The notes under the pieces are model-generated. The model searched no databases and was not told where the DNA came from. It saw only the letters and a program-made list of their open reading frames with translations. A stretch of 64,000 nucleotides of DNA from a phage: the sequence record PZ445517.1; one strand, written 5' to 3'. Of this stretch, positions 1-64,000 are shown one piece after another. How positions within the stretch are numbered: position 1 is the stretch's first letter; the number at the start of each line of letters is the position of its first letter. The position numbers were made by a program, and so were the translations under genes.

Positions 1-147
1 CTGAATAACTTCCATTGCGTTATCAGAAAGAGATAAAACCCATGCTCGACGAATTTTATTTTGGTTTTGTGGATTTGATTCAGAACGCACGTGTTTTGGC
101 TGAATATCTTTTACGTCAACAGTATAATTCACAGTAATTTTAGTCAT
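1..147 (-). CDS. hypothetical protein, N-terminal part only (ORF runs off window start)
   Basis: ATG at 145-147 preceded by AAGGTG; open frame to position 1 on minus strand; product not recognised. Confidence 0.35.
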
Positions 148-156
148 AATACACCT

Positions 157-348
157 TTAGTCATAATAATCAGTAACAGTCCAAGCTTCATTTCTATTGG
201 ACATTATTTTTGTATATTCTGCTTTAAATGCATTCCTAAGCATAGATTCAGTAACTATATGCTCTTCATTAGAAAAATTATTTCTCAGAATATATCGTTT
301 TATTTCAGGAAAAGTTAATAAATGCTGTCCAGTTGAATATTCTGCCAC
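157..348 (-). CDS. small hypothetical protein (63 aa)
   Basis: track ORF; position matches the small ORFs between genes 45 and 46 in T4-like phages; start not verified. Confidence 0.35.
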   Translation of the reverse strand: MAEYSTGQHLLTFPEIKRYILRNNFSNEEHIVTESMLRNAFKAEYTKIMSNRNEAWTVTDYYD

Positions 349-358
349 AGTTCCTCCG

Positions 359-366
359 TATAAATA
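359..366 (+). promoter_or_regulatory. T4-type late promoter (TATAAATA)
   Basis: exact TATAAATA 33 nt upstream of the HNH ATG, followed by AAGGAT Shine-Dalgarno. Confidence 0.5.
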
Positions 367-399
367 TGTTTATCACTCGCTGTATCAAAAGGATATGTT

Positions 400-1116
400 A
401 TGAATTATAAACTAATTTATGAAAAGTTAATCTCTAATGCTAAATCTCGAAAACTTGATTGTTATACTGAATCTCATCACATTATACCACGCTGTTTAAA
501 TGGCAGCGATGATGCTTCAAACTTAGTAGATTTAACACCAGAAGAGCACTATGTAGCTCATCAACTTTTAGTAAAAATTTATCCTTCTGAACCAAAATTA
601 GTCTATGCTGCTAACATGATGACAGTTTCTACGAAATACGCTAAACGCAACAATAAAACTTTCGGTTGGATTCGTCGTAAACTCTGGGAAATAGAAAAGA
701 ATAAAGAATTCTCCCAGGAGACACGAAAGAAAATGTCTGATGCAGTAGCTAATAAAGCAAGACTAACTTGTCCTCATTGCGGTAAGTCTGGATTAAGCGG
801 GAATATGAATCGTTGGCATTTTGATAACTGCCCAAATCACCCTAATCCTAAAGTTAGACCACCAATGTCTAAAGAACACAGAAATAATATCTCAAACGGG
901 CTTAAAGCAATCGTTCTTGAAGAAACATCCTGCGAATTCTGCGGAATGATAGGCAAGAAATGCGTTATCGCAGCGCATAGAAATTTCTGCAAGAAAAATC
1001 CAAATGGACGCAAGAAAACTGAAAAGACTGGTACTTGCGTCCATTGTGGTAAAGTTACCACTTTCGGAAATTTATCAAGATGGCATAATGATAACTGTAA
1101 ATATAAACTTAGCTAA
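400..1116 (+). CDS. HNH homing endonuclease with C-terminal triple zinc-ribbon repeat
   Basis: ATG start; N-terminal HHIIPRCLNGSDDASNLVDLTPEEHYVAH motif; three C-x2-CG...RWH.DNC repeats; opposite strand to all flanking early genes. Confidence 0.85.
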   Translation: MNYKLIYEKLISNAKSRKLDCYTESHHIIPRCLNGSDDASNLVDLTPEEHYVAHQLLVKIYPSEPKLVYAANMMTVSTKYAKRNNKTFGWIRRKLWEIEKNKEFSQETRKKMSDAVANKARLTCPHCGKSGLSGNMNRWHFDNCPNHPNPKVRPPMSKEHRNNISNGLKAIVLEETSCEFCGMIGKKCVIAAHRNFCKKNPNGRKKTEKTGTCVHCGKVTTFGNLSRWHNDNCKYKLS

Positions 1117-2797
1117 TCTTAGCTAAACTAAATCTACCAACTTTTTCCATCTGAATATGCTGACCATATTCTTGTGGGTCATGGTCTTTATGTGAAATTA
1201 TGAAGAAGTTGGTATCCTTCAAACCATCTAAAATTTTAGCTACATTTTTAATACCTTCAGCATCAAATGCACCGTCATACACTTCATCAAGAAATAAACA
1301 ACTTATTTTAACACCTGAAACTTTTTCAGCAATATCACGCCAAGTAAATAAAAGAGCAATATCAATTCGCGCTTTTTCACCTTGACTGAATGAAGCATAA
1401 CTAAAATCTTCACGACCACGGGATTTAATTGTCTCATTAAATTCTTCATCTAATGTAAACACATAATCCGCTTCCATTATTTTAAGATAATGGTTAATCT
1501 GCTTATTAAATAATGGAATGTACTTTTTAATAATAGCACCTTTAATACCAGAATCTTTGAGCATATCAGTCAAAATTCCTCGGTGGTATTTTTCCATTAC
1601 TAAATTAGTTTTTGTCTTAACAATTTTATCAAGTTCTTCTTGAAGCAGTGCTATTTCATCAGCATGGTCAATAAACTCAGAAGATGCTTTTTCTATAGCT
1701 GCTTTAACTTTTTTAGCTTTATCTACTGTCGTGATTAGAGATTGCTTTTTATTGCGAATATCATTTGCTAACGACTGCTGGGTTTTAATATTATCTCGGT
1801 ATTCATCAACAAGAACTTTTAAATTATCACGGTGTGTTGAAAGCTGTTCAAACGAATGCGTACATTCAGAAACTTTATCTTTAATTTTAGAAACAACTTT
1901 ATCACCGGAACTTAATTGTGACAAGCAGGTTGGACATAATCCACCTTCGTGATACATATTAATGACTTTATTATACGAGTCAATTTTTGATTTAATTAAA
2001 ACTGCTTCTTGACCGATTTTATTAAATGCATCAGTCGGGTCTTCATCTAAAACAATATTAACTAATCTTTCATTAGCTTCTTCTATTTCCGATTTTAGCG
2101 TTCTAGCTTCTTTTGCCAAATCATCATACATATTTTGAAGACGAGTAAGGTTGTCACCCGTTAATTTTTTCTGGCGTTCAACGTTATCATTATATATTTT
2201 AATTTGTTGGATAATACTATCTTTTTTAACATCAAGCACTTGGTTTTGTGAATTTAATTCACGTATTAGCGCTTTATTAAGCTTATCCATTTCAGCTAAT
2301 GTTCCTACCTCAAGCAGGTCTTCCACAAGCTTTCTTCGCGCAGGGGTCGACAAACCCATGAAAGGGGTATACCCTGCTGTACCAAGAACAACAATCTGCT
2401 TGAAACTGGCATATGACATTCCGATAAGCTGTTCAAATTCTGCTTGGAAATCTTTACTGCTGGCAGATTCATTAAGACGTGTACCGTTAACGGTGATTTC
2501 GAAAACGTTTGGTTTTTGTCCTCTTTTGATATAGTACTTTTTCTCATCATATTCCATCCACAATTCAACTAAAAGTTCTTTCTTATTTGTGCTGTTTATT
2601 AATTGACCTTTCTTTACATCACGAAATGGCTTGCCAAAAAGCCCAAATGTGATGGCTTCTAACATAGTAGACTTACCACCGCCATTTCGGCCAGTAATAA
2701 GAGTTTTTTGAACCTTATCTAATTGAATGTCAATAGGATTTCCACCTACTGACATTATATTTTGATACCTAACTCGGTTTAGTTTAAAATTCTTCAC
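1109..2797 (-). CDS. 46: gp46 recombination endonuclease ATPase subunit (Rad50/SbcC-like)
   Basis: 562 aa; Walker A GRNGGGKST, long coiled-coil, CPTC zinc hook, C-terminal FLDEVYDGAFD; GTG start with AAGGAA SD. Confidence 0.95.
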   Translation of the reverse strand: MKNFKLNRVRYQNIMSVGGNPIDIQLDKVQKTLITGRNGGGKSTMLEAITFGLFGKPFRDVKKGQLINSTNKKELLVELWMEYDEKKYYIKRGQKPNVFEITVNGTRLNESASSKDFQAEFEQLIGMSYASFKQIVVLGTAGYTPFMGLSTPARRKLVEDLLEVGTLAEMDKLNKALIRELNSQNQVLDVKKDSIIQQIKIYNDNVERQKKLTGDNLTRLQNMYDDLAKEARTLKSEIEEANERLVNIVLDEDPTDAFNKIGQEAVLIKSKIDSYNKVINMYHEGGLCPTCLSQLSSGDKVVSKIKDKVSECTHSFEQLSTHRDNLKVLVDEYRDNIKTQQSLANDIRNKKQSLITTVDKAKKVKAAIEKASSEFIDHADEIALLQEELDKIVKTKTNLVMEKYHRGILTDMLKDSGIKGAIIKKYIPLFNKQINHYLKIMEADYVFTLDEEFNETIKSRGREDFSYASFSQGEKARIDIALLFTWRDIAEKVSGVKISCLFLDEVYDGAFDAEGIKNVAKILDGLKDTNFFIISHKDHDPQEYGQHIQMEKVGRFSLAKIS

Positions 2798-3057
2798 AAA
2801 AGATTCCTTTTAATGTATCTTTTAGACCATTCTATCATATCATCATAATCTAAAAAGTATTCATCAAATTCAGCCATGCAAACAACACCTTGTGCTGCTT
2901 TTGATGTGATATAAATTATTCCAACATATCTAGAATCTTCTTCGGTATAATCAATATTTGCTATGAATTCATCATTAATGTCAAATGTCGAAAACTTCAC
3001 AGTATGCATCCTTAATACAAGATACAGCCATATCTCGTAATGATTTAGGTGTGTCAT
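2794..3057 (-). CDS. hypothetical protein (46.1 position)
   Basis: track ORF between genes 46 and 47; start may be an internal Met. Confidence 0.45.
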   Translation of the reverse strand: MTHLNHYEIWLYLVLRMHTVKFSTFDINDEFIANIDYTEEDSRYVGIIYITSKAAQGVVCMAEFDEYFLDYDDMIEWSKRYIKRNLL

Positions 3058-3244
3058 TATCTAAAATGTTGAAGTTAAAAGATACAGCCCAGTCAGTGCA
3101 GACTGTAACCTTTTTAATACAATTATCTTCAACCTCTAGCGGTTCAAACCAATATTCAATAATTTCTTTATGACCAATATCATCTTTTACTTCGCATTCA
3201 AAATGCTGACTCATCATAACATTTTTAAATTCATCAAAAGTCAT
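2981..3244 (-). CDS. hypothetical protein (46.2 position)
   Basis: track ORF; stop overlaps next gene; acidic small protein. Confidence 0.45.
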   Translation of the reverse strand: MTFDEFKNVMMSQHFECEVKDDIGHKEIIEYWFEPLEVEDNCIKKVTVCTDWAVSFNFNILDNDTPKSLRDMAVSCIKDAYCEVFDI

Positions 3245-4260
3245 TGTGTTGCCTCTACATATAGCTGATTCGCATATTGAATAAGTGCTTCACGGTCAGA
3301 ATCAGTGATGTCTGGAATTGCATTAATGTATTCTTCCATCAACGTCTGAAGAGATTGAACTTCAACTTCTTCACTTTCATCTGACTCGACAGAGTTATCA
3401 ATTTTTGACACAACTCGTAATGAATGCACAACTTTTTCTAGTTCAGATTCGAACTTCGTCAGATTTTTGTCTACCTCAGTTACTATAACACGTACTGATA
3501 GATTTGTAAAATCTTTATAGTCAATTTTTCCTTTAAATGGATAATGAATTCTACGATGCCAGGTAGTATTGTTTGGAATAAATTCCATTCGTTCTGTTTC
3601 TGTATCAAACATCCAGAACCCACGAGGGTCATTCTCGTCACCTGCAGTTAGTGTCCATGGTGTCCCAATATATCTGACGTTAGCAGCCTCAGAGATAGTA
3701 TGGAAGTGACCAGACCACACTTCTTTATAAGTCTTAAGGAAATCAGGTTCAAGACCATGAGATTTCATTCCTTTATAAAAATAAAATCCGTTCAGTTCCC
3801 AGTGACCAACGCAAAAAGAAGCAGATGAAGTTTTGATGTGTTCAAGAATTTCACCAGTATTTTCTTCACACATCCAAGGAATTAAATCAATTAAACATCC
3901 GTCAAAATCTACTGTAGTAGGCTTATCATACACTTTAACATTAGGATATTTAGCCAAAAGCTCAGTAGAGGCATTTGGATGCATTACATTTTTATAGTGG
4001 AGATCGTGATTTCCTACAATAGTATGTAATGTAATTCCAGCATCATCAAGCGTTTGAACTATTTCACGAGCGAACTCCATAGTTTTATGTGTGATTGCTT
4101 TTCGCACATCAAAAATATCACCATATTGAATCCATACAGTAATTCCATTTTTCTTAGAATATTCTATCGCTTGCTTAATTCCATCAATTTGAATACCGCG
4201 AATCCACTCATCATCGGCTTTAACGCCTAAATGCCAATCACCTAAATTTAAAATTTTCAT
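3241..4260 (-). CDS. 47: gp47 recombination endonuclease nuclease subunit (Mre11/SbcD-like)
   Basis: 339 aa; phosphoesterase motifs GDWHLG, GDIFD, GNHD, GHFH; ATG verified at 4258-4260. Confidence 0.95.
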   Translation of the reverse strand: MKILNLGDWHLGVKADDEWIRGIQIDGIKQAIEYSKKNGITVWIQYGDIFDVRKAITHKTMEFAREIVQTLDDAGITLHTIVGNHDLHYKNVMHPNASTELLAKYPNVKVYDKPTTVDFDGCLIDLIPWMCEENTGEILEHIKTSSASFCVGHWELNGFYFYKGMKSHGLEPDFLKTYKEVWSGHFHTISEAANVRYIGTPWTLTAGDENDPRGFWMFDTETERMEFIPNNTTWHRRIHYPFKGKIDYKDFTNLSVRVIVTEVDKNLTKFESELEKVVHSLRVVSKIDNSVESDESEEVEVQSLQTLMEEYINAIPDITDSDREALIQYANQLYVEATQ

Positions 4261-4397
4261 ATATCAAGAACCGTCATTGAAATGCAAAATAAAATTATTG
4301 AAATAAACCCATCTGGTGTGCTAAAGAACCCAATCCAACATGCTCTAGTGAATAGATAAAATGCAAGAAAAAGTATCACATATCCAAGAAATATCAT
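4257..4397 (-). CDS. small hydrophobic protein, 46 aa (47.1 position)
   Basis: manually translated MIFLGYVILFLAFYLFTRACWIGFF...; stop overlaps gene 47 ATG (ATGA); below track size cutoff. Confidence 0.35.
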   Translation of the reverse strand: MIFLGYVILFLAFYLFTRACWIGFFSTPDGFISIILFCISMTVLDI

Positions 4398-4420
4398 TAT
4401 ATCAAACTCCGTATAAAGCT

Positions 4421-4438
4421 AAAGGGCCGAAGCCCTTT
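4421..4438 (-). terminator. UUCG-tetraloop hairpin (GGGC-UUCG-GCCC) after a-gt
   Basis: plus aaagggccgaagcccttt immediately after the a-gt stop; A/U flanks. Confidence 0.45.
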
Positions 4439-5639
4439 ATTTTGTAATAATGTCAAACTGTTCTTTAAAGCAGAAGCTTGAATCTTGATGCTGATACAAA
4501 AATTCATATGCTTTTTCTCGCTCACGGTCATAAAGAGCTCGGTCAGATGACAGTTCTTTAATACGTTCAAATGTTGATTCCATATCATTTTCATCAAACC
4601 AAATGATACCGCTATCATGCGAGGTCAAAGGAGTATTATCAACACGGAATTTTAAATTTTCGCCAGTAGATTTCCAAAATACCGGAATTGTTCCACATGC
4701 ACCAAGCTCGAGATGAGTATATTCTAAAGAACGTTGTAGATATTTTTTGTCCAACTTACTCAGCTGATAACCAAATCCGGATTTACTCATGCGTTCAAGC
4801 ATTTCGCTATTTACATAACGGTCAAGAATTTGCGTTGGCAAATTAGGAGCAATTTTAATTTGGTCTACTTGATGAAGACGATAATACTCGTATGGAATTC
4901 CTTTTTCTTTAATAGGAATGAACGCTGGAGAACGTTCCAGACCTTCCATAATAGTACTTAGTCCTGCAGGTTTAAGATGTTTTTCGTGAAAATCAAACAT
5001 CTGATAAAAACCTTTCCATGTAGTCGTACGACCAATCCAACGGTTGATATTCATGTTAATTTCAGAAACATCTTTCCAGTAGGTTGACCGAACCTTCGCA
5101 ATATCCATAGGAGGCTGAAAGTTATATACTGTCGGTGCTTCTTCAATATCATCAAACAGAGAAACTGTTTCTGGATACCATTCTTTCATCAGAACTTTAT
5201 TAAAATCGCCATTATCAGAATGACTAAAAATAACATCAGCTCGACGAACAGTTTCTTCTAATCCCAAATTTCGGCGCAAAGAAAGAGAAGAATGGTCATG
5301 TTGATAAACTACAACACGAACAGAAGGTTTAATGTTATCAATAATTTTTTTATAGTTATTAATAGTGTCTTCTTCAACCGAAGTAGCAGGAACTGAATTG
5401 ATAATTAGAATATCACAATCATTTACCAGCTTAAGTGTTTTATCATATTCTTTTGCCAATAAAACCGGAATTGAAAATGATTTATAATCATGCGCGCAAT
5501 TACGAGTAAATGATTTATCTTTAGCATAAACCAAAGTTACTTCATGACCATTTTTAATAAACCAATCACGTTGCTCAAGAGAAAATTTAGTTACACCACA
5601 ACCTTCAAGACCTCGAGCCATAAAAATACATACTTTCAT
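4437..5639 (-). CDS. a-gt: DNA alpha-glucosyltransferase
   Basis: 400 aa, matches my recall of T4 AGT (FMARGLEGCGVTKFSLEQRDWF...); ATG verified. Confidence 0.92.
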   Translation of the reverse strand: MKVCIFMARGLEGCGVTKFSLEQRDWFIKNGHEVTLVYAKDKSFTRNCAHDYKSFSIPVLLAKEYDKTLKLVNDCDILIINSVPATSVEEDTINNYKKIIDNIKPSVRVVVYQHDHSSLSLRRNLGLEETVRRADVIFSHSDNGDFNKVLMKEWYPETVSLFDDIEEAPTVYNFQPPMDIAKVRSTYWKDVSEINMNINRWIGRTTTWKGFYQMFDFHEKHLKPAGLSTIMEGLERSPAFIPIKEKGIPYEYYRLHQVDQIKIAPNLPTQILDRYVNSEMLERMSKSGFGYQLSKLDKKYLQRSLEYTHLELGACGTIPVFWKSTGENLKFRVDNTPLTSHDSGIIWFDENDMESTFERIKELSSDRALYDREREKAYEFLYQHQDSSFCFKEQFDIITK

Positions 5640-5690
5640 TTAATATCCTCTTTGTTTTGGTTTATTTTACCAAAAATTTATAAAGCAATA

Positions 5691-5708
5691 TAGGAGCCGA
5701 AGCTCCTA
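5691..5708 (-). terminator. UUCG-tetraloop hairpin (GGAGC-UUCG-GCUCC)
   Basis: plus ataggagccgaagctcctat between small ORF and a-gt. Confidence 0.4.
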
Positions 5709-5879
5709 TCCACATAATACGCCATACAGAGGCTCGTTAGAACTTTTAAATTTTATGCGCTTATATGTTATAGTTCCTTCTGCTTTAGCTTTATCATGAG
5801 ACTCTTTAAAGCGTCTCATCATTTCCTCTTTAGAGGAACGAATTTTATTATAATCTATTTCAGAAGTCTGGATGTTCAT
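5706..5879 (-). CDS. hypothetical protein (57 aa)
   Basis: manually translated MNIQTSEIDYNKIRSSKEEMMRRFKESHDK...; ATG at 5877-5879; weak SD. Confidence 0.3.
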   Translation of the reverse strand: MNIQTSEIDYNKIRSSKEEMMRRFKESHDKAKAEGTITYKRIKFKSSNEPLYGVLCG

Positions 5880-5882
5880 CTT

Positions 5883-6089
5883 TCACAGTTGCCACCATTT
5901 TTTGACTTGATAAGAATCAACCCACACTTTCATATTAGGGTCTGCTCTTACAATAGGAGGATTAACTTCTTTAATTGAACTATCATGGTATTCTTTTTCA
6001 GAAATTTTCACACAAAGATGACCATTCAAAGATTCAGTAAATCCTGCATTAATTTTAAGACGCTTGAATTTTACGTGTGTAAGCATCAA
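5883..6089 (-). CDS. hypothetical protein (68 aa)
   Basis: track ORF in a-gt to gene 55 interval. Confidence 0.4.
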   Translation of the reverse strand: MMLTHVKFKRLKINAGFTESLNGHLCVKISEKEYHDSSIKEVNPPIVRADPNMKVWVDSYQVKKWWQL

Positions 6090-6372
6090 TCATATCCTCA
6101 ATCTGTGATCTAGTAGTCTTCCAAAGAATACTAATGAGTTCATCGTTATATGGTTGTTTTAGAATATCCCGACTTTTCTTGATAGCATATTCGTATTGAG
6201 CAAAATTATTGTTTTCAGCTGCAATCTGAGCGTGCTTATAAAGACGATTCAGTTCGCGTTTGTTTTTAGACAATAACTTATTTGCTTTTCTTTCTGCTTC
6301 AAGACGGTTCTTTTCTTCAATAGAAGAAATAAGCTTTTCCACTTCATCATTAATTTCGGGTTTATCAGTCAT
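6055..6372 (-). CDS. hypothetical coiled-coil protein (105 aa)
   Basis: track ORF; K/E-rich helical sequence. Confidence 0.5.
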   Translation of the reverse strand: MTDKPEINDEVEKLISSIEEKNRLEAERKANKLLSKNKRELNRLYKHAQIAAENNNFAQYEYAIKKSRDILKQPYNDELISILWKTTRSQIEDMIDAYTRKIQAS

Positions 6373-6373
6373 A

Positions 6374-6592
6374 TTATTTCTCTAATATAAAATAAAAATC
6401 ATCATCTGTTAAATGATACCGATAGTTTAATTCTACACCATTAGATTTAAAAGCGGTATCATACGGATTTTCTGGATCAATATCAATGTCAAGAGCTAAA
6501 ACTTCCCTGAGATACATTTTAAGTAAATAGGGAATAGCTTCAACTTCAGGTATTTCTTCCAAGAATCCGGAGAGGTTAATCGTTAGCCTCAT
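6374..6592 (-). CDS. hypothetical protein
   Basis: track ORF trimmed to ATG at 6590-6592 ([10 protein letters not shown]...); overlaps the gene 55 stop. Confidence 0.4.
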
Positions 6593-7133
6593 ATAAAAAA
6601 TCCAAACTAGGAGAATCATCTACAACACTTTTCTTTTCAGCCCCCGGTGTTCTATAGGTTGATTCTTCGTAATGCGTCATTTTATCGTAGATGTCTTGAA
6701 TAAAAGTTTCATCTACTAACGCAACCATATCGTCGTCACGGCTGTCATAGACATTGTGAACGAAGTAACTATATTTCTTTGCAACTTCCTTACGTTCTTT
6801 TTTAATACGTTGGACGAATGCATTAAAACAAGCTTGAGTTATATATGCATGTGGGTTTTTATATTTCGTTTCATCAAAATTATGAAGCCCCTTAATAGAA
6901 GCTTCTATACCATCTGCAATCATTTCTTGTTTCCAAGACTGGGTGTATCCTGAAAAGTTGAAACGTTTAGATAAGCCTTCTGCAATAAGCATAATGGCTA
7001 ATCCGATAGTATCATTCTGACGAACTACTTTATTTGGGTCTTTATTATTTGCTAATTCTGTTTTCCAATCAATAATAGCTTGTAAAAGCTCTTTATTGTT
7101 TACGTAATTATATTTAGGCTTAGTTTCTGACAT
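6576..7133 (-). CDS. 55: gp55 sigma factor for late transcription
   Basis: 185 aa from ATG at 7131-7133 ([21 protein letters not shown]...), GAGGTG SD 9 nt upstream; track start was an upstream GTG. Confidence 0.95.
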
Positions 7134-7211
7134 TTTCACCTCTTAGCTCAATTCATAGATCTATTATATCATAATATTTGAAGATCTATCTTAAAGCATA
7201 GAGGATATCAG

Positions 7212-7481
7212 TTATCTAAGTAAACAGTATGCTTGGAATACTTTTTCCATCATCTTTTTAAATTCATGAATATCTATATAATGACTAGTTAGATCAGCAT
7301 GATATAAAAAGTCTAAAAACTTTTCATGTGTGCTAACATATTCGCTTTCATTTAATTCAGAAACATGGCTTTCCCAATATCCAACACCAGTCTTATTTGG
7401 GAAAAATGAAATTTTCATGCATTGATCAACATAGAAAATGCCATAATTTTCAATAGTAATAGAAATATTAATAAATTTCAT
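7212..7481 (-). CDS. hypothetical protein (89 aa)
   Basis: track ORF, 55.x interval. Confidence 0.45.
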   Translation of the reverse strand: MKFINISITIENYGIFYVDQCMKISFFPNKTGVGYWESHVSELNESEYVSTHEKFLDFLYHADLTSHYIDIHEFKKMMEKVFQAYCLLR

Positions 7482-7693
7482 ACATTCATCAGCTTAGCCG
7501 CTCCAAGAGCTGCATCTAGTGAATCAAATTGGTCAACATATTCAATCAATTCGCCGTAATTGGCATATAACCACCATTGGCTAAATTCATACTCAAGGAT
7601 GAATCCATTTCCTTCAATTTGAGTTAAACCAATGTCATTTGTATTTACTTCATACCCAGCGAGACGTAAATCGTTAATAAGAGCTTCGTTCAT
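7478..7693 (-). CDS. hypothetical protein (71 aa)
   Basis: track ORF; stop overlaps next start. Confidence 0.45.
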   Translation of the reverse strand: MNEALINDLRLAGYEVNTNDIGLTQIEGNGFILEYEFSQWWLYANYGELIEYVDQFDSLDAALGAAKLMNV

Positions 7694-7695
7694 AA

Positions 7696-8022
7696 TTATA
7701 CCTTAGTAATTTTCAGGTCTGCAAATTTTTTCTTGCGTTGATTTTTCATGCGACGAATAGTTTTATCGGAAATTTCATGCTTTTGATAAGCTTTAGATTC
7801 TACACCAAAAGCTTTAACATCAAATTCTGACAAGATATATTGAACCAACAATTCACGGATAGTATTACGTCCAATCTTCTGATCATTCTGTTTCATCGTC
7901 TGATGAAGCTCTTTTTCCCATTTATCCAAAATTTGAGGAGTTACAATATCGCCTTTTTCTAGCAAAGAAACTACTTTATCATATGCGTAAGAATTGATGG
8001 CGTTTTTAATTTGAATAGTCAT
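7696..8022 (-). CDS. hypothetical protein (108 aa)
   Basis: track ORF. Confidence 0.5.
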   Translation of the reverse strand: MTIQIKNAINSYAYDKVVSLLEKGDIVTPQILDKWEKELHQTMKQNDQKIGRNTIRELLVQYILSEFDVKAFGVESKAYQKHEISDKTIRRMKNQRKKKFADLKITKV

Positions 8023-8060
8023 ACATTATTCTCAATTACGTTAAAATTTTATTATCCAAA

Positions 8061-8076
8061 AAGGGCCGAAGCCCTT
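8061..8076 (-). terminator. UUCG-tetraloop hairpin (GGGC-UUCG-GCCC)
   Basis: plus aagggccgaagccctt directly after the stop of ORF 8075-8275. Confidence 0.4.
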
Positions 8077-8275
8077 AGCTAAACTTTTTGGCACCCTTCC
8101 AGCCTTCATACATCATTGCGGCTGATATTAATATTGCTCCTGAGCAACTTGAATATTTGTGATTCCAAAACCAGTTTAGAAAAACTTCGTCATCAATACC
8201 TTGGGCTATCATATTTTCAAAGAACTGACGACGAGCTTCGGCAATTCGCTGCGATAATTTAGATTCAGGATTCAT
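8075..8275 (-). CDS. hypothetical protein (66 aa)
   Basis: track ORF. Confidence 0.45.
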   Translation of the reverse strand: MNPESKLSQRIAEARRQFFENMIAQGIDDEVFLNWFWNHKYSSCSGAILISAAMMYEGWKGAKKFS

Positions 8276-8407
8276 TTAAATTTTCCAGTTACCATTTTCA
8301 TCAATAAATTTAATCCAGTCATTTACTGACCACTTAGTTGTATCACCTTTTGGAGTAACATTTAAAGTGTATAACCCCTGCTTAAAAAGCATTCGTTTGA
8401 TATTCAT
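8276..8407 (-). CDS. small hypothetical protein (43 aa)
   Basis: track ORF trimmed to internal ATG with GAGGA SD to remove overlap with upstream gene. Confidence 0.3.
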   Translation of the reverse strand: MNIKRMLFKQGLYTLNVTPKGDTTKWSVNDWIKFIDENGNWKI

Positions 8408-8414
8408 ATTTTCC

Positions 8415-8708
8415 TCAGCTGTAACGATAACACTCGTTTGATTTACGTTTAGCAACTCGTTGAGAAGTATTATAATCAAAATCATCGTCAATGTAAACTG
8501 ATTTTTTCAACTTTCTTACTTCACCGCGTAATTGACGATTTAGCTCATCTTTAACTTCTGAATCAATACCTTTCATTCTACGCCATTTATCTGAGCGAAA
8601 AATGTTTTCAACCATATCTTTATGACTTACACCATCAGGAGCTTTACGCTTTCCGAAATAGTCATAATCACGTACTTTTAAATCTTTACGACGATACGTT
8701 TTACCCAT
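8415..8708 (-). CDS. hypothetical basic protein
   Basis: ATG at 8706-8708 (MGKTYRRKDLK...) overlapping the upstream stop; R/K-rich. Confidence 0.45.
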   Translation of the reverse strand: MGKTYRRKDLKVRDYDYFGKRKAPDGVSHKDMVENIFRSDKWRRMKGIDSEVKDELNRQLRGEVRKLKKSVYIDDDFDYNTSQRVAKRKSNECYRYS

Positions 8709-8877
8709 GGAGTTTAATTTCCTTAGCAACTGAACTAAATACAGCACGATCACAAACCATGCGTTTGTTCCATTTAATCACAGTATAATGAACATCTAGA
8801 TCATCGACTGCTGTAACAATAACGATATGTCCGTTAACACGATAGTACTGGTCAATTTTAATCTCTTTATCAACCAT
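8701..8877 (-). CDS. hypothetical protein (58 aa)
   Basis: manually translated MVDKEIKIDQYYRVNGHIVIVTAVDD...; first gene after the early promoter at 8905-8940. Confidence 0.4.
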   Translation of the reverse strand: MVDKEIKIDQYYRVNGHIVIVTAVDDLDVHYTVIKWNKRMVCDRAVFSSVAKEIKLHG

Positions 8878-8904
8878 ATCAATTCCTCAAAGGTAATTCA
8901 TATG

Positions 8905-8940
8905 TTAATAATACCACGGTTTGAACCTGTTGTAAACAAC
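8905..8940 (-). promoter_or_regulatory. T4-type early promoter
   Basis: minus strand GTTTACA - 17 nt - TGgTATTAT; plus shows ataataccac...tgtaaac. Confidence 0.55.
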
Positions 8941-9016
8941 TTTGTGAAAAATATTTTAGGGAATGATAAGAAAGGAACGATAGCTTAGAATGGTAATATA
9001 CAGAATGTGAGAAAGA

Positions 9017-9033
9017 AAGGCCCAGAGGGCCCG
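9017..9033 (-). terminator. intrinsic terminator-like hairpin after nrdH
   Basis: GGCCC-UCU-GGGCC stem followed by UUUCUUUCU on minus strand. Confidence 0.45.
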
Positions 9034-9035
9034 TC

Positions 9036-9359
9036 TTAATCTTCTATGATATCTCTATCATATCCAAGTGAAATGAGAGTTTCTTTGAAGTGTTTAATGT
9101 TCTTTTGTCTAGAATCATTAATGAAAATGACTGGATAACGAATGTTAAGAGATGTGAATCCAGCGCGTTTAGCAAGAGATACAATCAGTGGACGATCATA
9201 CTCAATCTTACCGTTATTTGTAAGAACTTTATAGAAAGTAAAAGGAGCATTGAGCTCCTTTAGAAGTTTTGTAACTGATTGACATCCAGGACAACGACCT
9301 ACTTCATCTGGAATTCCATAGACTTCAATCTTATTCTTTAAGTTCGAGTTTTGTTCCAC
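9036..9359 (-). CDS. nrdH: NrdH-like glutaredoxin
   Basis: KIEVYGIPDEVGRCPGCQSV redox motif and glutaredoxin fold; no in-frame ATG, start assigned to GTG at 9357-9359 with AAGGAA upstream; start uncertain. Confidence 0.65.
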   Translation of the reverse strand: MEQNSNLKNKIEVYGIPDEVGRCPGCQSVTKLLKELNAPFTFYKVLTNNGKIEYDRPLIVSLAKRAGFTSLNIRYPVIFINDSRQKNIKHFKETLISLGYDRDIIED

Positions 9360-9642
9360 GAGAAATAATTCCTTGGTAAGCCCAATAAGGAGGATTAACA
9401 GAATCCTCACCAGAGTTTTCTTCAGGAAAATAAACCTGGATAACAAATCCAGACGCATCAAAGGTAAAATAAACCGTAGGTAGTTCACCTAACAATTCGG
9501 CACGAGTATTAATTTCTTCGAGATCTCGTTCACGTCCAGCCCAAAAACTAGGATTTAGACTACATTCGTAAAAATAATAGTCATTACCGAACATATCAAA
9601 ACCCTTCCAACTCTCTACCACATACCGCTCAAAACTAATCAT
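9331..9642 (-). CDS. hypothetical protein (103 aa)
   Basis: track ORF; 3-prime end overlaps the nrdH start region. Confidence 0.5.
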   Translation of the reverse strand: MISFERYVVESWKGFDMFGNDYYFYECSLNPSFWAGRERDLEEINTRAELLGELPTVYFTFDASGFVIQVYFPEENSGEDSVNPPYWAYQGIISRGTKLELKE

Positions 9643-9644
9643 AA

Positions 9645-9860
9645 TTAAGCCTTTTTATCAAGAACAGAATTCAGTTTGTTAGTAATTTTATCCAGACGCT
9701 CATTAAACTCACTAGAAGATAAGCCCTTTTCTGGAGAAATTAAACTAATAACGAAAAATATAGCAATAAAAGGAATAAGGAAAATAGCTCCAACTGCCAT
9801 AAACAGAAAGAATGTTACAGTTGTAAGAAAATCAGCTAAACCTTTACGAAATTTATACAT
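9645..9860 (-). CDS. small membrane protein (71 aa)
   Basis: track ORF; central hydrophobic segment FFLFMAVGAIFLIPFIAIFFVISLI. Confidence 0.5.
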   Translation of the reverse strand: MYKFRKGLADFLTTVTFFLFMAVGAIFLIPFIAIFFVISLISPEKGLSSSEFNERLDKITNKLNSVLDKKA

Positions 9861-9975
9861 ATTTTACCCTTAATTAATTAACAAAGCATTGATAAGTACT
9901 AAACTATATTGGGAATAAAATTCTGGACCAAAATGAAAAATCATATCATTTATAGTATCCATAATGCAATTCAAT

Positions 9976-10446
9976 TTAATCATGTTTCCACACCCCATCG
10001 GTATTTGACCAAAGTCGCTGATTATCTGATCCTCGCCACAGCTTTTTAGTCGGAAGATTTTTCTCATACTTCCCATCAATAATAACATCAACATATTTAA
10101 GCATTTCTAGTTGTTTAATATCTTCAAACTTATATCCTGTCCACAACCAAATGCTTTTATTGGGATAAAGATTTTTAATAGTTTGAACCACAGAGTGAAT
10201 CACGTCTCTGTTATCAGGATAAAGAGGGTCACCTCCGGTTATAGTCAATCCTTCTATATAATCATTATTCAAACATTCAATTAATTGTTCTAGTGTTTCA
10301 CCAGTGAATGGAACACCATTTCTAGCATTCCATGTTGATTTATTATAACACCCTTCGCATTTATGCAAACAACCCGTAACGAAAAGAACTGTCCTGCATC
10401 CAGGACCATTAACAAAGCAGCACGGGTATATTCTGTCATAATTCAT
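9976..10446 (-). CDS. nrdG: NrdG anaerobic ribonucleotide reductase activating protein (radical SAM)
   Basis: 156 aa; CxxxCxxC-type cysteine cluster (GCLHKCEGCYN); ATG verified. Confidence 0.95.
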   Translation of the reverse strand: MNYDRIYPCCFVNGPGCRTVLFVTGCLHKCEGCYNKSTWNARNGVPFTGETLEQLIECLNNDYIEGLTITGGDPLYPDNRDVIHSVVQTIKNLYPNKSIWLWTGYKFEDIKQLEMLKYVDVIIDGKYEKNLPTKKLWRGSDNQRLWSNTDGVWKHD

Positions 10447-11275
10447 TTATATATTTCCAATTATAGCCTTCAACACTTTTACGTTCGCCATTTAAACATT
10501 TTAAAATATTTCCTTTGCTAGAAATATTAAAATATTTTGCTGCGTCTGGTATATAATTAAATGTTTTTAAAAGAACACCATCTTTATATGCGCCAAATAA
10601 ATTAAGAGTATATTTTTCTCGAAGACGCTGATGTTTCCTTTTCATAACCTCAGGATTTGCATACGCCAACTTCAATGAATTTCTGTGTTTTTCTTTTACT
10701 TCAGGTTTTTGCATTGCTAACTTAGTTAGCCTGGAAATTTTATTTCTAACTTCGTCAGTTTTCATTGCATTTGACAAATTTAATAAAGTTTTATTTCTAA
10801 CTTCAGGTTTTTGCATTGCTAACTTAGTTAGTTCTCTATGTCTTTTTCTAAAATCGTCATCCTTCCATATATTTTTCGATAATTTTGACATAGAGCGGTG
10901 AAATAATTCCTTTTCACTGGAATACAATTTAAAAATTTCATCCAATTCATCCGCATTAAATCTATCGGTATTCGAGTTTATCATTCTATGAAAGGCATAA
11001 CACATTTTACTATTGCTTGTTTTAGCTAAATAGTAATGAGCTAACGCATGGTCATAATATGACAAATTAACAATATTCCATTTATCTGTTTTATATTCAG
11101 GAAATATAGATTTGGGAAGCACGTGATGTGCTTCCGTTTTTCCTTTTATTTTAGGATTATTATAATTTTTTGTTATCAAATCAACATATGACAATAGTAA
11201 ATCATTATTTTCTTCAAATATTAAAGCTAATTTATCATTCACAAAATCGCAAGGATAAAATCTATCATAATTCAT
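10436..11275 (-). CDS. HNH homing endonuclease with C-terminal tandem DNA-binding repeats
   Basis: 279 aa; EAHHVLPKS...YDHALAH HNH region; 27-bp direct repeat in coding DNA gives LTKLAMQKPEV twice; first 14 codons near-identical to nrdG; ATG verified. Confidence 0.85.
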   Translation of the reverse strand: MNYDRFYPCDFVNDKLALIFEENNDLLLSYVDLITKNYNNPKIKGKTEAHHVLPKSIFPEYKTDKWNIVNLSYYDHALAHYYLAKTSNSKMCYAFHRMINSNTDRFNADELDEIFKLYSSEKELFHRSMSKLSKNIWKDDDFRKRHRELTKLAMQKPEVRNKTLLNLSNAMKTDEVRNKISRLTKLAMQKPEVKEKHRNSLKLAYANPEVMKRKHQRLREKYTLNLFGAYKDGVLLKTFNYIPDAAKYFNISSKGNILKCLNGERKSVEGYNWKYINEL

Positions 11276-13089
11276 TGGTGTTTAACCCTATGCATGATTT
11301 CTTTATTTTTACCGAGATTAAATCCGCGTTCATTCGGATTTCCCAAATAACCACATGTTCTTCTTATTGTGTTCATCTTTTTAGGATCAGTTTCTCCACA
11401 GATAGAACAAACAAATCCGTTTTCAGTAGGAGTCATTTCATGGGTACTTCCGCATGTAAAACACTTATCTACTGGCATATTAACACCAAAATAATCTAAA
11501 TGCTGTGCAGCATAATCCCACACGGCCTCAAGACCTTTTAAGTTATTTTTCATATCTGGAAGTTCAACATAAGAAATGTGACCGCCGGTCGCTATGAAAT
11601 GATAAGGCGCTTCACGAGAAATCTTTTCAAACGGAGTAATATTTTCTTCTACTGAAACATGGAAACTGTTAGTGTACCAGCCTTTATCGGTAACATCCTT
11701 TACACTTCCATATTTTTCTGTATCGAGTTTACAGAAGCGATAACAAAGGTTTTCAGCAGGAGTAGAATACAAGCTAAAAGCAAATCCAGTTCTTTCAGTC
11801 CACTGTTTAAGACGAGCATTCATTTTAGTTAAAATTTCTCGTCCAATATCACGACCTACAAGAATATTCAATTCGTGAATACCAATGTATCCTAGAGACA
11901 CTGAACTTCTGCCATTTTTAAATAACTCAATTATATCGTCATCAGGTTTAAGACGAACCCCGAATGCACCTTCTTGGTAAAGAATAGGAGCAACAGTCGC
12001 TTTAACTCCTTTTAAGGAACTAATTCTACACATCAAAGCTTCAAAACACAAATCCATTCGTTCATTGAACAATTCAACAAATTTCTGTTCATTGAATTGT
12101 GTTCCAATATAAGAATCTAACGCGATACGAGGAAGATTCAGTGTTACAACACCGAGATTATTACGTCCATCAAGAATTTCATTACCAGTCGAATCTTTCC
12201 ATACACTCAAGAAACTACGGCAACCCATTGGAGAAACAGGAATAGATGAACCGGTGATAGCTTTATTATTCTTAACTGAAATAATATCAGGATACATTCT
12301 TTTGCTTGCGCATTCTAGAGCGAGCTGCTTAATATCATAGTTCGGATCGTCTTTATAAAGATTAACACCTTCTTCAACGAACATAACAAGCTTAGGGAAA
12401 ATAGGAGTTATCCCATCACGGCCAAGACCTTTAATACGATTTTTCAGAATTGCTTTCTGAATCATTCGTTCAGTCCAGTCAGTTCCCGTACCAAACGTAA
12501 TTGTTACAAAAGGCGTTTGTCCGTTTGAACTAAAGAGAGTATTTACTTCATATTCATAAGCTTGGAATGCATCGTATACGTCTTTTTCTGTTTTAGATTG
12601 GGCGTAATTCAACGCATCAGCGATTTGCCATTTTTCTGCGTCCTCAATATGTTTTGCATAGGTGCGTTTAACATAAGGAGAAAGTACTTTATCTACATTC
12701 GCAAAAGTCGTTCCGCCATATTGATGAGAAGCAACCTGTGCAGTAATTTGTGCCATAATTGCAGTAGCAACGCCGATTGATTTAGGAGTTTCAATCTGTG
12801 CATTACCGAGCTTAAATCCGTTCTCAAGCATTCCTTTTAAATCTACTAAACAGCAATTAGTAAATGGAAGAGCAGGGGAATAATCAATATCATGGAAATG
12901 GATAATTCCGCTTTCATGCGCTTTCATAATAAAAGACGGGACCATATTTTTGGCAATGTGTTTAGACACAATACCAGCCATAAGGTCCCGTTGAGTTGGA
13001 AAAACACGAGAATCTTTATTAGCATTCTCGTTTAAAAGGTCTTTATTAGTTTTATGAATCAATCCTTCAATTTCTTTTTCAATTGTCAT
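11272..13089 (-). CDS. nrdD: NrdD anaerobic ribonucleoside-triphosphate reductase (intron-less)
   Basis: 605 aa continuous ORF; C-terminal glycyl radical and zinc-ribbon region (CFTCGSTHEMTPTENGFVCSICG, RRTCGYLG); ATG verified. Confidence 0.97.
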   Translation of the reverse strand: MTIEKEIEGLIHKTNKDLLNENANKDSRVFPTQRDLMAGIVSKHIAKNMVPSFIMKAHESGIIHFHDIDYSPALPFTNCCLVDLKGMLENGFKLGNAQIETPKSIGVATAIMAQITAQVASHQYGGTTFANVDKVLSPYVKRTYAKHIEDAEKWQIADALNYAQSKTEKDVYDAFQAYEYEVNTLFSSNGQTPFVTITFGTGTDWTERMIQKAILKNRIKGLGRDGITPIFPKLVMFVEEGVNLYKDDPNYDIKQLALECASKRMYPDIISVKNNKAITGSSIPVSPMGCRSFLSVWKDSTGNEILDGRNNLGVVTLNLPRIALDSYIGTQFNEQKFVELFNERMDLCFEALMCRISSLKGVKATVAPILYQEGAFGVRLKPDDDIIELFKNGRSSVSLGYIGIHELNILVGRDIGREILTKMNARLKQWTERTGFAFSLYSTPAENLCYRFCKLDTEKYGSVKDVTDKGWYTNSFHVSVEENITPFEKISREAPYHFIATGGHISYVELPDMKNNLKGLEAVWDYAAQHLDYFGVNMPVDKCFTCGSTHEMTPTENGFVCSICGETDPKKMNTIRRTCGYLGNPNERGFNLGKNKEIMHRVKHQ

Positions 13090-13559
13090 TTTAAACTCTT
13101 TCTAAGCTGCTTCTTAAATGAAGCTATTAATTGTGTTTTAGTGTCAGATTCATTATATTCAAATCCTCTTTGAAGCATCTCAGCCATCATTTCCTCTTTT
13201 CCTAAACGAGAAAATTCCTTTGATTTATCTCCAACGAAGTTAGGGTGAATATTATTTTGGGTGTAATCGGATTTTAAATAAGTAAGTAAATTTTCTAACC
13301 ATTCAAGATAATCAACGCCTTGTCCCTTTAAGCCGGAACGATTAAATTTGTGCTTCATTTGACCTTCCGCAGCATTGCAAAGATTACAGAGCAATCCACG
13401 TACCTTTCCTGCTTTTGGTCCATTTAATTCATGGTCATGGTCAAGGTGATTAGCTTGAACATCAGGATTTAGTTCTCGTTGGCAAATTAAGCATTTACCA
13501 TTTTGTGCATTATAAAATTTTTGTTTTTCTTCTTTATATAATTTGCCAGTCAATAACAT
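13086..13559 (-). CDS. 49: gp49 endonuclease VII (Holliday junction resolvase)
   Basis: 157 aa; matches my recall of T4 endo VII (MLLTGKLYKEEKQKF...CLICQRELNPDVQANHLDHDHELNG). Confidence 0.97.
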   Translation of the reverse strand: MLLTGKLYKEEKQKFYNAQNGKCLICQRELNPDVQANHLDHDHELNGPKAGKVRGLLCNLCNAAEGQMKHKFNRSGLKGQGVDYLEWLENLLTYLKSDYTQNNIHPNFVGDKSKEFSRLGKEEMMAEMLQRGFEYNESDTKTQLIASFKKQLRKSLK

Positions 13560-13607
13560 AATAAAACCCTTACCTTAAATAGATAAGGGTATTTATTATT
13601 TCAAGTA

Positions 13608-14054
13608 TTAAAACGCTCGGTCAGAAAAAGAAATTTGAGTTTCAAGCCATTCAATATATTCTGCCGCGGCTTGCATTAAATTTCCTTCATAACCATCGTT
13701 ATTTTCTTGTGCAGCTAATTTAGCTAATGCATATGAAATGCGTTCACCTTGAAAAGCGGCTTTAGGTTTATGAATAACTTGATCAACTCGTTCTACGACC
13801 TCTTCAATTTCGCCATTTTCTACTGATTCAGTATTCCACAAGCACCAATACGTAATTGGCTTATCGTAGATGTTAATAATCTTTCCATCAGAAAGTTCAA
13901 TTTCAATAATTCCAGTATCAGGTTCTATATCATCTTCGCATTCTTTTGCAAGTTCACGAACTTTAAAGACAGTACCTGCACTAAGTTCCGGCCAATAATT
14001 ACACAGCCCTTTATCAGCACGATTAATTCTAAACCACTTATCTACTGTAATCAT
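13608..14054 (-). CDS. pin: Pin, inhibitor of host Lon protease
   Basis: track ORF begins with TTG; trimmed to first ATG (MITVDKWFRIN...) with GGAG SD. Confidence 0.8.
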   Translation of the reverse strand: MITVDKWFRINRADKGLCNYWPELSAGTVFKVRELAKECEDDIEPDTGIIEIELSDGKIINIYDKPITYWCLWNTESVENGEIEEVVERVDQVIHKPKAAFQGERISYALAKLAAQENNDGYEGNLMQAAAEYIEWLETQISFSDRAF

Positions 14055-14177
14055 GCCCCATCTCCATATCAATTAAGTCATTTATCGTTGGTTCATTATA
14101 TACTGTTTCTTCATCAGTGTAAACCGGTTCTTCCGGCTCTGGCTCTACTGTTTCCCATCTAGCCGCCCACCAAGGTT

Positions 14178-14498
14178 TTATAGCGTAATCCATTCTCGTA
14201 CTGTCTGAGTTACTACACGTTCACAGGGCTCGACTAGTTCAACAGTCGGAACTGCATAATACCAGTCAGAATGGTAAGAACCTGAGCGAGATTCATTTAC
14301 AGACACATGAACGTTATGTTTTGGACTAAAATAAACGCACTGCCGATATTGGCATTTGCCATCTTGTACCCAATCTTCTATTTCGATAGGTTTAAGATAA
14401 TCCGAAAAATCGAAATCATAATTTTCTGAAAATGCATCGTGGTCTTCGATGATTTCACTCAGAACTGCATCAATATCTAATTTATTTTCAATATTCAT
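14178..14498 (-). CDS. hypothetical acidic protein (106 aa)
   Basis: track ORF. Confidence 0.5.
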   Translation of the reverse strand: MNIENKLDIDAVLSEIIEDHDAFSENYDFDFSDYLKPIEIEDWVQDGKCQYRQCVYFSPKHNVHVSVNESRSGSYHSDWYYAVPTVELVEPCERVVTQTVREWITL

Positions 14499-14508
14499 TT
14501 TTCACCAA

Positions 14509-14703
14509 TTAATTTCGCAATTTATTAAGTTCTTCATAATCAATCCAGGATTCTAGTCCTGACGGCAAATCAGATTCAATTTCCCAAAGAAGCTCTTCAA
14601 TTTTCTGAAGACGATCTAATTCTTCAGCTGGAATAGTAACCATTGATGGAGTTCTTGATACACTAATATCGTAAATCATATTTACCCCAGTTTGACCATA
14701 CAA
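14509..14703 (-). CDS. hypothetical protein (64 aa)
   Basis: track ORF. Confidence 0.4.
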   Translation of the reverse strand: MYGQTGVNMIYDISVSRTPSMVTIPAEELDRLQKIEELLWEIESDLPSGLESWIDYEELNKLRN

Positions 14704-14897
14704 TCACCGTATTTCCACTTAGAAATAGACTTTTCACCATTAGAATAATAAACTTCAAGTTTAGCACGATTATTTTTAATTTGAATAACCTTGGCTGTCA
14801 TCAAAGTTCCATACCCATAGTAAACTGCAACTTCATCACCTACATATACCGCGCTTCCGCGGTAATCGTGAATATAGTCAGTTCCTTCGAGCATCAT
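14682..14897 (-). CDS. hypothetical protein (71 aa)
   Basis: track ORF; stop overlaps next start. Confidence 0.45.
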   Translation of the reverse strand: MMLEGTDYIHDYRGSAVYVGDEVAVYYGYGTLMTAKVIQIKNNRAKLEVYYSNGEKSISKWKYGDCMVKLG

Positions 14898-15157
14898 TTA
14901 AAATATTCTCGCAGTTGGTCAAATCCACCAATATGACTTCCATCAGGAGCAAATACCTGAGGCATTGTCAAGCCGATTTGAGTATCACGACCTAGTTTCG
15001 TTAGAAGCTCAGCGATTTTCTCATCATCAAAAACACCTTTTTCCGGCATAATGTTGATAAATTCAAACGGCTGTTTCTTCACGGTCAAAAGACGTTTTGC
15101 ATTATCGCAATACACACATTTGTGAATGTTGCTATCATAACCATATACTTTAAACAT
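14894..15157 (-). CDS. nrdC: NrdC thioredoxin
   Basis: 87 aa; CVYC redox motif; matches my recall of T4 thioredoxin. Confidence 0.95.
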   Translation of the reverse strand: MFKVYGYDSNIHKCVYCDNAKRLLTVKKQPFEFINIMPEKGVFDDEKIAELLTKLGRDTQIGLTMPQVFAPDGSHIGGFDQLREYFK

Positions 15158-15158
15158 A

Positions 15159-15416
15159 TTATTCCTTAATTCCTAGTACTTGTTTAAAAGTCTCGTCATA
15201 ATCAAGACTTTGGCCCGTTTGTTCTTTATGTTTGTATATAATATCACTTACTTCTGATAGCATATTTTTATATGAACGAGTTAAAGCAGATTTAAGCACG
15301 CTGTATCTATCAGGAAATTTACCATGTTCATTATAATAAGCTATTGCTAATTCACGGACTGCCTTTTCAGCAGTCTCCATATATTCTTTACGCTTGGTCA
15401 TTTTCTTCTCTGTCAA
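15159..15416 (-). CDS. hypothetical protein (85 aa)
   Basis: track ORF. Confidence 0.5.
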
Positions 15417-15684
15417 ATCGGTGTTTACAATGACGACATTTATAACGAAGATTACTAGTCTGCCAATGAACTAATTGTACCTGTTCAGTACCGCATTCAG
15501 GACAATTAGGAACGCTTTTAGAAGCCCTTTCGCGACGTTCAACCATAGCCATAATGGCATCCCAAGCTGGAGGTTTAAAATCTAAATCGTCAGTAACTAG
15601 CAGTCCTTTATCAAACCCAGCGCATGGAGTCCATTCAGGAAAATCTGAAGCTTCGGCAATATCTTCTAATAAACGCTTTTTCAT
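15388..15684 (-). CDS. zinc-ribbon protein (98 aa)
   Basis: CPECG...CRHCKH paired cysteine motifs. Confidence 0.5.
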
Positions 15685-16607
15685 TTCAGTACCTCAATAG
15701 CATCACGTAAACCATTTGCTTTGGCGGTTAAAGCCTTAATAACTTTAGTATGCTCTTCAATCTGTTTTTCAACTTCAATCAAACGGGCACTGAGATATTC
15801 GCGTTCTTCTTTCATAGTATCATTCCCATGATTGGGCTTTGGCGTAGATTTAAATTTACTAGGGTCCTTTAACTTAATAACAACTTTAGTTTCAAACAGT
15901 GAAAGACCATAATTTGTATTATCATCAAAGGATTCAACTACGTCCATTTTAGATAATAACGTGCGAAGATTATAAGTCAAAGAACGAATCGTTTTATTAT
16001 GTTTATTAGCTTCGCACGGTTTCATATATGGAAGATTTTTATATATTTCATGCGGAGCACAAACAATAATTGACAATTCAAATGGTCCATTCTGTGATGA
16101 TGGAATGAATTTAGCTGTAACCCAATCTTTTACATTTACATTAATAGTACGGTCATCGCCATGACAAAACAGTCTACGAGAATGCTTAAAAAGCATATTC
16201 ACGTTATTATTAAATTCATGTGAAAACTCACTAGCAAATTTTTCTTTACTATTTTTAGAAAACCATTCTTCTAAATAAGTTCTTTTCACGTCATTAATAA
16301 TATTAAATGTAACAACATTAGCATTTGATACATTAGTCTCAATGTAGCTTGGATACATAAATTTTTTAACATTATTAACAGCTATCACAGAAGATAGTAA
16401 TCGGGAACGTTTGAACCACTCTAGCAAAGAACCAAGAGAATGTGAATATGCATTTTGTGTATCTTTACAAATATGGTTTTCCCATCCAATATAGTCTAAA
16501 AAATCACGAAGAATATTATTGATTACTGCTCTGTGTCCAATCTGATAACTACGGTGTTTAGTAATAAGACTGTCAAAATAATCAATATAATGTTTACGAG
16601 TTTTCAT
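15681..16607 (-). CDS. hypothetical protein, paralog family member A (C-terminal coiled coil)
   Basis: 308 aa; ATG verified; N-terminus MKTRKHYIDYF; Pro-linker then heptad-like C-terminus. Confidence 0.6.
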   Translation of the reverse strand: MKTRKHYIDYFDSLITKHRSYQIGHRAVINNILRDFLDYIGWENHICKDTQNAYSHSLGSLLEWFKRSRLLSSVIAVNNVKKFMYPSYIETNVSNANVVTFNIINDVKRTYLEEWFSKNSKEKFASEFSHEFNNNVNMLFKHSRRLFCHGDDRTINVNVKDWVTAKFIPSSQNGPFELSIIVCAPHEIYKNLPYMKPCEANKHNKTIRSLTYNLRTLLSKMDVVESFDDNTNYGLSLFETKVVIKLKDPSKFKSTPKPNHGNDTMKEEREYLSARLIEVEKQIEEHTKVIKALTAKANGLRDAIEVLK

Positions 16608-16659
16608 GTTCTTCTCACTTGGTTAATGATTTATGCTCCGAGCCATCCTTGGCTTTAAA

Positions 16660-17661
16660 TTACTTAATTAACTGTAAAGCTTGTTCAAGACGATCCAGGC
16701 GATTAACAGATTCTTCCCAAATCTTTTTAGCCTGCTCATATTCTTTCTGCGCTTTATTAGAAATTTCTAGAACTTCTTTATAAGCTTTTTCTAATGCAAT
16801 AACTTCTGGACGAATTTCTGCCGGTTCAGGCGAATCATCAAGATTATCCATTAGTTCCTCAAGGGTAGTTTCTTCTTTAGGAGTATTCACAATTTCATCA
16901 CATTTTTGTTGGTAAATTTCTTTATCAGTCGGTGAGTACGCACACTTTACTTCACGAAGACTAACTACAATTTTATATCCTTCCCAACCGCATATATTCT
17001 TAAAAGGATATGTATGAATATTTTCTACTGTTTCCATACAAAGTAATGCAGTCTCTAACTGACGAGTTATAGTGCTAGCAATTGAGAAAAATTTATTAAT
17101 ATTCTTTTGGTTAGCGTTTGGTGTAAAAAATCCATAATTCACAAAAATAGCTACTTTATTTTCATCAAGCTCATATTCTTTTACGATAATCATATCAGAA
17201 GCCAAAGGATGAATTTGACGATAATCGCCATAACATAATTTAGAAGCTGATTTTAGAATTTGTCCTTTGAAAAGTCTGAAATTACTAATCCAACGACGAG
17301 TAAAAATATTCTCAGGGTCTTCTTTATTATTAAGATGATAAGAATTAACATCACCGAACCAATTATATCCTACTACATCTTTGGTTCGTTTAATTTCTTT
17401 CCCAAAATTACCAAGAATATCCCGATTAACCAAATATGAAAGAAGACGAGACTCTTTAAAAGTTTTCTTGATAACATCTTTATCTACACGGCTAGAAATT
17501 TTACGAATTTCATGAATAAATTTAGTAGAAGAAACAATACTTGCATCAACACTATTGAGCCATTGATTGATAATAGAAAGAACGATATTTTGACCAAACA
17601 TCGGTATAGCTTTATCATCAATAACGCTATTGAATGATTTGATATATTCGTTACGAGTCAT
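16660..17661 (-). CDS. hypothetical protein, paralog family member B (C-terminal coiled coil)
   Basis: trimmed to ATG at 17659-17661 (MTRNEYIKSF) with GAGGAG SD; upstream track codons are translation of the promoter. Confidence 0.6.
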   Translation of the reverse strand: MTRNEYIKSFNSVIDDKAIPMFGQNIVLSIINQWLNSVDASIVSSTKFIHEIRKISSRVDKDVIKKTFKESRLLSYLVNRDILGNFGKEIKRTKDVVGYNWFGDVNSYHLNNKEDPENIFTRRWISNFRLFKGQILKSASKLCYGDYRQIHPLASDMIIVKEYELDENKVAIFVNYGFFTPNANQKNINKFFSIASTITRQLETALLCMETVENIHTYPFKNICGWEGYKIVVSLREVKCAYSPTDKEIYQQKCDEIVNTPKEETTLEELMDNLDDSPEPAEIRPEVIALEKAYKEVLEISNKAQKEYEQAKKIWEESVNRLDRLEQALQLIK

Positions 17662-17687
17662 ATTAATCTCCTCATTAGAAAGTAAGA

Positions 17688-17722
17688 ACATTATACCACA
17701 TCCTTGTGGCGAAGTAAACTAG
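17688..17722 (-). promoter_or_regulatory. T4-type early promoter
   Basis: minus strand TTTACT - 17 nt - gTATAAT. Confidence 0.55.
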
Positions 17723-18744
17723 TTTAGTGCATTTAGTGCATTGTTCAGTTTAGAACGTTGCTTTGTCAGATTTTGAACCCTTGACTGAGCTTGTTCTAAC
17801 ACCTTTTCAGCTTCTAGCACTTCATTGGTCGCTTTAACGAGTTCATCATCTACTGCCTTAAGAGACTTCTCAATCGCGTCAGCGTGCCATTTTTCTACAG
17901 GTTTAAGACTCGGATTTTCAACAGGAAGAAAATTCACTTTATTGAATTTCCATGCATCATTATTACCTGAACTATACATCCAAAATTTAGAATCGTTTGA
18001 TGAGTAATTGGATAAATTTAAATTTAAATTATCTTGCACTTCTTGCTTTTTCTCTTGCGGGACTTCGTCCTTTCTCAAAAAATCGTATTTAAATGAAACG
18101 ATCATATCAAGTTCATATGTTGTCGTATCTAACTTAAATCGTTCAAAACGAGGTAAAATCTTAGATTGAACAGCAGCAACAACATCCATATACTTAAATG
18201 CTTCTGTCAACTGTGATTTAAGGCATTCACAAATTGAAAGAGAATTTTTTGTATTAGGTTTAAAGCTAATTCGTGCAGTTCTATTATTTTCTTTTAACGG
18301 TCTTACTTCCATCTGAAGAGTATAACCATCAAATTTCAGATTCTTTAAGTTAATATCAGAACCTTTTAATCGACTAGCCGTAGACAAAATTTGCTTTAAT
18401 TGTTTACGGAATAGAGCAATAAATCTCCATTCAAGACGATAATGATTTGGATTAAAAAATCCTGTTGATAAATCAACCTTACTCTGACCAACGCCTTGAA
18501 CAAATAGAGGATTTTTATAATCAATAGTTTTACAGAAATCGGTGAGCTGCTCACGAGCAGTCATTTGTGTAATATATCCCGCTTTACTAAAATGACGTAA
18601 CCATTCACTGCTATTCATATACTTAAAGTGAATATCACGATTAACTTTATCAGGGTCTAAATTATTTTGGCACAAAAATGTCATAACATTACGTGTATAG
18701 CTAGCATTACGAACCATATCTTCAATTTGAGAACGAGTTTTCAT
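17719..18744 (-). CDS. hypothetical protein, paralog family member C (C-terminal coiled coil)
   Basis: 341 aa; ATG verified; N-terminus MKTRSQIEDMV similar to member A. Confidence 0.6.
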   Translation of the reverse strand: MKTRSQIEDMVRNASYTRNVMTFLCQNNLDPDKVNRDIHFKYMNSSEWLRHFSKAGYITQMTAREQLTDFCKTIDYKNPLFVQGVGQSKVDLSTGFFNPNHYRLEWRFIALFRKQLKQILSTASRLKGSDINLKNLKFDGYTLQMEVRPLKENNRTARISFKPNTKNSLSICECLKSQLTEAFKYMDVVAAVQSKILPRFERFKLDTTTYELDMIVSFKYDFLRKDEVPQEKKQEVQDNLNLNLSNYSSNDSKFWMYSSGNNDAWKFNKVNFLPVENPSLKPVEKWHADAIEKSLKAVDDELVKATNEVLEAEKVLEQAQSRVQNLTKQRSKLNNALNALN

Positions 18745-18752
18745 GGTGTTCC

Positions 18753-19640
18753 TTAAGATTTAAGTAAATCAACAATTTTAATTAATTTTTCACGCTCAGA
18801 TTTAGCTTTACTACTCAGTCCAGATAGTCTGAAAATTTCATCATCATATTGCTGAATAGAAATATTCAGCTCTTCAATCTGCTTATTAAAATAATCAATT
18901 TGTTCAGAATGTTTTTCGTTACTACGAACTGGTACAGGTTTTGTAGGCAATTTAGTTGAACTGGATTCATCCGGGCGATAAATTAAAATACAACTTGAAC
19001 CAATAGGGCATTTTGCACCAGATGAATATTCTAATGTTCCGGCTTCTTTTAAAACTTCAAAAGCTAAACAGAGATGATGACCCATATTGACATAATCTGT
19101 AGAGCGAGCTCTGATGTAATAATCATCTCCGCGAATACTAAATTTAAAGCATTTAAGGTCTTCTGTATTATTGGTCTTAAAAATCATTTGTTTATCTAGA
19201 CCTTTAGCTAATCGAGCGCCTAATGCTAATAATCGTCGTTGATTTTCCCACAAATCCGCAATCATTTGATCAAATGATAATTTCGGCATTAGTCGACCAT
19301 AAAGGTCGTATCCTTTATTATAATTGCGAAGGATTTCACTCGCATTAATACGAGACAATGCTCCAATTTTATTAAGGGCTTTCATGATGCGATTAGATAA
19401 ACCCATTCCAGACCCGTTTGTTCGTTGTAAATGTTTATCTAATCCAAACCCAATATCAACTTTAAATTTATCTAAAATTTCAGCATGAACATCTCTGTCA
19501 ATAACATTCAAATCCAAAGTTGGGTTAAATCTATGAAAAAATTTATCTGGCTCTCCACGACGAAGTACAGTCCATTCATTCAATTTTTTATTAACTAAAG
19601 ATTTAATTACTGCATTGACATTATTAATTACGACTGACAT
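18753..19640 (-). CDS. hypothetical protein, paralog family member D (C-terminal coiled coil)
   Basis: track start is TTG; trimmed to ATG at 19638-19640 with GAGGA SD. Confidence 0.55.
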   Translation of the reverse strand: MSVVINNVNAVIKSLVNKKLNEWTVLRRGEPDKFFHRFNPTLDLNVIDRDVHAEILDKFKVDIGFGLDKHLQRTNGSGMGLSNRIMKALNKIGALSRINASEILRNYNKGYDLYGRLMPKLSFDQMIADLWENQRRLLALGARLAKGLDKQMIFKTNNTEDLKCFKFSIRGDDYYIRARSTDYVNMGHHLCLAFEVLKEAGTLEYSSGAKCPIGSSCILIYRPDESSSTKLPTKPVPVRSNEKHSEQIDYFNKQIEELNISIQQYDDEIFRLSGLSSKAKSEREKLIKIVDLLKS

Positions 19641-19694
19641 ATTTTCCTCACTCAATTTCAATTTTACTAAATACGCAGAATATGATGGAAAAGA

Positions 19695-20057
19695 CTATAT
19701 AAGCACCACACACACAGATTGAACTAATACCATTCCAAAGAACCAAACAATATTATCAAACAATGTCTGTTTTACGTCGAAAGGACGTAAACTTACAGTA
19801 ATATTATCGCCTTTTTCTATTGATGAATACATCTCTGGGGAAATATATTCGCTAAATCTATAACCGTCATTGAGTTCATATACAGCAATAAACGATAAAC
19901 TAGATCCCTTTCCTTGAGTTCCTGTAAGGGTATTAACTACAGTAACATCATAATCTTTATAATGCATATAATCATTAATTGCGTAATAACCATATGCAAT
20001 TACTATACATAAACAACATATCAATAAATTCAATCTTTTAATTATCAACTGTTTCAT
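19695..20057 (-). CDS. membrane-anchored or secreted protein (120 aa)
   Basis: N-terminal hydrophobic segment LICCLCIVIAYGYYAI, second at C-terminus. Confidence 0.5.
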   Translation of the reverse strand: MKQLIIKRLNLLICCLCIVIAYGYYAINDYMHYKDYDVTVVNTLTGTQGKGSSLSFIAVYELNDGYRFSEYISPEMYSSIEKGDNITVSLRPFDVKQTLFDNIVWFFGMVLVQSVCVVLI

Positions 20058-20112
20058 AATAATCTCAGTTAAAAGGGCTTAGAACCATTATACCATCCTT
20101 GGTATAAAGCGG

Positions 20113-20640
20113 TTATGCGAGTACCGTCTTTAACCGTTCTTCAAACTTCCGAAGAGTATTCTGGCGTTCAGCTCTTTGCTTTTTGTAAGTTTCAATACGC
20201 TCTGAAATGAGAGTGTATCGTTCATTTACTGATTCTTTCATAAAATCAGGAATTTCACGAGAAGATTTAATCTCGTCAAATTTATCAATAACAGCTTGCT
20301 CTTCAGCAATTAAGTTATCATACATCAAAATATCTTTCTTGATGAACTCAATATCTTCTTGAGTTACACGAGATAATTTAGATGCTTTATCCTTTTTGTA
20401 CTGTTCATTAGTATCACGAGACCAGTGTAATGTACGATTTTTATTCGTATTTTTGTAAATTTCTACAATACCGATCTCATCAATAATAACGATCCAATTC
20501 CAACGAGATTTGTAAATTTGTCCTCCATCAACCGTGATTTCACCTCCGATTGAGATGTCATTAAAGAACTTGCTTTGTGCTTCAGATTTAAATTTACCAT
20601 CATTGTAGTTTACCAAGTTGAAAATATCTTTAGCATTCAT
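20113..20640 (-). CDS. hypothetical protein (175 aa)
   Basis: trimmed to ATG at 20638-20640 (MNAKDIFNLVNY) with GGAGG SD; track extension is promoter translation. Confidence 0.55.
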   Translation of the reverse strand: MNAKDIFNLVNYNDGKFKSEAQSKFFNDISIGGEITVDGGQIYKSRWNWIVIIDEIGIVEIYKNTNKNRTLHWSRDTNEQYKKDKASKLSRVTQEDIEFIKKDILMYDNLIAEEQAVIDKFDEIKSSREIPDFMKESVNERYTLISERIETYKKQRAERQNTLRKFEERLKTVLA

Positions 20641-20664
20641 TTTCTGTTCCTCCGTAGTTGATAG

Positions 20665-20700
20665 TTGTATAGTACCACAGAGGAACGGTCTTGTAAACAA
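20665..20700 (-). promoter_or_regulatory. T4-type early promoter
   Basis: minus strand GTTTACA - 17 nt - TACTAT; 21-bp core shared with promoters at 22105, 25676 and 36935. Confidence 0.55.
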
Positions 20701-21015
20701 CTAAAAGAAACTTCTTTCACAATTTTTTCCACTGAACCACGCGCTCACTGCTTTCTTAGTCTCAGGAGCAGTGTTATCCATAAACCATTCAAAGGCAGCC
20801 TTTTTATGATTCTGGAGAGCTTCTCGGGCTTTAATCTGCTCACGGTCTATTAACACTAACATATGAGCCTTTCTTGTCACCAAGGGCTTCTTATGATTCT
20901 TGGAGTATTCCCAGTCATTTGTCCAACGCATTGTCGTTGCGAACTGAAATACTGCTTCTTTAATTTTAATTTCGTAAATTTCACGAGCCTTTGAGTATAA
21001 CATCATTACCTCCAT
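20701..21015 (-). CDS. hypothetical protein (104 aa)
   Basis: track ORF. Confidence 0.5.
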   Translation of the reverse strand: MEVMMLYSKAREIYEIKIKEAVFQFATTMRWTNDWEYSKNHKKPLVTRKAHMLVLIDREQIKAREALQNHKKAAFEWFMDNTAPETKKAVSAWFSGKNCERSFF

Positions 21016-21104
21016 TTACCAGTTTAATTCTAGTCATCTTTTTGATGGCAGTCCATATAATCTATTTCTGAACTGCCTTTTTGTCATAGAAGGCCTCTTA
21101 TGAA

Positions 21105-22073
21105 TTATTTCAGAAGAGTAACCTCAGCAATTTCTTCCCAACCATTTTTGTCGGTCATAATAAAGTCAGCAAGATAAAGAGCAGTACGCAGTGAAACATT
21201 GCGTAAACGATTAACATTGACTTTCATCCATGATAATGCTTTATAAGTTTCTTCATCAGAAAGACCGCGCTTTTGCATCATGTCAGTTGAAAGAATAACA
21301 TCTTCAACCCTGACCATAATTTCTTCATTAGTGTGAACACCCAAATCCAAATAAACCGAGCGGGACACTAATGCTTGTAAGTGTGGGGCAAGTTTAGTAC
21401 CACGGTCTAATTCGCGGTCAATGTCAACGTTTGTGATAAAAACAATCGTTCCTTTAAATTCAAACTCACGCTCAATGCCTTTTTCTTCTAAGTAAGAAGA
21501 TGCAGTGCTCCAGCAGACTTTACGGGTCTCTCCAGTGTCCAGAGCAGCTTTCAGAAGATTAAGAATGTCCATATCAGAGAAAACATCCACATCATCAATC
21601 AAAAGGACAGAATTCTCTTCACGATTATTCCAAAGCTGCTCATAAAGACCAATACCAGAGATTTTACCATTAATGCTTTTATATTCAATGTATCCATTAT
21701 CATTTGCTTTATTTAAAGCTTTATCTAAAGAATACGTTTTACCAATACCTGCTGCGCCAGAGATAATTAATGAACGAATATTTCCATTAATAATACCATT
21801 CGTCATCATTCCCATAACATTAAATCTTTTATTAATGCGGGTTTTCATATCTTCATATGATTCTTTAACTTCTTCAACTTTTACACCATCATATGAAATA
21901 TCTGATTTGTAAACCCAAACACCACGACGTTTACCGTCAATTTCAACAAAAACTTTACCATCTCCTTGTGCATCTACCGGAGCATTATCTGGGAACCATT
22001 CGCCTAAGAGCTCAAAAGTTCCAGAGATTTCTTTACCGAAGTAGATACCCTTATTGATAGTTACAGTTTTCAT
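21105..22073 (-). CDS. P-loop NTPase
   Basis: Walker A SGAAGIGKTYS and Walker B-like LLIDDVD; trimmed to ATG with GGAG SD. Confidence 0.6.
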   Translation of the reverse strand: MKTVTINKGIYFGKEISGTFELLGEWFPDNAPVDAQGDGKVFVEIDGKRRGVWVYKSDISYDGVKVEEVKESYEDMKTRINKRFNVMGMMTNGIINGNIRSLIISGAAGIGKTYSLDKALNKANDNGYIEYKSINGKISGIGLYEQLWNNREENSVLLIDDVDVFSDMDILNLLKAALDTGETRKVCWSTASSYLEEKGIEREFEFKGTIVFITNVDIDRELDRGTKLAPHLQALVSRSVYLDLGVHTNEEIMVRVEDVILSTDMMQKRGLSDEETYKALSWMKVNVNRLRNVSLRTALYLADFIMTDKNGWEEIAEVTLLK

Positions 22074-22104
22074 TTTATTCTCCAAATCTGTATCAGTTGA
22101 TAGT

Positions 22105-22140
22105 TGTATAGTACCATAAAGCTTTATGCTTGTAAACAGT
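22105..22140 (-). promoter_or_regulatory. T4-type early promoter
   Basis: minus strand GTTTACA - 17 nt - TACTAT. Confidence 0.55.
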
Positions 22141-22165
22141 TTTGTGAAAAAATTTTGAAATAAAA

Positions 22166-22187
22166 AAGGGAGCCCGAAGGCTCCCTA
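22166..22187 (-). terminator. intrinsic terminator (GGGAGCC-UUCG-GGCUCCC + U-run)
   Basis: plus gggagcccgaaggctccc directly after the stop of ORF 22188-23201; U-rich tail on minus strand. Confidence 0.55.
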
Positions 22188-23201
22188 TCATTTATAATAA
22201 CTTCGGTGGTTTTCAAGATAAACCCTCTCAAGGAAGTCATCCCAGAAACCCATGTCTACTTTTTGCTGCATACCGTTTTTAGAAGCTTCAATGGATGCTG
22301 CTTCTACTTGATCGACAACATCTTCCAAAAACTCTTGAACCGTTTTAAATGGATGTTTACCCAACTTCACGTCGAGAATAAATGGAGCATCTTGGAGTGG
22401 ATAAACCAAGTCACCAGTTTTGTAAATTTCCAATAGTTGGAGCCCGCCACGGCAAGCATGACTTAGAGCTTTCCAATCAATGCCTTCATTCGCTTCAGCT
22501 TTACGAGCGCGTTCACCATATTCAGCATCAAGTTTATTCAAAGACTGCTTAAGCTCAATAAGAGAAAGCGTTGTCTGATATTTACGACCCAACACAGTAT
22601 AGAACGTTTGCGGGCCTGTTTTCTCATGATTATGGAATACCCATTCGCAGAATTCGTTTTCTGGAAGACGGTGTTTAATATCTGCAATTTTAGTACGACG
22701 TTGTCCTTGTGTTCCATCTTCTCGGTAATCAACCCACTGATCGGGGATTTGATTAACTACTTTCAATACATCACGCAATGCGGCCAAACGAGAACCCTTA
22801 ACACCATATTTAGAAGCTTGCTTGCGGACATATCCTAAATAGGATTTCATGTTAGTCGTATAAAAACGAGAACGATTGTCTTGGATAAATTTCCACACAT
22901 CAGGTAAATCAGATTTAACCACTAGTTCAGGTGGAGTGTGAAGCATATCCAATGCTACAGTTTCACCATCTGCTGCTAATTTAAAGAAATACTTAAGACT
23001 GTATAGTTCATGGTCAATATCATCTTTAGTGTTTTTAGATGATGTGTTGTTAGTGTTTTTACTCATATGCTCTTTAACATTTCCGATAAGAATATCGCGA
23101 GCAGGAGGAACAAAGATTTCTTTAAAATCCACATCAGATTCTGGAGTAGAAGTTCCATAAAGATGACTACCAAAATAGCTTTTCATTACTGTTTTCATCA
23201 T
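22188..23201 (-). CDS. nucleotidyltransferase-fold protein (Pol-beta-like NTase motif)
   Basis: GSHLYGTSTPESDVDF matches the GS...D.D NTase signature; 337 aa; ATG verified. Confidence 0.6.
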   Translation of the reverse strand: MMKTVMKSYFGSHLYGTSTPESDVDFKEIFVPPARDILIGNVKEHMSKNTNNTSSKNTKDDIDHELYSLKYFFKLAADGETVALDMLHTPPELVVKSDLPDVWKFIQDNRSRFYTTNMKSYLGYVRKQASKYGVKGSRLAALRDVLKVVNQIPDQWVDYREDGTQGQRRTKIADIKHRLPENEFCEWVFHNHEKTGPQTFYTVLGRKYQTTLSLIELKQSLNKLDAEYGERARKAEANEGIDWKALSHACRGGLQLLEIYKTGDLVYPLQDAPFILDVKLGKHPFKTVQEFLEDVVDQVEAASIEASKNGMQQKVDMGFWDDFLERVYLENHRSYYK

Positions 23202-23659
23202 TCAGCCTTATATTCAATAACAGGACATACTTTAGCTTTACGAGCTTTTAAAAATTCGACGATAATAGACTTCTTGGGTTGAATAGGAGGTAAACCTTTA
23301 TACGCCCTATCAATATTTTCTACATGTAAAGCATAATCCTTTTTCCATTTATAATCTTTATATTTTTCATGCAGTTGTGCAGGAATAACAAATGAACCAA
23401 TAATAAGTAAAACAAGCAAAATGGCAAGTATAAATGCTGATGGAATAAGAGTCCATAAACTACTAAAAATAAGCCAACGTTGTAAACTTTCTGCGCAGAT
23501 AATAGTTAGACCTGCGAGTATAGTACATCCAAAAACAGAAACGAAGAATGTAGGAATGGCAATAGACCAAAAATATGCACACAGTGTCTTAGGTCGTTTC
23601 CATTCATCATTAAACATTTTGAATAATTTATAATGCCAAGAGCTTTCATTAATAATCAT
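23198..23659 (-). CDS. integral membrane protein (153 aa)
   Basis: several hydrophobic helices; ATG verified. Confidence 0.5.
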   Translation of the reverse strand: MIINESSWHYKLFKMFNDEWKRPKTLCAYFWSIAIPTFFVSVFGCTILAGLTIICAESLQRWLIFSSLWTLIPSAFILAILLVLLIIGSFVIPAQLHEKYKDYKWKKDYALHVENIDRAYKGLPPIQPKKSIIVEFLKARKAKVCPVIEYKAE

Positions 23660-23661
23660 AA

Positions 23662-24183
23662 TTATCCTTTCATTGAAGGTGTAACAGTTGTTAAATACTT
23701 AATCATAGCTTCAGCTTCTGATTTTGATAATGAAATTTCTCCATTGTTTTGACGAATAGAAATAAAATCAGGGTGACGGTCACCACCAGCTTTCAAAACA
23801 CACATATAGGTATCAGTTTCATCTTCAATATTTGAAATGATTGAAGCAGTTCCGCATGAATGCGGTTTTTGATAAATCAATACAGCTTTTCTTCCGCCAT
23901 TTGACTGTTCATAAACTTTTAATACATCAAACAAATCACTTCTTTTATCAATAGCTAAAATGTTATTTTCATCTTCAATGTTAAATCCTTCGGATACTTC
24001 ATAAAGTGTCACCCATAAATCGTCAATATCAATAACAGCGTTCACTTTTCCATGACTTTCAAGAGCATGACAAATTTTCTTGATTTCGTCATAACTCATT
24101 TTAATAATATCATCTCCTTGAATAAGGAAGATGTCATTTTTAAATTCAACACGAATTAAACCGCTTCCACTTGAAATAAACAT
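23662..24183 (-). CDS. hypothetical protein (173 aa), paralog of 24190-24735
   Basis: C-terminus EAEAMIKYLTTVTPSMKG resembles EAIALKTYLDSVIPTMISK in neighbour. Confidence 0.5.
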   Translation of the reverse strand: MFISSGSGLIRVEFKNDIFLIQGDDIIKMSYDEIKKICHALESHGKVNAVIDIDDLWVTLYEVSEGFNIEDENNILAIDKRSDLFDVLKVYEQSNGGRKAVLIYQKPHSCGTASIISNIEDETDTYMCVLKAGGDRHPDFISIRQNNGEISLSKSEAEAMIKYLTTVTPSMKG

Positions 24184-24189
24184 ATTTCC

Positions 24190-24735
24190 TCACTTTGAAA
24201 TCATAGTTGGAATGACAGAATCAAGATAAGTCTTTAGCGCAATAGCTTCGTCTTTGGTAAATGTAACAATATGTGATCGAAAATCGTCAATTTGGCGAAT
24301 AGTTAAGACATCTCCCTCTTCATAACATTTTGATACATTTAAAAGAGTTTCATCATTCTGATTGCAAGCGTTAGTAATAATAGCATTGCAATTTTTGAGC
24401 CATTTTAAACTATGTTTTCTTTCATTAGAATAATAAAAATATTTAATCTTATCTATAAAACTATCCCAATGGATAACTGATAAGCATATTGACTCGCTTT
24501 CAATATTAAATCCTGGGCATGAAGAATAAAAATGAATTTTATGCTCATCATTAATGCTTACAATTTTATCAGTATAAGGATTTTCAATTTTGGTTAAATG
24601 AATGATTTCACTAGGCGTAAAATACAGCATATCGTCTTCTTGTGTCAAACGATACATATTATTTACTTTTTCTATAGCCAATTCACCAAAAAGTGAACTA
24701 ACTTCTAATACTAATCGTTTCGCCGCTACCGTCAT
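24190..24735 (-). CDS. hypothetical protein (181 aa), paralog of 23662-24183
   Basis: shared C-terminal motif with neighbour; ATG verified. Confidence 0.5.
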   Translation of the reverse strand: MTVAAKRLVLEVSSLFGELAIEKVNNMYRLTQEDDMLYFTPSEIIHLTKIENPYTDKIVSINDEHKIHFYSSCPGFNIESESICLSVIHWDSFIDKIKYFYYSNERKHSLKWLKNCNAIITNACNQNDETLLNVSKCYEEGDVLTIRQIDDFRSHIVTFTKDEAIALKTYLDSVIPTMISK

Positions 24736-24865
24736 TACATACTCCTCTGAATCATATCAATAATGTTGTTCACCAGATTATAAGTAAACATTGGGTAATT
24801 ATATTGAATCACCACATACACAACAAACAAAACTTTCATTCTCTTCTCCTTGGCAGTTGACAAGA

Positions 24866-24900
24866 TTACTATACCATAACCTTGCCAACTTGTAAACCAT
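24866..24900 (-). promoter_or_regulatory. T4-type early promoter
   Basis: minus strand GTTTACA - 17 nt - TATAGT. Confidence 0.55.
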
Positions 24901-25062
24901 TAAATGACGTTTTCGATAAAATTCTGAAGCTTTGTATGAGCATCAACCATGATTTTCATTTCTTCCTTTGCGAAAGCTGTACCTCTTTCACGAGAAGAAC
25001 ATTCATAGTCAGAAACTGCATTAGCATATTCTTCAATTAGCTTCATTAAAAACATCTGCTTT

Positions 25063-25257
25063 TCAGTTTTCATTATTCCACCTAATCATTTCAAGATATT
25101 GAACTAACTTAGCTTTGGATTTATCCAAATCCTTTTTAGCTGCTTCTATACCGTCGTATGAATATCCTTCACAATGCTCAACTGCTAATTGATATGAATC
25201 TATTTCAATATCACGTGCTAATTTAATGATTTTTTCAAACTGTTCGCGTGTTAGCAT
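25063..25257 (-). CDS. small helical protein (64 aa)
   Basis: track ORF; same small-protein family as 25260-25463, 27274-27462, 27459-27644. Confidence 0.4.
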   Translation of the reverse strand: MLTREQFEKIIKLARDIEIDSYQLAVEHCEGYSYDGIEAAKKDLDKSKAKLVQYLEMIRWNNEN

Positions 25258-25259
25258 AC

Positions 25260-25463
25260 TTAAACTCTCGTATTATGATCGATAATTTCATCAAGAAACA
25301 TATCTAACGCTTCTACAGCATTATTAACTTTATCTTCAAGTTCTTCAATACTTTTATTTGCAATGCCTGACGAAAACCAAGCAAAGTCACTAAGTTCCTC
25401 ATCTGCTTTACGAATTAAAGCTACCAATTCCTTAATTTTATCCGCTTGTTCGATACTAATCAT
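25260..25463 (-). CDS. small helical protein
   Basis: trimmed to ATG at 25461-25463 ([13 protein letters not shown]) overlapping the upstream stop. Confidence 0.4.
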   Translation of the reverse strand: MISIEQADKIKELVALIRKADEELSDFAWFSSGIANKSIEELEDKVNNAVEALDMFLDEIIDHNTRV

Positions 25464-25651
25464 TATTCCACCACATATGAAAGAGAGAATATTGCACACG
25501 CCATGTGAGTTGCAACTTCATCACACATATTATAACGTTTCTTAAGAAATTCTACAAGTTCTTCACTAGTAACTTCATCCATGTCGACGAAAAAATCACC
25601 ATTAATGATGACGTAGATATTTCCTTCTTGATTAAGTGCTTCAATTTTCAT
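25463..25651 (-). CDS. hypothetical protein (62 aa)
   Basis: trimmed to ATG at 25649-25651 ([13 protein letters not shown]); track extension is promoter translation. Confidence 0.45.
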
Positions 25652-25675
25652 GATGTTCTCCTCTTTATCCGATAG

Positions 25676-25712
25676 TTGTATAGTACCACAGCTCAAACGG
25701 AAAGTAAACCGG
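25676..25712 (-). promoter_or_regulatory. T4-type early promoter
   Basis: minus strand GTTTACT - 17 nt - TACTAT. Confidence 0.55.
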
Positions 25713-25722
25713 TAAAATGAAA

Positions 25723-25744
25723 AAAGTCTCCCGAAGGAGACTAA
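25723..25744 (-). terminator. intrinsic terminator (UCUCC-UUCG-GGAGA + U-run)
   Basis: plus agtctcccgaaggagact after the stop of ORF 25747-26133. Confidence 0.5.
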
Positions 25745-25746
25745 TG

Positions 25747-26133
25747 TTATTCGAGGGAAAGAAGATACTTACTCTGGTAAAACATTCCAGTAATATCATC
25801 TATCGTGCTTTGGATGGCTGGAGGCATTTCTTTATAAATGCTGTTAGATTGGTCTAGTATGTGATCAATCATTTTAATTGTGTCGGTAGGAAGTTTACTG
25901 GCATCTGGAATTGAAGGTGTGTATTTTCTACCAGAATACCCCAAATATTGCTCACCAAATTTATCAATCAAATCTGGCAACTCGGAGAAAATAAAATCGT
26001 ATGCTTTGTGTCTAGCATAACTTTTAGTTTCAAAATGTGCAGAATGAAAATAAGCTTGTGCAGCCATTAATAAACCTAAGTATTCATCTGCCTTTGAAGG
26101 TTTTCCACTTTGTGAAAAGTCGCTGAATTTCAT
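25747..26133 (-). CDS. hypothetical protein (rI.-1 position)
   Basis: 128 aa; immediately downstream of rI; ATG verified. Confidence 0.55.
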
Positions 26134-26423
26134 TCAGTCTCCAATTTAATGTTCATAATTCTAGCGTATGATTGTGCCATCTCCGCGCCTCGCTCTATAC
26201 ATTCAAAATCAGAAGAGCACGGGTCATTTTTATAGGTCGTTCTCATAAAACTATAGAATTGTTCAGACGATTCTACGCTTTTATTTTCAAAAAGCATATA
26301 AACGTGCCTAATACCAGATTCCATAAATTTATCAAAATGAGGATCGACATTCGCTTCAATCGGTGGAGATAAAACAAATGACAATCCTAGCATGGCAAAT
26401 AGTGCCGTTGCTTTTAAGGCCAT
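26130..26423 (-). CDS. rI: RI lysis-inhibition regulator (periplasmic antiholin)
   Basis: 97 aa; signal-anchor N-terminus; near-identical to my recall of T4 RI. Confidence 0.93.
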   Translation of the reverse strand: MALKATALFAMLGLSFVLSPPIEANVDPHFDKFMESGIRHVYMLFENKSVESSEQFYSFMRTTYKNDPCSSDFECIERGAEMAQSYARIMNIKLETE

Positions 26424-26435
26424 AAAGGCCTCCTA

Positions 26436-26648
26436 TCATTTTTGTCCTGTATTTACTTTATGCCGATGCACGGCCTTAACTTTATCAAGGTATTTTTCAA
26501 AATTTCGCAATCTAGTATAGTCTGCCGGAGATTGGTTGAGTGATACTTCTCGACGCAAAGCTGAAATGATATTTCCAACTTCCCTACGAATTTCATCTAA
26601 TTGAAGCACAGTAAGATTGCGAAGTTGCTTTTCAGTTAATTGTAGCAT
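26436..26648 (-). CDS. hypothetical protein (70 aa)
   Basis: track ORF; ATG verified. Confidence 0.5.
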
Positions 26649-26690
26649 ATATACCCCTTTAGTTAGATAAACCTATTTATAACTTTTGCA

Positions 26691-27272
26691 CTAACCGAGC
26701 TTTTTAGTTAATTCATTCCAATGTTTTCTACACAAAGAAACATAAATTTCATCACCAATACAGATTTGATTACCTTCTTTAACTGGTGATCCATCTTCCA
26801 TTAATCGAGCTGTCATAATCGCTTTTTTACCACAATGACAAACTGCCTTTAGTTCAATAAGTTTATCTGCAATCGCTAAAAGTTCTTTAGAACCTTCAAA
26901 TAATTTTCCAGCGAAATCAGTCCTTAGCCCATAAGCCATAACAGGAACATTATATGTATCAACAATTCGGCTCAATTGATGCACCTGTTCAGTTTTTAAA
27001 AACTGAGCTTCATCTACAAATACGCAATGAATATCTTTTTGTGCTTCAGCCCATTTATAGAACTCGAAAATATCCATATCATCTGTAATAATATTCGCTT
27101 CCTGCTTAATTCCAATGCGAGAAACGACTTCACAGACAGAATCGCGAGTATCAATAGCAGGCTTAAGAACTAATACACTCATTCCACGTTCTTTATAATT
27201 ATGTGCAGCAGTCAAAAGAGAAGCAGATTTTCCAGCATTCATTGCTGCATAAGTAAAAATTAAACTCGCCAT
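26691..27272 (-). CDS. tk: thymidine kinase
   Basis: 193 aa; Walker A AMNAGKSASLL; C-terminal zinc cysteines; ATG verified. Confidence 0.95.
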   Translation of the reverse strand: MASLIFTYAAMNAGKSASLLTAAHNYKERGMSVLVLKPAIDTRDSVCEVVSRIGIKQEANIITDDMDIFEFYKWAEAQKDIHCVFVDEAQFLKTEQVHQLSRIVDTYNVPVMAYGLRTDFAGKLFEGSKELLAIADKLIELKAVCHCGKKAIMTARLMEDGSPVKEGNQICIGDEIYVSLCRKHWNELTKKLG

Positions 27273-27273
27273 T

Positions 27274-27462
27274 TTAGTCCTTAGTTAAATTTTCTAAATA
27301 TGTTTCTAAATCATTTTCAGCTTTATCGATAGATTTTACTAATTCGTAATATGTTTCGGCATCTCCATAATCAGAAGATAATTCAAAAGACAAATCCTTT
27401 TCTAAACTAATAATTTCACCAACTAAAAATAATATTTCGTTCTTTTGTTCGCGAGTAATCAT
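27274..27462 (-). CDS. small helical protein (62 aa)
   Basis: tandem paralog of 27459-27644 (shared EQK..L..L..EI pattern). Confidence 0.45.
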   Translation of the reverse strand: MITREQKNEILFLVGEIISLEKDLSFELSSDYGDAETYYELVKSIDKAENDLETYLENLTKD

Positions 27463-27644
27463 AAGGAATTTATATAATTAATAAGTTCTTGTTCTTTATT
27501 ATCGAATTCTTTAGAAAGTTCTTCGTACTCGTTTGCATTAAAAGGACCGCATTCATCACAAACTTTTTCCAATTCACTATTTTTATCCATAATTTCGTGG
27601 ATAAGAGAAAAGAGTTTGTCTTTTTGTTCTTTGCTTAGGCTCAT
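27459..27644 (-). CDS. small helical protein (61 aa)
   Basis: tandem paralog of 27274-27462; ATG verified. Confidence 0.45.
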   Translation of the reverse strand: MSLSKEQKDKLFSLIHEIMDKNSELEKVCDECGPFNANEYEELSKEFDNKEQELINYINSL

Positions 27645-27814
27645 ATATTAATTTCCAGAAGTTTTAAAATAATTCGCTTTTGCTTAAATATTTCCACAGT
27701 TAAATGATCAGTATCTTTTTGACCAATTCCAATGGCAAAACCTTTATTAACAGCGAGTTCAATTAAATTATCAAGTTCACGTAACACTTCATATTGTAAC
27801 TCAGAACTATTCAT
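27641..27814 (-). CDS. hypothetical protein (57 aa)
   Basis: manually translated MNSSELQYEVLRELDNLIELAVNKGF...; start and stop both in ATGA overlaps with neighbours. Confidence 0.35.
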   Translation of the reverse strand: MNSSELQYEVLRELDNLIELAVNKGFAIGIGQKDTDHLTVEIFKQKRIILKLLEINI

Positions 27815-28023
27815 TTCGGTTTACCTTCTTTAACGAAATCAGGATAAGGATAAAATCCTGAATAAAATCCTTCACCTTTATGATTGATGCATCCTTTATT
27901 AGAACAATAGCACCAATAATCGAAATCACAAGCCATTTCATCGTTGCATAAAGCAAAAACAACCGGCCACTTACACTTTTCACAGTGGGCATTTTTAAGA
28001 ATACTAGTTTGGCTCATAACCAT
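27811..28023 (-). CDS. cysteine-rich small protein
   Basis: track start is TTG; trimmed to ATG (MVMSQTS...); 10 Cys in 70 aa. Confidence 0.5.
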   Translation of the reverse strand: MVMSQTSILKNAHCEKCKWPVVFALCNDEMACDFDYWCYCSNKGCINHKGEGFYSGFYPYPDFVKEGKPK

Positions 28024-28226
28024 GTAACCTTTAAGCAATATTCTTCTACATGTTGTTTACGACCTTTCTTATCAATAAAGGTATATTCAACGAATGTTCC
28101 AATGTAGTCTTTATCTACATCATGTGGACTATTAATTGGGCATTTAGTACGGCAAATGCGTTCCCATTGACGAATAATTACTGCTTTGTTTTTAGGATCA
28201 AACGGATGCGGGTAATGTACTTTCAT
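28014..28226 (-). CDS. hypothetical protein (70 aa)
   Basis: track ORF; ATG verified. Confidence 0.5.
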   Translation of the reverse strand: MKVHYPHPFDPKNKAVIIRQWERICRTKCPINSPHDVDKDYIGTFVEYTFIDKKGRKQHVEEYCLKVTWL

Positions 28227-28677
28227 AATCCACCACTATTAAATCAATATCAGGAGTAAACATGTCGATTAATTTAGAAACCTTATCCCAATCGCCGCCA
28301 GCAATACCACAACCTATGCGTGGAATGTAAATTACCGGTTTAAACAAAAGGGTTTCTGCCTGTAGATTTAATTCTATCATGCAGTTTACTAAAGCACCAT
28401 AATCAAGATTAGGACCCGGTTCGTATTGCGTATACAAATTATAGCATATACTAAATCCTGTGGGATTATGTTTAAAAACAATAGACATATCGCCTAATTT
28501 ATCACGAGAACCGTACTCGGTAGTGGTTTTATCTATTTCTAAAATTTTGGGATAGGCTCTTGCTAATTGACCCGCTACGCCAGAGCCCATTGTGTGGAAG
28601 CAATTGCACCCGTGCGCAATAATATTACCTTGAAGAAATAGGGCGACAATATCGCCCTTGATATATTTTACAATCAT
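28198..28677 (-). CDS. macro-domain protein (ADP-ribose binding/processing fold)
   Basis: 159 aa; N-terminal ...IAHGCNCFHTMGSGVAG... and C-terminal GCGIAGGDW glycine motifs typical of macro domains. Confidence 0.7.
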   Translation of the reverse strand: MIVKYIKGDIVALFLQGNIIAHGCNCFHTMGSGVAGQLARAYPKILEIDKTTTEYGSRDKLGDMSIVFKHNPTGFSICYNLYTQYEPGPNLDYGALVNCMIELNLQAETLLFKPVIYIPRIGCGIAGGDWDKVSKLIDMFTPDIDLIVVDYESTLPASV

Positions 28678-29021
28678 CTAGTACTCAATCCTCGATTATA
28701 AGAATCTACTAAACGGTCAACCATTGAATGACAAGCGGCTTTATCTTTCTCCTCCGCAACTGAGCATTCTAAGGTATTCCACTTTTTAGCATATCGTTTT
28801 AATAATGTATCGTTTTTGTATCTGCTTGATTTATCTCTTTCTCCGTCTTTATATGCATATATTAATTTCTGTGCAAATTCAGCTTGGCATGCTTTATTTT
28901 TCCCACAATAATCTGCCGCAGTGCGGTTTACATATTCTCTAATTTCCGTATATGATGTATCTGCTGACGCAGAAGCAGAAAATGAAATTAATCCTATACA
29001 TAAAACCAAAATTTTAGTCAT
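28674..29021 (-). CDS. secreted/periplasmic protein with signal peptide (115 aa)
   Basis: N-terminus MTKILVLCIGLISFSASASA. Confidence 0.5.
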   Translation of the reverse strand: MTKILVLCIGLISFSASASADTSYTEIREYVNRTAADYCGKNKACQAEFAQKLIYAYKDGERDKSSRYKNDTLLKRYAKKWNTLECSVAEEKDKAACHSMVDRLVDSYNRGLSTR

Positions 29022-29559
29022 TTACTATTTCCAAAAGTTTATTATTTTTAAGGTAGTTAGCCTTTTCTAGGACTTCAGAAGCATATTTAGAACCTGCTTT
29101 AACATTCCATCCCGAATTATAAGAGGATATTGCTTTTCTTATATCGCCCTTATGTATATTTAACCAATAAGAAAGTTCAATGTACGCCCAGGAAGCTGAA
29201 TTGGATCGTTTATTCAACATTCTTTTTATTTCAGCATCAGTCATATTATAACCAAGTTCCTTAACTCTCGCTCGCATAGTAGGCAAATAATTTTGGAACA
29301 TTCCATAAGCGTGATGCTTTGGTTTAGATTTTAAATTAACTCCGCCAGAGCTTTCTTGCCATAAAATGGCTGCCATTATATGACCTAATCCGCTCTTGTG
29401 GATATTTTTATGTGTTTTATATTTTCCATCCTTAGAAAATTGTTCCCCGAATTGATACGCGTAACGCATGTTATCGAGTTGGACATTACTGAAAGTATGC
29501 TCGGAGCTATGTGCCATCATTGAAATGGCCAATAGACCAGCGAGTAGTGCTTTTCTCAT
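29014..29559 (-). CDS. secreted lytic transglycosylase-like protein
   Basis: signal peptide MRKALLAGLLAISMMAHS; LWQESSGG...MFQ motif reminiscent of SLT/lysozyme-like domains. Confidence 0.55.
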   Translation of the reverse strand: MRKALLAGLLAISMMAHSSEHTFSNVQLDNMRYAYQFGEQFSKDGKYKTHKNIHKSGLGHIMAAILWQESSGGVNLKSKPKHHAYGMFQNYLPTMRARVKELGYNMTDAEIKRMLNKRSNSASWAYIELSYWLNIHKGDIRKAISSYNSGWNVKAGSKYASEVLEKANYLKNNKLLEIVND

Positions 29560-29566
29560 GCTTACC

Positions 29567-30028
29567 TCATTGAGTTTTAATTACTGCTTTAGAAGCCTTT
29601 CCTGGTAAACGACGACTGTTAATAATTGCCATCCTACATTGAAGTGACGGGTCTTTGAACTTCTCGTTAGGTTTACAAACTGTAAATCCAAGCCAAAGAT
29701 TTCCATCTGTGATTTCTAAACGTCCAGGACGATATTCAACCCCATCAATAAAATCCTCGTCAATGTCAGGACGCGGAGGCATACTCAGGAATTCATTAAC
29801 TTCTAAAACATGGTCTTTTATTTTATGGAATAATTCAAAAACATATGTCTCATCAATCTCCCGCTGAATTGCGCGATCAAGAAGATGCTGAGAATATTTT
29901 AGATGAAACGATGAGACCCCTGCTGCTTTTGATGCCTCACGAATCTCATTGTTAATTTGACGAAACTCCGACTCAAAGTGACGACGAAGCTTATTTCGAC
30001 GGATAAAAACTTCAGTGTTGATAGTCAT
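29567..30028 (-). CDS. regB: RegB site-specific endoribonuclease
   Basis: 153 aa; matches my recall of T4 RegB; ATG verified. Confidence 0.93.
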   Translation of the reverse strand: MTINTEVFIRRNKLRRHFESEFRQINNEIREASKAAGVSSFHLKYSQHLLDRAIQREIDETYVFELFHKIKDHVLEVNEFLSMPPRPDIDEDFIDGVEYRPGRLEITDGNLWLGFTVCKPNEKFKDPSLQCRMAIINSRRLPGKASKAVIKTQ

Positions 30029-30054
30029 GTTATTCTCCTCTTAACTGATAGAAA

Positions 30055-30088
30055 AATTATACCACAGTCAAGAGGAAAAGTAAACAGT
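30055..30088 (-). promoter_or_regulatory. T4-type early promoter upstream of regB
   Basis: minus strand GTTTACT - 17 nt - gTATAAT. Confidence 0.6.
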
Positions 30089-30366
30089 TATTCTTTAAAT
30101 CTAATCAATTTATTCATAGACTTTGAAACTTCTGCACGGACCTCATGTAGGTTTTTAAGTTGTTCAAGACGTTGCTCATAGTAAGCAATTTCATCTTCTT
30201 CGAGACAGTCCTGTGAATCTTCTTTAAGATAACGTGCATAGTCCTGGAAAGCTTTACGGACTACTTCCTGGAAGTCATCAAGACTTTGAATTTTCTTAGG
30301 AGCGGCAGATACACGACGAGGTGCAGTATAATACTCATAACCAAACCCTGCACTTAATTGAGCCAT
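30088..30366 (-). CDS. hypothetical protein
   Basis: track ORF begins with GTG; trimmed to ATG ([13 protein letters not shown]) overlapping the upstream stop (TAATG). Confidence 0.45.
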
Positions 30367-30632
30367 TAGTATTTTTCCTCTGGTTGGAACACTGCACGAC
30401 AAGCCCACATACTGGCTTCTTTGAGTTTCGTTTTAGCAATATTTAACTGATCGAGGCTTTCAGCATAATTCTTCGCGAGTTCATCATCTTCACACTTATC
30501 TAGTGCTTCCCAGAATTCATCATATAAAGCATCAAAGATAAGTCCTAAACGAACTTCAGCGTCTTTGATAGCATTCACTTTACCGATTTTCTCTTCAGTA
30601 TGCGGCTTATAACCTTTAATGTCTTCAATCAT
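30366..30632 (-). CDS. hypothetical protein
   Basis: trimmed to ATG at 30630-30632 ([11 protein letters not shown]) with GAGGA SD. Confidence 0.45.
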
Positions 30633-30846
30633 ATTTGACTTCCTCACCAGTACATAAATCATATTCAACTAAACGAATAGGTTCATGAATGCCATATCCC
30701 TGAACAGAAATTTCTGTCGTAGGATAAATTCCATCAATATCACCCATATTCCACGCTTCGTTAAATTGCTGTTCGCCTGAATTACTAAACCACTCGGCGA
30801 AAGCATTTAGCACATCTTTAGAACCTTCAATAATTATCTTTGCCAT
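30625..30846 (-). CDS. hypothetical protein (73 aa)
   Basis: ATG overlaps the stop of the GrcA-like gene (TAATG). Confidence 0.45.
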   Translation of the reverse strand: MAKIIIEGSKDVLNAFAEWFSNSGEQQFNEAWNMGDIDGIYPTTEISVQGYGIHEPIRLVEYDLCTGEEVKYD

Positions 30847-31208
30847 TACAAACTCTCGGTGAAGGTACGAGCGATAACGTCGCGCTGCTGTTCCGGAGTC
30901 AGAGAGTTAAAGCGAACTGCATAACCGGATACACGGATGGTCAGCTGCGGATATTTTTCCGGATGCTTAACTGCATCTTCCAGAGTTTCACGACGCAGAA
31001 CGTTAACGTTCAGATGTTGACCACCTTCAACTTTAACTGTAGGCTGTTGCTCAATTTCAATTTCACGGGCATGCAAACCGTAGAAAATTTCTGGGTCTAC
31101 AAAAGAGTCCTCTTTAAAGGTTTTAGAGACAATAATTCGTGCTTGAATACCATCTTCAAAATAAATAGTACCTTTATGTGTGCCTTCAAGAATTTGATAT
31201 GCTTTCAT
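30846..31208 (-). CDS. GrcA/YfiD-like autonomous glycyl-radical cofactor protein
   Basis: 120 aa; C-terminal glycyl-radical motif RVSGYAVRF; last ~60 codons match my recall of E. coli GrcA and use GC-rich host-like codons, unlike the AT-rich 5-prime half. Confidence 0.85.
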
Positions 31209-31215
31209 ATAAACC

Positions 31216-31596
31216 TCAATTAGAAAATAAATTTATCCAAGATTGTTCTTTAATTAAAAATGGCTCAGAATCATATGCCATTAAACTCTGTGTGATTAGT
31301 CCTTTAAAAGGCCCATCAATAAATTCCATGGTAAAATATGGAATTTTATTCATTAGCCGTGCATTAGGAGCAGTACATAAAACTCTGCACCCTTTGAATA
31401 CACCTTTTTGTAATTTGTATTGCTTGGGATAAAATTCGCTCAAAATGTTATTTTTTGCCAAAATTTCAAAATGATTCACCAATTTATTTTTAATAGTTTT
31501 TGGTGAAAAATAAAGATATTCGAAAAGCTGAGTGTCTGTCATCATTGCATTCCGATTACGAAAAACTGTGGACGAGTAATACCACCAATGCAACAT
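31216..31596 (-). CDS. hypothetical protein (126 aa or shorter)
   Basis: track ORF; true start probably an internal Met ([13 protein letters not shown]). Confidence 0.4.
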
Positions 31597-32129
31597 TTAA
31601 TATTACAGCAGCAGTGTACAGTGTCAATATGGACACTATAAATCTTATCCATATCAGGAGATTTGACAGGCTCATCAATTATATATAAAATTCGCGAAAG
31701 CTTTAAACCTCTGAACTTGCTTCCTTTATTACCTATAAAACTGCGCACAGAATCAGTAAATAAACGAAAACGTATATCATCATTAGAATAACGCGAAAAT
31801 TCCTTTTTAATGTTATTTGCAGAAATTTTAGCGTAAGCTGAAGTATTAGAAAGAACAATAACTGTTCCACCGTCATACAACCAATTAGCGGCAAAATTAG
31901 TTACTGCAGTTGATTTACCAGATTGACGTCCACCATCTAGTCGAAGTGTGCAATACTGCTTAAGTAAGTCTTCAAATGGCGGGATATATTCGTTTTTACA
32001 AATTTCTTCTACTCTAGCGTCAGAATGGTGTGTAAAAGCATTCATCAGGGATAGATAAGGACCAGTTAAAAATGTTCTCATTTTCTTCTCTCTAAATTTG
32101 GGCCATTCCATGGCGCATGAATTGTCCAT
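31542..32129 (-). CDS. P-loop kinase-like protein
   Basis: Walker A GGRQSGKST and YIIDEP Walker B-like motif; size typical of small nucleotide kinases; Cys-rich C-terminal tail may be read-through into next gene. Confidence 0.5.
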   Translation of the reverse strand: MDNSCAMEWPKFREKKMRTFLTGPYLSLMNAFTHHSDARVEEICKNEYIPPFEDLLKQYCTLRLDGGRQSGKSTAVTNFAANWLYDGGTVIVLSNTSAYAKISANNIKKEFSRYSNDDIRFRLFTDSVRSFIGNKGSKFRGLKLSRILYIIDEPVKSPDMDKIYSVHIDTVHCCCNIKCCIGGITRPQFFVIGMQ

Positions 32130-32234
32130 TTCTGTATTTACCCATTACCGCACTTGGGCTCGACCTTATTACAGGTTGGCGGGAATCCCTCACAGAATCA
32201 TGAGGTCCAGCTTGTTCCCATATTTCTTATTTGC

Positions 32235-32708
32235 TTATTTGAATGATTTAACGTACTGAATAGAACCTTTACTATTCACAAAGGCAATTTTACCATTTTT
32301 ATTATACATGGTAGCAGTACGCTGATAGCCATAAGTTTGTTTACCAGATTGATAACCAACTAATGCGAAATTATCTTCACCCATTTTATTCTGTTTAGCA
32401 CGAATACGTTCATGACCATGTGCCATAAGAACCTTAGCATCACCAGTTGCAATGGATCGACGAGTTTTTTCATCTTCAACTGTATTAACAAAGTCGTCAA
32501 ATGAATCAAATTTAGCATGAGATTTATTATACAGTTTTCCATCTACTGCATAATTATATCCTTGTACATCCATCTCAACTTCTGTACCATCATCCAATAC
32601 AGCAGTGATTTTCTGACCTTTTTTAAATTTCAAAAGATCAGTAAAAGATTCAGCAATAATTTGAGAATTAATAGCTGCTTCAGTAATAAATTCTTGATAT
32701 GTTTTCAT
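32235..32708 (-). CDS. ipII: internal head protein with N-terminal capsid-targeting sequence (ipII locus)
   Basis: starts MKTYQEFITEA, the conserved CTS; 157 aa. Confidence 0.65.
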   Translation of the reverse strand: MKTYQEFITEAAINSQIIAESFTDLLKFKKGQKITAVLDDGTEVEMDVQGYNYAVDGKLYNKSHAKFDSFDDFVNTVEDEKTRRSIATGDAKVLMAHGHERIRAKQNKMGEDNFALVGYQSGKQTYGYQRTATMYNKNGKIAFVNSKGSIQYVKSFK

Positions 32709-32749
32709 ATGTTTCCTTTAAATGTAAATAGGTCTGAGTATTAGCTTTA

Positions 32750-33331
32750 TTAAGAATTACCGCGGGCTGCATTAGCAACGGCGTAAGCGTACTGAACATT
32801 AGCGTCTTTAAACGTACCTTTAGAGGTATCTAGTTCTGCCTTAAAGCCGCCTTTAGTCATAACCTCGGCGAATTCTTTACGGAAAGCCATTGCATCAAGG
32901 CTTCTCCATGATGATTTGTGCTTGGCGAATTCAAGACCAGCGTAGTTGACAGCCTTAGCTAATTTATTATCAATAACCCATTTACCAGATTTAGGCACAA
33001 ACACCGGGCCTTTCTGTTTAGAGAATAGTTTTAAATTCCAGCGACGAAGGTCACCGTCAGCTTTAACAAAAGCTGCGTCCAAGTTACTAGCAACAACATC
33101 TTGAATATGACCAAATTTAAGCCCATCAACTTCAATATTTAAATCGGTACGCCAGCGAAGTCCTTCCCAAGCGAAGGCTTTAAAGTCGGAAGCCTTTGTA
33201 GCTAAGTACCGTTCAATAGGAGCTGTTTTAGGGTCAAAGCCGTTTCCCGATCGGTAGGTCCACTCATCTTTATTAATGCCTTTGGCCTTTACTACAGAAG
33301 CTTCGGCAATAAATTCTTGATAGGTTTTCAT
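32750..33331 (-). CDS. ipIII: internal head protein IPIII
   Basis: 193 aa; starts MKTYQEFIAEA; size matches T4 IPIII. Confidence 0.85.
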   Translation of the reverse strand: MKTYQEFIAEASVVKAKGINKDEWTYRSGNGFDPKTAPIERYLATKASDFKAFAWEGLRWRTDLNIEVDGLKFGHIQDVVASNLDAAFVKADGDLRRWNLKLFSKQKGPVFVPKSGKWVIDNKLAKAVNYAGLEFAKHKSSWRSLDAMAFRKEFAEVMTKGGFKAELDTSKGTFKDANVQYAYAVANAARGNS

Positions 33332-33389
33332 GTGTATCCTTTAAATGTAATTATTTTAATTAATAATTTATCTCTTCAAGTAACTGTGA

Positions 33390-33424
33390 ATATACTATCA
33401 CAATTCCAAGAGAAAGTAAACGGC
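33390..33424 (-). promoter_or_regulatory. T4-type early promoter upstream of ipIII
   Basis: minus strand GTTTACT - 17 nt - TAgTAT. Confidence 0.5.
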
Positions 33425-33425
33425 T

Positions 33426-34394
<969 letters not shown>

Positions 34395-34398
<4 letters not shown>

Positions 34399-34757
34399 TT
34401 TAATTTCCTGCAATCACTCACAAACTCTTTCATTGATTCATTTTCAATATAAGACATGTAGCTATTATATTCTTTTAATTGTATTTTGTAATCCTTTTTT
34501 CTTTGCCAATTTATTTTAAAATTATCATAATGAAAATATAACATGGTACCAAAGAATGAAAATAATGAAATAATTTTAGTATAGTGAAGTTCACTCCAAA
34601 CTTCTGTTATATTTACTGTGCCGTCGATGTTTAAAATAAGACAGTCAATTAACAATCCAAAAAGACTACCCGCAAGAGCTGCAGCCAACGCCACAGCAAA
34701 AATTAAAAATGACTCATGAAGCGAATATTTGACTTTATTTAGTTTTGGCTTTTGCAT
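34395..34757 (-). CDS. membrane protein (120 aa)
   Basis: two hydrophobic helices; ATG verified. Confidence 0.5.
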
Positions 34758-35131
34758 CGTGATTCCTTAACAAATTTCATAATTTCATCAAATTCATATG
34801 CAGCAAGTTTAAGCTGGTGTTCCTTTTTAATCTTTTTACACTGTGCTTTCCAATCACGTACGCGTTTACGATAATGTCTTCCTTGATACCAGTATCCTAC
34901 CCAATTTACCGGTACTAATAAAAGTGGAACTACCAATGGAAGAATTAGCATTAACACAAGTATTTCGCCAGAATCAATATCAGTCATAACATCTAAAACA
35001 CCTCCAATAATCAATAGAATTACAAATGATATAAGTATAACAGGACCTATTAATACATCAGTAGAAATTATCTGACGCTTTAATTCATACTTCAAAGGTT
35101 TACTTGGAAGGTATAGTGATGGCTTTGACAT
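34739..35131 (-). CDS. membrane protein
   Basis: track start is TTG; trimmed to ATG (MSKPSLYLPSK); two hydrophobic helices. Confidence 0.5.
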   Translation of the reverse strand: MSKPSLYLPSKPLKYELKRQIISTDVLIGPVILISFVILLIIGGVLDVMTDIDSGEILVLMLILPLVVPLLLVPVNWVGYWYQGRHYRKRVRDWKAQCKKIKKEHQLKLAAYEFDEIMKFVKESRCKSQN

Positions 35132-35708
35132 ATTCTCTACATTCCTTAACAAATTTTTCTAGTAATAAATCGCTTTCAAAACTAGGATTTTCCACTAATT
35201 TATCAAAAAGATCATCAACAATAGTTAAGATATTCTTTTTACTAAGAATACGTTTATTTTCATGCTTCGTTTCAGAATCAACTATAAGAGTAAAGAAATA
35301 TTTCTTTCCCTGAAATTTTACTGTAGTATCAATATAGAATAAATTTGACTTTTGTAAGTTACGTTTAAACCATGCGTCACTTAAACTATAAACACCGAGA
35401 TAATCAAAATCGTCGTTTAAATAACAAACTGTCCATTCAGGAGAAATGAAATCAGTAAATTCAACATCAAAATCGCATGTCAATGAATAAATTGATTCAA
35501 TACTGTTAATAAGTATTCCAGGACGTATTAAAGACTTTTTACCTCTGGAAAATCTTCCAGAAAGACTTTCATCAGTTTCATATGAAGAACCCCAATAATA
35601 ATTACGTCCTTCTGCCATACGTTTAAGAGCATTTAGTAATTGGTCTGGAACATCAACCTGTCTTTGGAACTCTTCAAACATTGAATTGAAATCACTTTGC
35701 ATTTTCAT
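35100..35708 (-). CDS. hypothetical protein (202 aa)
   Basis: track ORF; ATG verified. Confidence 0.5.
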   Translation of the reverse strand: MKMQSDFNSMFEEFQRQVDVPDQLLNALKRMAEGRNYYWGSSYETDESLSGRFSRGKKSLIRPGILINSIESIYSLTCDFDVEFTDFISPEWTVCYLNDDFDYLGVYSLSDAWFKRNLQKSNLFYIDTTVKFQGKKYFFTLIVDSETKHENKRILSKKNILTIVDDLFDKLVENPSFESDLLLEKFVKECREYVKAITIPSK

Positions 35709-35727
35709 TCCTATTTACTCCAAGTAA

Positions 35728-35745
35728 TAGGGGCCGAAGCCCCTT
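35728..35745 (-). terminator. UUCG-tetraloop hairpin (GGGGC-UUCG-GCCCC)
   Basis: plus ggggccgaagcccc between ORFs. Confidence 0.4.
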
Positions 35746-35749
35746 ATCA

Positions 35750-36342
35750 TTATTTCAGAGAATTAATATATTCCTGAACATCGGCAGAGGTAGTTTCAAC
35801 CCCAGAAATATTACCATTAAAGGTTTCAACTCGAGCAAGAGTATCTTCAATATCAACCTTAGTCAGTGCTGCAATTTCAACTACATCATCAGCAGTACTA
35901 ATTCCAAGTGCATTCGCTGCACGAGTTTCACGGATATATTCCAATTTAACTGCAAGTTCTTGGCGAGCATCATCTAACTCAACTACTTTCTTGGCGATTT
36001 CAATTCGCATTTCAGCATAACCATCAGCTTTAGTAGTCAACTGATCAGCTGTTCGACGATATAGTAAACCAAGTTTAGCATGCATTGTTACATCTTGACC
36101 TTCAGAAAGAAGCTTGCGAATTTCACGCTCTTTTGATTCGGCCTGCTTATTCTTTTCGACAATAAGTTCACGAATACGCTTTTCTTCGTTAATAGATTTA
36201 ACGGAAGCAGTTTTTAGGTCTTTAATCTTATCAAGTAGTTTTGCTGCTGCAGCAGTATACTGTTCTTCAACAGATAGATTTTAGCCATAGCAGAACCAAG
36301 TTTAGTGCGAATAAACTCAACAATTTTCTTCAGTGTGTTCAT
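35750..36342 (-). pseudogene. coiled-coil protein gene split by a frameshift
   Basis: ATG at 36340-36342 with AAGGA SD opens a 42-codon frame ending 36214; an overlapping frame is protein-like from 36280 but has no start codon until ATG at 36085; shift lies within 36217-36280. Confidence 0.45.
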
Positions 36343-36385
36343 AGTATTTCCTTAGGTTGATTAAGATTTAAAATCCGTGAGAGTA

Positions 36386-36562
36386 TTATACTCCGGATAG
36401 TTTGTAAACTATTTCAACATCGCCTTTTGCTGCTTTATAACCTTCAGCCCAAGATATAACCGAGTTTTTATCTGAAGATTCAAATTCTGGCATTGGGCTT
36501 TCGCCAATGTTCACGCAGTATGTTTCTTCATTTTCGTCGAACCAAATAATTAAAGTAGTCAT
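36386..36562 (-). CDS. hypothetical protein (58 aa)
   Basis: manually translated MTTLIIWFDENEETYCVNIGESPMPEF... Confidence 0.35.
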   Translation of the reverse strand: MTTLIIWFDENEETYCVNIGESPMPEFESSDKNSVISWAEGYKAAKGDVEIVYKLSGV

Positions 36563-36630
36563 TTATTTCTCCGTTTCTGTATTTGTTTTGATAAGTCTAT
36601 AATAACACCGTCCTTGGTGTTTGTACACAA

Positions 36631-36894
36631 TTATTTCATATTATTGAAATATTCTTCTGCGATTTCGTCGTTATCATGGTAAACTTTAGAAGACAGTTTA
36701 ACATAACCTTCAGCAGTGAACATATTAATCACAACCTTTACAGTATACCACTGACCATCTTCATTACCCATTACTGCGTAAGTTTCAAACATCGGATGAT
36801 CAGGACCGATAACTTTAATATCATTCACTGTACGACCAAAATCTTCTGAAACACATTTCATAAAGAAGTTGAACAGTTCGCCGTAATTATCCAT
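36631..36894 (-). CDS. hypothetical protein (88 aa)
   Basis: trimmed to ATG at 36892-36894 (MDNYGELFNFF) with GGAG SD. Confidence 0.5.
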   Translation of the reverse strand: MDNYGELFNFFMKCVSEDFGRTVNDIKVIGPDHPMFETYAVMGNEDGQWYTVKVVINMFTAEGYVKLSSKVYHDNDEIAEEYFNNMK

Positions 36895-36934
36895 TTCATT
36901 CTCCAAGTTGTTTTTCTGTATCAGTAGTTGATAG

Positions 36935-36970
36935 TTGTATAGTACCATGGAAGAATAGGGATGTAAACAG
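36935..36970 (-). promoter_or_regulatory. T4-type early promoter
   Basis: minus strand GTTTACA - 17 nt - TACTAT. Confidence 0.55.
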
Positions 36971-37102
36971 TTTTGTGAAAAATTTTTTAAAAAGTTTTGG
37001 GGAATTCTAGGGCAGGGAGGGCAATTAAAGGATAGGATAATATATTATAAAGGATAGAAACTAAATGATGCCTAGAGAGGCCCGGAAAGGCCTAAATACC
37101 AA

Positions 37103-37130
37103 AAAGCCCCGACCAAAAGGTTGGGGCTAA
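37103..37130 (-). terminator. intrinsic terminator-like hairpin
   Basis: minus-strand GCCCCAACC-UUUU-GGUCGGGGC followed by UUUUUGG, just after the stop at 37136. Confidence 0.5.
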
Positions 37131-37135
37131 GAATG

Positions 37136-37610
37136 TTATTTGATTTGTTTAGCAGACCAAATGCGGTCTTTAATAATTTTTTGGATGTCTTCAACATACT
37201 CAAGAGAGTGAGCATGTGGGTTATCTTTGAAACTATAAGCACGAGCTAGCTTTTGGCCTTCAGTTTTGATTACTAAAAGCTCTTTAAGGATAGCTTCATA
37301 TTTGGAGATAATTCCTTTAACAATATTTTTTTTCTTGCGTAGCTTTAGGATCTGCTTTAGGAGCAGGTTTACCTGAAGCCTTTGCAAAAGCAGCGCCAGT
37401 AGCAACTAAACTTTTCCAGGCCATACTAACAGCATTCCCCGTAAATCCTTCTGCTTTCATATCACGAGCAAATTGGAATCGTGATTCATCGGAAGCATCT
37501 TTATAGGAATATTTACCCGCGGCAATGGCAGCTTTTGCAACAGCTTGAATTTCAGTGCTAGATGCTTCATTTAACACCGCTTCATTTAAAAATTGAGCAT
37601 ATGATTTCAT
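37136..37610 (-). CDS. CTS-bearing internal-protein-like gene split by a frameshift at an A8 run
   Basis: ATG ORF 37317-37610 starts MKSYAQFLNEA; continuing frame 37136-37405 has no ATG and begins at TTG; the frames switch at the A8 run 37326-37333. Confidence 0.5.
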
Positions 37611-37658
37611 CTTATTTCCTGTTTTAATTCGTGGTTTTAATATACTTATTTATACTAA

Positions 37659-37686
37659 AAAGCCCCAACCTTTCGGCTGGGGCTAA
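37659..37686 (-). terminator. GNRA-loop hairpin, sequence-related to the hairpin at 37103-37130
   Basis: minus-strand GCCCCAGCC-GAAA-GGUUGGGGC; shares the agcccca...ggggct arms with the downstream hairpin. Confidence 0.4.
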
Positions 37687-37734
37687 GCCTTGCGGCAACC
37701 TTGTCGGGGTTCCACCTGCTAAGGCAAGTGTTTG

Positions 37735-37827
37735 TACGAAACGCCGGGATTCGAACCCGGTTATTAAGCAGTTGACGCTACTCAATATTTTTAAAAGGCC
37801 ATATCTCGACCATATCCGAACGTTCCG
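37735..37827 (-). ncRNA. tRNA-like element (possible stable RNA or degenerate tRNA)
   Basis: canonical T-arm CCGGG-TTCGAAT-CCCGG and a 7-bp acceptor pairing (CGGAACG/CGTTTCG with one G-U), but ~93 nt long with no canonical anticodon arm. Confidence 0.35.
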
Positions 37828-38000
37828 TCAAAAACGCTACTCGGCTTATGGCAAAGATATTTCCTCGAATCGATAATTCGGTGCGCCGTTTCTGCTGTGA
37901 TATAAGGGGGCATTAGCAGATCGTAAAGATTTGTTAATGCCAGTCCTTAAACAGGGAACATCAGTCCGACGACTTGCCGGTAGCGACCCGGCTTCTTGTC

Positions 38001-38076
38001 TGGTCGAGGCAGTAGGGATCGAACCTACGACCCAGGACTTAGAAGGTCCTTGCTCTTCCTTCTGAGCTATGCCTCG
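38001..38076 (-). tRNA. tRNA-Arg (anticodon UCU)
   Basis: manual cloverleaf: acceptor CGAGGCA/TGCCTCG, D-stem GCTC/GAGC, anticodon loop CT-TCT-AA, T-loop TTCGATC, encoded CCA. Confidence 0.85.
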
Positions 38077-38080
38077 GATT

Positions 38081-38155
38081 TGGCGGACGTGATAGGATTC
38101 GAACCTATAACCAATCGCTTAACAGGCGATCGCTCTGCCATTGAGCTACACATCC
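38081..38155 (-). tRNA. tRNA-Asn (anticodon GUU)
   Basis: acceptor GGATGTG/CACGTCC, anticodon stem ATCGC/GCGAT with loop CT-GTT-AA, T-loop TTCGAAT, encoded CCA. Confidence 0.8.
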
Positions 38156-38159
38156 AAAT

Positions 38160-38246
38160 TGGTGGGGAGTGATGGAGTCGAACCACCCGAGTCGCAATGA
38201 CAATGGATTTACAGTCCACACCGCTACCTCTACGGGATAACTCCCC
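38160..38246 (-). tRNA. tRNA-Tyr (anticodon GUA), class II long variable arm
   Basis: acceptor GGGGAGT/ACTCCCC, anticodon loop CT-GTA-AA, 15-nt variable arm, T-loop TTCGACT, encoded CCA. Confidence 0.75.
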
Positions 38247-38255
38247 AAATTAATT

Positions 38256-38330
38256 TGGTGGCCCTGGGTGGAATTGAACCACCATCTGGCGATTATGAGT
38301 CGCTTGCTTGAACCTTCCAGCTACAGGGCC
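38256..38330 (-). tRNA. tRNA with anticodon CAU (Ile2 lysidine-type or Met)
   Basis: acceptor GGCCCTG/CAGGGCC, anticodon loop CT-CAT-AA, T-loop TTCAATT, encoded CCA. Confidence 0.75.
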
Positions 38331-38339
38331 AAATTTTTC

Positions 38340-38822
38340 TTATTTTATGTAATATTTATTTAAAAACTTTCTAGCTTGAGTATGGCTAACATTTATAGCG
38401 TTTGCATAATTTTTAATAAAACCTCGTTCATCCATATTAAAATTTTCTAATATTTTTAATCGTCTAATTATCTCATCTTGGCTTAAGGTACTTGCATTAT
38501 TTTTAGAAATTTTTTCTAAAGACTGCACTGAGTGTTTTCGACCATTAAAATTAAAATTTTTAGGTTTTGGAGGAAATCTATCATTTAGTCTCGCATCTTT
38601 TGTATTTTGATTATTAGTTGCGCAATATATGTTATTTAATGAGTATGGTCCTTTATCACCAAAACGACACATACAGTATTCATGACCCTTTCTTCCACGC
38701 TTATCATAATTTCCTGTTGATTTCCACCAATTTAACCACTCATCAAAAGTTAAATTCCATTCAATGTTTCTACGTATAGCAGAATTCCGCTGAGAAATAT
38801 ATTTTGCATAATCTTCTTTCAT
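38340..38822 (-). CDS. hypothetical protein between the two tRNA subclusters, possible DNA-binding or endonuclease-like
   Basis: ATG at 38820-38822; Cys/His-containing N-terminal half (GHEYCMCRFGDKG) and helix-turn-helix-like C-terminus; no clear HNH or GIY-YIG signature. Confidence 0.5.
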   Translation of the reverse strand: MKEDYAKYISQRNSAIRRNIEWNLTFDEWLNWWKSTGNYDKRGRKGHEYCMCRFGDKGPYSLNNIYCATNNQNTKDARLNDRFPPKPKNFNFNGRKHSVQSLEKISKNNASTLSQDEIIRRLKILENFNMDERGFIKNYANAINVSHTQARKFLNKYYIK

Positions 38823-38869
38823 CACAAATTTCTCTACTTATTACATGCACTAAGCTAAATCAGCAAAAC

Positions 38870-38959
38870 TGGCGGAGGCGATAGGATTTGAACCTATGAG
38901 TCGCCGGAGCGACTGCCGGTTTTCAAGACCGGTGCATTAAACCACTCTGCCACGCCTCC
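38870..38959 (-). tRNA. tRNA-Ser (anticodon UGA), class II
   Basis: acceptor GGAGGCG/CGCCTCC, anticodon loop CT-TGA-AA, long variable arm, T-loop TTCAAAT, encoded CCA. Confidence 0.85.
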
Positions 38960-38961
38960 AG

Positions 38962-39035
38962 TCTCCATACAAGGATTTGAACCTTGGACCTCCTGATCCC
39001 AAATCAGGCGCTCTACCAAACTGAGCTACACGGAG
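38962..39035 (-). tRNA. tRNA-Pro (anticodon UGG)
   Basis: D-arm GCTCAGTTTGGTAGAGC, anticodon loop TT-TGG-GA, T-loop TTCAAAT; acceptor pairs with two G-U; CCA not encoded. Confidence 0.8.
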
Positions 39036-39045
39036 TAAATTAAAT

Positions 39046-39119
<74 letters not shown>

Positions 39120-39124
39120 AAATT

Positions 39125-39211
39125 TGGTGCGAGAAGTGGGACTCGAACCCACAAGGAAATCATTCCGCAGCATTTTAAGTGCTGTGCCTTTACCAATTTG
39201 ACCATTCTCGC
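39125..39211 (-). tRNA. tRNA-Leu (anticodon UAA), class II
   Basis: acceptor GCGAGAA/TTCTCGC, anticodon loop CT-TAA-AA, long variable arm, T-loop TTCGAGT, encoded CCA. Confidence 0.85.
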
Positions 39212-39217
39212 TCTATA

Positions 39218-39826
39218 TTATTTATTACGTGAAAAAGATTGTTCTATCAATTCTGGACACTTTCGTTCTATCCATTTTCTAGCTTTTTGTGGGCTTATAC
39301 CTATTATTTTAGCAGCTTTACTAACCCATCCAAATTTAGAATAATCGATTTTAACTAATTCTTCGTAAATTTCATCAGTTAAAATCTTTTCATTAATATT
39401 TACCAGTAAATGATATAATTTATTATCATTAGCAATTTTAATGAATCTTTTATAGTTTCCGCCTTTACTTAAACCTAATGAAGTAATTGCAGATGATATA
39501 GTAGCCGAATTTAATAATGCGTTTAAAATTTCTTCATCACTAACATTATAACGCTTTTTATTATTTTTAATATTTTTACCAGCAAAAGTATCAGTTTGCG
39601 AATGGCAATTTGGACATAATAATCTTAAATTTGATTTAAGATGATTTTTATTATTTCCATCAATATGGTCTAATTGCAGAACAATATGCTTATTTTGCCA
39701 TTTTGAAATTTTACAAATTGCACACTCATATGGAAAAATATTTTCTTTTATTATTTTGTCTTTCAGCTTTCCTGTACTAAAATTTGGATGTTTTCCTTCA
39801 AAAATTTCAGCTAATTTAGTATCCAT
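39218..39826 (-). CDS. HNH homing endonuclease
   Basis: LQLDHIDGNNKNHLKSNLRLLCPNCHSQTD HNH motif plus CAIC zinc pair; track start is TTG, trimmed to ATG (MDTKLAEIF); abuts tRNA-Leu. Confidence 0.8.
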   Translation of the reverse strand: MDTKLAEIFEGKHPNFSTGKLKDKIIKENIFPYECAICKISKWQNKHIVLQLDHIDGNNKNHLKSNLRLLCPNCHSQTDTFAGKNIKNNKKRYNVSDEEILNALLNSATISSAITSLGLSKGGNYKRFIKIANDNKLYHLLVNINEKILTDEIYEELVKIDYSKFGWVSKAAKIIGISPQKARKWIERKCPELIEQSFSRNK

Positions 39827-39936
39827 AATATAATTCCCAATTATTAACAAAGGCTCTCAAACAAGAACCCTTGATGATAGAGGGTATTAATCAGTGCGGT
39901 ATGAGTTAATAATAACAAATAATTCTTAAAGCATAT

Positions 39937-40230
39937 TTACCATTTATGATAATACATATTTACGATGCATTCAAGACCCAAAGGATTCTTGAAAATATCA
40001 TATTCAAGAGGACCTTTTTCTGTTTCAATAAAGAAATCAAAATTTACTGTATTAAATTTACGGTCTTCCTTCACTAATTTAACTTGAGAAGATGAACGGT
40101 CAACATAAACCTTTTCAACTTCAAAACATGTTAAAATGCCATAATCATCAATCAAGGCTTTAGCTGCTTCTTGATCATATTTATATCCATTTTCAATGGA
40201 TGATACTTTAGCATAAAGAATCATTATCAA
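39937..40230 (-). CDS. hypothetical protein (97 aa)
   Basis: track ORF. Confidence 0.5.
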   Translation of the reverse strand: MIMILYAKVSSIENGYKYDQEAAKALIDDYGILTCFEVEKVYVDRSSSQVKLVKEDRKFNTVNFDFFIETEKGPLEYDIFKNPLGLECIVNMYYHKW

Positions 40231-40637
40231 CCTTCATCAACAATAGTATGAGTATGGGCATTTACGATTTGCCACCAGTCGAAACGATTGGAACCATAAT
40301 CTGGTTTATTTTCATTCTCTTTAATGATATCACGCAGTTTATCTTCTGTTTCAGCATACGCAATTAAATCATCATATCCGCCACAAGGATAATAATTATC
40401 ACCTGCGAATAAAAGAAAATTTACCTTAGATGGATTTACGTAATAATGGTCTTTAGGATATTTAGTTCCTCTCCAATCAGTTACTTCAACATAACGGTAA
40501 GAAAATCCATTTTTACTTTCAATCCAACTCCACGCTTCAAAAGGAGTATTAAAAACTTTATCAGGTATTAAATTACCTTCAAAATGAGAAGGATTTGCAT
40601 AATCCCCGGCATAAACATAATATTCGTTAATACTCAT
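40227..40637 (-). CDS. hypothetical protein (136 aa)
   Basis: track ORF; stop overlaps next start. Confidence 0.5.
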   Translation of the reverse strand: MSINEYYVYAGDYANPSHFEGNLIPDKVFNTPFEAWSWIESKNGFSYRYVEVTDWRGTKYPKDHYYVNPSKVNFLLFAGDNYYPCGGYDDLIAYAETEDKLRDIIKENENKPDYGSNRFDWWQIVNAHTHTIVDEG

Positions 40638-40823
40638 TTATTCACCTTTAGAAATTTTATCCATAACAATAGCAATTAAACCAATTAAAAATGCTACTAC
40701 AAGTGAAAACACATTTTCTGCTGTAGTTAATAATCCGCATATAAATCCAACAAACATTGAAAAACTAAAAGCGGAAGCAGAAATTGCAATAGCAACATTT
40801 CGAATTAATTCACAACGTTTCAT
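40638..40823 (-). CDS. small membrane protein (61 aa)
   Basis: ATG verified with GAGGAG SD; two hydrophobic segments. Confidence 0.5.
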   Translation of the reverse strand: MKRCELIRNVAIAISASAFSFSMFVGFICGLLTTAENVFSLVVAFLIGLIAIVMDKISKGE

Positions 40824-40849
40824 TTTATTCTCCTCAGTAGTTGATAGGG

Positions 40850-40884
40850 TAATAATATCACACTACTACCCTACTGTAAACAAT
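40850..40884 (-). promoter_or_regulatory. T4-type early promoter
   Basis: minus strand GTTTACA - 17 nt - TATTAT. Confidence 0.55.
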
Positions 40885-41109
40885 TTATTCAACACCAGCG
40901 GCTTTCAAAAGTTTTTTAAGATTGGCAACACCTTGAGCAGAAAATGTGACCTTGCCACCTTTTTCACTGATAGAACCAACCAATTTAGCAAGTTTATCAT
41001 TAGGAATTTTTTTAAAATCAGCCAATGTTCCATCAAAGGTTTTTGAAACAAAAGGCAGTTCATCTTCATGTCTTTTAGCTTCTGCAATAAATTCTTGATA
41101 TGTTTTCAT
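40885..41109 (-). CDS. ipI: internal head protein IPI-like (CTS-bearing)
   Basis: ATG at 41107-41109 gives MKTYQEFIAEAKRH...; longer track ORF is upstream read-through. Confidence 0.7.
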   Translation of the reverse strand: MKTYQEFIAEAKRHEDELPFVSKTFDGTLADFKKIPNDKLAKLVGSISEKGGKVTFSAQGVANLKKLLKAAGVE

Positions 41110-41143
41110 TTTAGTTTCCATTTGGATGTTTTGTTTTGATAGG

Positions 41144-41180
41144 GTAATAGTATCACTACTAAAACCCCGTGTAAACAACT
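41144..41180 (-). promoter_or_regulatory. T4-type early promoter (internal-protein cassette)
   Basis: minus strand GTTTACA - 17 nt - TACTAT; same leader family as 41510 and 41840. Confidence 0.55.
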
Positions 41181-41194
41181 TTGTGAAAAATTTA

Positions 41195-41482
41195 TTACAA
41201 AAGATTTTTAGCAATAATCTTGAGATGTGCCGCAGAAATGTGTTTAGCTTTAAACAACGCAGTTTCTTCAGCAGGAGAGATAACGATTGTAGCACCATCC
41301 TTTTTAGCAGACCACCCATCGCCTAGGTAAACAGTACCTTTGATTTCTTCGCCATCAACCAGACTAATCATTGGTTTACCTTCTCGTCCTTTATTTGCTT
41401 TAATAACTTCAGAAGTAAGAGTAGCTTCGGTAATAGTAGAAACCGGGGTAGTTGTAGAAGTAAATTCTTTGAAAGTTTTCAT
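41195..41482 (-). CDS. CTS-bearing internal-protein-like gene (95 aa)
   Basis: starts MKTFKEF (CTS variant); ATG verified; ~70 nt upstream identical to the next cassette. Confidence 0.6.
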   Translation of the reverse strand: MKTFKEFTSTTTPVSTITEATLTSEVIKANKGREGKPMISLVDGEEIKGTVYLGDGWSAKKDGATIVISPAEETALFKAKHISAAHLKIIAKNLL

Positions 41483-41509
41483 TTTATTTTCCTAATTAAT
41501 TTTGATGAG

Positions 41510-41545
41510 GTAATAGTATCACTACTAAAACCCTATGTAAACAAC
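41510..41545 (-). promoter_or_regulatory. T4-type early promoter (internal-protein cassette)
   Basis: minus strand GTTTACA - 17 nt - TACTAT. Confidence 0.55.
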
Positions 41546-41554
41546 TTTGTGAAA

Positions 41555-41812
41555 TTATTTTAAATCTTCTAATCGTTTCTTCATCTTAGAACCGTTCTTA
41601 GCGATTTCGCCTGCATCAGAGCATAATGCTAAAAGCGCTTTAACTTTAGTTTGGTCTCCTTTAAAAGATGAAGGATCAACAGCAGCAGCAAGTTCTTTAA
41701 TACGAGAGAAAAGACGCTCAGCTTCAGCTAAAGCCATTCCAAGCTTTACTTCCATACCGCGGGAAGATTCAGTAATAGTAGTTTTTGTAGCAAACTCTTT
41801 GAAAGTTTTCAT
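41555..41812 (-). CDS. CTS-bearing internal-protein-like gene (85 aa)
   Basis: starts MKTFKEF; ATG verified; upstream region duplicates that of 41195-41482. Confidence 0.6.
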   Translation of the reverse strand: MKTFKEFATKTTITESSRGMEVKLGMALAEAERLFSRIKELAAAVDPSSFKGDQTKVKALLALCSDAGEIAKNGSKMKKRLEDLK

Positions 41813-41839
41813 TTTATTTTCCTAATTAATTTTGATGAG

Positions 41840-41875
41840 GTAATAGTATCACTACCTCATCAGTATGTAAACAAC
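41840..41875 (-). promoter_or_regulatory. T4-type early promoter with 10-bp inverted repeat flanking the -10
   Basis: minus strand GTTTACA - 17 nt - TACTAT; TGATGAGGTA...TACCTCATCA inverted repeat spans the -10. Confidence 0.5.
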
Positions 41876-41884
41876 TTTGTGAAA

Positions 41885-42569
<685 letters not shown>

Positions 42570-42570
<1 letters not shown>

Positions 42571-43295
42571 TATAGTACCTTTAGTGTATTTTTAATTTTA
42601 GAAAAAAGTTCTTCAAGAGAACCATCGTTTGTAATTACTAAATCACCATCACGAATTGGCAATCCAGCTTCTGTAATATGTGTATCATTGGATTTTTGAC
42701 CAGGACGAACTACATGAATTACTGTAGCACCCATCGCCCTAGCCGCATCCATTTCATGATCTTGACGAGTATCAGGAACGATATAATAATCATAACCTGA
42801 GTTAAATTTATCAAGATAATCTAAAGCAAATAATTTTACCCAATACATGCGGTCGAAGTTATTAACAATCAAATCCGTACCTAGGGCTTGCATCAGACGA
42901 CGGACTGACCATTGATCTTCAATATTATTTATAACGTCAGCAATCTTGTTAAATGCTACGAAATTAACTGATTCTTTTCCTTCGTCATCAAAAACAAACA
43001 CACCTTTAATTGGGCTTTTACTATTAAGATAGCAAAATGCTTGTTCCATAATAGTAATTACTTCTAATTTAGTCAGATTTAAATTAGTCTCACGATCATA
43101 GTCAATTCCTTCAAACTCTTTACGAGTTAAGCAAGGATAGTCAGTGTTTGCAGCAAATACGCCCCATGCATAAGCCAATGCATCTTTAATAGGACCAGCA
43201 AGTTGATATTTAACTGCAGAATAATTATTCATGATAAAATCTGCAGTAGTATCTTTTCCACTACGCTTTACACCACTTAAAAAGATTAATTTCAT
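42570..43295 (-). CDS. 1: gp1 deoxynucleoside monophosphate kinase
   Basis: 241 aa; Walker A GVKRSGKDT; ATG verified. Confidence 0.95.
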
Positions 43296-43344
43296 ATGTT
43301 TCTCCTCAAATTTAGTTAAGATTATAACACATGAAACTGAAGCA

Positions 43345-43875
43345 TTAAACTTCTGCTATAATTTTACCATCTTTTTCTACTTGAAAATACGTATAAGGAA
43401 TCGTTGCTGTACATACTAAAGCTGGGTCTGAATCTTCAGTGTAGCTAAATTCTACTTCAGACAAGTCAGAAACCCAAGGCTTATAAAAATTTATTGACAT
43501 TACAATTTCAGTTTTACTATTATCTAAAATGTAAAGCGTAATGTATTCAGGACCTGTTTTTTGGGCAGTATTTTCACCTGTAAGATAGTTGCTAGTTCCT
43601 AGCATCCATTCATACATTCCTATCCACGACTTAAGCTCTTCATCAACTATAAATCTCACAATGAGTGGGTCGTACTCAAATGTAACACCTGGACGTTGTG
43701 CTCGGCCCAGTCCAAACGGCCCAGTCACGGTATCAGTAACAGGTATTCTAATTCCTGGAATAGGAACTGATTGAGCATTTAAAGTAAAAGCAGATGTAGT
43801 ATTACTATGTGGTATTGATACTACAAAGTTAGTTGTATTTGCTTGGTTAAAAATTTGTTGCAGAGCTTGTGACAT
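43345..43875 (-). CDS. 3: gp3 tail tube terminator/sheath stabiliser
   Basis: track start is TTG; trimmed to ATG at 43873-43875 (MSQALQQIFNQ) with GAGGA SD, 176 aa. Confidence 0.88.
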   Translation of the reverse strand: MSQALQQIFNQANTTNFVVSIPHSNTTSAFTLNAQSVPIPGIRIPVTDTVTGPFGLGRAQRPGVTFEYDPLIVRFIVDEELKSWIGMYEWMLGTSNYLTGENTAQKTGPEYITLYILDNSKTEIVMSINFYKPWVSDLSEVEFSYTEDSDPALVCTATIPYTYFQVEKDGKIIAEV

Positions 43876-43981
43876 ATATTCCTCATAATGCTTTATAAAT
43901 GTTGGTGGTATAATGGGTCTAAGTCCCTTCCATTCAATTCCAATTAGAACAAACAATAGAAAAGAATGGAAGATAATAGAA

Positions 43982-44806
43982 TTAGATATTTGACCAGACT
44001 TTGTTTGCAGAGAAACGTTTTCCTTTTGAAACGAACTGCTGAAGTGGCATTAACACAACGTTCGCCCAGTCTTTTGGGGCGATTTCAACTAGGCTACCCA
44101 TGATATTACCGGGTATATATGCCTTAATCATTTGGTCTGCACCCCTAAATCCTTTCACTTGACTCCAATCAATTTTCAATTTCGTTTTATTAGTAATAGT
44201 AGGTGTATTTGCATATTGCTTTAAAAGCTCTTCTAGAAATTGCTGACGAGCTTTAGGTGGAATATAGTGCAAGTTCAATCCGTACATTAAATTGTGTTTA
44301 CCTAAACCAAGGTAAATTATCAAAGGAAATTTATCCCAATAAGGAAGAGTTTCCTTGTGTTTAGCATCATAAGCAAAAGCATATATTCGTCCCGGCTGCG
44401 GGCGAACAACTTTATGTCCTTTTACTTGCTTAATAGTTTCAGCAAACCACTTTCTGGTTTTATTATTAATTGCTGCGCCTTCATTACGAATTTTATCACG
44501 CAATGTTTGTCTGAATGAATTTATCATAAGCAGTTGTCTTTCTTGCTTATTGAGTTTATTCATTGGTTTTGATTCAAGCTTTTGAATCTTTTCGGCTGTT
44601 TTAATTCCTGAAGCATATTTTGACATTGCCGAAGTAAACGTAGAGTATTTGATTCCTCTTTCTTCAGCAAATTGCTTTCCTGTCATTCCTTTTGCTTTGG
44701 CCTTTTTGTATTCAAGACCTATCTGAATCCATTTCTTTTCGTTTAATGATTGCTTAACCTTTGGAACTTGGGGAGTGCTTTCATTAATTATTTGAAAAAT
44801 AGCCAT
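43982..44806 (-). CDS. 2: gp2 DNA end-protector protein
   Basis: 274 aa; ATG overlaps gene 4 stop (TAATG). Confidence 0.9.
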
Positions 44807-45258
44807 TATGCCCCCTTAAAGCCAAGAGCTCGTAATCCATCTTCTGTTAGAATTCTAAATTTTATTCCACGCTTTTCAGCTAAAGATTGCGCTGCTTTCC
44901 ATTTGTCGGTATTAACAGAATATGTATAAATTTCATTCATAAATCTTTTCTTCGCTGCGGTTGTTAGATGTGCTGGTTTAACCGGCGGTTGTGTTTCTTT
45001 TTTAGGTTTTATTTCAATAAAAAATTCTTGTCCAGAAGAATCTTTCATCCAAATATCCATGAAGTATCTACGTTTTTTCCCTTCTGCATTACAAAAATAA
45101 GGAATTACTGCTGTTTCACTACCCCATGCAATAATTTCTGGATTTTTATCTAACCATTCAAAAAAGAATTTTTCCCAATTTGATCTATACGTAATTTTTT
45201 TAGGGTCACCTCTATATTTTGATATATTTTTAGGAACCCATTTTCCAGAATATGCCAT
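44806..45258 (-). CDS. 4: gp4 head completion protein
   Basis: 150 aa; ATG verified with AAGGAG SD. Confidence 0.9.
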
Positions 45259-45269
45259 TGGATTCTCCT

Positions 45270-45277
45270 TATAAATA
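45270..45277 (+). promoter_or_regulatory. T4-type late promoter (TATAAATA) for gene 53
   Basis: exact TATAAATA 28 nt upstream of gene 53 ATG; AGGAGG SD follows. Confidence 0.6.
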
Positions 45278-45284
45278 GATAATA

Positions 45285-45292
45285 TATTTATA
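45285..45292 (-). promoter_or_regulatory. T4-type late promoter (TATAAATA) for gene 4
   Basis: minus-strand TATAAATA 27 nt upstream of gene 4 ATG; divergent to the gene 53 promoter. Confidence 0.55.
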
Positions 45293-45305
45293 AACAGGAG
45301 GGCCC

Positions 45306-45896
45306 ATGCTCTTTACATTTTTTGATCCGATTGAATATGCGGCCAAAACGGTGAATAAAAACGCGCCGACTATTCCTATGACAGATATTTTTAGAAACTA
45401 TAAAGACTATTTCAAACGCGCTCTTGCGGGATATCGCTTACGTACTTATTATATTAAAGGTTCACCACGCCCGGAAGAATTAGCAAATGCTATATATGGA
45501 AATCCACAGTTGTATTGGGTTTTATTGATGTGTAATGATAATTATGATCCGTATTATGGATGGATTACTTCGCAAGAAGCTGCTTATCAAGCATCTATAC
45601 AAAAATACAAAAATGTAGGTGGAGACCAAATAGTATATCACGTGAATGAGAATGGTGAAAAATTTTATAATTTAATATCATACGATGATAATCCATATGT
45701 TTGGTATGATAAAGGCGATAAAGCTAGAAAATATCCTCAATACGAAGGAGCACTTGCTGCTGTTGATACGTATGAAGCTGCTGTTCTTGAAAATGAAAAA
45801 CTTCGTCAAATAAAAATAATAGCAAAATCAGACATCAATTCATTTATGAACGACCTTATACGTATAATGGAGAAATCTTATGGAAATGATAAGTAA
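45306..45896 (+). CDS. 53: gp53 baseplate wedge protein
   Basis: 196 aa; first gene of plus-strand late block; ATG verified. Confidence 0.93.
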   Translation: MLFTFFDPIEYAAKTVNKNAPTIPMTDIFRNYKDYFKRALAGYRLRTYYIKGSPRPEELANAIYGNPQLYWVLLMCNDNYDPYYGWITSQEAAYQASIQKYKNVGGDQIVYHVNENGEKFYNLISYDDNPYVWYDKGDKARKYPQYEGALAAVDTYEAAVLENEKLRQIKIIAKSDINSFMNDLIRIMEKSYGNDK

Positions 45897-47607
45897 TAAC
45901 CTCAACTGGTTTGTTGGTGTTGTTGAAGATAGAATGGACCCATTAAAATTAGGTCGTGTTCGTGTTCGTGTGGTTGGTCTGCATCCACCTCAAAGAGCAC
46001 AAGGTGATGTAATGGGTATTCCAACCGATAAATTGCCATGGATGTCAGTTATTCAACCGATAACTTCTGCAGCAATGTCTGGAATTGGAGGTTCTGTTAC
46101 AGGGCCAGTAGAAGGAACTAGAGTATATGGTCATTTTTTAGACAAATGGAAAACTAACGGAATTGTCCTTGGAACGTATGGTGGAATAGTTCGCGAAAAA
46201 CCTAATAGACTTGAAGGATTTTCTGACCCAACTGGGCAGTATCCTAGACGTCTAGGAAATGATACTAACGTATTAAACCAAGGCGGAGAAGTAGGATATG
46301 ATTCGTCTTCTAATATTATCCAAGATAGTAATCTAGACACTGCGATAAATCCCGATGATAGACCGCTATCAGAGATTCCAACTGATGATAATCCAAATAT
46401 GTCAATGGCTGAAATGCTTCGCCGTGATGAAGGATTAAGACTAAAAGTTTATTGGGACACAGAAGGATATCCGACAATTGGTATTGGTCATCTTATCATG
46501 AAGCAACCAGTTCGTGATATGGCCCAAATTAATAAAGTTTTATCAAAACAAGTTGGTCGTGAAATTACAGGAAATCCAGGTTCCATTACAATGGAAGAAG
46601 CCGTAGCTTTATTTGAACGTGATTTGGCTGATATGCAACGTGACATTAAATCACATTCTAAAGTTGGCCCAGTTTGGAAAGCAGTTAATCGTTCTCGTCA
46701 AATGGCGTTAGAAAATATGGCATTTCAGATGGGTGTTGGCGGTGTAGCTAAATTTAACACAATGTTAACTGCTATGTTAGCCGGAGATTGGGAAAAAGCA
46801 TATAAAGCCGGACGCGATTCATTATGGTATCAACAAACAAAAGGCCGTGCATCCCGTGTTACCATGATTATTCTTACAGGGAATTTGGAATCATACGGTA
46901 TTGAAGTGAAAACGCCAGCTAGGTCTTTGTCAGCAATGGCTGCTACTGTAGCAAAGTCTTCTGACCCGGCTGACCCTCCTATTCCGAATGATTCAAGAAT
47001 TTTATTCAAAGAACCTGTTTCTTCATATAAAGGTGAATATCCGTATGTTCACACAATGGAAACTGAAAGCGGTCATATTCAGGAATTTGATGATACCCCT
47101 GGGCAAGAACGATACAGATTAGTTCATCCGACTGGAACGTATGAGGAAGTATCACCATCAGGAAGAAGAACGAGAAAAACTGTTGATAATTTGTATGATA
47201 TAACAAATGCTGATGGTAATTTTTTGGTAGCCGGCGATAAAAAGACTAACGTCGGTGGATCAGAAATTTATTACAACATGGATAATCGTCTTCACCAAAT
47301 AGATGGAAGCAATACGATATTTGTGCGCGGCGACGAAACTAAGACGGTTGAAGGTAATGGAACTATCCTAGTCAAAGGTAATGTTACTATTGTAGTTGAA
47401 GGCAATGCTGACATTACAGTTAAAGGAGATGCTACCACTTTAGTTGAAGGAAATCAAACTAACACAGTAAATGGAAACCTTTCTTGGAAAGTTGCCGGGA
47501 CAGTTGATTGGGACGTTGGTGGTGATTGGACAGAAAAAATGGCATCTATGAGTTCTATTTCATCTGGTCAATACACAATTGATGGATCGAGGATTGACAT
47601 TGGCTAA
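45880..47607 (+). CDS. 5: gp5 baseplate hub with tail lysozyme and beta-helix spike
   Basis: 575 aa; internal lysozyme domain (MAEMLRRDEGLRLKVYWDTEGYPTIGIGHL); C-terminal VxGxxxxx beta-helix repeats. Confidence 0.97.
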   Translation: MEMISNNLNWFVGVVEDRMDPLKLGRVRVRVVGLHPPQRAQGDVMGIPTDKLPWMSVIQPITSAAMSGIGGSVTGPVEGTRVYGHFLDKWKTNGIVLGTYGGIVREKPNRLEGFSDPTGQYPRRLGNDTNVLNQGGEVGYDSSSNIIQDSNLDTAINPDDRPLSEIPTDDNPNMSMAEMLRRDEGLRLKVYWDTEGYPTIGIGHLIMKQPVRDMAQINKVLSKQVGREITGNPGSITMEEAVALFERDLADMQRDIKSHSKVGPVWKAVNRSRQMALENMAFQMGVGGVAKFNTMLTAMLAGDWEKAYKAGRDSLWYQQTKGRASRVTMIILTGNLESYGIEVKTPARSLSAMAATVAKSSDPADPPIPNDSRILFKEPVSSYKGEYPYVHTMETESGHIQEFDDTPGQERYRLVHPTGTYEEVSPSGRRTRKTVDNLYDITNADGNFLVAGDKKTNVGGSEIYYNMDNRLHQIDGSNTIFVRGDETKTVEGNGTILVKGNVTIVVEGNADITVKGDATTLVEGNQTNTVNGNLSWKVAGTVDWDVGGDWTEKMASMSSISSGQYTIDGSRIDIG

Positions 47608-48136
47608 TATACTTCCAATGAGCGCTGATTTAGGAGAATCCATGGAAGGTTCTTCTATCGACGTCACCTTTACCGCTCAATTAGAAACAGGTGAAACGTT
47701 AGTATCTATAAATATAACTAGTTACGAAGAAACTCCTGGGGTTTTAGTAGAAGAAAATCGCTTATATGGAACATATGAATCTGTGTTTGGATTTGGAAAT
47801 GACGCATTGAAATATCGTTTAGGCGATGAATTTAAAACTGCTGCTTCATGGGAAGACCTTCCAACTGATTCTAATACTCAGTTATATTTATGGAAAGCTC
47901 CTCAAAATCTCCAGAAGACATTCACTTACGAAGTAACATTAATATATGACTACCAAGAACAAAGCGAATCTGGAGGTTCTGGTAGTAATTCTAGGTCATC
48001 TTCTGATACTACTGAACCGACAGATCCTCCTGCTCCAGTAAGAAAAACACTCGTTAAAAATTATACTAAAACTATAGTTGGAAATTGGAGTCGTTGGGCT
48101 AATAAATTGAGAAGCTATGTGTATGAGAGGTCATAG
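47582..48136 (+). CDS. 5.1: gp5.1-like protein
   Basis: track ORF begins with TTG; first ATG at 47582 overlaps gene 5 end; start uncertain. Confidence 0.55.
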
Positions 48137-48430
48137 ATGTCAGGATTAAGTTATGATAAGTGTGTTACTGCTGGCCATGAAGCGTGGCCTCCAACAGTTG
48201 TGAATGCTACACAAAGTAAAGTATTCACTGGAGGAATTGCTGTTCTCGTAGCAGGCGATCCAATTACAGAACATACAGAAATTAAAAAGCCGTATGAAAC
48301 ACATGGCGGAGTGACACAACCTAGAACTTCTAAGGTATATGTCACTGGAAAGAAAGCTGTTCAAATGGCTGATCCAATATCATGCGGTGATACTGTGGCT
48401 CAGGCATCATCTAAAGTATTCATTAAATAG
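48137..48430 (+). CDS. 5.4: gp5.4 PAAR-repeat spike tip protein
   Basis: 97 aa immediately after 5.1; ATG verified. Confidence 0.85.
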
Positions 48431-48438
48431 GATTTAAA

Positions 48439-50421
48439 ATGGCAAATACCCCTGTAAATTATCAATTAACAAGAACAGCAAATGCTATTCCCGAGATATT
48501 CGTCGGGGGTACGTTTGCTGAAATAAAACAAAACCTCATTGAATGGCTTAATGGCCAAAATGAATTTTTGGATTATGATTTTGAAGGCTCAAGATTAAAC
48601 GTTCTGTGTGACCTTTTGGCTTATAATACGCTGTACATTCAGCAGTTTGGTAATGCTGCTGTGTATGAAAGCTTTATGCGTACTGCTAACTTACGAAGTT
48701 CAGTTGTTCAGGCTGCACAAGATAACGGATATTTACCTACTTCAAAATCCGCTGCGCAGACCGAAATTATGTTAACATGCACCGACGCATTGAATAGGAA
48801 TTACATTACTATTCCTCGCGGAACTCGCTTTTTAGCATATGCAAAAGATACTTCTGTTAATCCATATAACTTCGTTTCTACCGAAGACGTTATTGCTATT
48901 CGTGATAAAAATAACCAATATTTTCCACGTTTAAAATTGGCCCAGGGACGTATAGTAAGAACTGAAATCATTTATGATAAATTAACACCTATTATCATTT
49001 ATGATAAAAATATTGATAGAAACCAGGTTAAATTATATGTTGATGGAGCGGAATGGATTAACTGGACGAGAAAGTCAATGGTTCATGCTGGTTCAACATC
49101 AACGATTTACTATATGCGTGAAACTATTGATGGAAACACTGAATTCTATTTTGGTGAAGGTGAAATTTCTGTTAATGCTTCTGAAGGAGCTTTGACTGCT
49201 AATTATATTGGAGGTCTTAAACCTACTCAGAACTCTACGATTGTTATTGAGTACATCAGTACTAATGGCGCTGACGCGAACGGAGCAGTCGGATTTTCAT
49301 ACGCAGATACATTAACAAATATAACTGTCATCAATATTAATGAAAATCCAAACGATGACCCAGATTTTGTTGGGGCAGATGGTGGCGGTGATCCGGAAGA
49401 TATTGAGCGTATTCGCGAATTGGGTACTATTAAACGCGAAACTCAGCAACGATGCGTAACTGCGACTGACTACGATACATTCGTTTCAGAGAGATTCGGT
49501 TCTATTATTCAAGCTGTTCAAACTTTCACTGATTCTACTAAACCTGGGTATGCATTTATTGCTGCTAAACCTAAATCAGGTCTGTATTTAACTACCGTAC
49601 AGCGCGAAGATATTAAAAATTATCTCAAAGACTATAATTTAGCTCCTATTACGCCATCAATTATTTCTCCTAATTATCTTTTTATTAAGACTAATTTAAA
49701 AGTCACATATGCTTTAAATAAGCTACAAGAATCCGAACAGTGGCTCGAAGGTCAAATAATTGATAAAATTGATCGCTATTATACCGAAGATGTAGAAATT
49801 TTTAACTCATCTTTCGCTAAATCTAAGATGTTGACATATGTAGATGATGCAGATCATTCTATCATTGGTTCATCAGCGACAATTCAAATTGTTCGTGAAG
49901 TACAAAACTTCTATAAAACGCCTGAAGCAGGTATTAAATACAATAATCAAATAAAAGATCGTTCTATGGAATCTAATACGTTTTCATTTAATTCTGGACG
50001 AAAGGTTGTAAATCCTGATACTGGTTTAGAAGAAGATGTATTATATGACGTTCGTATAGTATCAACAGACCGAGATTCTAAAGGAATTGGTAAAGTTATT
50101 ATTGGTCCATTTGCTTCTGGCGATGTTACAGAAAATGAAAACATTCAGCCGTATACAGGCAATGATTTTAACAAATTAGCAAATTCTGATGGACGCGACA
50201 AATACTATGTTATCGGTGAAATAAATTATCCGGCTGACATGATTTATTGGAATATCGCTAAAATTAATTTAACATCTGAAAAATTTGAAGTTCAGACTAT
50301 TGAATTATATTCTGACCCAACCGATGATGTTATCTTTACTCGCGATGGTTCACTGATTGTATTTGAAAATGACTTACGTCCACAATACTTAACTATCGAT
50401 TTGGAGCCTATATCACAATGA
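48439..50421 (+). CDS. 6: gp6 baseplate wedge protein
   Basis: 660 aa; size and order as in T4. Confidence 0.95.
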   Translation: MANTPVNYQLTRTANAIPEIFVGGTFAEIKQNLIEWLNGQNEFLDYDFEGSRLNVLCDLLAYNTLYIQQFGNAAVYESFMRTANLRSSVVQAAQDNGYLPTSKSAAQTEIMLTCTDALNRNYITIPRGTRFLAYAKDTSVNPYNFVSTEDVIAIRDKNNQYFPRLKLAQGRIVRTEIIYDKLTPIIIYDKNIDRNQVKLYVDGAEWINWTRKSMVHAGSTSTIYYMRETIDGNTEFYFGEGEISVNASEGALTANYIGGLKPTQNSTIVIEYISTNGADANGAVGFSYADTLTNITVININENPNDDPDFVGADGGGDPEDIERIRELGTIKRETQQRCVTATDYDTFVSERFGSIIQAVQTFTDSTKPGYAFIAAKPKSGLYLTTVQREDIKNYLKDYNLAPITPSIISPNYLFIKTNLKVTYALNKLQESEQWLEGQIIDKIDRYYTEDVEIFNSSFAKSKMLTYVDDADHSIIGSSATIQIVREVQNFYKTPEAGIKYNNQIKDRSMESNTFSFNSGRKVVNPDTGLEEDVLYDVRIVSTDRDSKGIGKVIIGPFASGDVTENENIQPYTGNDFNKLANSDGRDKYYVIGEINYPADMIYWNIAKINLTSEKFEVQTIELYSDPTDDVIFTRDGSLIVFENDLRPQYLTIDLEPISQ

Positions 50422-53400
50422 CAGTAAAAGCACCTTCAGTCACTAGTCTCAGAATTTCCAAGTTATCCGCAAATCAGGTGCAAGTACGCTGGGATGACGT
50501 TGGTGCTAATTTCTACTATTTTGTAGAAATCGCTGAGACAAAAACAAACTCGGGGGAAAATCTCCCGAGTAATCAATACAGATGGATTAACTTAGGATAT
50601 ACTGCAAATAACAGCTTCTTTTTTGATGATGCTGATCCATTGACATCATACATTATCAGAGTAGCTACAGCTGCGCAAGATTTTGAGCAGTCTGATTGGA
50701 TTTATACCGAAGAGTTTGAAACTTTTGCTACAAATGCTTATACATTTCAAAACATGATTGAAATGCAATTAGCCAATAAATTCATTCAGGAAAAATTTAC
50801 TCTTAATAATTCTGATTATGTTAATTTTAATAATGACACTATAATGGCTGCATTGATGAATGAATCATTTCAATTCAGCCCATCGTATGTTGATGTTTCA
50901 TCAATAAGTAATTTTATTATTGGTGAAAATGAGTATCATGAAATACAAGGTTCTATTCAGCAAGTATGTAAGGATATTAACCGAGTTTATTTGATGGAAT
51001 CAGAAGGAATTCTATATCTTTTTGAGCGCTATCAACCTGTAGTTAAAGTATCCAATGATAAAGGACAAACCTGGAAAGCTGTAAAGCTCTTCAATGACCG
51101 TGTAGGATATCCTTTATCTAAGACAGTATATTACCAATCTGCGAACACAACATACGTTCTAGGATACGACAAGATTTTCTACGGCCGTAAATCTACTGAT
51201 GTTAGATGGTCAGCTGATGATGTCAGATTTAGTTCGCAGGATATAACATTTGCTAAACTTGGTGACCAATTGCATCTAGGATTTGATGTAGAAATTTTTG
51301 CCACTTATGCGACTTTACCAGCGAATGTATACCGCATTGCAGAAGCTATTACTTGCACCGATGATTACATTTACGTTGTCGCCAGAGACAAAGTTAGATA
51401 CATAAAAACGAGTAATGCACCTATAGATTCTGATCCATTATCTCCAACATATTCGGAAAGACTTTTTGAACCTGATACAATGACTATAACTGGAAATCCT
51501 AAAGCAGTATGCTATAAAATGGATTCTATCGGTGATAAAGTTTTTGCTCTTATTATTGGTGAAGTTGAAACATTAAATGCTAATCCTAGAACATCAAAAA
51601 TAATTGATTCTGTTGATAAAGGAATATATGTTTTAAATCATGACGAAAAAACATGGAAAAGAGTTTTTGGTAATACCGAAGAAGAAAGAAGACGTATTCA
51701 ACCCGGATATGCGAATATGTCAACTGATGGTAAATTAGTTTCTCTGTCTTCGAGTAATTTTAAATTTTTAAGTGATAATGTTGTTAATGACCCTGAAACT
51801 GTGGTGAAATATCAGTTAATCGGTGCTGTTAAATATGAATTTCCACGTGAATGGTTAGCTGATAAGCATTATCATATGATGGCATTTATAGCAGATGAAA
51901 AATCTGATTGGGAAACTTTTACGCCTCAGCCGATGAAATACTATGCAGAACCATTCTTTAACTGGTCTAAAAAATCTAACACACGCTGTTGGATAAACAA
52001 CTCTGACAGAGCTGTAGTAGTTTATGCTGATTTAAAATATACCAAAGTTATTGAAAATTTTCCAGAAACATCGCCAGATAGATTAGTTCATGAATACTGG
52101 GATGACGGCGATTGCACTATAGTAATGCCAAATGTTAAATTCACGGGATTTAAAAAATATGCGTCTGGGATGCTTTTTTATAAATCTTCTGGTGAAATAA
52201 TTTCTTACTATGATTTTAACTATCGAGTGAGAGACACGGTTGAAATAATTTGGAAGCCAACTGGAATATTTTTAAAAGCATTTTTACAAAACCAAGAGCG
52301 TGAAACTCCTTGGTCACCGGAAGAAGAGCATGGATTAGCTGATCCTGATTTAAGACCATTGATTGGCACAATGATGCCTGATTCTTATTTGCTACAGGAT
52401 TCTAATTTTGAGGCATTCTGCGAAGCATATATTCAGTATCTTTCTGATGGATATGGAACTCAGTATAATAATTTACGAAATTTAATTCGTAATCAATATC
52501 CGCGAGAAGAGCATGCATGGGAATATTTGTGGTCAGAGATATATAAAAGAAACATTTATTTAAATGCTGATAAACGTGATGCTGTTGCAAGATTTTTTGA
52601 ATCACGTAGCTATGATTTTTATTCTACTAAAGGAATTGAAGCATCATACAAATTTCTTTTTAAAGTTCTTTATAATGAAGAAGTTGAAATTGAAATTGAA
52701 TCTGGGGCTGGTACTGAATATGATATAATCGTTCAATCTGATTCTTTGACTGAAGATTTAGTAGGACAAACGATTTATACAGCTACAGGAAGATGTAATG
52801 TTACTTATATAGAAAGAAGCTATTCCAATGGCAAATTGCAATGGACCGTAACTATTCATAATCTTTTGGGAAGATTAATTGCCGGTCAAGAAGTTAAAGC
52901 AGAAAGACTCCCTAGTTTCGAAGGCGAAATTATTCGCGGGGTTAAAGGAAAGGATTTGCTTCAAAATAATATAGACTATATTAATAGAAGTCGATCATAT
53001 TATGTAATGAAAATTAAATCCAATTTACCTTCTTCCCGCTGGAAATCTGACGTTATTCGTTTTGTTCATCCAGTAGGATTTGGATTTATAGCAATTACTC
53101 TTTTAACAATGTTTATTAATGTCGGTTTAACTCTTAAACATACAGAGACTATAATTAATAAATACAAAAACTACAAATGGGATTCTGGATTGCCTACTGA
53201 ATATGCTGATAGAGTAGCTAAATTAACTCCAACCGGTGAAATTGAGCATGATTCAGTAACAGGCGAAGCAATTTATGAACCTGGCCCAATGGCGGGTGTA
53301 AAATATCCTCTTCCTGATGACTATAATGCTGAAAATAATAATTCAATATTTCAAGGTCAATTGCCGTCTGAACGACGTAAATTAATGAGTCCTCTATTTG

Positions 53401-53516
53401 ATGCATCTGGAACAACATTTGCACAATTTAGGGATTTAGTTAATAAACGTCTAAAAGATAATATAGGAAATCCAAGAGACCCTGAAAATCCAACACAGGT
53501 TAAAATAGATGAATGA
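50418..53516 (+). CDS. 7: gp7 baseplate wedge initiator
   Basis: 1032 aa; ATGA overlap with gene 6. Confidence 0.95.
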   Translation: MTVKAPSVTSLRISKLSANQVQVRWDDVGANFYYFVEIAETKTNSGENLPSNQYRWINLGYTANNSFFFDDADPLTSYIIRVATAAQDFEQSDWIYTEEFETFATNAYTFQNMIEMQLANKFIQEKFTLNNSDYVNFNNDTIMAALMNESFQFSPSYVDVSSISNFIIGENEYHEIQGSIQQVCKDINRVYLMESEGILYLFERYQPVVKVSNDKGQTWKAVKLFNDRVGYPLSKTVYYQSANTTYVLGYDKIFYGRKSTDVRWSADDVRFSSQDITFAKLGDQLHLGFDVEIFATYATLPANVYRIAEAITCTDDYIYVVARDKVRYIKTSNAPIDSDPLSPTYSERLFEPDTMTITGNPKAVCYKMDSIGDKVFALIIGEVETLNANPRTSKIIDSVDKGIYVLNHDEKTWKRVFGNTEEERRRIQPGYANMSTDGKLVSLSSSNFKFLSDNVVNDPETVVKYQLIGAVKYEFPREWLADKHYHMMAFIADEKSDWETFTPQPMKYYAEPFFNWSKKSNTRCWINNSDRAVVVYADLKYTKVIENFPETSPDRLVHEYWDDGDCTIVMPNVKFTGFKKYASGMLFYKSSGEIISYYDFNYRVRDTVEIIWKPTGIFLKAFLQNQERETPWSPEEEHGLADPDLRPLIGTMMPDSYLLQDSNFEAFCEAYIQYLSDGYGTQYNNLRNLIRNQYPREEHAWEYLWSEIYKRNIYLNADKRDAVARFFESRSYDFYSTKGIEASYKFLFKVLYNEEVEIEIESGAGTEYDIIVQSDSLTEDLVGQTIYTATGRCNVTYIERSYSNGKLQWTVTIHNLLGRLIAGQEVKAERLPSFEGEIIRGVKGKDLLQNNIDYINRSRSYYVMKIKSNLPSSRWKSDVIRFVHPVGFGFIAITLLTMFINVGLTLKHTETIINKYKNYKWDSGLPTEYADRVAKLTPTGEIEHDSVTGEAIYEPGPMAGVKYPLPDDYNAENNNSIFQGQLPSERRKLMSPLFDASGTTFAQFRDLVNKRLKDNIGNPRDPENPTQVKIDE

Positions 53517-54513
53517 TTCAAGTGTTATCTATCGTGCGATAGTTACTTCAAAATTTAGAACAGAAAAAATGTTGAATTTTTATAATTCAATTGGAAGTGG
53601 TCCGGATAAAAACACTATCTTTATTACATTTGGAAGATCAGAACCGTGGTCATCAAACGAAAATGAGGTGGGATTTGCCCCACCTTATCCCACCGATTCT
53701 GTATTAGGTGTAACTGACATGTGGACTCATATGATGGGAACCGTGAAGGTTCTTCCATCTATGCTTGATGCAGTTATTCCTCGTCGAGATTGGGGAGATA
53801 CTAGATATCCGGATCCATACACATTTAGAATTAACGATATTGTAGTGTGTAACTCAGCTCCTTACAACGCTACCGAATCAGGCGCAGGCTGGTTAGTATA
53901 TCGTTGTTTAGATGTTCCTGATACCGGAATGTGCTCAATCGAGTCTTTAACTAATAAGGATGAATGCCTTAAGCTAGGTGGAAAATGGACTCCTTCTGTT
54001 AGGTCAATGACTCCTCCTGAAGGTCGAGGAGACGCGGAAGGAACAATCGAACCTGGAGACGGGTATGTATGGGAATATCTTTTTGAGATTCCGCCTGATG
54101 TATCTATAAACAGATGCACGAATGAATATATCGTGGTTCCTTGGCCTGAGGAATTAAAAGAAGATCCGACTAGATGGGGGTATGAAGATAACCTCACTTG
54201 GCAGCAAGATGATTTTGGATTAATTTACCGGGTTAAGGCAAATACTATTCGTTTTAAAGCATACTTAGATTCAGTTTATTTTCCTGAAGCTGCATTGCCG
54301 GGAAATAAAGGATTTAGACAAATATCGATAATCACGAATCCTCTTGAAGCTAAAGTTCATCCAAATGACCCAAACGTTAAAGCTGAAAAGGATTACTATG
54401 ATCCGGAAGATTTAATGAGGCATTCGGGCGAAATGATTTATATGGAAAATAGGCCACCTATTATTATGGCAATGGACCAAACAGAAGAAATCAATATTCT
54501 GTTTACATTTTAA
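53509..54513 (+). CDS. 8: gp8 baseplate wedge protein
   Basis: 334 aa; size and order as in T4. Confidence 0.95.
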   Translation: MNDSSVIYRAIVTSKFRTEKMLNFYNSIGSGPDKNTIFITFGRSEPWSSNENEVGFAPPYPTDSVLGVTDMWTHMMGTVKVLPSMLDAVIPRRDWGDTRYPDPYTFRINDIVVCNSAPYNATESGAGWLVYRCLDVPDTGMCSIESLTNKDECLKLGGKWTPSVRSMTPPEGRGDAEGTIEPGDGYVWEYLFEIPPDVSINRCTNEYIVVPWPEELKEDPTRWGYEDNLTWQQDDFGLIYRVKANTIRFKAYLDSVYFPEAALPGNKGFRQISIITNPLEAKVHPNDPNVKAEKDYYDPEDLMRHSGEMIYMENRPPIIMAMDQTEEINILFTF

Positions 54514-54516
54514 ATT

Positions 54517-54545
54517 AAGGGAGCCCATGGGCTCCCTTTTTCTTT
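54517..54545 (+). terminator. intrinsic terminator after gene 8
   Basis: GGGAGCC-CAUG-GGCUCCC hairpin followed by UUUUUCUUU. Confidence 0.6.
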
Positions 54546-54552
54546 ATAAATA
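54545..54552 (+). promoter_or_regulatory. T4-type late promoter (TATAAATA) for gene 9
   Basis: exact TATAAATA 25 nt upstream of gene 9 ATG. Confidence 0.6.
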
Positions 54553-54576
54553 CTATAAACTCATAAGGAAACCGCT

Positions 54577-55443
54577 ATGTTCATTCAAGAACCAAAGAAA
54601 TTGATTGATACCGGCGAAATTGGTAACGCTTCTACTGGTGATATCTTATTCGACGGTGGTAATAAAATTAATAGTGATTTTAACGCAATTTATAACGCGT
54701 TTGGCGATCAGCGTAAAATGGCAGTAGCAAATGGCACTGGTGCTGACGGCCAAATTATCCATGCTACTGGATATTATCAAAAGCATTCTATCACAGAGTA
54801 CGCAACTCCAGTAAAAGTTGGCACTAGACATGATATTGATACCTCTACTGTAGGTGTTAAAGTTATCATTGAAAGAGGAGAACTCGGTGACTGTGTTGAA
54901 TTCATTAATTCTAACGGATCGATATCAGTTACTAATCCTTTAACAATTCAAGCCATTGATTCAATTAAAGGTGTTTCGGGTAATTTGGTAGTAACTAGCC
55001 CATATAGTAAAGTTACTTTACGTTGTATTTCATCTGATAATTCTACGTCAGTTTGGAATTATTCTATTGAAAGTATGTTTGGCCAAAAAGAATCACCGGC
55101 CGAAGGTACATGGAATATTTCTACATCTGGGTCAGTTGACATTCCATTGTTTCATCGTACTGAATATAACATGGCTAAATTGTTAGTTACATGCCAATCA
55201 GTAGATGGAAGAAAAATTAAAACGGCAGAAATAAATATTCTTGTAGATACTGTTAATTCAGCGGTCATTTCTTCTGAATATGCTGTCATGCGAGTTGGGA
55301 ATGAAACCGAAGAAGACGAAATCGCTAATATTGCATTTAGTATTAAAGAAAATTATGTAACAGCGACTATAAGTTCTTCAACTGTCGGTATGAGAGCAGC
55401 AGTTAAAGTTATCGCTACGCAGAAAATCGGGGTGGCTCAATAA
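54577..55443 (+). CDS. 9: gp9 baseplate wedge, long tail fibre socket
   Basis: 288 aa; size and order as in T4. Confidence 0.95.
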   Translation: MFIQEPKKLIDTGEIGNASTGDILFDGGNKINSDFNAIYNAFGDQRKMAVANGTGADGQIIHATGYYQKHSITEYATPVKVGTRHDIDTSTVGVKVIIERGELGDCVEFINSNGSISVTNPLTIQAIDSIKGVSGNLVVTSPYSKVTLRCISSDNSTSVWNYSIESMFGQKESPAEGTWNISTSGSVDIPLFHRTEYNMAKLLVTCQSVDGRKIKTAEINILVDTVNSAVISSEYAVMRVGNETEEDEIANIAFSIKENYVTATISSSTVGMRAAVKVIATQKIGVAQ

Positions 55444-57248
55444 TGAAACAAAATATTAATATCGGTAATGTTGTTGATGATGGTACCGGTGACTACCTGC
55501 GTAAAGGTGGTATAAAAATAAATGAAAACTTTGATGAACTTTATTATGAACTTGGTGATGGAGATGTTCCATATTCAGCCGGTGCCTGGAAAACTTATAA
55601 TGCTTCATCTGGACAAACACTAACGGCAGAATGGGGAAAATCATATGCCATTAATACTTCGTCTGGAAGAGTAACTCTACAACTTCCTAAAGGAACTGTT
55701 AATGATTACAACAAGGTAATTAGAGCTAGAGACGTATTCGCTACATGGAACATCAATCCAGTTACTTTAGTAGCTGCTTCTGGAGATACAATTAAAGGGT
55801 CGTCATCATCGGTTGAAATTAATGTTCAATTTAGTGATTTAGAGTTAGTTTATTGCGCTCCAGGACGTTGGGAATATGTCAAAAACAAACAAATTGACAA
55901 AATTGTTAGTTCAGATATTAGTAATGTAGCTCGCAAAGAATTTTTAGTTGAAGTTCAAGGACAAACTGACTTTTTAGATGTTTTCAATGGAACTAGTTAT
56001 AATGTCAATAACATCAGAGTAAAACATCGTGGTAACGAATTGTATTACGGCGATGTATTTAGCGAAAACAGTGACTTTGGCTCTCCGGGCGAAAATGAAG
56101 GCGAATTAGTTCCTCTTGATGGATTTAATATTAGGCTAAGACAGCCATGTAATATTGGTGACACCGTTCAAATTGAAACATTTATGGATGGTGTATCACA
56201 ATGGAGAAGTTCATATACAAGACGCCAAATAAAAGTACTAGATTCAAAACTAACATCAAAGACTTCATTAGAAGGAAGTATTTACGTTACTGATTTATCA
56301 ACGATGAAATCAATTCCATTTTCCGCTTTTGGATTAATTCCTGGTGAACCTATTAATCCTAATTCTCTTGAAGTTCGTTTTAATGGAATTTTACAGCAAC
56401 AAGCTGGAACAGCTGGATATCCTCTGTTTTTGTGTGAAGGCGCTAATTCAGATACGCAAGAAGGATGTATATCTCTTGGCGGCGAATGGAAAGAATCAAA
56501 CACGGATTATTCTATAGAATATGAAGACGGAAAACCTATCAGTCTTTTATTTGATAGAAAATTTGAATCCGGCGACATTATCGTTATAACATGGTTCAAT
56601 AACGATTTAGGAACTCTTTTAGAAAAAGATGACATTATTGAATTAACAGATGACCGTTATGTTAGCAAAGGATCATCTACTGAAGTTACTGGTGATGTGG
56701 CCTTAACAGATTTTGATAAAATCGGTTGGCCAAATGTTGAAAAAGTTGATTCTTATACTAGAACGTATAATTCAATATCATCTATTTTCGACAGCATTTA
56801 TCCTGTTGGTTCAATTTATGAAAATGCTATAAATCCAAATAATCCGGCGACTTATATGGGATTTGGTTCATGGAAATTATTTGGTAAAGGACGAGTTTTA
56901 GTAGGATGGAATGATGATGTTACGGATCCAAACTTTGCTTTAAACAATAATGATTTAGATTCTAGCGGAAATCCTTCACATACTGCCGGTGGAACAGTTG
57001 GAACAACAACAGTGACACTTGAGAATGCAAATCTTCCTGCGACTAAAACTGATGAAAGGGTTTTAATTGAAGACGAAAATGGATCGGTTATTATTGGAGG
57101 TTGCCAATATGACCCAGACGAAACTGGTCCTATATATACAAAATATCGTGAAGACTACGCAACAACAAACTCTTCACATACTCCTCCTGCTAATATTAGT
57201 AATATTCAACCGTCTATTACTGTATACCGTTGGATAAGGATTGCATAA
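55443..57248 (+). CDS. 10: gp10 baseplate wedge, short tail fibre attachment
   Basis: 601 aa; ATGA-type overlap with gene 9. Confidence 0.95.
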
Positions 57249-57907
57249 TGAGTTTACTTAATAATAAAGCGGGAGTTATTTCCCGCTTAGCAGATTTTCT
57301 TGGTTTTAGAACTAAGAAAAATGATATTTCGGTTATGAATAATCAGCCAGTAGGTGCTGTAACAATTTCACAAATAGCAAAAGGTTTTTATGACCCAAAT
57401 GTAGAATCTGCTATTAATGATGTTAGAAATATGGCAGAGCAACAAGTTGGAGCTGTATTAGTTAATATAAGCGGCGTATCTCCTACTGGTGTGCAGCAAA
57501 CAGACTATTGGTCATTTGAAGGAACTGTTACTGATACTTCAGCCAAACCGGGTGACCCAGTTATTGTTAACATGTTTGGTATTCCAGTTAAAGCTACTAA
57601 CGGAATGACTTCAATTGAATTTACCAGTGCCGTTAGAATAGCTCTACAGGAAATGGTTGCAAAATTTATTGCAATTGATTCATTTGAAGACCATCCTACA
57701 ATAGGAAATAAAATACAAGTTAAGTATTTAGATAACCAAGAACATATCTTAGAACAATACTCTGATAAAGGAATTACTTTCAAACAAGAAATAATTTCTC
57801 CTTCTAAACCTGGATACGGAACTTGGCAATTATTAGGTGCGCAAACTGTTACGCTAGATAGTCACACACAACCTACGGTATTTTATTATTTTGAGAGAAT
57901 AGCATGA
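57248..57907 (+). CDS. 11: gp11 baseplate wedge, short tail fibre connector
   Basis: ATG at 57248 gives 219 aa ([17 protein letters not shown]); track extension begins with TTG. Confidence 0.93.
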
Positions 57908-59454
57908 GTAACAATACATATCAGCACGTATCAAATGAATCAAAATATGTTAAATTCGATCCTACTGGATCGAATTTTCCTGACACTGTCACGACAGTGC
58001 AGTCTGCATTATCAAAAATAAGTAATATCGGCGTAAATGGTATTCCTGATGCAACTATGGAAGTTAAAGGAATAGCAATGATTGCGTCAGAGCAAGAAGT
58101 TTTAGATGGAACTAATAATTCTAAAATCGTTACGCCAGCTACATTAGCAACAAGATTACTATATCCAAATGCTACTGAAACTAAATATGGTTTAACGCGT
58201 TATTCAACAAATGAAGAAACATTAGAAGGCTCAGATAATAATTCATCAATAACGCCGCAAAAACTGAAATACCACACTGACGATGTGTTCCAAAATAGAT
58301 ATTCGTCTGAGTCATCAAACGGGGTTATTAAAATATCATCTACACCTGCAGCTTTAGCTGGAGTTGATGATACTACGGCGATGACTCCGCTAAAAACCCA
58401 AAAACTTGCAATAAAATTAATTTCACAAATAGCTCCTTCCGAAGATACTGCATCAGAATCTGTGAGAGGTGTAGTTCAATTATCTACTGTTGCGCAAACT
58501 CGTCAAGGAACTCTCCGCGAAGGATATGCAATTTCTCCGTATACCTTTATGAATTCTGTTGCAACACAAGAATATAAGGGTGTTATACGTTTAGGAACAC
58601 AATCGGAAATTAACAGTAATTTAGGAGATGTTGCAGTAACAGGTGAAACACTAAATGGTCGAGGAGCTACTGGTTCTATGCGTGGAGTAGTTAAATTAAC
58701 GACGCAAGCCGGTATTGCCCCTGAAGGTGATAGCTCTGGTGCATTAGCATGGAACGCAGATGTAATTAATACTCGTGGTGGACAAACTATTAACGGTTCT
58801 TTAAATTTAGACCATCTTACAGCAAACGGAATTTGGTCGCGCGGCGGAATGTGGAAAAATGGCGATCAACCTGTTGCCACTGAAAGATATGCGTCCGAAA
58901 GGATTCCAGTTGGAACTATTATGATGTTTGCAGGTGATTCAGCACCTCCAGGTTGGATTATGTGCCACGGCGGAACCGTGTCAGGAGATCAATATCCTGA
59001 TTATAGAAACGTAGTTGGAGGAAGATTTGGTGGGGATTGGAATAATCCAGGGATTCCTGATATGCGAGGTCTTTTCGTCAGAGGAGCTGGCACGGGCGGT
59101 CATATTTTAAATCAACGTGGACAAGATGGTTATGGGAAGGATAGACTTGGCGTAGGATGTGACGGAATGCATGTTGGTGGTGTTCAGGCACAACAAATGT
59201 CATACCATAAACATGCTGGTGGTTGGGGAGAATACCAAAGACATGAAGCTCCATTTGGCGCGTCAGTTTATCAAGGATATCTTGGAACTAGAAAATATTC
59301 CGACTGGGATAATGCTTCATACTTCACTAATGATGGATTTGAATTGGGTGGACCGAGAGATGCCCTTGGTACACTTAATCGTGAAGGATTAATTGGTTAT
59401 GAAACTAGACCATGGAATATATCATTAAACTATATTATTAAAGTTCATTACTAA
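57904..59454 (+). CDS. 12: gp12 short tail fibre
   Basis: 516 aa; Gly/Thr-rich repeats; C-terminal receptor-binding region. Confidence 0.95.
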
Positions 59455-59463
59455 GGATTACAA

Positions 59464-60921
59464 ATGATTGAATTAAAAGAGTTACCTTTTGTTGATAGCG
59501 TTCCTGACGAAGGTCAGGAACGTATTTCATGGATTAAAAATGGTGAAGAAATATTAGGAGCTAGTACTAAGTATGGAAATGATGGATCAATGAATAGACC
59601 AATTGTTTCCGTGTTTAAAAACGTCGAGGTTCTTGATGAAAATGTGGGAATTCTTAAAACTGCCATTGAAACATCACAGAAAGATATTAAAACAATTCAA
59701 GGAGTTTTAGATGTATCAGGAGATATAGAAGCACTATCGCAGATCAGTGTTAATAAAAATGACATATCGAATTTAAAGACACTTACTAGTGAACACACTG
59801 ACATATTAACTGGAACTAATAATACAGTTGACAAAATTATTGCTGATATAGGTCCATTTAATGATGAAGAAAACTCTGTTTATAGAACAATTAGAAATGA
59901 TTTACTGTGGATTAAACAGGAATTAGGACAATATTCTGGCCAAGACATTAACGGTCTTCCTGTTGTTGGTAATGCTAGCACAGGAATGAAACATAGAATA
60001 ATAACAAATAGCACATTATTATCTTCACAAGGCATTCGTTTAAGCGAATTAGAAAATAAATTTACTGAATCTGACGTAGGATCATTAACTGTTGAAGTTG
60101 GTAAATTACGTGATGAACTTGGTAATAAACCGGTAGATTTTGGACCAAATATTTATAATAGATTAAACGCTATAGATGATAAACAAACTTTAATAAATTC
60201 TGATATAGCAGAAATTAAATCTTCTATTGGATACCCAGAAAATGTTTCTATAATAACAGAAATTAATAATAACAAAAGCAGCATTGAATCTATTAATAAT
60301 GAATTAAATCAGAGTGAAGGTGTTAAACAGCGCTTAACGGCTATTGAAACTTCTATAGGTTCAGATGATATTCCTTCTAGTATTAAAGGAAAAATTAAAA
60401 ATCACACAACTTCTATTGAGTCTTTAAACGGAATTGTCGGTGAAAACACTTCGTCTGGTTTAAGAGCGAATGTTTCGTGGTTAAATCAAATTGTTGGAAC
60501 TGACTCCAGCGGAGGACAACCGTCTCCTTCTGGATCTCTATTAAATAAAGTTTCAGTGCTTGAAGGAGAAGTTTCAGTTTTAAACAATAATGTTCAAAAT
60601 ATACAAGTTGAAATAGGAAATAATAGAACAGGAATTAAAGGTCAAGTTATTGAACTTACTTCACTTATAAATGGAAATAATCCTGACGGATCAACTGTTG
60701 AAGAACGAGGATTAACTAATTCTGTAAAAACGAATGAAACTAACATTGCGGCAGTCACACATGAAGTAAATACAGCTAAAGACAATATATCCTCTTTACA
60801 GAGCAGCGTTCAAGCTCTACAAGAAGCAGGTTATATTCCTGAAGCTCCAAAGGATGGTCAAGCTTACGTTCGTAAAGACGGCGAATGGGTACTACTTTCT
60901 ACCTTTTTATCACCAGCATAA
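59464..60921 (+). CDS. wac: fibritin (whisker antigen control) with C-terminal foldon
   Basis: 485 aa coiled-coil; C-terminus [27 protein letters not shown] is the foldon motif. Confidence 0.96.
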
Positions 60922-60922
60922 C

Positions 60923-60942
60923 ATGGGGCCGCAAGGCCCCAA
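60923..60942 (+). terminator. GNRA-tetraloop hairpin after wac (RNA end/stability element)
   Basis: GGGGCC-GCAA-GGCCCC directly after the wac stop; no strong U-run. Confidence 0.4.
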
Positions 60943-60952
60943 AGGATTTTAA

Positions 60953-62654
<1,702 letters not shown>

Positions 62655-62695
62655 TAAATATTATAAACTAATTAAAGCCCAGATTAGGAGAAATC

Positions 62696-64000
<1,305 letters not shown>

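Follow-up and report, generated by a model that had tools for sequence, protein, structure and literature searches.

The HNH endonuclease gene at the nrdD/nrdG junction of this phage is, as far as sequence comparison can place it, located inside nrdG, between nucleotides 40 and 41, and not between nrdD and nrdG. We consider it probable that a mob-kind HNH homing endonuclease inserted at this point, its reading frame being fused to the resident start of nrdG, and that it brought a recoded spare start for nrdG and spread by homing. The window analyzed is a stretch of 64,000 nucleotides of phage DNA (PZ445517.1), and the features that matter here are listed in Table 1.

Table 1. Features of the nrdD-nrdG locus in the window
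Feature	Coordinates	Strand	Details
nrdD, anaerobic ribonucleotide reductase large subunit	11272-13089	-	605 codons; PF13597, E=1.9e-171
HNH homing-endonuclease ORF	10436-11275	-	279 codons; occupies the slot of T4 mobC
nrdG, radical-SAM activase	9976-10446	-	156 aa; PF13353, E=9e-49
Resident nrdG start, captured	11236-11275	-	HNH ORF nt 1-40, ATG and codons 1-13
Inserted element, 829 bp	10407-11235	-	HNH body from codon 14, with recoded nrdG nt 1-40 at its 3' end
HNH catalytic core	11036-11128	-	residues 50-80, HH...N...H...H
32-nt direct repeat, copy 1	10800-10831	-	encodes LTKLAMQKPEV helix repeat
32-nt direct repeat, copy 2	10698-10729	-	perfect match to copy 1, inside the HNH ORF
C-terminal NUMOD1 / I-HmuI NUMOD-like domain, putatively DNA-binding	10460-10567	-	residues 237-272; PF22083, below cut-off
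Recoded "CC-type" nrdG 5' end	10390-10446	-	nrdG nt 1-57, carried with the element
Hairpin site and U-rich tail	10386-10411	-	nrdG nt 36-61; conserved

The three genes are tightly interlocked. The nrdD stop and the ATG of the HNH ORF overlap in the sequence ATGA, and the TGA of the HNH ORF falls within codons 3-4 of nrdG, an 11-nt overlap, so that the HNH stop follows the nrdG start at a distance of 8 nt. The original prediction had described three overlapping ORFs, of which the last two share their N termini but differ in their ribosome-binding regions, and this description proved accurate. The HNH ORF begins MNYDRFYPCDFVND and nrdG begins MNYDRIYPCCFVNG, with the first 13-14 codons in common. 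In the DNA, the first 11 nt are the same and 31/41 nt match (76%), the similarity being at chance level beyond, and the ribosome-binding regions differ since the 40 nt upstream of the two starts match at just 14/40 positions. When the window was searched with the HNH ORF (tblastn), the sole other match was the N terminus of nrdG (13 aa, 85%, E=0.004). Given the comparative data presented below, we regard the homology of the shared N termini as beyond doubt. The ATG at the head of the HNH ORF is the only one before H50; an in-frame stop lies 9 nt upstream and the next ATG is at codon 91. Homologues at other loci have unrelated N termini.

The assignment of the ORF to the HNH family, also made in the original prediction, agrees with matches to PHROG families (phrog_655, E=7e-37; phrog_12434, "HNH endonuclease," E=7e-15) and with the residues H50, H51, N67, H76, and H80, which are invariant across 7 relatives, T4 MobC included. 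On these grounds we take the 279-aa ORF to encode an HNH endonuclease. No Pfam HNH model matched it at E<=0.01, and its NUMOD-like Pfam matches are all below cut-off (PF22083, E=2.4e-4, 21.1 bits for a cut-off of 27; PF07453, E=5.7e-3). Its C terminus aligns with that of T4 MobC. In the predicted structure, residues 1-10 form a block of mean pLDDT 64 without a fold of its own, residues 1-3 are below 50, and the C-terminal 20 residues are also of low confidence. In a natural variant, P0002, precisely those 34 codons are missing that separate the two internal 32-nt repeats, which indicates that short repeats do recombine in this gene. A protein search of 5.8 billion sequences found 8 relatives in total, too few for a deep alignment. 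The copy of phage PST is annotated as mobC.

The description of nrdD as an intron-less gene of 605 codons was likewise correct. Its residues 1-179 and 181-605 align with T4 NrdD as separate blocks, which are contiguous here and divided by an intron of about 1 kb in T4, and an Rfam scan of positions 9500-13500 returned no family, group I introns included, at E<=1. The nrdD of the window is thus a continuous ORF without intron. What fails is the proposal that this phage has a free-standing endonuclease instead of the intron. T4 has an nrdD intron with I-TevII and also the HNH gene mobC at this very position, and Yersinia phage PST has both the same 279-aa endonuclease and an nrdD intron. Hence, the intron and the free-standing endonuclease are independent, not alternatives. 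As for transcription, a sigma-70 scan for an nrdG promoter inside the endonuclease gene gave 10 sites, against 9.9 in shuffled sequence, and the sole late-promoter-like TATAAAT overlaps the ATG of nrdG. The hairpin near the start of nrdG is conserved (93.7% of cells paired, one compensatory pair), and the insertion point falls within its 5' arm. The copy in the window is reduced to a 6-bp stem.

Phages without the insert reveal which of the two starts is original. They have a single copy of the N-terminal codons of nrdG, and in the insert-free phage teqhad and 20 insert-free IMG/VR loci the overlap between the stop of nrdD and the start of nrdG measures 4, 11, or 14 nt. In all of these but one, codon 10 of nrdG is Asp, within the motif PCDF (PYDF in the exception). 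The scan of IMG/VR with an NrdG profile yielded 22 loci, each insert-free at the junction or too distant, and zero new carriers of the element. The first 40 nt of the HNH ORF match insert-free teqhad at 37/40 positions in the window and at 40/40 in EcMI02 and TB004, and the upstream 3' end of nrdD also matches insert-free alleles. The match to the resident allele stops exactly after nt 40, following GTGAATG, and insert-free records span 829 nt less than carriers. The same enzyme, with 86% amino acid identity, occurs in Klebsiella Jiaodavirus phages, where it begins MNFDRIYPSDFVN. There, its first 40 nt are identical to those of the insert-free phage KpnM6E1, and the downstream nrdG begins MNYDRIYPCCFVNG. 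The 829-bp element thus lies at the identical nucleotide position in the window phage and in the Klebsiella phages.

The start of the downstream gene has a different history. The nrdG of the window differs from that of teqhad at 16 positions, 15 of which are in nt 9-57 (Fisher p=1e-13) and include the change GAT>TGC (D10C). Endonuclease-bearing phages differ among themselves at 0-7 positions in nt 1-57; from all the insert-free alleles compared, ESh24 excepted, carriers differ at 10-17 positions. The copy heading the HNH ORF is therefore the resident original start of nrdG, while the copy heading nrdG is the diverged one, borne by the element. The same recoded "PCC" copy is found behind this endonuclease in the Klebsiella phages, downstream of segH (T6, SYGD1), and downstream of T4-type mobC (SHFML-11, Shark_ER15), which argues that it belongs to mobile DNA. 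Since the patch also follows these other genes, its proposed tie to the immunity of this particular enzyme is tentative; it may instead be an old module that they have in common, or may serve another endonuclease. In the Klebsiella carriers, the downstream nrdG copy differs from the insert-free allele at nt 6-29 only and is identical from nt 30, so that any immunity there must rest on nt 6-29. A 50-nt patch probe matched 40 records by megablast, which missed variants, and all 40 apparently have an endonuclease. Yet the patch is present in about three insert-free records, ESh24 and U5, which were inspected, and ERS-1, inferred from identity only. The idea that it is confined to carriers is thus ruled out by the first two and probably the third (chimeric probe).

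We found the element in 22 Tequatrovirus-like and 10 Klebsiella-phage records among 985 records matching the locus, most of which are insert-free. The 1.8-kb query matches the carrier records at one more place, which is located outside the 64-kb window. Of the 8 carrier loci inspected, 7 have an intact ORF; the copy in BF15 is frameshifted, which may also be a sequencing error. The element is under purifying selection, with a dN/dS of 0.08 between genera and 0.12 within the genus, which makes it unlikely that it is a defunct relic. The HNH body of the window differs from those of PST or OMNI12 at 2/800 nt and the adjoining nrdG bodies at 17-22/411 (4-5%), while the nrdG body of the window is 1 nt from that of insert-free teqhad. 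From these comparisons, the element moves between genetic backgrounds and nrdG nt 1-57 travel along. Between genera, the element is 85% identical, compared with 70% for the flanking nrdG and 74% for nrdD, and its dS is 0.86, against 1.26 and 1.81 for the flanks. The purifying selection, the low divergence of the element, and its near-identical copies on differing nrdG backgrounds all fit homing. Two observations also suggest that mob-type elements cross between phage genera of Escherichia and Klebsiella: the flanks have diverged more than the element that they enclose, and Klebsiella phages encode a T4-type MobC that is 100% identical in protein sequence.

The movement between backgrounds could possibly result from general recombination rather than from homing by the enzyme itself. 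Under a rival explanation, which we find rather improbable, the gene is a passenger without homing of its own, kept or spread by general recombination alone or mobilized in trans, e.g., by SegH, and the patch comes from another system. The recoded patch is indeed common to phages with segH, whose product is said to be an active enzyme at this locus. Furthermore, the BF15 copy is frameshifted, homing in trans has a precedent in the mobilization of the defunct I-TevIII by MobE (PMC2790892), and PMC2988022 enters T4 mobC with "ND" for its activity and an unknown target. However, the dN/dS values and the invariant catalytic residues argue for selection on the function of the protein, and segH is absent from all 8 carrier loci inspected. 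Site-specific homing would also be expected to put the element at one and the same nucleotide in both genera and to join it to the resident start in each, as is observed.

The original prediction had interpreted the locus as the footprint of an endonuclease insertion by local partial duplication of the 5' end of nrdG, with an endonuclease that starts with a copy of nrdG. It had also proposed comparing the nrdD-nrdG junctions of phages with and without the insert. This comparison upholds the footprint at the 5' end of nrdG, because insert-free phages hold no second N-terminal copy, and reverses the order of the copies, because the endonuclease starts with the resident start itself. An in-situ tandem duplication at the time of insertion, after which the copies drifted apart, would account for the two copies of nrdG nt 1-40 that flank the insert, and such a duplication may have started the process in some ancestor. 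Illegitimate double-strand-break repair can produce duplications of this type in T4 (Parker et al. 1999, cited in PMC2790892). Yet we now hold this explanation to be very unlikely and already largely refuted. The resident allele is the upstream copy, not the downstream one. The same PCC copy lies downstream in Tequatrovirus and Klebsiella phages in spite of their differing resident alleles and, being also present behind segH and T4-type mobC, did not arise here. Finally, drift would not cluster 15 of 16 differences in 49 nt or alter the three bases of one codon. Most improbable of all is that the shared N-terminal peptide is itself functional, mimicking NrdG (in NrdD binding or as a regulatory signal) with its codons kept by selection on the peptide or the mRNA leader: the N terminus is kept in every intact copy, and MNYx(K/R)IY also heads more distant MobC-like enzymes adjacent to nrdG in phages of Slopekvirus and Cronobacter, but the peptide is missing from homologues at other places in phage genomes, residues 1-10 are of low confidence in the predicted structure, and the 40/40-nt match covers synonymous sites, takes in the non-homologous context upstream, and tracks the allele of the host lineage, a pattern of recombination rather than of selection on a peptide.

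Insertion of a homing endonuclease within nrdG suggests the following scenario. The 829-bp element lacks a start codon of its own, its frame being joined in frame to the ATG and codons 1-13 of the resident nrdG, and translation of the endonuclease is presumably coupled to that of nrdD. With its 3' end, the element supplies nrdG with a replacement start, in which a weak ribosome-binding site (GGA) precedes an ATG and recoded codons 1-13. In this way, nrdG stays whole without intron or intein, and since the new ATG precedes the HNH stop by 8 nt, translation of nrdG is probably re-coupled to that of the endonuclease. In insert-free phages, the enzyme would nick or cut the intact 5' region of nrdG, and repair would then copy the element along with nrdG nt 1 to about 57. 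Recoding over nt 12-30, notably GAY>TGC at codon 10, would split and alter the target and make the carrier immune. It may also lower the homology of the two 40-nt repeats, such that the element is not lost by recombination between them.

The nrdD/nrdG slot was already known as an endonuclease site, occupied by mobC in T4 and by segH in T6 and RB3. T4 mobC (NP_049689, ORF 55.10) has the same slot and orientation as the gene of the window; it starts with an ATG that overlaps the stop of nrdD and has its own stop 8 nt inside nrdG. The two proteins share phrog_655, a homologous HNH core, and a C-terminal GY-WKY--EL end. T4 mobC also starts with nrdG-like codons (MNYDRIY), and the first codons of T4-type mobC vary with the lineage in which it resides, being MNY in T4 and MNF in Klebsiella phage Shark_ER15. 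However, T4 MobC has 210 aa instead of 279, lacks the repeated LTKLAMQKPEV helices, and is similar by BLASTP only over a 60-aa core (38%). Its junction is also different, since T4 mobC shares about 20 nt with nrdG, against 40 in the window, of which only the first 9 or so demonstrably track the lineage, and the nrdG of T4 retains Asp10 where that of the window has the D10C change. A tblastn search with T4 MobC retrieved 32 records at >=95%, a set distinct from that of the window type. Hence, the two are different genes of one family, not orthologues.

SegH is reportedly a GIY-YIG endonuclease found at the nrdD/nrdG junction of T6, RB3, and LZ2; we identified about 69 records with segH at >=90% identity. 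It uses the same hotspot, is followed by the same recoded CC-type 5' end of nrdG, and has a stop that overlaps the nrdG ATG. In contrast to the enzyme of the window, it is of another nuclease family and has its own start, a short non-coding spacer, and no fusion to nrdG, and it also brings a recoded 3' end of nrdD, with the last ~22 codons altered. Other similarities are found in mitochondria. The mobile element of Allomyces atp6 is one in-frame endonuclease fusion with a duplicated coding end. The rps3-LAGLIDADG fusions of Ophiostoma (mentioned in PMC7902536) are in-frame endonuclease ORFs with the displaced coding end duplicated. As in the window, a coding sequence is invaded in frame without intron or intein, the displaced segment is duplicated, and the gene stays whole. 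The mitochondrial cases affect the 3' end of the host gene and involve other nuclease families in organelles, whereas here the 5' end and the start codon are captured in a phage operon of overlapping genes.

Within phages, mobE inside nrdA of Aeromonas phage Aeh1 and the mobA/gene 60 cassette of T4 (PMC3045599; bioRxiv 10.1101/2022.08.31.505936) also combine a Mob-type HNH gene in the coding sequence of a reductase or topoisomerase with a device that saves its function. Their devices are a split protein with assembly tails and ribosomal bypassing, whereas that of the window is a recoded duplicate of the 5' coding end. T4 MobE is promoter-less and overlaps the stop of the upstream nrdA (PMC2790892, PMC2988022). 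It nicks the 5' region of the neighboring nrdB, where polymorphisms have been proposed to protect the carrier (PMC2790892). Like the nicking enzyme I-HmuI, it pairs an HNH core at the N terminus with a DNA-binding module at the C terminus, the latter being putative in the window. Unlike the gene studied here, mobE occupies a true intergenic site, with its own ATG and no codons taken from the target gene.

We propose, tentatively, that capture of a start codon with provision of a recoded spare may be a distinct lifestyle of in-gene homing endonucleases that have neither intron nor intein. Free-standing homing endonucleases are usually described between genes. There is zero intergenic space at this locus, and the element copes by fusing to the start of nrdG and bringing a recoded substitute. 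One practical consequence is an annotation pitfall: because of the shared N terminus, pipelines have called the endonuclease a second NrdG activase, e.g., in phage UTI-K1. If start-codon capture is true, one device would ensure nrdD-coupled expression, self-immunity, with GAY>TGC at codon 10 as its key, and protection from excision. It would also create a dependence of the host, as the translation of nrdG would be re-coupled to the endonuclease frame. By hitting the terminator-like hairpin in its 5' arm, the insertion would bring the endonuclease gene ahead of the attenuator and onto the transcript of nrdD. To our knowledge, mobE is the only mob gene with a known activity. The proposed mechanism makes a precise prediction for this family, namely that the target lies at nrdG nt ~25-60 and that codon 10 determines resistance, and the natural insert-free alleles of ESh24 and U5, predicted to be resistant, could be used as controls. 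More broadly, the nrdD/nrdG junction would be a slot where this HNH endonuclease, T4-type MobC, and SegH swap before a common recoded nrdG module.

The shared N-terminus of the 279-aa HNH endonuclease ORF and nrdG is real and non-random. The nrdD, endonuclease and nrdG genes follow one another in the same direction on the minus strand, with the nrdD stop and the endonuclease start codon overlapping in an ATGA and the endonuclease TGA contained in nrdG codons 3-4 (an 11-nt overlap). The endonuclease begins MNYDRFYPCDFVND and the window nrdG MNYDRIYPCCFVNG; their 5' ends match at 31 of 41 nt, the first 11 being identical, and the 40 nt upstream of each match at only 14 positions. The sole other tblastn match to the endonuclease within the 64-kb window is the nrdG N-terminus (E=0.004). 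The window nrdD is uninterrupted where T4 nrdD splits at aa 179/181, and zero families matched in an Rfam search of the nrdD-nrdG region. Hence, ORF calls, alignment, tblastn and Rfam confirmed every detail observed in the original prediction: shared N-termini, gene overlaps, differing upstream regions, and an intron-less nrdD.

Features of the nrdD-nrdG region, in window coordinates
Feature	Position	Strand	Description
nrdD	11272-13089	minus	605 aa; Pfam NrdD, E=1.9e-171
Site of the T4 and PST group I intron with I-TevII	~12551-12554		nrdD codons 179-181; uninterrupted in the window
Endonuclease (279-aa ORF)	10436-11275	minus	ORF between nrdD and nrdG
Inverted repeat	11115-11135		8-9 bp, GGAAGCAC-ATCAC-GTGCTTCC, exactly over the catalytic E-A-H-H-V-L-P codons
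Direct repeat	10698-10729 and 10800-10831	minus	32 nt, perfect, inside the endonuclease ORF; LTKLAMQKPEV encoded twice
Inserted element	10407-11235	minus	829 bp; its terminal 40 nt repeat nrdG nt 1-40 in recoded form
nrdG	9976-10446	minus	156 aa; Pfam radical-SAM activase, E=9e-49
Hairpin	10386-10411 (nrdG nt 36-61)	minus	10-11 bp, GAATGGCCCTGG-NNGC-AGGGTCGTTC, then TTTTC (U-rich tail)

Comparing insert-bearing phage junctions with insert-free ones, which have a single direct nrdD/nrdG overlap (phage teqhad and 20 of 20 insert-free IMG/VR loci), indicates which copy is the original. In teqhad, nrdG begins ATGAATTACGATAGATTTTATCCCTGTGATTTTGTGAATG, followed past the break by GCCC. The first 40 nt of the window endonuclease match this start at 37 positions, the three mismatches being present in another insert-free allele (L009), and in the carriers EcMI02 and TB004 all 40 match, as does the upstream nrdD 3' end. 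This similarity breaks off abruptly past GTGAATG. Between the window and teqhad nrdG genes, 15 of the 16 differing positions lie inside nt 9-57 (Fisher p=1e-13), and all three bases of codon 10 are changed (GAT>TGC, D10C). Asp10 is found within a PCDF motif in all but one of the 20 insert-free IMG/VR loci (the exception has PYDF). By these alignments, it is the copy at the head of nrdG that has diverged, and the endonuclease is fused in frame to the start of the resident nrdG.

The same element occurs in ten Klebsiella (Jiaodavirus) phage records, where the enzyme, at 86% amino acid identity, is immediately upstream of nrdG and begins MNFDRIYPSDFVN. Over its first 40 nt and further upstream, the sequence is the same as at the nrdG start of the insert-free phage KpnM6E1, the junction breaks at the same GTGAATG position as in the Tequatrovirus carriers, and the downstream nrdG begins MNYDRIYPCCFVNG. 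Thus, two lineages with differing resident N-termini each give their own first 13 codons to the endonuclease, and each gains the same "CC-type" replacement, exactly as site-specific insertion of a mobile cassette predicts. Neither a local duplication of the nrdG start nor selection on the N-terminal peptide would predict captured starts that are lineage specific together with an identical replacement. Homologues at other genomic sites (T4 MobD, a T6 gene, and the metagenomic P0004-P0008) have unrelated N-termini. Jiaodavirus phages (L004/L032) have an additional ORF of 72-79 codons between nrdD and nrdG, which runs 29 nt into the start of nrdG with its 3' end and whose C-terminus is altered where either endonuclease is inserted. 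In the Klebsiella phage UTI-K1 (2456-3292), GenBank labels the endonuclease as a second "ribonucleotide reductase class III activating protein," likely an annotation artefact, with the shared N-terminus as its probable cause. A 1.8-kb query found a second matching place in every carrier record and none within the 64-kb window.

The window region is 100% identical to that of Escherichia phage T4_ev240 and 95-99% identical to those of about 20 other Tequatrovirus genomes, in which the ORF is annotated as "homing endonuclease" (in Yersinia phage PST, as "mobC"). T4 has the 210-aa HNH gene mobC at exactly the same position; a T4 review tabulates it as free-standing and located at nrdG/nrdD, with activity not determined and target unknown (PMC2988022). 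The window protein is not its orthologue judging by the BLASTP alignment, restricted to 60 aa at 38% identity, although both belong to phrog_655 (E=7e-37 for the window protein and 4e-43 for MobC) and have a common C-terminal GY-WKY--EL end. T4, with mobC, and PST, with the window-type 279-aa gene, also carry the nrdD intron with I-TevII, so a free-standing endonuclease does not take the place of the intron. The original prediction was right in spirit, since there is a footprint of insertion involving a partial nrdG 5' duplication, but wrong on this contrast, on the original copy (the endonuclease copy, at 37-40 of 40 nt against insert-free alleles), and on the duplicate being local. Because the nrdD intron site is uninterrupted, this phage could in principle receive the intron by homing.

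Several comparisons suggest that the element moves and is functional. Among the window, PST and OMNI12, the endonuclease bodies show 2-4 differences per 800 nt, and the nrdG bodies next to them (nt 61-471) show 7-22 in 411 positions (17-22 for the window against the other two); the window nrdG body is 1 nt from that of insert-free teqhad. In nrdG nt 1-60, carriers cluster together, with 0-7 differences among themselves and 10-17 from every insert-free allele compared, except the patch-bearing, insert-free ESh24 (2-7 differences). Between genera, identity is 85% for the element, 70% for nrdG and 74% for the nrdD 3' end, with dS of 0.86 for the element and of 1.26 and 1.81 for the flanks. The endonuclease dN/dS is 0.12 within genus and 0.08 between genera, and residues H50, H51, N67, H76 and H80 are invariant across the relatives aligned. 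The ORF is intact in 7 of the 8 loci inspected; in BF15, an extra A in an A-run causes a +1 frameshift that ends it at 38 codons, so that either this copy is a pseudogene or the extra base is a homopolymer sequencing error. Upstream of the catalytic histidines there is no ATG other than the captured one (the next is codon 91), and an in-frame stop lies 9 nt before it. Over the catalytic codons, the inverted repeat has an unchanged stem and a different loop in the Klebsiella-phage copy; it may be chance or a regulatory hairpin.

Among the 985 records matching the nrdD/nrdG locus in the phage collection, 32 have the window-type HNH gene, 32 a T4-type MobC (at least 95% identity), and about 69 SegH (at least 90% identity). 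T4-type MobC is 100% identical in amino acids in the Klebsiella phages Shark_ER15 and Boboto, and its first codons track the resident lineage (MNF in Shark_ER15, MNY in T4). T4 NrdG residues ~36-105 are closer to Klebsiella-phage NrdG than to other Tequatrovirus NrdG (T4, L001 4447-5539, compared with Shark_ER15, L042 1162-2254, and L032). These two similarities point to transfer between genera, with nrdG co-converted. Distant MobC-like genes upstream of nrdG in Slopekvirus and Cronobacter phages also start MNYQKIY or MNYHKIY, and the adjoining NrdG starts MNYIRIY; the T4-type family may thus owe its MNYx(K/R)IY start to an ancient capture, or the start may be a family trait. In the segH phages SYGD1 and T6 the 3' end of nrdD is recoded, its final ~22 codons reading GTPSVVPWNLGKMKEMVKRVKHA rather than GNPNERGFNLGKNKEIMHRVKHQ. 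In SHFML-11 this segH-type end occurs together with a mobC of the T4 type and a CC-type nrdG, making the locus a mosaic of exchangeable modules.

What could the recoded patch do? Codon 10 is TGC, or TGT-TGC ("PCC"), in 8 of 8 carriers inspected. T4 nrdG retains Asp10. PCC is also found in the segH phages T6 and SYGD1 and in the T4-type mobC phages SHFML-11 and Shark_ER15. The patch is not strictly exclusive to phages with an occupant: about 3 of ~450 insert-free records, namely ESh24 (641-730), U5 (639-757) and probably ERS-1, join a native nrdD 3' end to a CC-type nrdG start. These could be candidate loss footprints, as a crossover within the 11-nt block ATGAATTATGA, which both repeats contain unchanged, would produce just this arrangement, or they could be resistant insert-free alleles. 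The difference common to every insert-free/carrier comparison in both genera is nrdG nt 28-29 (GA>TG), 11-12 bp upstream of the insertion point, and in Klebsiella carriers the nrdG copy is identical to the insert-free allele from nt 30 onward. We infer that the endonuclease target may span roughly nrdG nt 25-60. The left copy in carriers would then keep the upstream half of the target and lose the downstream half, and the right copy would keep the downstream half with the upstream half altered, which parallels the proposal for MobE and nrdB (PMC2790892). As segH phages have the patch too, its presence may also be read in other ways. Recoding may also be needed because a perfect 40-nt duplicate of the nrdG start would invite precise excision. 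In P0002, a natural metagenomic variant, precisely the 34 codons that separate the 32-nt repeats of the endonuclease are missing, which implies that short direct repeats recombine in nature in these genomes.

The insertion point, nt 40/41, falls within the 5' arm of a hairpin whose folding energy is -15 to -22 kcal/mol in the majority of T4-like nrdG alleles across several genera. In its alignment, 93.7% of all cells are paired, six sequences have one compensatory pair (C-G to U-A), the Arg18 codon is always AGG, and the observed score was reached in 2 of 500 shuffles. A scan flagged it as terminator-like, and one public record annotates a terminator there. Since the hairpin lies in coding sequence and the aligned alleles share ancestry, this support for a conserved terminator-like hairpin is suggestive only. 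The right junction restores the hairpin in OMNI12 and Roth78; the window has a weaker form (-10.1), and EcMI02 and TB004 have lost it. A sigma-70 scan found promoter-like sites no more numerous than in shuffled sequence. The endonuclease owes its ATGA overlap with nrdD to the captured nrdG start, its TGA falls 8 nt past the new nrdG ATG, and only a weak GGA precedes that ATG; translation is thus probably coupled, passing from nrdD to the endonuclease to nrdG. Coupling or short-range rescanning has been discussed for T4 endonuclease genes (PMC2988022).

Fungal mitochondria provide known cases of endonuclease ORFs that are fused in frame to host genes and accompanied by a duplicate of the coding end they displace (rps3-LAGLIDADG; PMC7902536). 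Hence, the principle of a fusion plus a duplicate has a precedent at 3' ends, whereas the window element concerns the 5' end of nrdG. In the literature mentioning mobC, Sandegren et al. 2005 being outside this comparison, we found no description of the shared N-terminus or the recoded nrdG start. The T6, RB3, LZ2 and U5 sequences used here were reportedly deposited by Sandegren et al. 2005, who are said to have characterised the nrdD/nrdG locus. The endonuclease belongs to an established class, the free-standing HNH homing endonucleases of T-even phages, and occupies a hotspot already described; the apparently new aspect is the clearly resolved architecture of start-codon capture with a recoded replacement 5' end.

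Follow-up and report, generated by a model that had tools for sequence, protein, structure and literature searches.

Gene content of the locus

The window, a stretch of 64,000 nucleotides (PZ445517.1), belongs to a T4-type phage, and four tandem minus-strand genes in it correspond to nrdC.3, nrdC.4, nrdC.5 and nrdC.6 of T4. This region is 100% identical to that of phage T4_ev240 and syntenic with nrdC.3-nrdC.6 of T4 (AF158101). The four open reading frames of similar size that an earlier note had placed here from the sequence alone are all present: nrdC.3 (15681-16607, minus strand, 308 aa), whose product shares 96% amino acid identity and synteny with T4 NrdC.3 and whose nearest paralog is nrdC.4; nrdC.4 itself (16660-17661, minus strand, 333 aa); nrdC.5 (17719-18744, minus strand, 341 aa), the ortholog of the T4 anti-Dsr1 gene; and nrdC.6 (18753-19640, minus strand, 295 aa), the most divergent paralog.

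A longer reading frame, extending to 17691, is possible for nrdC.4. A T4-early-type promoter-like site (TTTACT-17 nt-TATAAT; 17690-17718, minus strand) matches the consensus 5' of this gene, a GAGGAG Shine-Dalgarno sequence can be read between the putative promoter and the ATG at 17661, and the homologues begin MTRNEY, so that ATG 17661 is likely to be the start rather than that of the longer frame. For nrdC.6 an alternative TTG start at 19661 is possible, yet its homologues begin at the ATG (MS...). As the earlier note had said of two of the genes, NrdC.3 and NrdC.5 begin with MKTR, while NrdC.4 begins with MTR; the N-terminal T and R are invariant throughout the nrdC.3, nrdC.4 and nrdC.5 families.

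Paralogy of nrdC.3-nrdC.6

Pairwise identity among the four paralogs is low, about 15-25%, and BLASTP among them supported a single pair, nrdC.3-nrdC.4 (23% identity over 242 aa, E 0.004). Profile methods, however, linked all four. In hhalign the nrdC.3 and nrdC.4 families matched with 98.1% probability (E 1e-13), and a combined nrdC.3/4 profile matched that of nrdC.5 with 96.6% (E 7e-10, 233 columns). The connection to nrdC.6 runs through a single-copy gene found at the same position in T4-like phages of Klebsiella, Enterobacter, Edwardsiella and Pectobacterium (profiles K and K2). The K2 profile matched nrdC.3, nrdC.4, nrdC.5 and nrdC.6 with probabilities of 82.4, 96.8, 98.4 and 93.7%, respectively, over 205-245 columns (nrdC.4: E 2.4e-10, 231 columns), and the K family matched nrdC.6 with 96.2% (E 2.7e-9, 199 columns), a tie also seen in reciprocal HMM matches. 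Direct hhalign comparison of nrdC.6 with nrdC.3, nrdC.4 and nrdC.5 was weak (probability 1-7%), and its kinship to these three is thus indirect, through the K family and predicted structure. When the K2 profile was compared with the 42 open reading frames of the window, exactly nrdC.3-6 came out on top and the next best scored 0.8%; reversed-family controls reached at most 1.5%, and nrdC.8, an unrelated gene whose product has a helical tail, stayed below 1%, as did an unrelated neighbouring family. In profile-profile comparison each of the four is homologous, over body and tail, to this gene, which sits as a single copy upstream of nrdC.2. By these sequence comparisons nrdC.3-6 are paralogs, homologous over their full length, in agreement with the duplicated family proposed in the earlier note. 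Relatives of NrdC.3-6 beyond T4-like phages were not found.

The earlier note had also suggested that divergent N-terminal domains act as diversified effectors on a shared module. In its strongest form this would mean that unrelated effector domains each gained a common linker and coiled coil, all other similarity being compositional or due to chance. The nearly empty BLASTP comparison outside nrdC.3-nrdC.4 would be expected in that case, and Pfam and PHROGs assign the proteins to three separate families of unknown function (PF23882, PF26897 and PF26899; PHROGs 2351, 1435 and 2257), each of the four being a clear member of one. Here these families are joined into one superfamily by the single-copy bridging family and by predicted structure. 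When tail and linker were cut away, similarity persisted between the N-terminal parts along the chain nrdC.3-nrdC.4 (98%), K-nrdC.4 (95%) and K-nrdC.6 (91%), as well as nrdC.4-nrdC.5 (83%), against scores below 2% for the reversed-sequence and NrdC.8 controls, and the NrdC.5 and NrdC.6 models arrange their secondary-structure elements in the same order. Contradicted by the body-only, K2-family and control profile comparisons, a modular origin is scarcely credible, and the bodies appear to be homologous parts of one protein family.

The profile of phrog_1435, common to nrdC.3 and nrdC.4, matches the former at E 3.3e-100 (residues 2-308) and the latter at E 4.2e-169, and all homologues found with the profile of the nrdC.3/nrdC.4 family bear the precomputed Pfam label PF26897. 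Membership of DUF7235 (PF23882; phrog_2351) was taken as a full-profile score above the Pfam gathering threshold of 30 bits. nrdC.5 aligns with the entire profile (positions 1-307 of 307) at 402.8 bits (E 1.4e-120), nrdC.3 gives a sub-threshold tail match of 11.1 bits and nrdC.4 and nrdC.6 have no match to this family in Pfam, making nrdC.5 its sole member among the four. nrdC.6 matches phrog_2257 at E 4.8e-153, and all 109 of its homologues are labelled PF26899.

Predicted structures and the thioredoxin label

AlphaFold2 models were obtained for NrdC.6 (mean pLDDT 77) and for NrdC.5, where confidence was moderate (mean pLDDT 67). In Foldseek searches of BFVD both models, compared here through their matches, hit a syntenic 326-aa protein of Klebsiella phage Mineola (gp080; 1.5e-3 for NrdC.6 and 6.3e-7 for NrdC.5), and the NrdC.6 model also hit the K-family proteins of IME523 and PM2; TM-scores of the matches were only 0.36-0.48. 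Relatives among solved structures were not found. The models suggest a common layout: helices in the N-terminal region, then a small alpha/beta unit, a disordered proline linker and a conserved amphipathic heptad helix. The alpha/beta unit, predicted as two strands, a helix and two further strands, is the fastest-evolving part.

Many GenBank records name homologues of NrdC.3-6 thioredoxin. No thioredoxin-family match was found for these proteins in Pfam or NCBIfam, and the models are helical with a small beta-alpha-beta unit, so that the identification as thioredoxins was rejected; the actual thioredoxin, NrdC, is an 87-aa open reading frame at 14894-15157. The label, which hundreds of GenBank records attach to these genes, is therefore a naming artefact. 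It is nevertheless one of two points that would speak for NrdC.3-6 being enzymes, for example nucleotide- or NAD-related ones that counter defence by catalysis, the second being that further NAD-directed counter-defences (NARP pathways) work enzymatically. A search for catalytic motifs in NrdC.3-6 found none, the invariant columns of the nrdC.3, nrdC.4 and nrdC.5 families being T, R and F only, and Pfam, PADLOC and NCBIfam gave no enzyme match, making a catalytic role very unlikely. The claim of diversified effector domains fails here as well: the search for a signature of an enzyme or effector gave nothing.

The C-terminal tail

In all four proteins the last proline lies 48-59 residues from the C-terminus, and the tail beyond it is proline-free. 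In the two AlphaFold2 models the linker preceding the tail is predicted to be disordered (pLDDT <50), leaving the tail detached from the body. Periodicity was scored on conserved hydrophobic positions in the tail columns, with the power compared with that of 2000 shuffles. The heptad-like helix of NrdC.3 (residues 259-308; 15684-15833, minus strand) has a period of 3.50, a power reached by a fraction of 0.0015 of shuffles; that of NrdC.4 (residues 286-333, ending in RLEQALQLIK; 16663-16806, minus strand) has a period of 3.45 (0.002), as does the helical region of NrdC.6 (residues 238-295, ending in KLIKIVDLLKS; 18756-18929, minus strand; 0.0045). In the C-terminal helix of NrdC.5 (residues 283-341, ending in KLNNALNALN; 17722-17898, minus strand) the global maximum is at 2.35, and power in the 3.4-3.65 band is nonetheless above shuffles (0.016). 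The best hydrophobic period is thus 3.45-3.55 in nrdC.3, nrdC.4, nrdC.6 and K, and in all five families (nrdC.3-6 and K) the power in the 3.4-3.65 band exceeds that of shuffles (fraction reaching the observed value 0-0.016). Heptad periodicity in a long proline-free helix, taken here as one mark of coiled-coil proteins, is present.

AlphaFold2 predicts the NrdC.5 tail as a single 59-residue helix (282-340, tail pLDDT 76-89) and that of NrdC.6 as two helices (245-271 and 277-294) with a break at a conserved SGL. The proline linker followed by a heptad-like helix of about 40 residues, described in the earlier note for all four proteins, therefore stands as to linker, helix and period but has to be amended in length and, for NrdC.6, in continuity; judged by the proline-free tails and the AlphaFold2 helices, the helix is nearer 50-59 than 40 residues.

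A shared motif, [QE]R.KL..A[IL]..L[KN], forms the very C-terminus of the proteins in each family, the single-copy one among them, and within families no segment is better conserved than the tail (66%, 47%, 74% and 79% mean pairwise identity), in contrast to the alpha/beta core (33-65%). We infer that the tail may serve as a coiled-coil oligomeriser. The same helix might instead be a conserved docking element, or the active part itself, and bind a common partner, with the body tuning specificity; it could, for instance, insert into the TPR sensor of Dsr1/Avs7-type proteins or fasten the protein to a host or phage machine. Helices and extended peptides are frequent ligands of TPR repeats. Dsr1 senses through TPR repeats (PMC12803255), and the high conservation of the tail, its specific terminal motif and its separation from the body by a disordered linker would suit such docking; a hydrophobic period of 3.5 over about 50 residues, however, is what a coiled coil requires, and we consider docking in place of self-association rather unlikely.

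Copy number and rate of evolution

Copy number varies by genus, with four copies in Tequatrovirus, three in Mosigvirus, Dhakavirus and Gaprivervirus and one in the other genera. Identity between genera is 22-55% for nrdC.3-6 versus about 80% for the flanking genes, and dN/dS is 0.14-0.36 for nrdC.3-5 but at most 0.16 in the neighbouring genes. Across whole genes dN/dS stays under 1 throughout, and the family evolves fast under purifying selection. NrdC.6 stands out as markedly better conserved within Tequatrovirus (dN/dS 0.02-0.14), a pattern as compatible with a housekeeping-like role as with an arms race. Natural phages carry mosaic alleles, a fusion and a pseudogene. Together with the known activity of NrdC.5, discussed below, these observations support the earlier suggestion of an arms-race locus.

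Proposed role in counter-defence

Supplied on a plasmid, T4 nrdC.5 allows a deletion mutant to plate again where the cells carry Dsr1 from ECOR17 (PMC9391042; Srikant, Guegler, Laub, eLife 2022). In Dsr1 a SIR2 effector is fused to a TPR sensor, and the trigger is the phage major capsid protein (PMC12803255). NrdC.5 of the window is syntenic with T4 NrdC.5 and 94% identical to it in amino acids, and it alone of the four is, on this comparison, the ortholog of the anti-Dsr1 protein. That T4 NrdC.5 neutralises Dsr1 supports the arms-race reading and makes nrdC.3, nrdC.4 and nrdC.6 good anti-defence candidates.

At a probability of roughly 55%, we favour the following account as a whole. A single ancestral gene, located immediately 5' of nrdC.2 in T4-like phages, would have given rise to nrdC.3-6 by tandem duplication, and the products would be non-enzymatic early proteins that inhibit bacterial defence proteins stoichiometrically. 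Recognition of a given defence protein or allele would fall to the variable body, and self-association or common docking to the conserved tail. NrdC.5 would target the sirtuin NADase Dsr1, presumably by direct binding, though it could act indirectly, and NrdC.3, NrdC.4 and NrdC.6 would act on different Dsr1 variants or on further systems.

Alternatively, the paralogs may share ancestry and not function, with NrdC.5 alone acting against defence and the others having early roles outside immunity, such as modulating host or phage proteins. The slow evolution of NrdC.6 within Tequatrovirus and the low identity among paralogs are in line with this, and none of the papers listed by a literature search deals with the function of nrdC.3, nrdC.4 or nrdC.6. 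On the other hand, the paralogs have kept the same architecture and tail motif, all of them outpace the flanking genes in divergence between genera, and their gain, loss, fusion and pseudogenisation in natural phages are typical of accessory host-range genes; we therefore hold this alternative to be possible but unlikely. Returning to the family of inhibitors, a more speculative and improbable extension is that the four paralogs form mixed coiled-coil oligomers, a multi-headed complex in which each body blocks another TPR-sensor defence of the Dsr1/Avs7 type; in a related version the bodies may be decoys of the capsid-protein surface sensed by such defences. If mixed oligomers do form, duplication would add new specificities onto an existing scaffold.

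Although T4 serves as the reference phage, the majority of its accessory early genes still lack a function. A family that includes the anti-Dsr1 gene turns three 'hypothetical proteins' (nrdC.3, nrdC.4 and nrdC.6) into testable counter-defence candidates, with a domain map for experiments in the variable alpha/beta body and the conserved tail, and the natural series of one, three and four copies offers a model for the growth of an anti-defence repertoire through tandem duplication.

Comparison with known systems

The closest known system is T4 NrdC.5 itself, of which the window gene is the ortholog, nrdC.3, nrdC.4 and nrdC.6 being paralogs with the same architecture. The study that assayed the T4 allele treats nrdC.5 as a lone uncharacterised early gene, with neither a mechanism nor kinship to the other three (PMC9391042). 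A functional analogy is provided by DSAD1 of phage SPbeta, a phage protein that binds the SIR2 defence DSR2 and blocks its activation; sequence or structural similarity between NrdC.3-6 and DSAD1 was not found.

The T4 internal proteins IPI, IPII and IPIII are accessory proteins with one short conserved module and diversified bodies, and at least some of them counter host defences. The module they have in common lies at the N-terminus and targets them to the capsid; they are injected with the DNA. IPI acts against GmrSD and IPIII against an unknown ECOR17 system (PMC9391042). Compared by description, the NrdC paralogs as proposed here resemble them in joining a shared module to diversified bodies. 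They differ from the internal proteins in that what they share is a helix at the C-terminus and in that their homology extends over the whole protein.

Gene identity and locus

The window was identified as a T4-type phage genome. A 3,981-base stretch of it matches Escherichia phage T4_ev240 at 100% identity, and hundreds of Tequatrovirus genomes match this stretch at 90-96%. The genes of the whole region are located on the minus strand. Based on the gene order conserved with annotated T4 (nrdD, gene 49, pin, nrdC and nrdC.1 to nrdC.11), the four genes of interest were assigned as nrdC.3 (15681-16607, 308 aa), nrdC.4 (16660-17661, 333 aa), nrdC.5 (17719-18744, 341 aa) and nrdC.6 (18753-19640, 295 aa), all on the minus strand. 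Their similar sizes were confirmed, and the starts proposed in the earlier note are correct, given that the gap separating the nrdC.5 stop from the nrdC.4 ATG at 17661 contains, by consensus scan and sequence reading, a T4-early-type promoter match (TTTACT, 17 nt, TATAAT) as well as a GAGGAG ribosome-binding site, and that nrdC.6 homologues start at ATG, not at the upstream TTG. The MKTR start that had been noticed in two genes belongs to nrdC.3 and nrdC.5; nrdC.4 starts with MTR, and T and R are invariant across the nrdC.3, nrdC.4 and nrdC.5 families.

Other features were observed elsewhere in the window. nrdD (10436-13089 region) lacks the I-TevII intron of the T4 reference and forms one continuous ORF of 605 aa, and its product shares 99% identity with its counterparts in one Gaprivervirus and one Mosigvirus. 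Between nrdG and nrdD, at the T4 mobC position, lies a 279-aa ORF with weak NUMOD-type matches (best E 2.4e-4, 21.1 bits, below the Pfam gathering score of 27 bits). In the 21105-23201 region, NrdC.10 gave AAA/STAND-type NTPase matches, all below the Pfam gathering scores (best E 1.2e-4), NrdC.11 matched RlaP, an RNA-repair-pathway nucleotidyltransferase (E 3.6e-11), and a strong hairpin terminator-like site (22167-22186) is situated between the two genes. NrdC.2 (15388-15684) shares 66% identity with the T4 protein, compared to 96-100% for its neighbours, and the window is therefore mosaic relative to the reference T4 here.

Paralogy of NrdC.3 to NrdC.6

BLASTP among the four proteins gave one marginally significant pair, NrdC.3 and NrdC.4 (23% over 242 residues, E 0.004), and the assigned families were phrog_1435/PF26897 for nrdC.3 and nrdC.4, DUF7235 (PF23882)/phrog_2351 for nrdC.5 and phrog_2257/PF26899 for nrdC.6. 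Profile-profile comparison connected the nrdC.3/4 profile with that of nrdC.5 over almost the full length (96.6%, E 7e-10, 233 columns). Direct comparisons of the nrdC.6 profile with nrdC.3/4/5 were weak (1-7% probability), even with 19 non-redundant sequences, and each time paired one block, ALSRINASEILRNY...NQRRLLALGARL with SRLLSYLVNRDILGNF...QILKSASK and GYITQMTAREQLTDF...QILSTASRL. The link of nrdC.6 to the other paralogs became significant only via family K, a single-copy gene of 309-337 aa just upstream of nrdC.2 in T4-like phages of Klebsiella (phi1_146055, Mineola), Enterobacter (IME523), Edwardsiella (PEi20) and Pectobacterium (PM2). The K2 profile, K with the Mineola member included, matched nrdC.3, nrdC.4, nrdC.5 and nrdC.6 at 82.4, 96.8, 98.4 and 93.7%, respectively (E 1e-5 to 4e-15, 205-245 columns). 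A K HMM matched nrdC.4, nrdC.5, nrdC.6 and no other ORF in the window; reciprocally, the nrdC.6 HMM matched the IME523, PM2 and PEi20 proteins. When the 42 ORFs of 150 aa or more in the window were ranked against the K2 profile, the four genes came top and the next ORF scored 0.8%; reversed-family controls gave at most 1.5%.

The bodies, which are the N-terminal parts without linker and tail, were also matched by profile-profile comparison (nrdC.3-nrdC.4 98%, K-nrdC.4 95%, K-nrdC.6 91% and nrdC.4-nrdC.5 83%). AlphaFold2 models of NrdC.6 (30-sequence alignment, pLDDT 77, pTM 0.64) and NrdC.5 (29-sequence merged alignment, pLDDT 67, pTM 0.53) display the same predicted order of elements, namely helices, helix pair, two strands, helix, two strands, linker and tail. 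In a Foldseek search of BFVD, the NrdC.6 model matched the full-length IME523 protein (E 1e-5) and the PM2 protein (E 1.5e-5), and the Mineola protein was matched by both the NrdC.6 (1.5e-3) and NrdC.5 (6.3e-7) models. Since the K/K2 profile links, the body-only matches, the clean controls and the predicted structures agree, sequence and modelling indicate that nrdC.3-nrdC.6 are paralogs along their entire length, not differing heads on one tail. The duplicated family of the earlier note, now examined by pairwise and profile alignments, is thus borne out, with all four members joined via K. Its accompanying view of unrelated N-terminal domains on a common linker and helix is contradicted by the body-only matches (83-98%) and the common element order of the models, and such a modular origin is extremely improbable.

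Linker and C-terminal helix

The last proline is located 48-59 residues before the C-terminus in all four proteins. In both models, a disordered linker is followed by a predicted C-terminal helical tail, consisting of one helix in NrdC.5 (282-340) and two helices in NrdC.6 (245-271 and 277-294). Family alignments of nrdC.3, nrdC.4, nrdC.6 and K gave 3.45-3.55 residues as the strongest period of conserved tail hydrophobics, and the power in the 3.4-3.65 band exceeded that of column shuffles in all families (a fraction of 0 to 0.016 of 2000 shuffles reached the observed power). The heptad result rests on this alignment-based periodicity test, which was used instead of a cruder first heptad score that had placed the tails at the 97-99.6th percentile. 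A terminal motif is common to all tails at the very protein end: ten residues in nrdC.3, RLEQALQLIK in nrdC.4, KLNNALNALN in nrdC.5, KLIKIVDLLKS in nrdC.6 and KLLRAIQALK in the Klebsiella homologue. The proline linker and heptad-like helix described previously are therefore present in each protein, but the predicted helix is longer than the ~40 residues claimed.

Distribution and copy number

An exhaustive HMMER scan with the nrdC.3/4 profile, covering 1.84 billion representative proteins, returned 11 matches, of which those examined were all from T4-like phage sequences; no nrdC.5 or nrdC.6 member was present among these 11 at E <= 0.001. Word-indexed homologue searches gave close T4-like relatives only, among the matches listed (one of them, limited to 8000 candidates, did not retrieve the Klebsiella homologue), and a pattern-based locus search of IMG/VR yielded 15 loci from the same genera. 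Foldseek pointed to further relatives in T4-like phages of Acinetobacter, Erwinia, Serratia, Aeromonas and Yersinia, which suggests, at the level of predicted structures, a wider spread to these phages; the proteins from Acinetobacter, Erwinia, Serratia and Aeromonas phages were not recovered when the PM2 homologue was used as tblastn query.

Four copies occur in Tequatrovirus (C6-C5-C4-C3), three in Mosigvirus (C6-C5-C3) and in Dhakavirus and Gaprivervirus (C6-C5-C4), and one (K) in Kanagawavirus, Mosugukvirus, Jiaodavirus and the phi1_146055 group. The one-copy phages also carry a conserved gene of 256-262 aa shortly upstream of the single-copy homologue (L007 4505-5278, L023 4247-5017, L024 3458-4243, L025 3916-4686 and L026 7497-8285 of the compared loci), directly adjoining it in Mineola and separated from it by one to four small ORFs in the others. 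Both this gene and nrdC.8, which, like the four genes, encodes a charged C-terminal helix, were considered as a fifth member and rejected (hhalign probability <1% for each).

Evolution and natural variants

Intergenus identity is 22-55% for the four proteins, compared to 67-92% for nrdC, nrdC.8, nrdC.10, nrdC.11 and gene 49. Within Tequatrovirus, dN/dS is 0.16-0.31 for nrdC.3, 0.18-0.29 for nrdC.4, 0.14-0.36 for nrdC.5 and 0.02-0.14 for nrdC.6, with 0.00-0.16 for nrdC, nrdC.8, nrdC.9, nrdC.10, nrdC.11 and gene 49. These ratios argue that all four genes are functional and that three evolve several-fold faster than their neighbours. In every family, conservation is highest in the tail and lowest in the beta-alpha-beta unit.

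Comparison of the window with the homologous proteins P0253, P0245 and P0235 revealed that nrdC.3 alleles are mosaic. The common P0253-type protein is 87-97% identical to that of the window over residues 1-70 and ~40% beyond, and many genomes match the region by megablast only from query base 438 onwards. Another homologue, P0056 (299 aa, on a 167-kb contig), joins NrdC.5 (145-271) in frame to NrdC.3 (138-308) in a natural fusion with nrdC.4 deleted, the junction lying at a GTGAAT microhomology near window nrdC.5 residue 271 and nrdC.3 residue 138. In the Tequatrovirus contig IMGVR_UViG_2974742932_000001 (L011 6950-7982), nrdC.4 is split into ORFs of 193 and 158 aa and is probably a frameshifted pseudogene. 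Relative to the window, the T4 reference AF158101 has a 1-nt deletion (gctgAatatt) in nrdC.6 (window ~18860, L001 10008-10118), which shifts the frame, so that the annotated 275-aa T4 product is without the conserved C-terminal helix; this is either a genuine lab-strain mutation or a sequencing error.

Proposed function

The four genes are known T4 ORFs, one of which has a published role. A T4 clone with a deletion no longer plated on E. coli ECOR17, deletion of host dsr1 restored its plating, cloned dsr1 shielded MG1655 from the T4 mutant, and plasmid-expressed T4 nrdC.5 restored infection (Srikant, Guegler and Laub, eLife 2022, PMC9391042). The anti-Dsr1 activity is thus shown in the literature for the T4 protein, which is 94% identical to that of the window; the same paper gives no mechanism for nrdC.5 and does not mention the paralogs. 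According to a 2026 preprint (PMC12803255), Dsr1 has a TPR sensor in common with Avs7, and its trigger is a phage major capsid protein.

Many GenBank phage records label NrdC.3-NrdC.6 homologues as 'thioredoxin', but no thioredoxin domain was detectable in any of the four by Pfam and NCBIfam, and the annotation was apparently carried over from the gene name nrdC.x. Searches of Pfam, PADLOC and NCBIfam gave no enzyme domain in the four proteins (nothing above noise in the latter two), column conservation in the nrdC.3/4/5 families gave no conserved catalytic-type residues, and structure searches with the models gave no relative among solved structures. An enzymatic role is contradicted by the evidence and very unlikely.

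Beyond the established paralogy and architecture and the activity of T4 NrdC.5, we infer that the family may comprise early-expressed, non-enzymatic inhibitors binding defence proteins, a picture to which, as a whole, we assign a probability of roughly 55%. Specificity would be set by the fast-evolving body, and the conserved heptad tail may provide self-association or a common docking function. A tail that docks and does not oligomerise is unlikely, and would be compatible with the same inhibitor model. NrdC.5 would act on Dsr1, and the other three may act on further Dsr1 variants or on different defence systems. It is possible, though doubtful, that NrdC.5, the member that restored infection, is the only one with an anti-defence role.

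The single superfamily, the single-copy ancestral-type gene, the series of one, three and four copies and the domain map appear to be new, and together yield three further counter-defence candidates, a result that is useful yet unsurprising for the specialist. The binder mechanism proposed here for the NrdC family would resemble DSAD1 acting on DSR2 in function, not in sequence.

Follow-up and report, generated by a model that had tools for sequence, protein, structure and literature searches.

The four near-identical repeats examined here in Escherichia phage T4_ev240 (Tequatrovirus) very probably belong to one subfamily of T4-type early promoters, present in 10 copies per genome, whose members are dispersed cassettes exchanged as in the published model of promoter early stem-loops (PeSL). 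The window is a stretch of 64,000 nt of this phage and shows 100% identity to LR597657.1.

The 22-mer AGTTGATAGTTGTATAGTACCA was found without mismatch at window positions 20656-20677, 22095-22116 and 36926-36947, and the copy at 25667-25688 matched it in 19 of 22 positions. As the three mismatches of this copy all lie at the 5′ end of the plus strand, the stretch common to all four sites is the 18-mer GATAGTTGTATAGTACCA. No match to the 22-mer was obtained in 100 shuffles, and 0 are expected by chance. An earlier note on this DNA had reported a nearly exact core at four sites; this holds, with its coordinates off by 1-3 nt only. The motif search across the genome that it had proposed gave 10 core copies in ev240 (seven exact and three near-exact), all on the same strand. 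The core sequence itself is not a palindrome. It represents the downstream half of the promoter from -15 to +7, with TGn, -10, discriminator and start-site consensus. The discriminator and +1 to +7 may be identical because of functional selection, because of gene conversion, or through a combination of the two.

On the minus strand, all four sites read TTTAC(A/T)-N17-TGGTACTAT and run on through a start-site region and a Shine-Dalgarno (SD) sequence to an ATG. At every site a G precedes TTTAC(A/T)-N17-TACTAT and a TGn extended -10 is present. With the -35 hexamer set as TTTACW, the distance of 17 nt between -35 and -10 given earlier applies to all four sites. The SD (GGAGG, GGAG or GAGGAG) lies 6-8 nt 5′ of the ATG in each case. 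LR597657.1 carries no promoter annotation for these cassettes. The features are:

20638..20720, minus strand: module 1, early promoter of the nrdC.8 orthologue (T4 orthologue at T4 53922)
20697..20692, minus strand: module 1 -35, TTTACA
20674..20669, minus strand: module 1 -10, TACTAT
20662, minus strand: module 1 predicted +1, A
20653..20649, minus strand: module 1 SD, GGAGG; ATG at 20640
20646..20686, minus strand: module 1 promoter-spanning hairpin, 13-bp stem, -19.4 kcal/mol, z -3.3; duplex -17.0
22073..22160, minus strand: module 2, early promoter of the nrdC.10 orthologue, UP-like tract AAAATTTTTTCACAAAAC
22136..22131 and 22113..22108, minus strand: module 2 -35 and -10
22101, minus strand: module 2 predicted +1; ATG at 22073
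22161..22186, minus strand: predicted intrinsic terminator after nrdC.11, AGGGAGCC-UUCG-GGCUCCCU, then U6
24839..24900, minus strand: further early promoter upstream of the mobD.2 orthologue, TTTACA-N17-TATAGT, -10 starting at 24873
25651..25718, minus strand: module 3, early promoter of the mobD.5 orthologue, core diverging after ACAACTATC
25708..25703 and 25685..25680, minus strand: module 3 -35 (TTTACT) and -10
25673, minus strand: module 3 predicted +1; ATG at 25651
25719..25742, minus strand: predicted intrinsic terminator after rI.-1, AGUCUCC-UUCG-GGAGACU, then U6
36894..36995, minus strand: module 4, early promoter of the e.8 orthologue, UP-like tract
36967..36962 and 36944..36939, minus strand: module 4 -35 and -10
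36932, minus strand: module 4 predicted +1; ATG at 36894
41812..41895, minus strand: early promoter of the last gene of the ipI-locus array, same sequence as the T4 ipI promoter (T4 73915)
41871..41866 and 41848..41843, minus strand: ipI-locus promoter -35 and -10

The UP-like A/T-rich tract is clear in modules 2 and 4. In module 3 it is T-rich and is formed by the tail of the terminator, and in module 1 it is weaker and lies inside the end of the nrdC.9 coding region. T4 early promoters are UP/-35/TGn/-10 promoters with additional consensus regions (Hinton 2010, PMC2988021). The GTTTAC -35, the 17-nt spacing, the TGn/TACTAT -10, the conserved start region and the orthology to T4 early-promoter regions support the assignment of the four sites as predicted T4-type early promoters, as the earlier note had read them. 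In total, 34 early promoters were predicted in ev240, all on the early-gene strand. We infer start sites, promoter strength and termination from the sequence and from T4 orthology.

The T4 genome contains 10 copies of the core at orthologous sites, with no mismatches at imm.1, nrdC.8, nrdC.10, e.8, motA and ndd.6, three at motB and frd.3, and four at mobD.5 and ndd.5; an eleventh, non-orthologous match (three mismatches) lies at 65393. The same core and flanks as in our four modules are present at T4 53922, 55363, 58759 and 70675, upstream of nrdC.8, nrdC.10, mobD.5 and e.8, respectively. The cores of nrdC.8, nrdC.10 and e.8 are identical in 22 of 22 positions between ev240 and T4, and those of mobD.5 are one base apart, both departing from the 22-mer (3 mismatches in ev240 vs 4 in T4). 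The T4 early promoters thus have orthologous positions and the same UP-like tract, GTTTAC -35, 17-nt spacer and TGn/-10. They do not differ substantially from those of ev240, apart from a few substitutions and other spacer or leader variants at frd.3, imm.1, ndd.5 and ndd.6. No promoter features are given at these four sites in the GenBank T4 records.

When relatives were compared, the frd.3 promoter had five spacer sequences in as many genomes, falling into three types: nrdC.10-type in T4, motA-type in ev240 and e.8/imm.1-type in three IMG/VR genomes. At the ndd.6 site, three different genes were found downstream of the same core, and in T4 the start region of ndd.5 has been exchanged for the ipI type. 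This comparison reveals a mosaic exchange whose crossovers lie in the core. At module 2, one to three extra ORFs separate the core from the nrdC.10 ATG in 27 of 55 sampled relatives; the inserts fall into at least six size classes and have breakpoints in the core or the -35. In KAW1E185 the insert consists of an ORF and a second promoter, and both junctions lie at CTATCAA. We regard this module as a strong hotspot of indels. Gene content did not vary at module 1 in any of 31 sampled relatives, nor at module 3 in any of 39, except for a single microhomology deletion, in phage Shinka, with an endpoint in the -10 of module 3. Indels near module 4 lie either 130-165 nt upstream of the module or downstream of e.8, outside the core. 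The absence of variation at modules 1 and 3 makes 'hotspot' a property of some modules and not of all. The earlier proposal of recombination hotspots, with the comparison of flanking genes suggested for it, is supported in part, directly but unevenly: spacers and downstream genes have been swapped between dispersed copies and the nrdC.10/nrdC.11 junction is polymorphic, whereas modules 1 and 3 are static and the module 4 indels are off the core. Of 46 indels between ev240 and T4, seven have a breakpoint at most 70 nt from an early promoter vs about 2.6 expected. This enrichment refers to a whole-genome null and is confounded, since indels in general favour gene boundaries; some 16 of the indels are homing-endonuclease events.

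These data also bear on whether the sites are merely convergent, strongly selected sigma-70 promoters, identical through optimal polymerase binding and with no special role in recombination. The exact coincidence of the core with the polymerase-contacted region from -15 to +7, the presence of the start-site consensus T-ATCAACT, in a weaker form than in the core, across all 34 predicted early promoters, and the static modules 1 and 3 would fit such an explanation. However, the other 24 predicted early promoters differ from the subfamily in their -10 and discriminator sequences, yet T4 early promoters are described, as a class, as very strong (PMC2988021), so that identity is not needed for function. 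Moreover, non-consensus spacers are common to distant loci and differ between phages at one locus (frd.3), which requires exchange. The incongruent promoter halves at frd.3, the different genes behind the same promoter and the polymorphic module 2 junction likewise speak against convergence, which we consider improbable.

UUCG-loop hairpins with a T-run were found on the minus strand upstream of module 2 (22186..22167; -17.4 kcal/mol, z -3.7) and module 3 (25742..25725; -10.8 kcal/mol, z -3.1). A GC-rich hairpin followed directly by a U-run at a gene end, as in Rho-independent terminators, is predicted at 22186..22161 and 25742..25719, and the U-run of the nrdC.11 terminator merges into the UP tract of module 2. 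Module 1 has no terminator upstream, the nrdC.9 stop codon (20701-20703) directly adjoining it, and module 4 has neither a terminator within 70 nt nor a significant hairpin (z -1.1). UUCG terminator hairpins before the sites, as described earlier, are thus confined to modules 2 and 3. Upstream of early promoters six terminators were found, four of them with a UUCG loop. At 22161-22186 and 25719-25742, a GC stem closed by a UUCG loop precedes a U-run just as in the C(UUCG)G tetraloop hairpins and intrinsic terminators of T4 intercistronic regions, and we found no difference between them. Such hairpins were reportedly first described in T4, by Tuerk et al. in 1988.

A second type of hairpin spans the promoters themselves. 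In module 1 the -35/-10 spacer contains the 5′ arm (20686..20674), and the 3′ arm (20658..20646) lies over the SD; this hairpin can only form in RNA read through from upstream. At the ipI-locus promoter, the perfect 10-bp inverted repeat that had been noted across the -10 does exist (41833-41862): TGATGAGGTA (41862..41853) and TACCTCATCA (41842..41833) flank the -10 at 41848..41843. As RNA its stem grows to 13 bp (-17.4 kcal/mol, z -4.7). The mobD.2 promoter, inside the interval covered by the earlier note, also has a strong promoter-spanning inverted repeat (-16.9 kcal/mol). Such repeats occur at 13-16 of the 34 early promoters (about 40-47%), with unrelated sequences; the 5′ arm is the untranscribed -35/-10 spacer and the 3′ arm the leader, often with the SD. 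Half of the strong promoter-spanning hairpins cover the ribosome-binding site.

The repeat at 41840-41875 had been proposed as a candidate operator. More broadly, the core and the -10 inverted repeats might be operators to which a DNA-binding protein of the phage or the host attaches, for instance an early shut-off factor. The mechanism of T4 early-promoter shut-off is given as unknown (PMC2988021), the core overlaps -10 and +1, where a repressor would act, and the repeat at 41833-41862 is perfect. Against this, the inverted repeats of different promoters are unrelated in sequence and so offer no common site, their right arms often extend to the SD, an RNA feature, the core is not palindromic, and no candidate binding protein was identified. 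In addition, substitutions in the stems between T4 and ev240 are one-sided and pairing is kept through G.U on the sense strand only, which argues for an RNA hairpin and not a common protein-binding site. An operator at 41833-41862 is therefore not supported, as there is no palindromic recognition sequence common to the promoters, and we regard the operator explanation in general as very unlikely. The promoter-spanning hairpins look like RNA structures of read-through transcripts. It is conceivable, if somewhat doubtful, that close to half of all early promoters in T4-type phages lie inside an RNA hairpin which, if functional, would serve as a general means of making a gene translatable only from its own early promoter. 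A similar logic is known from the T4 e, soc, 49 and I-TevI leaders, in which SD-hiding hairpins contain a promoter (Uzan & Miller 2010, PMC3014915): as in module 1, the start site of the internal promoter is preceded by the 5′ arm and only the long read-through RNA folds. Their internal promoter is late, whereas that of module 1 is early and its SD-hiding effect is putative.

That the repeats are ends or targets of some small mobile element, either like those of MITEs or as a site recognised by a homing endonuclease, has a negligible probability: short repeats are dispersed beside variable ORFs and homing-endonuclease genes are common here (mobD in T4, one in RB5 at 21090-21123), but every copy has full promoter geometry with SD and ATG in one orientation, co-directional with the genes, terminal inverted repeats and target-site duplications are lacking, and the endonuclease-gene insertions (21090-21123 and 23210-24164) are off the cores.

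The preferred reading, a dispersed and exchanged early-promoter subfamily, agrees with the PeSL cassettes of T4-like phages, whose definition and mini-circles were given by Arbiol et al. 2010 (PMC2839356). The likeness drawn by the earlier note is supported by the fit of the sites to TTTACW-N17-TAYWAT, the PeSL consensus for PST/T4 (Comeau et al. 2014, PMC4122927). PeSLs are composites of early promoter, stem-loop and SD/ATG, repeated in hyperplastic regions; the ev240 cassettes are likewise repeated and dispersed in variable early regions, with 10 copies among 34 early promoters and 7-10 places per genome in 557 Tequatrovirus records (66-nt module query). Indels and ORF swaps at some of the cassettes are also shared, as are degenerate 'half' cassettes, here in L046 and L033. 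A stable stem-loop lies by or over the promoter in modules 1 (z -3.3), 2 (z -3.7) and 3 (z -3.1). Unlike in PeSLs, it is upstream in only two of the four ev240 modules, module 4 has no significant one (z -1.1), and two of the four show no gene-content variation in sampled relatives. The promoter-spanning hairpin, found in one module, is described for RB49/phi1 and is not stressed for PST/T4.

Directly after infection, host sigma-70 RNA polymerase would bind via the UP-like tract, the GTTTAC(A/T) -35, TGn and TACTAT (cf. PMC2988021). The A of CT-A-TCAACT, some 7 nt past the -10, would be the first transcribed base, and the short leader would supply the small early gene that comes next with its SD and ATG. 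Where an intergenic gap follows the upstream gene (modules 2 and 3), the UUCG terminator would halt incoming transcription and its U-run joins the UP tract. Without a gap (module 1), the spacer-leader hairpin would hide the SD in read-through RNA, so that the gene would be translated mainly from its own promoter. Being near-identical and dispersed in one orientation, the cassettes (~60-100 bp) may act as portable homology, through which the T4 recombination machinery would swap promoter halves and whole ORF cassettes between copies, as in the PeSL model.

Since the cassettes match the published PeSL concept, the phenomenon is already known: T4 early promoters, UUCG terminators and PeSL-mediated shuffling have all been published, and the mosaic data are a clean illustration and not a new principle. 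The value lies mainly in annotation, as the cassettes mark the transcription units of poorly understood T4-type early genes and sites of gain and loss of accessory ORFs, such as the highly polymorphic nrdC.10/nrdC.11 junction. They can be used for comparing therapeutic T4-like phages and for engineering insertion sites. If the hairpin device is functional, genes would be silent on read-through RNA, and many small early genes would be limited to the opening minutes of infection. The principle known from the late promoters of e, soc, 49 and I-TevI would then apply to early promoters as well, and the stem-loop of many PeSLs would provide translational and not transcriptional insulation.

The 22-mer AGTTGATAGTTGTATAGTACCA was found exactly at window positions 20656, 22095 and 36926 and with three mismatches at 25667, while 100 shuffles of the sequence gave 0 matches. 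These sites lie upstream of the orthologues of nrdC.8 (module 1), nrdC.10 (module 2), e.8 (module 4) and mobD.5 (module 3), respectively. On the coding strand, each copy has the layout G-TTTAC(A/T)-N17-TACTAT with a TG two bases 5′ of the -10, and is continued 3′ of the -10 by ACAACTATC(AACT), then a Shine-Dalgarno (SD) sequence and then an ATG 25-45 nt on. When the -10 hexamer is placed at -12 to -7, the 22-mer spans -15 to +7 and comprises the TGn element, the -10 hexamer, the discriminator ACAACT and the start-site motif ATCAACT. In an information profile of the 34 predicted early promoters of Escherichia phage T4_ev240 (ev240), the GTTTAC -35, TGn and the -10 are conserved, and a T followed by ATCAACT at -1 to +7 forms a weaker consensus across all 34. 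This agrees with the description of T4 early promoters by Hinton as UP/-35/TGn/-10 promoters with additional consensus regions (PMC2988021). Judged by their sequences, the four module sites are the most uniform subfamily within this predicted class. Orthology to T4 and the consensus suggest that they are active promoters and where transcription would start. GenBank T4 records carry no promoter features, and no T4 transcription-start-site data covering these promoters were found in the literature searched.

Window positions 20000-26000 are 100% identical to ev240 (LR597657.1, Tequatrovirus), and the window corresponds to positions 30291-94290 of this assembled whole-genome record. About 460 other T4-like genomes are approximately 95-97% identical in the same 20000-26000 stretch. 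Searching the whole ev240 genome, we found seven exact copies of the 22-mer, upstream of the orthologues of imm.1, nrdC.8, nrdC.10, e.8, motA, ndd.5 and ndd.6, and three copies with three mismatches at motB, mobD.5 and frd.3, all on the early-gene strand. In T4, too, all ten loci carry this core, with no mismatch at six of them, three mismatches at motB and frd.3, and four at mobD.5 and ndd.5. A 66-nt module query matched 787 phage records, 557 of them with a full-length copy; it hit 7-10 places per genome in Tequatrovirus and gave partial matches only outside this genus. The recurrent core that the earlier note had described at four sites is thus borne out, and the genome-wide motif search it had proposed extends it to ten copies.

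Around modules 1-3 the genes run on the minus strand and, by comparison with the T4 annotation, form the block nrdC.8, nrdC.9, nrdC.10, nrdC.11 ... mobD.1-mobD.5, rI.-1. Site 36926 precedes the e.8 orthologue, and a further site near 41850 lies within the ipI locus, just before 57B. At this locus (window 40818-41900), ev240 has three small genes in tandem, spaced 366 and 330 nt from start to start and each preceded by its own near-identical early promoter and leader, vs a single ipI in T4, and the ev240/T4 indel breakpoints lie inside the promoters. Rfam at the gathering threshold found only 8 tRNAs in the entire window and no match at the modules. In addition, window 37652-38046 is 89% identical to a T4 stretch that includes rnaD in full, most of rnaC and part of tRNA-Arg. 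LR597657.1 carries no annotation there, and the stretch matches no Rfam family above the gathering threshold.

UUCG hairpins are a classic feature of T4 intercistronic regions. Two of the modules are preceded by such structures:

22186..22161, minus strand: GC-rich hairpin with a UUCG loop followed by U6, -17.4 kcal/mol, z -3.7; precedes module 2
25742..25719, minus strand: GC-rich hairpin with a UUCG loop followed by U6, -10.8 kcal/mol, z -3.1; precedes module 3

Both are putative terminators. The terminator hairpins claimed to stand before several modules are therefore present at modules 2 and 3 and absent from modules 1 and 4: module 1 has no space for one, since the nrdC.9 stop codon comes right up to its -35, and no terminator was found within 70 nt of module 4.

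A second kind of hairpin spans the promoter itself. The perfect 10-bp inverted repeat noticed earlier (41862..41853 / 41842..41833) does span the -10, and had been proposed as an operator. To study such repeats, the spacer of each promoter was paired with the leader that follows it (own pairs) and, as a control, with those of other promoters (cross pairs). Own pairs were stronger than cross pairs both in ev240 (means -11.0 vs -7.0 kcal/mol, p = 2e-4) and in T4 (-10.9 vs -6.8 kcal/mol, p = 2.5e-4). Pairing of -10 kcal/mol or better was reached by 16/34 own pairs (47%) in ev240 and 13/34 (38%) in T4, compared to 15% of cross pairs. Examples in the window are 20646-20686, 24839-24900, 30040-30090 and 41833-41862. 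At module 1, the predicted hairpin has a stem of 13 bp (-19.4 kcal/mol, z -3.3), with its 5′ arm at 20674-20686 and GGAGG within its 3′ arm. In half of the strong spacer-leader cases, 3 nt or more of the SD are paired within the 3′ arm; the stem at 41833-41862 does not include the SD.

The stem sequences of these hairpins vary between promoters, and almost all differences between T4 and ev240 are one-sided, with pairing retained via sense-strand G.U. With the promoter at ev240 record position 71147 left out, pairing was retained at 10 stem substitutions and lost at 1 in one direction, and retained at 8 and lost at 0 in the other. At the left-out promoter, in the ipI locus, 4/5 changes break pairing; we read its spacer as probably exchanged. 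No two-sided compensatory changes were found in the stems between T4 and ev240, and covariation lends the predicted hairpins weak support. An operator does not fit repeats that are unrelated in sequence from promoter to promoter and whose substitutions preserve G.U pairs, and the operator reading of 41833-41862 was rejected. Instead, own-pair complementarity, differing stem sequences and G.U-kept substitutions argue for an RNA structure. Since the 5′ arm precedes the local start site, the hairpin can form only in transcripts from upstream, and in such read-through RNA it may sequester the SD. The e, soc, 49 and I-TevI leaders follow the same logic (PMC3014915). The positions of the ev240 hairpins also match PeSL (promoter-early stem-loop cassette) subclasses of RB49 and phi1, in which stem-loops lie 'between -35 and -10 or overlapping the -10' (PMC2839356). 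When terminators and promoter-spanning hairpins were considered as alternatives, the means (-7.0 vs -11.8 kcal/mol) went in the expected direction without being significant (alternation, p = 0.07 in ev240 and 0.11 in T4; Fisher's test not significant).

The gene content flanking the modules, which had been expected to vary among relatives, does so at module 2. BLAST mapping of six relatives gave 22084-22131 as the only promoter-linked hotspot within 19300-26700; in four of the six, extra ORFs (275, 458-493 or 1148 nt) separate the module 2 core from the nrdC.10 ATG. The insert of KAW1E185 holds one ORF and a second promoter, with CTATCAA at both junctions. A spread sample of 55 relatives includes 27 with 1-3 extra ORFs at this nrdC.10/nrdC.11 junction, in at least six size classes (+262, +430, +481, +621-625, +741 and +1101 nt); one ORF is annotated as an ADP-ribosylase. 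Modules 1 and 3 are static: indels were absent from the 31 and 39 relatives sampled, respectively. The one exception is phage Shinka (MZ502379.1, L048), in which a 4.27-kb deletion (window 21404-25677) removes most of nrdC.10 through mobD.5. Its right end lies within the module 3 -10, directly after TGGTACTA, and the join (L048 1601-1612) shows 9-12 nt of microhomology (TAGTACCAC) to a site inside nrdC.10, rather than core-to-core recombination between modules 2 and 3.

Around module 4, a replaced cassette lies downstream of e.8. A 520-nt insert (window 37131-37651), which contains an ORF of 294 nt and is missing from T4 and T2, lies 130-165 nt upstream of the module. Terminator-like direct repeats (GGGGCTTTTT) flank this insert at 37098-37131 and 37648-37687, so its breakpoints are marked by a stem-loop and not by the promoter; among the replacements and inserts examined here, the module 4 core is not a breakpoint. 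Genome-wide, there are 46 ev240/T4 indel events, and in 7 of them a breakpoint falls 70 nt or less from a predicted early promoter; a uniform null, which is crude because indels favour gene boundaries, would give about 2.6. About 16 of the 46 are homing-endonuclease events.

Other variable sites were also seen. Between the mobD.1 and mobD.2 orthologues (24722-24730), a junction with no promoter cassette in ev240, an insertion of 452 nt is present in three of the six relatives mapped. Replacements linked to homing endonuclease genes (HEGs) at 23210-24164 (mobD in T4 and RB5 vs two ORFs in ev240) and 21090-21123 (an extra HEG between nrdC.9 and nrdC.10 in RB5) are independent of promoter cassettes.

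Mosaicism was studied in an alignment of the ten copies each of ev240 and T4 with 27 stretches from 8 contigs, obtained by an 18-mer scan of IMG/VR; these show mosaicism and are too few for statistics. The segment order is UP tract, -35, one of several spacer types, the identical core, one of several leader types and the gene. The frd.3 promoter keeps the same leader and gene throughout, with a spacer of the nrdC.10 type in T4, the motA type in ev240 and e.8/imm.1 types in three other genomes. The ndd.6-site promoter precedes three different genes depending on the phage, and the start region of ndd.5 belongs to the ipI type in T4 and to the core type in ev240. Such patterns could not arise without crossovers in or adjoining the core. 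On two IMG/VR contigs (L046, ~9036; L033, ~2124), degenerate cassettes have lost the UP tract and -35 of a core-family promoter, and a terminator hairpin is fused straight to the remaining spacer and -10; they resemble the 'half PeSLs' described for PST. A mobile element or HEG target was rejected in view of the orientation of the copies, the absence of both TIRs and TSDs, and the mapping of HEG insertions to other places. By analogy with what has been proposed for PeSLs, homologous exchange between cassettes would be the mechanism.

The module sites are orthologues of T4 early-promoter regions and agree with the description of PeSLs, as the earlier note had supposed, and with the T4/PST consensus TTTACW-N17-TAYWAT (PMC4122927). 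The same paper already considers PeSL-mediated exchange around ndd.4/ndd.5, where two members of this promoter subfamily lie. Together, the T4 orthology, the fit to PeSLs and this published exchange indicate that, with the operator suggestion as the one unsupported part, the repeated promoter cassettes are real, were correctly read in the main part, and belong to what is already known of T4-like phages.

Follow-up and report, generated by a model that had tools for sequence, protein, structure and literature searches.

Neighbouring nrdC.11 and nrdC.10 genes of a T4-type phage: a predicted long-form RlaP-family nucleotidyltransferase and a predicted AAA+ ATPase linked by common descent, not as a conserved module

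Introduction

Two genes of a T4-type phage, one for a nucleotidyltransferase (NTase) with a Pol-beta-type signature and one for a Walker A/B NTPase, lie side by side in the DNA stretch analysed here (sequence record PZ445517.1; 64,000 nucleotides, all of which is referred to below as the window). The original prediction, made from the sequence alone, placed them in one early transcription unit, likened them to the NTase and ATPase pairs of nucleotide-signalling defence and counter-defence systems, and suggested that they might be nrdC.10/.11-type ORFs of T4. The locus thus raises the question of whether the two products act together, and in what process. The first RNA-repair system also came from T4, where Pnkp and Rnl1 act against PrrC. 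A literature search by gene name and accession retrieved no functional study of T4 NrdC.11 or NrdC.10.

Results

Identity of the two genes

The window matches T4_ev240 at 100% identity and T4-type phages at about 97%, and nrdC.10 and nrdC.11 are the names of both genes in the T4 RefSeq record, as the original prediction had guessed. Both predicted ORFs are present, on the minus strand: ORF 22188-23201 (337 aa), which begins with MMKTVMKSYFGSHLYGTSTPESDVDF, is the orthologue of nrdC.11 and encodes the NTase, and ORF 21105-22073 (322 aa) is the orthologue of nrdC.10 and encodes the ATPase. The numbers of database homologues (2894 for the NTase and 1007 for the ATPase) and of phage records (1514 and 1312, respectively) indicate genuine genes and not ORFs arisen by chance. 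In many GenBank records, both carry the label “thioredoxin”.

The neighbours of nrdC.11 in the window are small phage ORFs. Immediately upstream, an ORF for a predicted membrane protein of 153 aa (23198-23659, minus strand) occupies the place held by mobD in reference T4, and members of its family (c6) lie directly upstream of the NTase gene in many T4-like loci. Its stop codon overlaps the nrdC.11 start (ATGA), an arrangement by which nrdC.11 is predicted to be translationally coupled to this ORF.

Signals between nrdC.11 and nrdC.10

The ORF list extends nrdC.10 to a TTG at 22085. This TTG lies within the Shine-Dalgarno region (GGAG at 22080-22083, minus strand, as read from the sequence, 6 nt before the ATG at 22073), and all 27 aligned homologues start at the ATG; the originally predicted start at 22073 is therefore right. 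The intergenic region between the two genes consequently spans 22074-22187. It contains a strong intrinsic terminator after nrdC.11 (22157-22186, minus strand), with a hairpin at 22167-22186 that was identified by a sequence scan as AGGGAGCC-UUCG-GGCUCCCU, an 8-bp G+C-rich stem closed by a UUCG loop, followed by a tract of six U residues. The free energy of this hairpin (-17.7 kcal/mol) is well below that of shuffled sequences (z = -3.57). At the same place, locus L049 has a hairpin with other stem bases (GGAACC-TTCG-GGTTCC) in which the UUCG loop is kept.

The scan also detected an early-type sigma-70 promoter-like site for nrdC.10 at 22108-22136 (minus strand; TTTACA-17-TACTAT, with an extended -10 TG). 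The region contains 18 promoter-like sites, as against 11.5 +/- 3.3 in shuffled sequences, and, taken as a single site, the putative nrdC.10 promoter is a consensus match only. Most relatives carry an equivalent TTTACx-N16-18-TAxxAT element about 50-65 bp ahead of the start of the ATPase gene, regardless of which gene precedes it. The scan, the fold energy and the recurrence of the promoter-like site thus bear out the predicted terminator hairpin and early-type promoter. Transcription would encounter nrdC.11, the terminator, the promoter and nrdC.10 in that order, which suggests that the ATPase gene has its own promoter. The two genes are same-strand neighbours, as claimed, but the description of a single transcription unit was imprecise, because a terminator and then a promoter separate them.

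NrdC.11 as a long-form member of the RlaP family

The GS...DxD motif of NrdC.11 lies at 23127-23171 (G11-S12 and D23-x-D25), and the further acidic residues of the motif are D63 (23013-23015) and D85 (22947-22949). A domain search placed this motif in the RlaP nucleotidyltransferase family (PF10127; 43.7 bits for a cut-off of 23, E = 3.6e-11), with the catalytic residues conserved, and RlaP was the sole Pfam family above cut-off for NrdC.11 and for 40/40 aligned relatives, down to 33% identity. G11, S12, S22, D23, D25 and D63 were invariant among 40 NrdC.11-type sequences, and D85 was conserved in at least 90% of them. In a profile comparison with canonical RlaP (hhalign probability 92.6%), the GS, DxD, D63 and D85 positions were aligned with their counterparts in the short proteins, in which G38, D50, D52, D83 and E105 are invariant and S39 is conserved in at least 90% of sequences. 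NrdC.11 contains the Pol-beta catalytic motif (hG[GS], [DE]x[DE] and a third carboxylate), and these matches uphold the NTase signature originally proposed. We therefore assign NrdC.11, on sequence grounds, to the RlaP family as a long-form member. T4 NrdC.11 has already been flagged as an RlaP, in cluster 5 of the family SSN (10.64898/2025.12.29.696909).

NrdC.11 shares with canonical RlaP an N-terminal NTase domain with the GS and DxD motifs, a third Asp and a further acidic residue, but the two differ in the remainder of the protein. Canonical RlaPs have about 255-270 aa, as against 337 for NrdC.11. The AF2 model of NrdC.11 (pLDDT 90.5) has a beta-rich insertion at about residues 150-210 (155-209), which canonical RlaP lacks, and is helical after residue 214. 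The Pfam match covers residues 7-135 (model positions 23-142 of 249) and the hhalign match only residues 3-96; the C-terminal 200 or so residues could not be aligned with canonical RlaP by hhalign, and a Pfam scan of the C-terminal 227 residues gave no match. As only the N-terminal 135 or so residues match the RlaP model, the substrate or product of NrdC.11 could differ from those of canonical RlaPs.

A sequence search of the PDB with NrdC.11 gave no match, and Foldseek retrieved only generic Pol-beta cores (KNTase, HalB, ANT(4') and MNT), with E values of at least 3e-3. The crystal structure of PfRlaP was not among the PDB matches obtained by sequence or by Foldseek. KNTase, ANT(4') and MNT/MntA are the best structural neighbours and share the layout of an NTase domain plus a helical domain, but the likeness is weak (E of 3e-3 or worse, identity 7-9%, TM-score about 0.3).

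RNA-repair contexts and the proposed role of NrdC.11

The RlaPs of Pseudomonas fluorescens and P. aeruginosa extend RNA 3'-OH ends by one or two NMPs, prefer Mn2+, do not use DNA or protein as substrates, and rescue the aminoacylation of a tRNA short of one nucleotide; on a tRNA mimic, the characterised enzymes preferred a broken anticodon-loop end over the acceptor end, and their products end in the 3'-OH required by a 5'-P/3'-OH ligase such as Rnl1 (10.64898/2025.12.29.696909). According to an earlier prediction (PMC7824862), RlaPs of phages put back the nucleotides that RloC removes, ahead of ligation.

Some relatives of NrdC.11 are encoded near RtcB, Ro60/TROVE or a short RlaP. Among 80 bacterial loci, with 8-kb flanks, a canonical short RlaP lies immediately downstream of the NrdC.11-like gene in 17, RtcB is present in eight and Ro60/TROVE in four. 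RtcB is also near the gene in two phage loci, and an HD-domain protein is encoded immediately downstream in four. The T4 gene differs from those of canonical RlaPs in having no adjoining ligase gene: neither rnlA nor pseT nor any other RNA ligase or repair gene lies beside nrdC.11 in the window or in the T4-like loci. T4 also appears to be without a short RlaP of the kind paired with the long form in bacteria, so the long-form RlaP may not be self-sufficient. Genes for NadV, NatV-like proteins and PRPP synthetase are often found near the NTase gene in Aeromonas- and Vibrio-type T4-like phages; a functional link to NAD salvage was considered, and this arrangement was judged to be synteny by descent.

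If the catalytic mechanism of the characterised Pseudomonas enzymes is carried over to NrdC.11, the conserved GS, D23xD25 and D63 (with D85) would form a two-metal site for the template-independent addition of one or two NMPs to the 3'-OH end of broken RNA. In the infected cell, it may refill nucleotides trimmed from cleaved tRNA, such as the wobble base excised by RloC-type anticodon nucleases; with the 3'-OH and 5'-P that they require, T4 polynucleotide kinase/phosphatase and RNA ligase 1 could then reseal a functional tRNA. NrdC.11 shares with the anti-PrrC pathway of PseT and RNA ligase 1 the phage and the presumed conflict, but it is not a known member of that pathway, the genes are unlinked in the genome, and its role against a nucleotide-excising RloC is a prediction. 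The T4 fragment nrdC.11-mobD.3 can be deleted (PMC9825161), which fits a conditional accessory role for nrdC.11. We put forward more tentatively the stronger proposal that NrdC.11 is the missing third enzyme of T4 tRNA repair, re-adding the nucleotides excised by RloC, and that its C-terminal domain confers a specificity for tRNA breaks that otherwise needs a short RlaP together with its long-form partner; this is possible, and we would not call it probable.

NrdC.11 might instead be an RNA 3'-end NTase with another target, restoring damaged 3'-CCA or acceptor ends on tRNAs of the host or the phage, or tailing host RNAs and so changing their fate, with the divergent C-terminal domain setting a specificity unlike that of canonical RlaP. 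The lack of relationship between the C-terminal 200 residues and canonical RlaP in profile comparisons is consistent with this reading, as is the tandem occurrence of long and short RlaPs in bacteria, which suggests that their activities are non-redundant. The HD-domain protein encoded directly downstream in four phage loci points the same way, and an HD domain is also part of bacterial CCA-adding enzymes. The preference of characterised RlaPs for the anticodon-loop break over the acceptor end of the tRNA mimic argues against it, and we consider such a target rather unlikely.

NrdC.10 as a stand-alone AAA+ ATPase

In NrdC.10, the predicted Walker A (SGAAGIGKT, 21735-21761) and Walker B (LLIDDVD, 21585-21605) motifs were located, together with a sensor-1 residue (N215), an SRS arginine (R238) and a sensor-2 region (R291/R296). 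The protein consists of an N-terminal beta domain (about residues 1-65), a linker helix, an AAA+ base and a helical lid. The confident model, with its AAA+ base and lid, substantiates the Walker A/B NTPase of the original prediction. With the Walker A/B base, sensor-1, arginine finger and helical lid with sensor-2 that characterise AAA+ proteins, and with the motif residues intact, NrdC.10 is predicted from this model to be a stand-alone AAA+ ATPase.

No Pfam or NCBIfam family scored above cut-off (Hda was sub-threshold in NCBIfam), and NrdC.10 could be assigned by profile or structure to none of the clamp loader, DnaA/Hda, MoxR and STAND groups; its top structural matches come from different clades and lie within 2 Z units of each other. 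The sequence matched only noise in the PDB (HerA, E = 0.14; a designed helical protein, E = 0.12), and Pfam scans of the N-terminal domain and the lid gave no match. NrdC.10 resembles MoxR proteins (NorQ and CbbQ), bacterial enhancer-binding proteins, DnaA/Hda and RFC subunits in its Walker A motif, hhhhDD Walker B motif, sensor-1 Asn, SRS arginine and sensor-2 arginine, but differs from all of them in its unique N-terminal beta domain, which itself differs among relatives, and in having no conserved partner gene. A survey of 34 distant loci plus one Vibrio contig revealed no recurrent partner of the ATPase gene; the neighbours there encode a topoisomerase gp52-like protein, adenylosuccinate synthetase, a radical-SAM/QueE-like protein and structural proteins. 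NrdC.10 would most likely remodel or load a macromolecular target recognised by its N-terminal domain.

Linkage of the two genes

The NTase and ATPase genes are usually adjacent and co-oriented in Tevenvirinae. Across the wider sets of loci, the ATPase gene lies within 8 kb of the NTase gene in 30 of 78 NTase loci and is absent from the other 48, whereas the NTase gene is near the ATPase gene in nine of 43 ATPase loci and absent from 34; an ATPase gene was found beside none of the NrdC.11-like genes in the 80 bacterial loci. The spacing of the two genes varies (-26 to 2271 bp, 0-4 ORFs in between), and much larger distances separate them in Aeromonas phage 25 (about 105 kb) and in one 183-kb IMG/VR contig (about 40 kb). 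Among six T4-like genomes, nrdC.10 has been reported in three and nrdC.11 orthologues in more (Nolan 2006). No conserved two-gene module of NTase and ATPase was found across divergent genomes: the proximity of nrdC.11 and nrdC.10 in the plastic nrdC-mobD region comes from common descent. Nothing ties NrdC.10 to the NTase, and it probably acts independently.

Within Tevenvirinae, NrdC.10 might nevertheless assist NrdC.11, although the two are separable elsewhere; it could, for instance, bring RNA to the NTase or remodel a complex of nuclease and tRNA. All 30 viral loci in which the genes are linked have the NTase before the ATPase in the same orientation, even those of Acinetobacter phages, whose NTase is only 52-53% identical, and read-through of the terminator could co-express both genes. 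However, many unrelated small ORFs are syntenic across the same loci, so the shared order reflects descent; in seven loci, no ATPase gene lies within 8 kb of an NTase gene whose product is 63-82% identical to the query, the genes are far apart in Aeromonas phage 25, and the ATPase gene has its own promoter-like site in most relatives. We regard such lineage-specific cooperation as improbable, and independent action of the two proteins as the better reading.

That NrdC.11 and NrdC.10 form a module making, sensing or destroying a nucleotide second messenger in defence or counter-defence, as originally suggested, is scarcely credible. In its favour, T4 and 30 related loci have the two early genes side by side in one orientation, and Foldseek finds a weak likeness (E = 7e-3, about 150 residues aligned) between NrdC.11 and HalB, a defence NTase that forms oligodeoxyadenylate. 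Against it, the HalB match is no better than those to KNTase and ANT(4') and so points only to a generic Pol-beta core, the pairing is missing from 48/78 NTase, 34/43 ATPase and 80/80 bacterial loci and was not found as a module outside close T4 relatives, and a terminator and a dedicated promoter, with 0-4 unrelated ORFs inserted in relatives, separate the genes. Neither protein matched a PADLOC profile at E<=1, and NrdC.11, an RlaP-family protein, had no SMODS/CD-NTase or Mab-21 match in Pfam. With the CD-NTases of CBASS and with HalB of Hailong, it shares only the Pol-beta core fold and GS...DxD; it has no sequence-profile match to them, and cGAS and CD-NTase structures were absent from the Foldseek list. 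A CBASS-type signalling NTase was accordingly rejected, there being neither a profile or fold match nor an adjacent effector or sensor gene. Membership of the MNT/MntA group was also rejected: scores were below cut-off (NCBIfam MntA, 13.2 bits for a cut-off of 60; Pfam NTP_transf_2, 13.7 for 21), NrdC.11, at 337 aa, is far larger than MNT, and no HEPN partner was detected.

Discussion

The two genes are probably independent early genes, neighbours by common descent, of which nrdC.11 would encode an enzyme restoring nucleotides to damaged tRNAs before ligation and nrdC.10 an unrelated AAA+ protein. We infer the RNA substrate and the tRNA-repair role of NrdC.11, and likewise any function of the ATPase. 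A part for NrdC.11 in counter-defence is plausible, through the repair of RNA ends and not through second messengers, and it would be wrong to treat nrdC.11 and nrdC.10 as an operon of the defence type. A better label for NrdC.11 than “thioredoxin” would be RlaP-family nucleotidyltransferase, and for NrdC.10, AAA+ ATPase of unknown function.

Because the idea of restoration by phage RlaPs had been predicted (PMC7824862) and the biochemistry of the family was published in 2025 (10.64898/2025.12.29.696909), the present result mainly confirms and tidies the annotation. The best-studied phage would hold a directly testable candidate for countering nucleotide-removing nucleases such as RloC if NrdC.11 proves to be an active RlaP.

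Gene organisation and transcription signals

Both open reading frames (ORFs) of the original prediction were confirmed on the minus strand: nrdC.11 (22188-23201) encodes a nucleotidyltransferase (NTase) of 337 aa with the N-terminus MMKTVMKSYFGSHLYGTSTPESDVDF, and nrdC.10 (21105-22073) encodes an ATPase of 322 aa with the motifs SGAAGIGKT (Walker A) and LLIDDVD (Walker B). The surmise that these were T4 nrdC.10/.11-type ORFs was correct, as they match the T4 RefSeq genes named "nucleotidyltransferase" (nrdC.11) and "hypothetical protein" (nrdC.10). Across the region, identity is 100% with Escherichia phage T4_ev240 and about 97% with hundreds of T4-type phages. The mobD homing-endonuclease gene lies 5' of nrdC.11 in reference T4; its position in the window is occupied by ORFs for a predicted membrane protein of 153 aa (23198-23659, minus strand) and a 173-aa product (23662-24183, minus strand). 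The latter adjoins a 181-aa MobD.1 homologue (24190-24735, minus strand), of which it resembles a tandem paralogue by eye, the C-terminal ends being alike.

A sequence scan of the 114-bp spacer identified, on the minus strand, the two signals expected between the genes: a terminator hairpin, AGGGAGCC-UUCG-GGCUCCCU followed by UUUUUU (free energy -17.7 kcal/mol; z = -3.6 versus shuffles), and a promoter-like TTTACA-17-TACTAT site with an extended -10 TG (22108-22136) preceding nrdC.10. A Shine-Dalgarno GGAG (22080-22083, minus strand) lies 6 nt 5' of the nrdC.10 ATG. The TTG start at 22085 in a mechanical ORF list was rejected, because this codon falls inside the ribosome-binding region and all aligned homologues start at ATG. 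The hairpin and promoter-like site indicate the transcription order nrdC.11, terminator, promoter, nrdC.10. As the NTase start also overlaps the stop codon of the upstream 153-aa ORF (ATGA), the NTase forms part of the upstream unit; the ATPase has its own promoter. The genes are adjacent, as proposed, but "one early transcription unit" is an imprecise description.

A second copy of this hexamer pair, again with extended -10 TG, lies less than 1.5 kb away on the minus strand, the two copies being at 22108-22136 and 20669-20697. The second copy is 5' of the annotated nrdC.8 start and inside the 5' end of a TTG-extended ORF (20113-20700), which reaches about 60 bp further 5' than the start given in the matching phage record.

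Many GenBank and RAST-style records label NrdC.10, NrdC.11 and other nrdC.x products "thioredoxin" or "Thioredoxin, phage-associated", and one labels NrdC.11 "putative HNH homing endonuclease". This misnaming evidently spread from the adjacent gene names nrdC and mobD; Pfam searches found no thioredoxin domain in NrdC.10 or NrdC.11. A partial NrdC.10 (99% identical) has been deposited as an Enterococcus faecalis protein (P0127) and a 99.7% identical copy lies in a record of 142 kb that carries the name of a Pseudomonas aeruginosa phage (H59); contaminating or mislabelled T4-type phage DNA probably accounts for both.

NrdC.11 as a long-form RlaP

Profile searches and structure prediction supported a Pol-beta NTase and an AAA+ ATPase, but not a CD-NTase, and MntA, the only NCBIfam match of NrdC.11, was below threshold. 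The sole Pfam family over the cut-off was PF10127 RlaP, "RNA repair pathway DNA polymerase beta family" (43.7 bits versus 23); PHROGs placed NrdC.11 in phrog_388 (nucleotidyltransferase), and PADLOC gave no match. Searched exhaustively, 1.84 billion representatives yielded 3432 relatives. Forty sequences with identities down to 33% were aligned, and all 40 matched RlaP as their single Pfam family; G11, S12, S22, D23, D25 and D63 were invariant, D85 was nearly so, and a C-terminal DWKALSHAxR motif was conserved. The confident AF2 model (pLDDT 90.5) comprises an NTase domain with a beta-rich insertion (~155-209), and its C-terminal region is helical. The model's Foldseek matches in the PDB were weak, generic Pol-beta proteins (KNTase, ANT(4'), Hailong HalB, LinB, Tam41 and MNT; all E at least 3e-3), with no cGAS or CD-NTase among them.

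In profile-profile comparison with short RlaPs, residues 3-96 aligned (probability 92.6%) with same-site pairing of GS, DxD, D63 with D83 and D85 with E105; the C-terminal two-thirds did not align and, searched alone, had no Pfam match. Because the catalytic motifs superpose and the remainder does not, NrdC.11 is, as judged from these alignments, a genuine RlaP in its catalytic domain, but it falls in a long-form subfamily whose C-terminal part is distinct. Short RlaPs have about 255-290 aa, whereas NrdC.11-like bacterial long forms have about 310-350 aa.

RlaP membership of NrdC.11 is already known from Pfam and a December 2025 preprint (10.64898/2025.12.29.696909), which explicitly places T4 NrdC.11 in SSN cluster 5 as an RlaP still to be characterised. 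It also reports that one or two NMPs are added to RNA 3'-OH ends by the RlaPs of P. fluorescens and P. aeruginosa, which prefer Mn2+, are inactive on DNA and protein, and partly restore aminoacylation of tRNA lacking one anticodon-loop nucleotide. The RloC-antidote idea has been published too: Iyer et al. 2021 (PMC7824862) predicted that phage RlaPs put back RloC-removed nucleotides before ligation.

Genomic context and proposed role of NrdC.11

Among 80 bacterial loci with full-length NrdC.11 relatives (30-54% identity), a canonical short RlaP lay immediately downstream in 17 (L128, L130, L139, L146, L149, L154, L156, L171, L176, L181, L185, L187, L188, L194, L201, L202 and L203), matching the whole PF10127 model (E 1e-72 to 1e-75). 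This tandem, not mentioned in the accessible part of the RlaP preprint (10.64898/2025.12.29.696909), suggests that the two NTases have non-redundant activities or form a heteromer. RtcB and/or Ro60/TROVE were often seen near bacterial long-form RlaPs; RtcB RNA ligase was present in 8/80 loci and Ro60/TROVE in 4/80. RtcB was also close to the NrdC.11 homologue in two divergent phage loci, and in four divergent phage contigs (L113, L114, L118 and L123) an HD-domain phosphohydrolase (PF01966, 165-171 aa), possibly a partner in RNA-end processing, lay immediately 3' of the NTase. In Aeromonas/Vibrio-type T4-like phages (loci L083-L097, L100, L107 and L112), NAD+ salvage genes (nicotinamide phosphoribosyltransferase, a bifunctional NMN adenylyltransferase/Nudix protein and a PRPP-synthetase-like protein) were often within a few kb; we judged this to be synteny, not functional partnership.

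We consider it most likely, with moderate confidence, that NrdC.11 is an RNA 3'-terminal nucleotidyltransferase that patches trimmed tRNA ends. It would add nucleotides to them without a template, and T4 Pnkp and Rnl1 would then religate the patched tRNA into a functional molecule. Action on a different RNA-end target seems unlikely. The fragment nrdC.11-mobD.3 can be deleted from T4 (PMC9825161), which is compatible with a conditional role for NrdC.11.

NrdC.10 and its linkage to NrdC.11

NrdC.10 belongs to phrog_1250 ("unknown function"), and its AAA and STAND Pfam matches were all sub-threshold. Across 28 homologues (down to 55% identity), Walker A K112, D160/D161 (DD-type Walker B), sensor-1 N215, R238 in an SRS motif and lid residues R291/R296 were invariant. 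The AF2 model (pLDDT 89.5) starts with a beta domain of five strands, followed by a long linker helix and then by the AAA+ base and its helical lid. Distant relatives retain the AAA+ core and lid with the N-terminal domain swapped (L020 5569-6759; L034 5278-6813; L037 5320-6828); one has an N-terminal helix-turn-helix (XRE-like) segment, read by eye from the sequence with no profile behind it, and relatives of about 500 aa on large phage contigs carry about 250 aa of unrelated sequence. This N-terminal variation suggests a common ATPase engine whose targeting domains can be exchanged. The loci compared had no recurrent neighbour.

Linkage was scored with HMMs from both alignments. The ATPase was present, always downstream on the same strand, in 30 of 78 NTase-centred viral loci (8-kb flanks), none of them with NTase identity ≤50%, and was absent from seven with NTases 63-82% identical. 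Conversely, the NTase was found in 9 of 43 loci centred on the ATPase, these being just the nine closest. Lineage-restricted cooperation of the two proteins seems distinctly improbable. Where both were present, the spacer ranged from -26 to 2271 bp, with 0-4 unrelated ORFs inside, and the ATPase nearly always had a TTTACx-N16-18-TAxxAT site about 50-65 bp 5' of its start. The genes were about 40 kb apart on one 183-kb contig and about 105 kb apart in Aeromonas phage 25 (L087; H87), and a NrdC.10-like gene was absent from all 80 bacterial NTase loci. In the comparison by Nolan et al. 2006, 3/6 T4-like genomes had nrdC.10 but more had nrdC.11 orthologues. In the phage collection, record counts varied with host group, NTases and ATPases numbering 286 versus 149 in Klebsiella phages and 55 versus 121 in Vibrio phages. 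NrdC.11 and NrdC.10 are not a module; the best explanation of their adjacency is that they have inherited this gene order within the plastic nrdC-mobD region, and NrdC.10 is an independently expressed AAA+ ATPase.

With these linkage counts, a blank PADLOC result and no cGAS/CD-NTase fold match, the original idea of an NTase-ATPase nucleotide-signalling pair is very hard to sustain. The two are uncharacterised proteins of known kinds, and NrdC.11 would act in counter-defence by RNA repair, not nucleotide signalling. Whether T4 defeats nucleotide-excising anticodon nucleases with NrdC.11 is a directly testable question of wider interest.
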